Below, in pieces: positions 1 to 12,268 of a stretch of DNA of 12,268 nucleotides (position 1 is the stretch's first letter; each line of letters opens with the position of its first letter). The stretch is from Candidatus Izemoplasmatales bacterium (lineage in GTDB: Bacteria; Bacillota_I; Bacilli_A; Izemoplasmatales; Hujiaoplasmataceae). The notes under the pieces were generated by a model. That model saw nothing but the letters and a program-made list of their open reading frames with translations, ran no database searches and was not told where the DNA came from. Both the position numbers and the translations under genes were made by a program. The stretch covers positions 1-12,268 of the forward strand of contig JBFXGX010000022.1 in assembly GCA_050177605.1 (NCBI GenBank), written 5' to 3'.

Positions 1-386
1 GAGAGGATGCTGGCGGAACTGTTAATATGGCATCTGATTTACATAATTTAAAACCATCAAATCCAACAGTCAATTCAAACCGTGGAAATAAGTATTATGA
101 TAACATTGATACCGCAGCAAGTTTTGAACCAAGAGATGAAGTCAAAGGTGATATCGCAAGAATCTTATTTTACATGATGACAATGTATGATGTATTAAAT
201 CTAGTCAATGGTACACCATCAGTTCATCAAATGGGAAAATTAAGTGTCTTACTAGAATGGAATGATTTGGATCCAGTCGATGATTTCGAAAGAGCAAGAA
301 ATGAAGCCATCTTTGGATTCCAAAATAATCGTAATCCATTTATTGATTACCCTGATTTTGTCGATCTAATCTTCGATAACCTATAA
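1..386 (+). CDS. Endonuclease I family (His-Me finger, Bsn/EndA-like) nuclease, C-terminal fragment; 5' end lies outside the window
   Basis: The frame is open from base 3 (EDAGGTVN-MASDLHNL...), so ATG27 is probably internal. The motifs SDLHNLKPS, VNSNRGN, FEPRDEVKGDIARILFYM, LLEWN.LDPVDDFERARNE.I and QNNRNPFIDYP are typical of Endonuclease_1. The catalytic REH(V/I)WP motif is expected just upstream of the window. Stop is TAA at 384-386. Confidence 0.92.
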   Translation, partial: EDAGGTVNMASDLHNLKPSNPTVNSNRGNKYYDNIDTAASFEPRDEVKGDIARILFYMMTMYDVLNLVNGTPSVHQMGKLSVLLEWNDLDPVDDFERARNEAIFGFQNNRNPFIDYPDFVDLIFDNL

Positions 387-400
387 TAAATATTTAAATG

Positions 401-436
401 AAAAGTGGAGGCCAAATGGCTTCCACTTCTTTTTTT
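401..436. terminator. Probable bidirectional intrinsic terminator between convergent genes
   Basis: Stem AAGTGGAGGCC (403-413) pairs with GGCTTCCACTT (418-428), with one G-U pair on the + strand and a 4-nt loop. A T7 tract follows at 430-436 on +, and A4 at 401-404 gives a shorter U tract on -. Confidence 0.85.
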
Positions 437-2321
437 ATTCTACTGTATGTGAACCAAGTCCGGTTGCGCTATCTTTTGCATATGAATCCCATTCAAGAGT
501 AGGGTCAAATGCGTCGTAAGGATCGGTATCCCCTGAAGTAACTGAGCCTTTTCTAATTAATGTTACATCTGAACCAAACGTTACATCAACTCCAATTTGA
601 CCAATACTATCAATAATTACATCGTTATGTAACAATACTAATGGATCATTTCCATTAAAATTGATTACTGATTTAGTGGTATCAAAAATATCGATTTCAG
701 TATATATTGTAGCGTCCGATCTAGAAATTACCACGACTTCGCCTGGTGCTATTGTTCCAGATAATGATAGATTCTTAATACTTGTATCTAGCGTTCCACC
801 ATTTATATATAAACGTAATACGTATTCGCTTAAATCCTTTGTCTCTGCTGTAGGGTTATAGATTTCGATATATTTGTTATAACTACTTCCTTCAACATAT
901 TGAGAGATAATCAGGTCTACACCTACTGTGCCACCTGTTGCTCTTACGGTCACAGAAGTTGAGACAACTTGTGATAAATCACCAACATGGATTGTTACTG
1001 ATACTGTGCCAGTAACATCTGTTCCTTCAGGACGTACTACAGTAAATGCAGATCCATCGAAAGTTAAATAACTTGTTAACTCACTAGAAATTGTAACATC
1101 TGAATAAGTACCTTTTGTAATTGTTGGAAGTGCAAAAGCATCTACTACAGTATACGTTGAATCTACTTGAGATACATATAATGCTAGTTGTTCTGCATCT
1201 GTTAAGGATGTTGCATCAACATCATTAGCAGTTCCATAGAAATAACCATACCAATCACCATGAGATGAATGATAACTATAAAGAATAAAGTCAATTGTCA
1301 CTACTTGATTTTGGAAAGCAGCAATGACTTCCATATCACTCTTGTAATAAACACGAATAGCATCTGTTGTTGTTAAGTTTAACGTAACTGAGGTATCATA
1401 ATCTGTTGGAACTAAGTAAACACCATAATTACCTAAACTAGAATCAACATAAACCTTTGCTGTTAAATGATAAAGTGTATATTCCATTGGAGCTGTATCA
1501 GATGGTGCTACTCTTCCATCTAACGCTTCTGATACTGTAGCCGTAACATAAGGTAGATCAGCTGCTGCAGCACTAGAAGGAACGGCTGTTAATAAATTAT
1601 CTCCATTATTTGCTAGTTGTGGTGCGCCATAGTAATACACAAACTCACCAGTAATATCATAGACTGAACCGACTTCAATATCTGACATAATCGTGCTTCC
1701 AGCATATCCATTATCAAAACCATACATGATATCAACACCGTCTGTGAAGAAGAACCCTGAATAGATGTCTTCTCCATATGCAGGTACGATTTCCACAATT
1801 GTCATTGCTTTGTATGTTACATAGATGCCAACGCCTAGCGCGATACCTTCCGCGATCGTTGTTACACCTGATGATTCATTGGTTGCTTGAACGCGTAATG
1901 TATAATCTTTAGAATATGTTTCTGTTCCGTAAGTAAACACTCCCGTGAGAACTACAGTAGTATCTCCATCTGCTTCAGAAGGTCTTACAACAGTAATTTC
2001 AAACCTTAAAGCGCCGTCAACGTCAACTGCGTATTCTCCAACTTGAATCACATTTGTGTTATTGCTAGACCAAGTTACCGTGGCAATACCAACTTCTGCT
2101 GGAACTGTAAATCCAGCAACTAAACTATCTGCATTTGAAATGATTACCATATTTGCGGCTTGCTCTAATTGTTGTTGAATAGATGAACCTGAAGTTGTTG
2201 TCGTTGTAGTATCACTGGACTCTACAGAGGATGTTACTGTTGTAAAATCTTCTTGGCATGCAGTGAATGAAAATGCGAATAAAACCATTAAAATCAATAA
2301 AAAGAACTTTTTGAATTTCAT
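435..2321 (-). CDS. Surface lipoprotein, 628 aa: Ig-like, paired OB-fold-like, Ig-like and C-terminal lamin-tail domain (LTD); no catalytic domain recognised
   Basis: Start reassigned from 2354 to ATG at 2321 because GAGGGAG lies 8 nt upstream and MKFKKFFLLILMVLFAFSFTAC is a signal peptide with a lipobox. A Thr/Ser linker follows. The C-terminus LIISQYVEGSSYNKYIEIYNPT...FNGNDPLVL...IDSIG...DVTLIRK...GLGSH matches the LTD type found in ExeM/NucH-family nucleases. Clear paralogy to the 1341-aa neighbour. Confidence 0.85.
   Translation of the reverse strand: MKFKKFFLLILMVLFAFSFTACQEDFTTVTSSVESSDTTTTTTSGSSIQQQLEQAANMVIISNADSLVAGFTVPAEVGIATVTWSSNNTNVIQVGEYAVDVDGALRFEITVVRPSEADGDTTVVLTGVFTYGTETYSKDYTLRVQATNESSGVTTIAEGIALGVGIYVTYKAMTIVEIVPAYGEDIYSGFFFTDGVDIMYGFDNGYAGSTIMSDIEVGSVYDITGEFVYYYGAPQLANNGDNLLTAVPSSAAAADLPYVTATVSEALDGRVAPSDTAPMEYTLYHLTAKVYVDSSLGNYGVYLVPTDYDTSVTLNLTTTDAIRVYYKSDMEVIAAFQNQVVTIDFILYSYHSSHGDWYGYFYGTANDVDATSLTDAEQLALYVSQVDSTYTVVDAFALPTITKGTYSDVTISSELTSYLTFDGSAFTVVRPEGTDVTGTVSVTIHVGDLSQVVSTSVTVRATGGTVGVDLIISQYVEGSSYNKYIEIYNPTAETKDLSEYVLRLYINGGTLDTSIKNLSLSGTIAPGEVVVISRSDATIYTEIDIFDTTKSVINFNGNDPLVLLHNDVIIDSIGQIGVDVTFGSDVTLIRKGSVTSGDTDPYDAFDPTLEWDSYAKDSATGLGSHTVE
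438..918 (-). other. Lamin-tail domain (LTD) within the 628-aa lipoprotein
   Basis: Sequence DLIISQYVEGSSYNKYIEIYNPTAETKDLSEYVL...LSGTIAPGEVVVI follows the LTD consensus. Boundaries are approximate. Confidence 0.85.
1371..1422. repeat. Paralogous segment shared with 5361-5412 (VYLVP.DYDTSVTL.LT)
   Basis: 47 of 52 nt identical by manual alignment, offset 3990. This is the best-conserved part of a longer homology between roughly 1220-2140 and 5210-6100. Confidence 0.85.
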
Positions 2322-2352
2322 TGTACTAACTCCCTCATTATAATGTATTATC

Positions 2353-2361
2353 ATTATAACA
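2353..2361 (-). promoter_or_regulatory. Putative extended -10 promoter (TGnTATAAT) for the LTD lipoprotein gene
   Basis: The minus strand reads TGTTATAAT at 2361-2353, about 30 nt upstream of ATG2321 and downstream of a terminator. No good -35 is present. A second TATAAT at 2342-2337 abuts the RBS. Confidence 0.55.
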
Positions 2362-2376
2362 TATTACACAATGAAT

Positions 2377-2403
2377 ACCTATATCTTAATTATATATATA
2401 GGT
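2377..2403. promoter_or_regulatory. Inverted repeat ACCTATAT-N11-ATATAGGT, candidate operator
   Basis: Perfect 8-bp arms at 2377-2384 and 2396-2403, overlapping the expected -35 position of the putative promoter. The AT-rich context lowers significance. Confidence 0.35.
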
Positions 2404-2404
2404 G

Positions 2405-2447
2405 AAAAAACAAGAAAAAAAGGCATAGTTTATCGCTATGCCTTTTT
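2405..2447 (-). terminator. Intrinsic terminator ending the ABC-nuclease-scaffold operon
   Basis: Perfect 12-bp inverted repeat AAAAAGGCATAG (2417-2428) / CTATGCCTTTTT (2436-2447) with a 7-nt loop. On the minus strand it runs into TTTTTTTCTTGTTTTTT and begins about 27 nt after the stop at 2475. Confidence 0.9.
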
Positions 2448-2474
2448 GATTATTTCTAAAATGTAATTATAAAA

Positions 2475-5400
2475 TTAAGATTGTGGTGCTTGATAGATTT
2501 TAACAGTATCGATTGTTAATTTTGCTTTATCAACTGTTGTAGTAGGGACAACTTGAGTAAATTTAATATATACACTACCAGTAGCGTTAATTGTATATGT
2601 ATATTCTGTAGCAGTAGTTGATAATGTAAATACTTGTGCATTTCCCCATGTAGTTCCATCTGAAGAATAAGAAACTTCTACATTATATCCAGAGGCAGAG
2701 TTATTAGCTGTGAATACAACTCTTGTAACATCTGTGACCGAGAATAAAGTAATGAAAGTTGGAATTACACTATCAGAAACATAATCTCTACCTTGCAAAG
2801 AAATTGAACCAGCCAATGGACCAGTAGTTGAAGGTGTTCCAGATAATACACTCCATTGATGATCCACTGGGCCTAAAGTATTTGGAGTAGTATTGTTATA
2901 AGTTGTGGTAGCAGTAAATCCATCAGCAACTTCAAAACCTGTTTCATAAGCTAACACATCTGTAGACGTATCCGCAACACAAGAAATAACAAAGTCATGA
3001 GTTAATGTCTCAGTACCATAAACGAATGTACCAGTTAATGTAACATCTGTAGTAGCTGTTAAGTTTGTAATATCAACAGCACCAGTTGTAGAGTTAATCA
3101 CTGTTTCATTGTTTGAAGCCCAAGTGATAGTTACACCATATGCAGCAGCTGGCAATGTTAATGTTGTATCAGAAGTAATTGTAGCCGCGAATGATTGTGC
3201 ATTAATTGCAGCTTGAACCATTTGTGCGTCTGTAGCTTCAAGAACGAAAGCACCAACTTTAAATTGAACGCTATTATCGATTTGAGAAGTTTCAACATTA
3301 TAAATAGCGAATGTAGCTGCTGGTAAGATATCTCCAACTTGATATAATTGGTAAACCCAAGGAACAAAGTCAGTAATATAAGTCTTTAAGTATACATTAG
3401 CGCTAGTACCAGTTACTTTAAACACATAAGATGAGGAAGAAGCTGAGTATACTTCTAATCCTGTAAATGTAACTAATTTTCCACCATTATCTCCTGTTAA
3501 AGCAACAATTTCATCTGCTGTTAATGGGAAATATGTGTAAGTATTACCTGTAGATACTGTAAGTTTTAACGTAGCTGTTTTAACCATTTGTTTAGCACTG
3601 TGGTAGCTTCCTAAAGTTCCACTTACTAAAATTTGGTCTCCAAGAGTTGAACCGAAATATCCATATAAGAAGAATCCGTTTCCTGCTGCATCTTGTAACC
3701 AAGTACCATCATATGAACCTCCGATTGCTGCAACAGTACCTTGTACATATAATGCAACACCATCAGTCATTGCTGGAATGGTAGAGAAATCAGTTACAAC
3801 AGTAATTGCTGAAACAGCGATTGTGAAATCTTTTGTTTGAGCAACTTCGCTTCCTAATGTGAATGTAGCTGTTAAAGTTACATCGAAAGCTGCGCCTGAA
3901 TAACCGATTGCTAAGGAACCATCAGTTAACACTGCGTTTCCTGTATTAAGTGCCCATGCAACTGCTGAACCTTTAGGACCAACAACTGGTAAAGTCACTG
4001 TATCATATTCTGAAGCTGTTGTAGGAACAACTAAGTTAGCTACATCGTATGCTAATTTTTGAGCATCTGTAATTGCTTTTGCAGTAACATTTACGACAAC
4101 GTCTTTTGTAACATCACCTAAAGTTAAAGTGAATGTCACTGTACCAACAACATCTGTACCTTCAGGAGCAACGAATGTCAATCCTGTAGCTGTAGCCGTT
4201 ACGTTAGCAGCTAATTCTGTAGAAACAGCAGCTGTAACTGTCGCATATGCTAATGTAGGGAATGTATAATCGCCTTCAAGAACGAGTGTTGCAGGGATTT
4301 GGAATGCATCGAAATCAACTTTTTGAGCATCCGTTGGAGCTGTTGTAGTGATTTCATCTTGAGTTTGCCATAATAATTGTGGTGTACCTTTATAAACGCC
4401 AACAGCAATACCAGTAAAGCTTACTGGTTGACCAACAACGAATGAAGATACAAGTGTATTAATTGCTGCATAATCAACAGCATACTTGTCTATACGAAGT
4501 TGTAATTCTGTTGTTCCATCAGTTAAGTAAACAGTATATGAAGCTACTGTTGTAGGTACTGAAGGAGCTGTTTTAACATATAATCCAGAGATATCAACTA
4601 ATTTACTTACAGATGCAAGTAATGTAGTAAGATCAGATCCTACAACAGTTACATTTGCAGGAAGTGTGTTTCCTGTAGAAACTAATGTAATATTAGCAAC
4701 TGGAGAAACTTCCATAAGATCATTGTAGTTAACCATTTTTCCTTCAACTTCAACTTTATTACCAACAACTAAAATGTCAGCATAAGTAGCAATTGAACCT
4801 AAATAAAGATAAACTGCGCCAGTTTCATCTTGAACATATGCGTTATTACCATTTAATTGTGTAACAATACCTTGGAATTTAACTGTATTATTTACATTTG
4901 CAATTGCAGTTGCGATATCCGTTACTGGAGTTTCTCCAACTTTAACTGTAAATGTCTTTGTATCAGTAACATCACCTTTTGTAGCTGTAACAGTGATTGT
5001 TACAGTTGCTTGTGCAGTAAGACCTGTTAAGTCAACAGCACCAGTTGTAGGGTTGATAACTGTTTCATTATCTGAAGCATAAGTTAATGTTACACCGAAT
5101 ACAGAAGCTGGGAAGTCAATTGTCGTTGCTTCTAAAACTTCTGAAGGTACAACTAATCCATTTAATGCTGCAGCTACTGCGTCAGCATCGCTTGCGAATG
5201 CAACTGTAATATCGTTTGTTGTTCCAAAGAAGAATCCATACCAATCAGTATGTGTTGTATGATATCCAAATAACATAAAATCTAAGGATACAACTTGACC
5301 TGCAACTGCTCTAACTGCATCGATATTTCCTTGATAGTAAATACGAAGCGCTGGAGTCGCTGTTAAGTCTAATGTAACTGAAGTATCATAATCAGCTGGA

Positions 5401-6500
5401 ACTAAGTAAACATCATATCCACTTGAAAGTTCTGCGCCAACATATACTTTAGCAGTCACTGTGAACATTGTATAAGCAACGTCACCATTTGCTGCTGGAA
5501 TGCTTCTTCCATCAAGTACCTGTGCTACTGTAGCTGCAGTTGTTGGATAATCTACTGCTGCTGCAGTTGATGGAGCAACTTTCACTACGTTAGAACCATT
5601 AACATCAAGTTCTGGAGCGAAATAATAATATTTTAAGCTACCTGTAACATCATATACATTACCTACGACAACTTGACTAACTAAAGAAGCACCGTAAGCA
5701 TACATAATATCTGTTCCATCAGTAAAGAAGAATCCGTTTGTTCCAACGCCAAATACTGTCATACCTTGGTAAGTAACGTATTCGCCAACACCAAGAGCCA
5801 TACCTTCAGCGATTGTTGTAACTTTTGTAGAGCCTTCTTCTGCTAATACACGGATTGATTTTGTTACTGTACCAGAAGCATCACCATAAGTGATTGTACC
5901 AGTTAAAGTAACAGATGTATTCACACCACCGTCATCAGCGTTAGGTCTTGTAACAGTCACAACATAGTTTCCATCACCATTCACTTCTGTTGAAATAGAT
6001 ACAACATCAGTATTTGATGAAGCCCATGTAATTGTAGCGCCATCAACTGTTCCAGGTAAAGTGAACCCTTCTGTGATTTGGTCAGAGCCATCAATGATAA
6101 CTTTTGCACCAACTCTTGTAAAGAACGCTGTAGCAGCTTCAGCAGATACTGTCACTGTGAACGTCTTTGTTTCAGATGCATCATTTAATGTTGCTGTAAC
6201 AGTTAATACTACTTCTTGATCACCTTGAACGAGAGTAGGAACTGTAATCACACCACTATTTGATACAAATGCTGTGTTAGAAGAAGACCAAGTTACTGTA
6301 ACACCATCAGTTGTAGGTGCTGGTAATGTTAAGTCCGCAACTACTGCTGAAACATCACCTAAGTCAATACTAGCAAGTACTGCTTGAACTTTTTCAAGAT
6401 CCGTTGCTTCTTCTGAAGTAGTAGGATTACATCCAACTAAACCAAGTAGGAATAAGCTAACGAATCCTAGGAAAGCAAATTTCTTTAAAAATAACTTCAT
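2475..6500 (-). CDS. Large modular surface lipoprotein, 1341 aa: about six Ig-like repeats interleaved with three paired OB-fold-like modules, plus a C-terminal beta-sandwich
   Basis: RBS AGGAGGA at 6511-6505 and lipobox LVGC. Ig-like repeats follow the pattern (L/F)TLP...G.T(V/I)TW.S.N...V.LT.T.T......K.F.V.V, resembling the atrophied bacterial Ig family. OB-like units such as VKFQGIVTQLNGNNAYVQDETGAVYLY...VGNKVEVEG.MVNYNDLMEV resemble YhcR/ExeM-type OB folds. The protein is very rich in Thr, Val and Ala. Confidence 0.85.
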   Translation of the reverse strand: MKLFLKKFAFLGFVSLFLLGLVGCNPTTSEEATDLEKVQAVLASIDLGDVSAVVADLTLPAPTTDGVTVTWSSSNTAFVSNSGVITVPTLVQGDQEVVLTVTATLNDASETKTFTVTVSAEAATAFFTRVGAKVIIDGSDQITEGFTLPGTVDGATITWASSNTDVVSISTEVNGDGNYVVTVTRPNADDGGVNTSVTLTGTITYGDASGTVTKSIRVLAEEGSTKVTTIAEGMALGVGEYVTYQGMTVFGVGTNGFFFTDGTDIMYAYGASLVSQVVVGNVYDVTGSLKYYYFAPELDVNGSNVVKVAPSTAAAVDYPTTAATVAQVLDGRSIPAANGDVAYTMFTVTAKVYVGAELSSGYDVYLVPADYDTSVTLDLTATPALRIYYQGNIDAVRAVAGQVVSLDFMLFGYHTTHTDWYGFFFGTTNDITVAFASDADAVAAALNGLVVPSEVLEATTIDFPASVFGVTLTYASDNETVINPTTGAVDLTGLTAQATVTITVTATKGDVTDTKTFTVKVGETPVTDIATAIANVNNTVKFQGIVTQLNGNNAYVQDETGAVYLYLGSIATYADILVVGNKVEVEGKMVNYNDLMEVSPVANITLVSTGNTLPANVTVVGSDLTTLLASVSKLVDISGLYVKTAPSVPTTVASYTVYLTDGTTELQLRIDKYAVDYAAINTLVSSFVVGQPVSFTGIAVGVYKGTPQLLWQTQDEITTTAPTDAQKVDFDAFQIPATLVLEGDYTFPTLAYATVTAAVSTELAANVTATATGLTFVAPEGTDVVGTVTFTLTLGDVTKDVVVNVTAKAITDAQKLAYDVANLVVPTTASEYDTVTLPVVGPKGSAVAWALNTGNAVLTDGSLAIGYSGAAFDVTLTATFTLGSEVAQTKDFTIAVSAITVVTDFSTIPAMTDGVALYVQGTVAAIGGSYDGTWLQDAAGNGFFLYGYFGSTLGDQILVSGTLGSYHSAKQMVKTATLKLTVSTGNTYTYFPLTADEIVALTGDNGGKLVTFTGLEVYSASSSSYVFKVTGTSANVYLKTYITDFVPWVYQLYQVGDILPAATFAIYNVETSQIDNSVQFKVGAFVLEATDAQMVQAAINAQSFAATITSDTTLTLPAAAYGVTITWASNNETVINSTTGAVDITNLTATTDVTLTGTFVYGTETLTHDFVISCVADTSTDVLAYETGFEVADGFTATTTYNNTTPNTLGPVDHQWSVLSGTPSTTGPLAGSISLQGRDYVSDSVIPTFITLFSVTDVTRVVFTANNSASGYNVEVSYSSDGTTWGNAQVFTLSTTATEYTYTINATGSVYIKFTQVVPTTTVDKAKLTIDTVKIYQAPQS
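3073..3152. repeat. Internal Ig-module repeat, copy A (partner at 5032-5111)
   Basis: An exact 19-mer TCAACAGCACCAGTTGTAG occurs at 3073-3091 and 5032-5050, with continued similarity beyond it. Protein: PAAAYGVTITWASNNETVINSTTGAVD versus PASVFGVTLTYASDNETVINPTTGAVD. Confidence 0.85.
5032..5111. repeat. Internal Ig-module repeat, copy B (partner at 3073-3152)
   Basis: Same match as copy A. The offset of 1959 nt is in frame. Confidence 0.85.
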
Positions 6501-6525
6501 AATTTCCTCCTATGTTATATTTTAT

Positions 6526-8001
6526 TTATTCAATTACTATGTCATCGCCGTTTGTAAGCATTAGTTGATAATTGCCCTTTAAGTATACATACGTTTCATA
6601 ATTATTATCATAGTTGAAATCGTAATAACTTAATGGTCCAGTTACTGTAATCTTACTTCCGACGGTAATACCTAAACTACTAATATCAATACTACTTGAA
6701 TCATCAACGCGTACAACAAATGAATTGTTGCTTGCGTCTTTAACATAGATGCTTGTTGAACCAGATGTTGCCGCAACAGAAATCGATGTAACTGTTAAGT
6801 TTTCCATTGTGACAAGAGATCCAATTCTTGTGAAATCAAAATCGTTATAAGTAATCGTAATCGGTTCGGCTACGAACTCACTATCCCATAAACTTAAATT
6901 AAGCTTATTGAAATTTGAAAGTTGCGGTGAACCACTGTAGTACGTAGGAATAAGTCCTCCAATAGAGACGTGCGCTCCTACTTGTAATTGTGCTGACGTT
7001 GTAAAGCCTGCATACATATATACTCCATAGCCTGTTTCATCTTGGATATAAATGTTTTGTCCAATCATCCTTGTAATAACGCCTGTCACAACGACTTTTA
7101 ATCCAACATACTCATTGAAATTAGCGAGTAGGTATTCAATGGACATTTGTGTTCCTTCTTTTGAATAATCAAAGTTAGGATCAATTTCACCCCAAACTCT
7201 TCTTTTGGTGAGGGAAGCATCCCAGTCAGCTAAAGTAAGAATTTGAGTATATTTACTACCGATAGCTACTTTGTTTTTAGAATAAGCAAGTTCTACGAGT
7301 TCAAGGTTCAGTAACAAGAAAGTATCTCCACCTTCTGGAATGTACCATACCCAAGCAAGGTAACGTCCGTTTCCGTCTTGTCTATCGCCTTCAGCTTGTA
7401 AAACAATCTTTTCAGCGGTGCTAAGACGTTCACTTGTATACTTTGATGCGGCTTTTCCCCATGGTTCGTATAGTGCTGTAGATTCTGGGGTATCAATTCC
7501 TAAATAACGAACAGAGAAGGAAAATCCATTACTATCAAACATGGTTGTATCACCATCGACGTATTTAGAAACTGTAACTTCTCCGATACCATCGGCGATG
7601 AATTCTTTATTTGCATAGTCAGCGGTAGTTAATTGAATACTATTGCCTTCACTATCCGTATAATCGCCTAGTTCATATAGATATTTCAGTTCTAAAGTTA
7701 ATGGGGATGTATATACCCTTACTTCTGTCCCTTTTGGAACGCTGTTTCCAGCTACGAGCCCAGACCCATATGATACGAACTTATCGTACTCATCGTCACT
7801 CTCATAAATCTTTGTAGTATCAATGTAAAATTTTACAGTGAGATCTAAACTAGTTAATGTGTCACTGATTTCTACTTGACTCATGCCAGTAAGATCAGGT
7901 AACACTGCGTTTAAATCTTCGGTAGTGGTGGTTGTTTGTGTACAACCACCTAAGAAGATCATGAACGCAAATAATATTGAAATAGATATTTTCTTAAACA
8001 T
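6526..8001 (-). CDS. Thermonuclease (staphylococcal nuclease family) lipoprotein, 491 aa, with an N-terminal PASTA-like domain and C-terminal paired OB folds
   Basis: Lipobox LGGC followed by a poly-Thr linker. The SNase motifs VDGDT, VRYLGIDTPE, DGNGRYLAWVW, LNLELVELAYS and KRRVW retain the Ca-binding and catalytic Asp/Asp/Arg/Asp/Glu/Arg set. VLPDLTGMSQVEI...AGNSVPKGTEVRVYTS resembles PASTA. The C-terminal VVVTGVITRMIGQNIYIQDETGYGVYMY...QVGAHVSIGG is OB-like. Confidence 0.92.
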   Translation of the reverse strand: MFKKISISILFAFMIFLGGCTQTTTTTEDLNAVLPDLTGMSQVEISDTLTSLDLTVKFYIDTTKIYESDDEYDKFVSYGSGLVAGNSVPKGTEVRVYTSPLTLELKYLYELGDYTDSEGNSIQLTTADYANKEFIADGIGEVTVSKYVDGDTTMFDSNGFSFSVRYLGIDTPESTALYEPWGKAASKYTSERLSTAEKIVLQAEGDRQDGNGRYLAWVWYIPEGGDTFLLLNLELVELAYSKNKVAIGSKYTQILTLADWDASLTKRRVWGEIDPNFDYSKEGTQMSIEYLLANFNEYVGLKVVVTGVITRMIGQNIYIQDETGYGVYMYAGFTTSAQLQVGAHVSIGGLIPTYYSGSPQLSNFNKLNLSLWDSEFVAEPITITYNDFDFTRIGSLVTMENLTVTSISVAATSGSTSIYVKDASNNSFVVRVDDSSSIDISSLGITVGSKITVTGPLSYYDFNYDNNYETYVYLKGNYQLMLTNGDDIVIE

Positions 8002-8019
8002 TAAAAACTCAATCCTTTT

Positions 8020-9636
8020 TTACCAAGTTAATTGGTTAATCATAAAGCTTAAAGCTTGTTCTGGTGAATAAGTATCTGTATAGATATTTTCTAAACAGTA
8101 TCCTGCTTCAACACGAGCTGTCGCAGAACCAGCACTATTTGTTCCAGCTGGGAATGCTGGGTCATATTGGTAATAATCCACTTGGTTTTTAGCGATATTC
8201 GCAACCATTGAACTATATAAATAATCCCATCTTTCATCTGTTGCGCCCCAAGTAACTTGTCCATCAGCAGCCCAGAAATCTTGTGCGATTTGTAAGAAGT
8301 CTGCGTATGTTGTAGAGAAAGTTTGAGTTAATTGGATAGGAGCTTCAGAAGTATAAGCAGATAAACGAACTGGTAAGTAACCTGTACTCATTGCCCATTT
8401 AGCTGTGTTATCTGTATCAAGAAGATATTTGATGAATAACCAAGCATATAATTTTTCAGATGAAGAAGCATTAGAGAAGATACCAATGTTTGGACCTTGT
8501 TGAACTGCTGATAAAGATCCTGTATAAGTATTTCCACCTGCTGTGAAAGTTGCGCCTTCTTCGTCAACGAATTGAGGTACTTGTAAGAAGTCAACATCGA
8601 AAATACCAAGTTGTAAGCTTTCTTGTGGGTCAGCTGCAGTAGGAATGTTATAAGAAACACCTGCTGTAGATCCAACAGTCATACAAACATCACCATATTT
8701 GAAGTTTGTAGAACCATAAGATTGATCCCAAGCGATTGGTAATACGACTGTATTTGATTGATATAATGTATCTAAGTAAGCTAACATGTTTCTAGTTGTT
8801 GTATTATCAATTAAGATTTCACCATCAGAATTAGTGTATCCAGCATTCCATTGACGACTCATATTGATAAATAAGTTACCACTTGAATCATAGTTAAGTA
8901 AGTATTCACATTTCATTGTTGTAGCATTCGTTCCATTTGTATCAACTAAAATATTTGTTAATAATTGTAATTGATCATAGTTTAATGGAGTTTCATGTGA
9001 TAAGAAACCATTGTCTGAAATGGTGATTCCAGCTGCTCTAATTTCTGCTACATGTGCTGCAAGAACACTTAAGTTTACAGCCATTGTTTCAGTTGATTTA
9101 GAGTAAGGCACTGAATAATAGTATCCACCAGGATATTGGTTATTTTCTTCTAAGTAAGAGCCAACAAAATCATCTAAATCTAATGAAGTTGTAACAGTTT
9201 GCCCGAAGATTGATGATGATGCGTTTGTCACTTCATACACTTTATCACTATTGATAAATTGATCTAAAGAAACTACTGCACCAGCAGTAATATAACCTGC
9301 AAAGTGATCAGGGTATCCAAGAGCCATTGTAGGAACTTGGTTTACAGAAATACCCATATTAATTTTTTCTCTTAAAGTATTGTAATCACTTTGAGATGTT
9401 GAGGTAATCGTAACGTTTGGATACATTGCTTCAAAATTCGCAATAAGTTGATCCAATAATTCTGTTTTCCCAGCACCATAGATATGCCAGAATGTAATTT
9501 CAACGTCTTCGTCTGGAAGTTCGTCTGCTAATTGTACAGTTGTCGTTGTTGTGGATTCAGTTGTTCCAACGTTAACGCAACCAACTACAGTTAGGCCAAG
9601 AATTAAAGCTAATAAACTAAATAGTATTTTTTTCAT
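8020..9636 (-). CDS. ABC transporter substrate-binding lipoprotein, family 1 (UgpB/sugar-type), 538 aa
   Basis: RBS AGGAGGA at 9647-9641 and lipobox VVGC. Motifs: EITFWH, FEAMYPNVTI, YYSVPYSKSTE, GSTAG, QGPNIGIF, AWLFIKYL...NTAKWAMSTGYLPVR.SA. Adjacent to the permeases. Confidence 0.92.
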   Translation of the reverse strand: MKKILFSLLALILGLTVVGCVNVGTTESTTTTTVQLADELPDEDVEITFWHIYGAGKTELLDQLIANFEAMYPNVTITSTSQSDYNTLREKINMGISVNQVPTMALGYPDHFAGYITAGAVVSLDQFINSDKVYEVTNASSSIFGQTVTTSLDLDDFVGSYLEENNQYPGGYYYSVPYSKSTETMAVNLSVLAAHVAEIRAAGITISDNGFLSHETPLNYDQLQLLTNILVDTNGTNATTMKCEYLLNYDSSGNLFINMSRQWNAGYTNSDGEILIDNTTTRNMLAYLDTLYQSNTVVLPIAWDQSYGSTNFKYGDVCMTVGSTAGVSYNIPTAADPQESLQLGIFDVDFLQVPQFVDEEGATFTAGGNTYTGSLSAVQQGPNIGIFSNASSSEKLYAWLFIKYLLDTDNTAKWAMSTGYLPVRLSAYTSEAPIQLTQTFSTTYADFLQIAQDFWAADGQVTWGATDERWDYLYSSMVANIAKNQVDYYQYDPAFPAGTNSAGSATARVEAGYCLENIYTDTYSPEQALSFMINQLTW

Positions 9637-9678
9637 CGTTTCCTCCTAATTTTATACCTTTATATAGACCTTTTGGGT

Positions 9679-10611
9679 TTATCCCTTAATACCACTTCTT
9701 GAAACTCCGCGCATGATTTGTTTTCTAAACACGAAGAATACAAGTAATAATGGAAGTGTTACAAGTACAGCAGCAGCCATTTGTTGACCGTAGTCTGTAC
9801 GTCCTGTGGATGTATCTGTGAACGCACCACGAAGACCATTACTTACCAATCGATATTTATCGTTGGTTGTTACCATTGCTGGCCAGATATATGCACTCCA
9901 TGCGCCCATTGCATTTAAAATAATGATGGTAATAATTGTTGGAGCGGCTACCGGAACCATAATTTTTGTTAAATATTTAAAATCGCTTGTTCCATCCACT
10001 TTAGCTGCATAATAAAGTTCGTTTGGAATTTGTTTAAATGTTTGTCTTAAATAGAAGATGTAGAATACACTCACCATAAATGGAATCGTCATTGCGAGAA
10101 TTGCATCCATATAGGTTTGGTCAAGGATGGAGTACCATCCAAACTTATTAATCGTTAAGAAGTTTGTAAGGATGAAGATTTCTCCTGGTACCATCATTGT
10201 TCCGAGTAGTACCGCGAATAATGTATCTCTACCTTTAAAATTAAGTCTAGCGAAAGCAAAAGCAGAAAGAATGGTTGTAATTGTTGTTCCTGCAGTTGTA
10301 AGAAGTGAAATAAGTAATGTATTTTTCAGATAAGTGAAAAATGGGAATAATGGTTCTCCTGCACGAGGTCCACTTAGTACTGTGACAAATAAGTCAGAAT
10401 AATTACTTAAGTTCCAATCTTTTGGTGACATAAACAAGATTGGTGGAATTGATTCGATTTGCACTACTGTTTTGAATGATGTAAGAATCATCCAATAGAA
10501 AGGAATCAAAATAGAGACTGCCACTAATGCTAAGAAAGTATAAGTGACGACGTTTGAAATCATTTTATTACGTTTATATTTCTTTTCGTTTTCAATAAAT
10601 AGATCAGCCAT
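9679..10611 (-). CDS. CUT1-family ABC transporter permease (UgpE/MalG-like), 310 aa
   Basis: Multiple hydrophobic segments. Motifs PFYWMILTSFK, AFAFARLNFKGRD, TMMVPGE and the EAA loop FKQIPNELYYAAKVDG. ATG10611 is preferred over GTG10617 because GGAGG, which overlaps the upstream TAG, lies 7 nt before it. Confidence 0.93.
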   Translation of the reverse strand: MADLFIENEKKYKRNKMISNVVTYTFLALVAVSILIPFYWMILTSFKTVVQIESIPPILFMSPKDWNLSNYSDLFVTVLSGPRAGEPLFPFFTYLKNTLLISLLTTAGTTITTILSAFAFARLNFKGRDTLFAVLLGTMMVPGEIFILTNFLTINKFGWYSILDQTYMDAILAMTIPFMVSVFYIFYLRQTFKQIPNELYYAAKVDGTSDFKYLTKIMVPVAAPTIITIIILNAMGAWSAYIWPAMVTTNDKYRLVSNGLRGAFTDTSTGRTDYGQQMAAAVLVTLPLLLVFFVFRKQIMRGVSRSGIKG

Positions 10612-10622
10612 AATCACACCTC

Positions 10623-11534
10623 CTAATAATGTACTCTCTTACGAGATACGACACCTTGAATAAGTGAGAAGATGACGGTAATCACGAAGAGGATGATTGC
10701 TGCGGCTGCGGCGTAACTAATGTATCCGACATCCGTATAACTTGAACGATAACGATATACGAACGCAACGATTGTAATCATAGAATATGGCGTAGCACCA
10801 AGTTTTTCACCGAATAACCCAATAACTGAGTTATATGCTTTTAATGCACCAATCATTGATGTGATTGAGATGTATAAAATAAGTGGTGAAAGTAATGGAA
10901 CTGTGATTCTTCTAAATACTGTTGATTTTGATGCAGAGTCAATTTTTGCTGCATCATAATATTGTTTATCAATATTTTGAAGACCACTAGTAAAGACTAA
11001 AATCTTGAATGCTAGTCCACTCCAAATAGTGAAGATGAGCAATGCGCCCATTTGTCCCCACCAACTAGATGTACCACCAATCCAGTTTACAGGATCAATT
11101 CCAAACCATCCGAGGATGAAGTTGAATAAACCGTAATTTTGATGGAACATAAATGCGAATGCCATACCAATGGCGATAGCATTTGTCACATAAGGTAAAA
11201 AGAATACTGTTTGGAAGAATCCTTTTAACTTTGGAATGTTTTTTAAGGCAACACTAATCACTAACGCAATAATGATTGATACAGGAACAGATACAAAGGC
11301 GATAACAAATGTATTTTTCATTGCCACCCAGAACAATTGATCTTTTAAGATTTTTACAAAGTTCATTAAGGTGTAACCTGTCGCTTGTCCTAATCCATTA
11401 TTTGCAAGTGGTTGATAATTTTCATAAACCGAGATGATAAATGCATTAATGAGTGGATAGAAGATGAAGATCCCCATCAGGATCAACAGCGGGGCTAGAT
11501 AAAGCCAGGCCTTTAAATTATTTTTTGTTTCCAT
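10623..11534 (-). CDS. CUT1-family ABC transporter permease (UgpA/MalF-like), 303 aa
   Basis: Motifs AWLYLAP, FYPLI, FW.AMKNT, FFLPYVT, the EAA loop GLQNIDKQYYDAAKID, FRRITVPLLSP and YAAAAAIILF. It starts 1 nt after the ATPase stop. Confidence 0.93.
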   Translation of the reverse strand: METKNNLKAWLYLAPLLILMGIFIFYPLINAFIISVYENYQPLANNGLGQATGYTLMNFVKILKDQLFWVAMKNTFVIAFVSVPVSIIIALVISVALKNIPKLKGFFQTVFFLPYVTNAIAIGMAFAFMFHQNYGLFNFILGWFGIDPVNWIGGTSSWWGQMGALLIFTIWSGLAFKILVFTSGLQNIDKQYYDAAKIDSASKSTVFRRITVPLLSPLILYISITSMIGALKAYNSVIGLFGEKLGATPYSMITIVAFVYRYRSSYTDVGYISYAAAAAIILFVITVIFSLIQGVVSRKRVHY

Positions 11535-11535
11535 A

Positions 11536-12268
11536 TTATTTCAAAATTTTCCCGTTCAAATCAAATAGATGCATCTTTTCAGGTTTAATTGTGAAATGTA
11601 CGTTATCGCCTGCTTTGATTTTGTGTTCAGCATCGACGATTGCTTTAAATGTTGCTTTATCTAATAATCCACCTTCATTACCTGGTTCTTCAATAATAAG
11701 CGTTGTATCTCTACCAATTGTTTCCACTAAATCAATTTCAAAATGGAATGGTGATTTGTTTTCTTTGTCAACTTGGAATCCTTCAGGACGAACACCAACT
11801 TTTACGTTTTGGTCTTCTAATTTTGTCTTTCCAACTTCCATATCATTAATAAAGATTTTCTTGTTTTTTACAACTCCATCAAATACATTGATTTGAGGGT
11901 TTCCTAAGAATTTCGCAACGAATAAGTTTTGAGGATCATCATAAACGGCTTGAGGATTACCCATTTGTTGGATAACACCATCTTTCATAACAACGATTTC
12001 ATCTGAAATTGACATTGCTTCTTCTTGGTCATGTGTTACGAATACTGTCGTAATCCCTGTTTCACGTTGAATTCTTTTGATTTCTTCTCTGGTTTGTAAA
12101 CGAAGACGAGCATCAAGATTACTTAATGGTTCATCAAGTAATAATACTCTTGGTTTCTTAACAAGTGCTCTTGCAATTGCGACACGTTGTTGTTGACCCC
12201 CGGATAGTTCTTTTGGTTTACGATCTAACATTTCTTTTAATCCAACTAGATCAGCCATTTCCGTTGTC
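11536..12268 (-). CDS. ABC transporter ATP-binding subunit (MalK/UgpC/MsmX-like), 5'-truncated by the window edge
   Basis: Signature [15 protein letters not shown], Walker B and D-loop [13 protein letters not shown]-switch VTHDQEEAM, and a C-terminal TOBE-like region (GVRPE...VETIG...HLFD). Walker A is absent and the frame is open to the window end, so M12258 is internal. Confidence 0.95.

Follow-up and report, generated by a model that had tools for sequence, protein, structure and literature searches.

Results

Gene content of the window

The window analysed here, a stretch of 12,268 nt from a Candidatus Izemoplasmatales bacterium, carries an operon in which the genes of an ABC importer and its substrate-binding protein are followed by that of an SNase–OB lipoprotein and, as the last gene, by an ORF for a 1341-aa protein; beyond the operon lie a paralogue with a lamin-tail domain (LTD) and then a convergent endonuclease I gene (Table 1). 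The 1341-aa ORF is real; it is separated by 25 nt from the co-oriented SNase gene, and ends before an intrinsic-terminator-like hairpin that marks the end of the operon. As read from the sequence, the LTD paralogue likely starts at the ATG at 2321 and is likely to have its own promoter; it matches the N-terminal (LTD) region of ExeM in NCBIfam (4.5e-28). The SNase lipoprotein gene is the sole SNase match in the genome. The binding protein and the ATPase of the importer are of the CUT1 sugar type, the nearest solved relatives of the former being a 'sugar-binding protein' of the 7c0x series and UgpB. The host lacks a cell wall, and the labelled relatives nearest to it are Ca. Izemoplasmatales.

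Table 1. Features of the window and of the encoded 1341-aa protein
Feature	Residues	Position	Strand	Basis
Endonuclease I gene, 3' end, convergent, cut by contig start		3..386	+	Pfam Endonuclease_1 2.3e-30
LTD paralogue lipoprotein (P0002, 639 aa): aBig_2, one tandem-OB module, lamin-tail		435..2354	-	Pfam LTD 3e-13, aBig_2
Terminator-like hairpin and T-run		2417..2447	-	3' of stop codon of 1341-aa ORF
1341-aa ORF	1-1341	2475..6500	-	ATG start
C-terminal jelly-roll, galactose-binding-like/CBM-like (163 aa)	1179-1341	2478..2966	-	AF2, Foldseek
aBig_2 Ig-like 6	1091-1178	2967..3230	-	Pfam PF20578 1.2e-8
Tandem-OB module 3	899-1090	3231..3806	-	hhalign to module 2 99.6%, E 4.3e-24
aBig_2 Ig-like 5	813-898	3807..4064	-	Pfam PF20578 2e-8
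Divergent aBig_2-like Ig 4	716-812	4065..4355	-	hhalign 96.3-98.4% to five aBig_2 alignments
Tandem-OB module 2, YhcR-OBF/DUF5689 type	526-715	4356..4925	-	Sub-cut-off Pfam, NCBIfam, AF2, Foldseek
aBig_2 Ig-like 3	441-525	4926..5180	-	Pfam PF20578 3.6e-8
Tandem-OB module 1	223-440	5181..5834	-	hhalign to module 2 98.1%, E 1.2e-13
aBig_2 Ig-like 2	126-222	5835..6125	-	Pfam PF20578 1.4e-10
aBig_2 Ig-like 1	25-125	6126..6428	-	Pfam PF20578 1.4e-20
Putative signal peptide with lipobox L-V-G-C	1-24	6429..6500	-	Translation; Cys24
Shine-Dalgarno GGAGG		6506..6510	-	Sequence read; 6-10 nt 5' of ATG at 6500
SNase lipoprotein, 491 aa: PASTA, SNase, one tandem-OB module		6526..8001	-	Pfam SNase 4.7e-8, DUF5689 6.6e-6, PASTA 3e-5
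Substrate-binding lipoprotein of ABC importer, 538 aa		8020..9636	-	Pfam SBP_bac_8 5.8e-29
Two ABC permease genes (9679-10617 and 10623-11534)		9679..11534	-	Pfam BPD_transp_1
MalK-like ABC ATPase, 5' end cut by contig end		11536..12267	-	Pfam ABC_tran, TOBE_2

Domain architecture of the 1341-aa protein

Behind a lipobox, the chain contains six aBig_2 Ig-like domains and three tandem-OB modules that are homologous to one another, and it closes with a jelly-roll. Its N-terminal region reads ...LLGLVGC, in which residue 24 is the Cys of a lipobox pattern, and the protein is presumably a membrane-anchored lipoprotein. The whole chain scores 146.7 bits against Pfam aBig_2 (cut-off 27) in five stretches, and a segment-by-segment rerun gave the per-domain E-values of Table 1. 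The first-pass annotation had drawn a sixth Ig domain, Ig 4, which was silent in the Pfam search and aligned by hhalign with the other five (96–98%); its layout of lipid anchor, Ig, OB and beta-sandwich parts was likewise confirmed, with boundaries within about 20 residues of those derived by the tools.

The three OB–OB blocks are homologous to one another (hhalign 98.1, 95.9 and 99.6%). Modules 1 and 3 had no Pfam match and were assigned via profile homology, AlphaFold2 (AF2) being applied to module 2 and the C-terminus only. Module 2 scores under the Pfam cut-offs both for the tRNA_anti-codon OB (25.4 bits, 1.3e-5; cut-off 27) and for DUF5689 (23.3 bits, 6.9e-5; cut-off 28.6), and its residues 12–94 match NCBIfam ExeM_NucH (1.7e-4). 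A phmmer search of 1.84 billion representatives with this module gave 559 matches at E<=1e-3; nine of the 37 best matches scanned had DUF5689 at E<=1e-4 and nine had LTD, and 14 of the 60 modules in alignment A1 matched DUF5689 (best E 1.8e-8). On these profiles module 2 appears to belong with YhcR-OBF/DUF5689. Residues 533–697 align with residues 292–455 of the SNase protein (BLASTP, 28% identity, E 3e-9), and the motifs previously quoted as evidence that the second OB pair is akin to that of the adjacent nuclease occur in both translations. Module 1 has its nearest paralogue in the module of P0002, residues 95–555 matching P0002 residues 34–492 at 38% identity (BLASTP, E 6e-98).

AF2 folds module 2 as a tandem OB (pLDDT 94.3), for which Foldseek returned 63 PDB matches at E<=1e-3, the top set being nucleic-acid binders of tandem-OB type and comprising Teb1 AB (3u58; 9.6e-7), IFI16 HIN (2oq0) and RPA (8aaj) and including p202 HIN (4l5q, 4jbm; dsDNA-bound), with two-domain TM-scores of only 0.38–0.46. 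The first OB superposes on RPA OB 3dm3 over 81 residues (VIA-align Z 12.9, rmsd 1.6 Å), and its Z values against HIN-200 and RPA/Teb1 OBs lie at 11–13; because the VIA-align list covers residues 1–91 of the model only, the case for the second OB comes from Foldseek alignments over the full length, from the DSSP topology and from the span of the DUF5689 profile. With HIN-200 proteins (p202, AIM2, IFI16) and RPA/Teb1 the module shares the tandem-OB fold (Foldseek E 1e-6 to 1e-4) but no sequence relationship (identity 7–22%, no Pfam HIN match), and its two domains are arranged differently relative to each other (TM about 0.4, rmsd about 7 Å). Those proteins are, moreover, intracellular, and HIN and RPA bind DNA through basic surfaces, unlike the acidic modules described here.

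Absence of an enzyme domain

Neither Pfam nor NCBIfam gave a catalytic family in the 1341-aa protein, and each of the 1341 residues falls within an Ig, OB or jelly-roll module, so that the protein appears to be non-catalytic, in agreement with the first-pass annotation. Among 27 positional orthologues none has a catalytic Pfam domain, all have aBig_2, and 18 have in the same chain the LTD that the 1341-aa protein lacks. An enzyme domain was found in only three of the 37 best module homologues scanned, and the earlier expectation that OB units of this type normally stand beside a catalytic domain in the chain is, on both counts, not upheld. The chains (66 unique ORFs) hold one (1 ORF), two (24), three (28), four (11) or five (2) modules. 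That an unassigned block is in fact a divergent nuclease or phosphoesterase is suggested by the CDD 'C-terminal endonuclease I domain' which Wasmund et al. report for a 1,049-aa homologue (PMC8289736); considering the complete assignment of the chain and its non-catalytic orthologues, and that our Pfam scan of the same Izemoplasma protein gave only aBig_2, LTD and S1_2 and no endonuclease I domain, we regard a hidden enzyme as extremely improbable.

Acidity and the C-terminal domain

The mature protein is strongly acidic (net charge about -80, pI about 4.05). Every one of the 60 aligned modules carries a net negative charge (median -11), and no column of their alignment is conserved as basic; together, these two properties call for caution about nucleic-acid binding by the modules. 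Acidity does not exclude such binding, because it is just as marked in the remaining secreted proteins that the locus encodes, and the catalytic part of the SNase shares it.

The C-terminal 163 aa were modelled as a jelly-roll beta-sandwich (AF2 pLDDT 95.4), and Foldseek relates the model to CBM4, CBM61, CBM16, reelin, MAM and gingipain adhesin domains. Like the tandem OB of module 2, it is a confidently modelled fold of a binding type. The domain has a weak F5_F8_type_C_2 match (5.8e-4), with weak F5/8-type-C matches in 11 of 24 relatives, and its nearest Atlas clusters, which are leads only, include Cleaved_Adhesin (0.89) and DUF5017 (0.88). Since it was detected in 20 of the 158 genomes of the order, and most orthologues have an in-chain LTD instead, the jelly-roll is dispensable in the family.

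Sugars or proteins are also possible ligands of OB folds, and the OB and CBM-like parts might bind glycans or other matrix polymers, either to feed a sugar importer or to fix a cell that has no wall to biofilm or detritus. The carbohydrate-binding and adhesin-like appearance of the C-terminal model, the F5/8-type-C matches, the CUT1 type of the importer, the acidity without conserved basic residues and the chitobiase-type domains or subtilase that adjoin some module homologues would all fit such an adhesin. We nevertheless consider it unlikely, given that the sequence kin of the module are secreted nucleases (P0027 with EEP, P0034 with PLD, weakly ExeM/NucH, and the adjacent SNase), that Pfam finds two nuclease genes and no glycoside hydrolase in the locus, and that the domain most suggestive of carbohydrate binding is the dispensable one.

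Conservation of the locus

In 20 loci fetched around homologues, the ABC substrate-binding-protein gene adjoins in 19 (one locus is cut), the SNase–OB gene lies directly upstream in 16, and endonuclease I is nearby in nine; this synteny supports the role linked to the nuclease and importer that had been proposed from the one locus. A second set of 80 loci, picked by similarity of the substrate-binding protein alone and with many members cut by contig ends, contained an ORF that is 700 aa or longer and has at least two modules in 47 cases and the SNase–OB gene in 64; neither was present in three loci among the most distant ones, from Paenibacillus and, twice, from Sporosarcina. The cluster is also carried by labelled relatives such as Ca. 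Izemoplasmatales, Acholeplasma and Haloplasma.

This linkage bears on whether the array may instead be a receptor for natural transformation, capturing intact DNA for a ComEC-type channel and not for nucleases or as food. A DUF5689 protein, RA0C_RS04920, is reported to be essential for natural transformation of Riemerella anatipestifer (PMC8459023), and a ComEC-family gene (PF03772, 124.9 bits) is present on another contig of the genome. However, the 1341-aa gene is tightly spaced with the SNase gene, co-oriented with the importer and followed by the terminator-like hairpin, in a linkage that is conserved, whereas ComEC lies away from the locus and was matched in 10 of 14 control genomes; furthermore, nucleases beside the receptor would destroy transforming DNA. 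A role in transformation is, on this evidence, very unlikely.

Discussion

Wasmund et al. (2021, Nat Microbiol; PMC8289736) described this locus as the 'DNA-degradation locus', and their supplement hypothesizes that an orthologous 'large protein' (1,049 aa; scaffold_255 peg.646 of Ca. Izemoplasma acidinucleici) keeps polymeric DNA close to the cell while it is digested. The novelty implied by the first-pass annotation thus falls away: its reading is plausible but not new, and the protein is a member of a described kind. The Izemoplasma protein (29% identity to the 1341-aa protein over 394 aa, E 3e-18, BLASTP) likewise follows the ABC importer and SNase genes and contains aBig_2 and tandem-OB modules, but it is shorter, with two modules where there are three here, carries in its own chain the LTD that here resides in the separate downstream paralogue, and has no C-terminal jelly-roll.

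We find it reasonably probable that the 1341-aa protein is a lipid-anchored, non-catalytic surface protein of an extracellular DNA-degradation locus, which holds nucleic acid during its digestion; the DNA-holding part of this reading is plausible and presupposes that the modules bind nucleic acid. Judging from the lipobox, Sec export and lipidation of Cys24 would place the protein at the outer face of the single membrane, where the six aBig_2 spacers may string the three tandem-OB modules and the terminal jelly-roll along a stalk that we picture as extended. Each tandem-OB module would bind polymeric DNA or RNA without sequence preference and, because the modules are strongly acidic, probably through contacts to bases and sugars together with divalent cations. 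Three modules, with one each from the SNase lipoprotein and the LTD paralogue, could provide avidity for long polymers, keeping them at the membrane while SNase and endonuclease I cut; encoded at one locus, these proteins may act jointly. Small phosphodiester-containing or nucleoside products might then be caught by the UgpB-like lipoprotein and imported by the ABC transporter of the same operon.

The OB modules could also serve as a protein scaffold or nuclease cofactor, contacting the SNase, endonuclease I or the substrate-binding protein and not the polymer. The order of the genes is closely kept among relatives, the Xds paper states that contacts between proteins can be made by OB folds, and ExeM and Xds lose their nuclease activity when the YhcR-like OB region is deleted (PMC6085458, PMC6746945), in the available accounts of which direct DNA binding by the region is not demonstrated. 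We think this quite unlikely, considering that the same module is present inside the nuclease chain, which fits a shared substrate better than mutual binding, and that a copy number of 1–5 fits polymer avidity better than a fixed assembly.

Returning to the holding of nucleic acid at the surface, several known systems offer points of comparison. ExeM (Shewanella), Xds (Vibrio cholerae) and YhcR (B. subtilis) have the same OB sequence type as module 2, but are enzymes with an in-chain EEP or SNase domain, which the 1341-aa protein lacks. DdbD of the B. thetaiotaomicron ddbABCDEF locus, which is modelled as HIN-like and proposed as a DNA-binding partner of a transporter (PMC12478041), and RA0C_RS04920, in which DUF5689 is paired with a second beta-sandwich, DUF5017 (PMC8459023), share the DUF5689-family tandem-OB with its predicted HIN-like fold. 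Like the 1341-aa protein, whose own DUF5689 score is sub-cut-off, they are described as lipoproteins of the cell surface whose genes neighbour those of secreted nucleases and of a transporter, but they have one module as against three on an Ig stalk. The role proposed here for the 1341-aa protein parallels those, likened to SusD/E/F, that have been put forward for DdbD and DdbE in the DNA-utilisation loci of Bacteroides. The surface glycan-binding proteins of SusE/SusF type from Bacteroides polysaccharide-utilisation loci, too, are lipoproteins that lack catalysis and present several binding sites along a beta-sandwich chain (a functional analogy drawn in PMC12478041), and their genes accompany those of surface hydrolases and of an importer that serve the same polymer, although their ligand is a glycan and not the nucleic acid proposed here, their fold is unrelated, and the present host has a single membrane. 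Neither Izemoplasma nor Gram-positive bacteria are named in the ddb paper (PMC12478041). Since the Izemoplasma hypothesis was published, DUF5689 has been tied genetically both to DNA utilisation (DdbD) and to transformation (Riemerella), and in cultured X. coldseepsis DNA is reported to induce a similar cluster (PMC8397711).

Domain architecture of the target lipoprotein

Each residue of the 1341-aa lipoprotein (the target) can be assigned to the signal or to an Ig, OB or jelly-roll domain, and the domain map drawn by eye in the first-pass annotation is borne out. Pfam places aBig_2 (PF20578; 146.7 bits against a cut-off of 27, in five stretches) at five of the six Ig sites, the sixth Ig (residues 716–812) is recovered by hhalign with 96–98% probability against alignments of the other five, and the three OB–OB blocks (modules 1, 2 and 3; residues 223–440, 526–715 and 899–1090) are mutually homologous (hhalign 98.1%, 95.9% and 99.6%). 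The hydrophobic N-terminal signal ends in LVGC (which we take, by the consensus, to be a lipobox), as expected of a secreted or membrane-bound protein. As the same annotation had claimed, we detected no catalytic family in the chain with either Pfam or NCBIfam; in particular, neither an EEP nor an SNase domain was found (NF033681 scores 20.6 bits against a cut-off of 300). NCBIfam returned nothing for modules 1 and 3, the sixth Ig and the C-terminus, even at E≤10, and comparison of the whole target with PDB sequences (phmmer) gave the aBig_2-like region of the arabinanase 5ho0 (2.8e-9), the remaining rows being at chance level.

Block 2 gave sub-threshold Pfam matches to a tRNA_anti-codon OB and to DUF5689 (PF18942; 23.3 bits against a gathering cut-off of 28.6) and a weak NCBIfam match to the N-terminal OB of ExeM/NucH nucleases; Pfam did not match DUF5689 to modules 1 and 3. 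Residues 533–697 align with the OB region of the adjacent SNase lipoprotein at 28% identity (BLASTP, E 3e-9) and the motif pairs quoted earlier for the two proteins are present, which upholds the OB kinship with this nuclease that had been proposed. Additionally, residues 95–555 align with the downstream 639-aa paralogue at 38% identity (BLASTP, E 6e-98); this paralogue carries a lamin-tail domain (LTD; 3e-13), which Pfam did not find in the target. An origin of the target by frameshift or gene fusion was rejected, since the ORF runs through without an internal stop and orthologues of 919–1973 aa are likewise continuous.

Folds of the tandem-OB module and the C-terminal domain

The modules had been read as OB folds, and AlphaFold2 and Foldseek, applied to module 2, agree with that reading, tandem-OB nucleic-acid binders leading the matches. 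The model (pLDDT 94.3, pTM 0.89) gave 63 PDB matches at E≤1e-3, with Teb1 AB, the HIN-200 proteins IFI16, p202, AIM2 and MNDA (several with dsDNA), RPA, POT1 and SSB among the leaders, at TM-scores of just 0.38–0.46 because the two OBs differ in orientation. For the HIN domains of p202, IFI16, AIM2 and MNDA we obtained E 1e-5 to 1e-4 and TM 0.39–0.46; no HIN family was listed among the Pfam matches at E≤1 for any target segment, and the resemblance of the modelled module to HIN is one of fold only. In VIA-align, the list of which covers model residues 1–91 only, the first OB superposes on an RPA OB (Z 12.9, rmsd 1.6 Å, 81 residues); Asp/Asn-tRNA synthetases match it as well, through their anticodon-binding OBs (Z ~12). 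The second OB is assigned from the full-length Foldseek alignments, the order of strands and helices and the span of the DUF5689 profile (43–213 of 217), and modules 1 and 3 by profile homology only.

A model of the C-terminal 163 residues, built from 24 relatives (pLDDT 95.4), matches CBM4, 16, 22 and 61 and reelin, MAM and gingipain adhesin domains, and the domain is predicted to be a binding-type jelly-roll, with no enzyme. A glycan or matrix binder, one rival reading of the target, would accord with the CBM matches; the jelly-roll itself is sporadic (20/158 genomes of the order), and module 2 of the same chain has its leading structural matches among nucleic-acid binders. Pfam found neither DUF5017 nor Cleaved_Adhesin in the 24 relatives, and the Atlas clusters of these names matched by the jelly-roll at 0.88–0.89 are leads only. 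Conserved positions of the 163-aa segment are R60, F85, S101, D103, W107 and D153, and the jelly-roll is present twice in one protein of another genome (locus L042).

The module family and its partners

Searching with module 2 against 1.84 billion representatives (phmmer) returned 559 proteins at E≤1e-3, and the best 37 of the 149 listed non-self matches were scanned with Pfam. Within these best 37 of 149, a catalytic domain (subtilase, EEP nuclease or PLD) was present in three, aBig_2 in 21, LTD and DUF5689 in nine each and a type-9 secretion tail in five, the last of which suggests that the tandem-OB module is widely reused in surface proteins. Moreover, Pfam found a catalytic domain in 0/27 positional orthologues of the target, all 27 having aBig_2 and 18 an LTD in the same chain. 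The first-pass annotation had presumed that OB units normally accompany an enzyme in the chain; since only 3/37 of the best listed module homologues and none of the positional orthologues conform, this premise is not supported. In the fusions, P0024, P0027 and P0034 (all phmmer hits of module 2), the partner is a subtilase (2917 aa), an EEP nuclease and a PLD-type domain plus type-9 secretion tail, respectively.

From profile comparisons, the homology of the target module to DUF5689 is transitive; this family is matched by 14 of 60 related modules (best 1.8e-8), and the phmmer hits P0030, P0031, P0034 and P0041 score 65.7–136 bits on it.

Gene order and probable transcription units

The window is one entire contig of 12,268 nt from a 1.94-Mb genome bin (89% complete), and the minus strand carries every gene except one.

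Genes of the contig in order, with the hairpin that follows the target
Feature	Position	Strand	Remark
MalK-like ABC ATPase		-	First in order; truncated by contig end
Two permeases		-	Second in order
Substrate-binding lipoprotein, 538 aa	8020-9636	-	
Lipoprotein with PASTA, SNase and OB region, 491 aa	6526-8001	-	
Target, 1341 aa	2475-6500	-	
Terminator-like hairpin and T-run	2417-2447		3' of target stop
Lipoprotein with aBig_2, OB region and lamin-tail domain (LTD), 639 aa	435-2354	-	
Endonuclease I gene		+	3' end only; convergent with minus-strand genes

The target ATG is preceded by GGAGG at 6–10 nt and the SNase stop codon lies 25 nt upstream; given these features and the hairpin and T-run after its own stop, the target looks like the final gene of the importer–nuclease operon. 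The 639-aa paralogue is probably transcribed apart from it, since the hairpin, a TGTTATAAT box and GAGGGA precede the paralogue's ATG. The probable start of this paralogue is the ATG at 2321 (MKFKKFF..., lipobox SFTAC) rather than 2354 (window 2300–2474, minus strand).

The nearest solved structures to the substrate-binding lipoprotein are, by profile, a 'sugar ABC transporter' binding protein (7c0x/7c0f series, 9.5e-19) and the UgpB-type glycerophosphodiester binders 6r1b and 4mfi. We take the 7c0x series to be the Thermus thermophilus dinucleotide-binding CUT1 protein; in that case dinucleotides or other phosphodiester products, not nucleosides, may be what is imported. Dinucleotide binding (U3G) is cited for a T. 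thermophilus CUT1 protein in PMC12718374. The PASTA domain of the SNase lipoprotein scores 24.3 bits against a cut-off of 23.2 (Pfam), and one is also present in an Acholeplasma LTD–SNase protein (L124:9615-11096; 28.7 bits). PASTA is a peptidoglycan-related module and is thus odd in wall-less lineages. The four predicted lipoproteins of the locus (435–9636, minus strand) are all very acidic (pI ~4.05–4.3, net charge -31 to -80).

Conservation of the locus

None of 174 pattern matches was confirmed in a whole-target search of genome contigs; relatives were reached by genome search and alignment of the substrate-binding protein, and 33/41 related genomes have a homologue. In 19 of 20 loci around homologues the substrate-binding-protein gene and importer adjoin, the remaining locus being truncated by a contig end; the SNase–OB gene is directly upstream in 16/20 and endonuclease I is nearby in 9/20. 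A second search, made with the substrate-binding protein alone and with no selection for the target, gave 80 loci, many of them truncated by contig ends, of which 47 have a multi-module ORF (two modules or more, ≥700 aa) and 64 an SNase–OB gene; because the sets of 20 and 80 probably overlap, they are not independent counts. Neither a multi-module ORF nor an SNase–OB gene was found in a Paenibacillus and two Sporosarcina loci, which are among the most distant of the 80. Named records are mostly Candidatus Izemoplasmatales, then Izemoplasma/Izimaplasma, Haloplasma, Acholeplasma and relatives, and the target family is conserved among those searched loci that are labelled Izemoplasmatales, Acholeplasma or Haloplasma. 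Among 66 unique long ORFs, the number of modules per chain is one (1 ORF), two (24), three (28), four (11) or five (2).

Near-identical DNA is present in two landfill-metagenome-labelled sequencing runs (0.98 of sampled words in X1, possibly the source run, and 0.72 in X2); runs with small word shares (X3–X12) were left out for habitat. The RNA-library run X8, from another study, contains contigs of a relative (~91–92% identical) that span 4659–7416 and most of the ABC genes, including one 3114-nt contig across the SNase/target junction. These offer a weak hint of expression at most, since they belong to a relative, DNA may be present in the library and a two-gene contig does not demonstrate a single transcript; stretches lacking cover in X8 are not evidence of silence.

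Comparison with known systems

Wall-less Izemoplasmatales are among the specialist consumers of extracellular DNA. Such DNA is stated to be a major phosphorus, nitrogen and carbon source in sediments (Wasmund 2021; PMC8289736). The 'large protein' of that study, a 1,049-aa Ca. Izemoplasma acidinucleici protein, has ABC importer and secreted nuclease genes in its locus, and the same gene order is found in the target's window and in L097, a locus of the same named genome bin, where the large protein (13227–16430, plus strand) holds the target's position. This ORF aligns with the target at 29% identity over 394 aa (BLASTP, E 3.25e-18) and has two modules by HMM. Both proteins carry the YhcR-like OB nucleic-acid-binding domain; the large protein has an LTD in the chain, whereas the target lacks one, has three modules and is tipped by the jelly-roll. 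By CDD, an endonuclease I domain is reported at the C-terminus of the 1,049-aa protein (Wasmund et al., supplement to PMC8289736), which would speak for the rival reading of the target as a hidden enzyme; Pfam at E≤1e-4 did not find this domain there, giving aBig_2 (three times), LTD and S1_2 only. Growth on DNA has been reported for a cultured relative of Izemoplasma, in which a cluster of this type is induced, 'EddB' by 20-fold (Zheng et al. 2021; PMC8397711). The DNA-capture interpretation in the first-pass annotation is reasonable but not new, the hypothesis being already in print for the orthologue (Wasmund 2021), and the target belongs to this described system, correctly read, rather than to a new kind of system.

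DdbD, encoded in the ddbABCDEF locus for DNA utilisation in Bacteroides, is a DUF5689 protein; its model is HIN-like, and it has been suggested to bind substrate in partnership with an outer-membrane transporter (PMC12478041). Module 2 has the same HIN-like tandem-OB fold, but the TonB-type gene found beside DdbD-type proteins is absent from the window, where genes for an ABC importer and its binding protein flank the locus instead. The ddb paper, which is later than Wasmund 2021, makes no mention of Izemoplasma or Gram-positive bacteria. Unlike the target, the nucleases ExeM, NucH and YhcR include an EEP or SNase catalytic domain in their chain; in ExeM and Xds, deletion of the YhcR-like OB region is described as abolishing nuclease activity, the LTD being dispensable (PMC6085458, PMC6746945). 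In mycoplasmas, an SNase lipoprotein is described as sharing a transcript with a sugar-type ABC importer, its presumed role being the supply of nucleotide precursors (PMC3585158). The nucleic-acid locus of Hujiaoplasma nucleasis (PMC10470597) was set aside as a comparison because, as far as described, its gene content differs.

Proposed function

The domain layout and folds, the kinship with DUF5689 and nuclease OB regions and the conservation of the operon are results of the analysis; binding, its nucleic-acid ligand and the hand-off are our inference. The best-supported reading is of a non-catalytic, lipid-anchored array, which would keep nucleic-acid polymer on the membrane within reach of the SNase and endonuclease I; digestion products would pass to the UgpB-like binding protein and thence to the importer. 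In a one-membrane, wall-less cell the target family is the obvious candidate for keeping polymer and products near the importer. Rivals to this array are a protein scaffold and a receptor for transformation: natural transformation in Riemerella is reported to need a DUF5689 protein (PMC8459023), and a ComEC-family gene lies on another contig of the same genome (G000:C1:49682-50431, minus strand; PF03772, 124.9 bits), so that a DNA-uptake channel may exist beside the feeding locus.

The main caution against a DNA-binding reading is charge. The mature target has 44 Lys+Arg against 124 Asp+Glu (pI ~4.05), and in the module alignment (60 instances, from the window and relatives' loci) the modules are net negative in 60/60 and no column is conserved as basic. 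The best-conserved module positions are three aromatics and glycines in the first OB, including an (I/V)QDxTG turn between strands 2 and 3, and in canonical OB folds this turn faces the ligand. Tyr555, Tyr566 and Tyr592 of the target are conserved. Since the other secreted proteins of the locus are no less acidic, and the SNase is net negative in its catalytic part too, acidity may characterise this exoproteome as a whole, in which case divalent cations would form the bridge to DNA.

More broadly, we put forward tentatively, as a possibility to which we give rather limited credence, that the YhcR-OBF/DUF5689 module is a general, sequence-independent, cation-assisted surface DNA binder, common to two DNA-feeding systems that were described apart from each other: in Bacteroidota the ddb and natural-transformation loci, in wall-less Bacillota the DNA-degradation loci. 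Target-like proteins would then be nucleic-acid counterparts of SusE/F, in which Ig-stalk arrays of two to five modules pick out long polymers through avidity and pass them to a nuclease bearing the same module, while interchangeable LTD or jelly-roll heads add a second specificity. A negative binding result with the module would overturn a hypothesis in print since 2021; a positive one would give a function to DUF5689/YhcR-OBF in DdbD, the Riemerella transformation protein and many secreted nucleases. The module is small (190 aa) and predicted to fold well (pLDDT 94).
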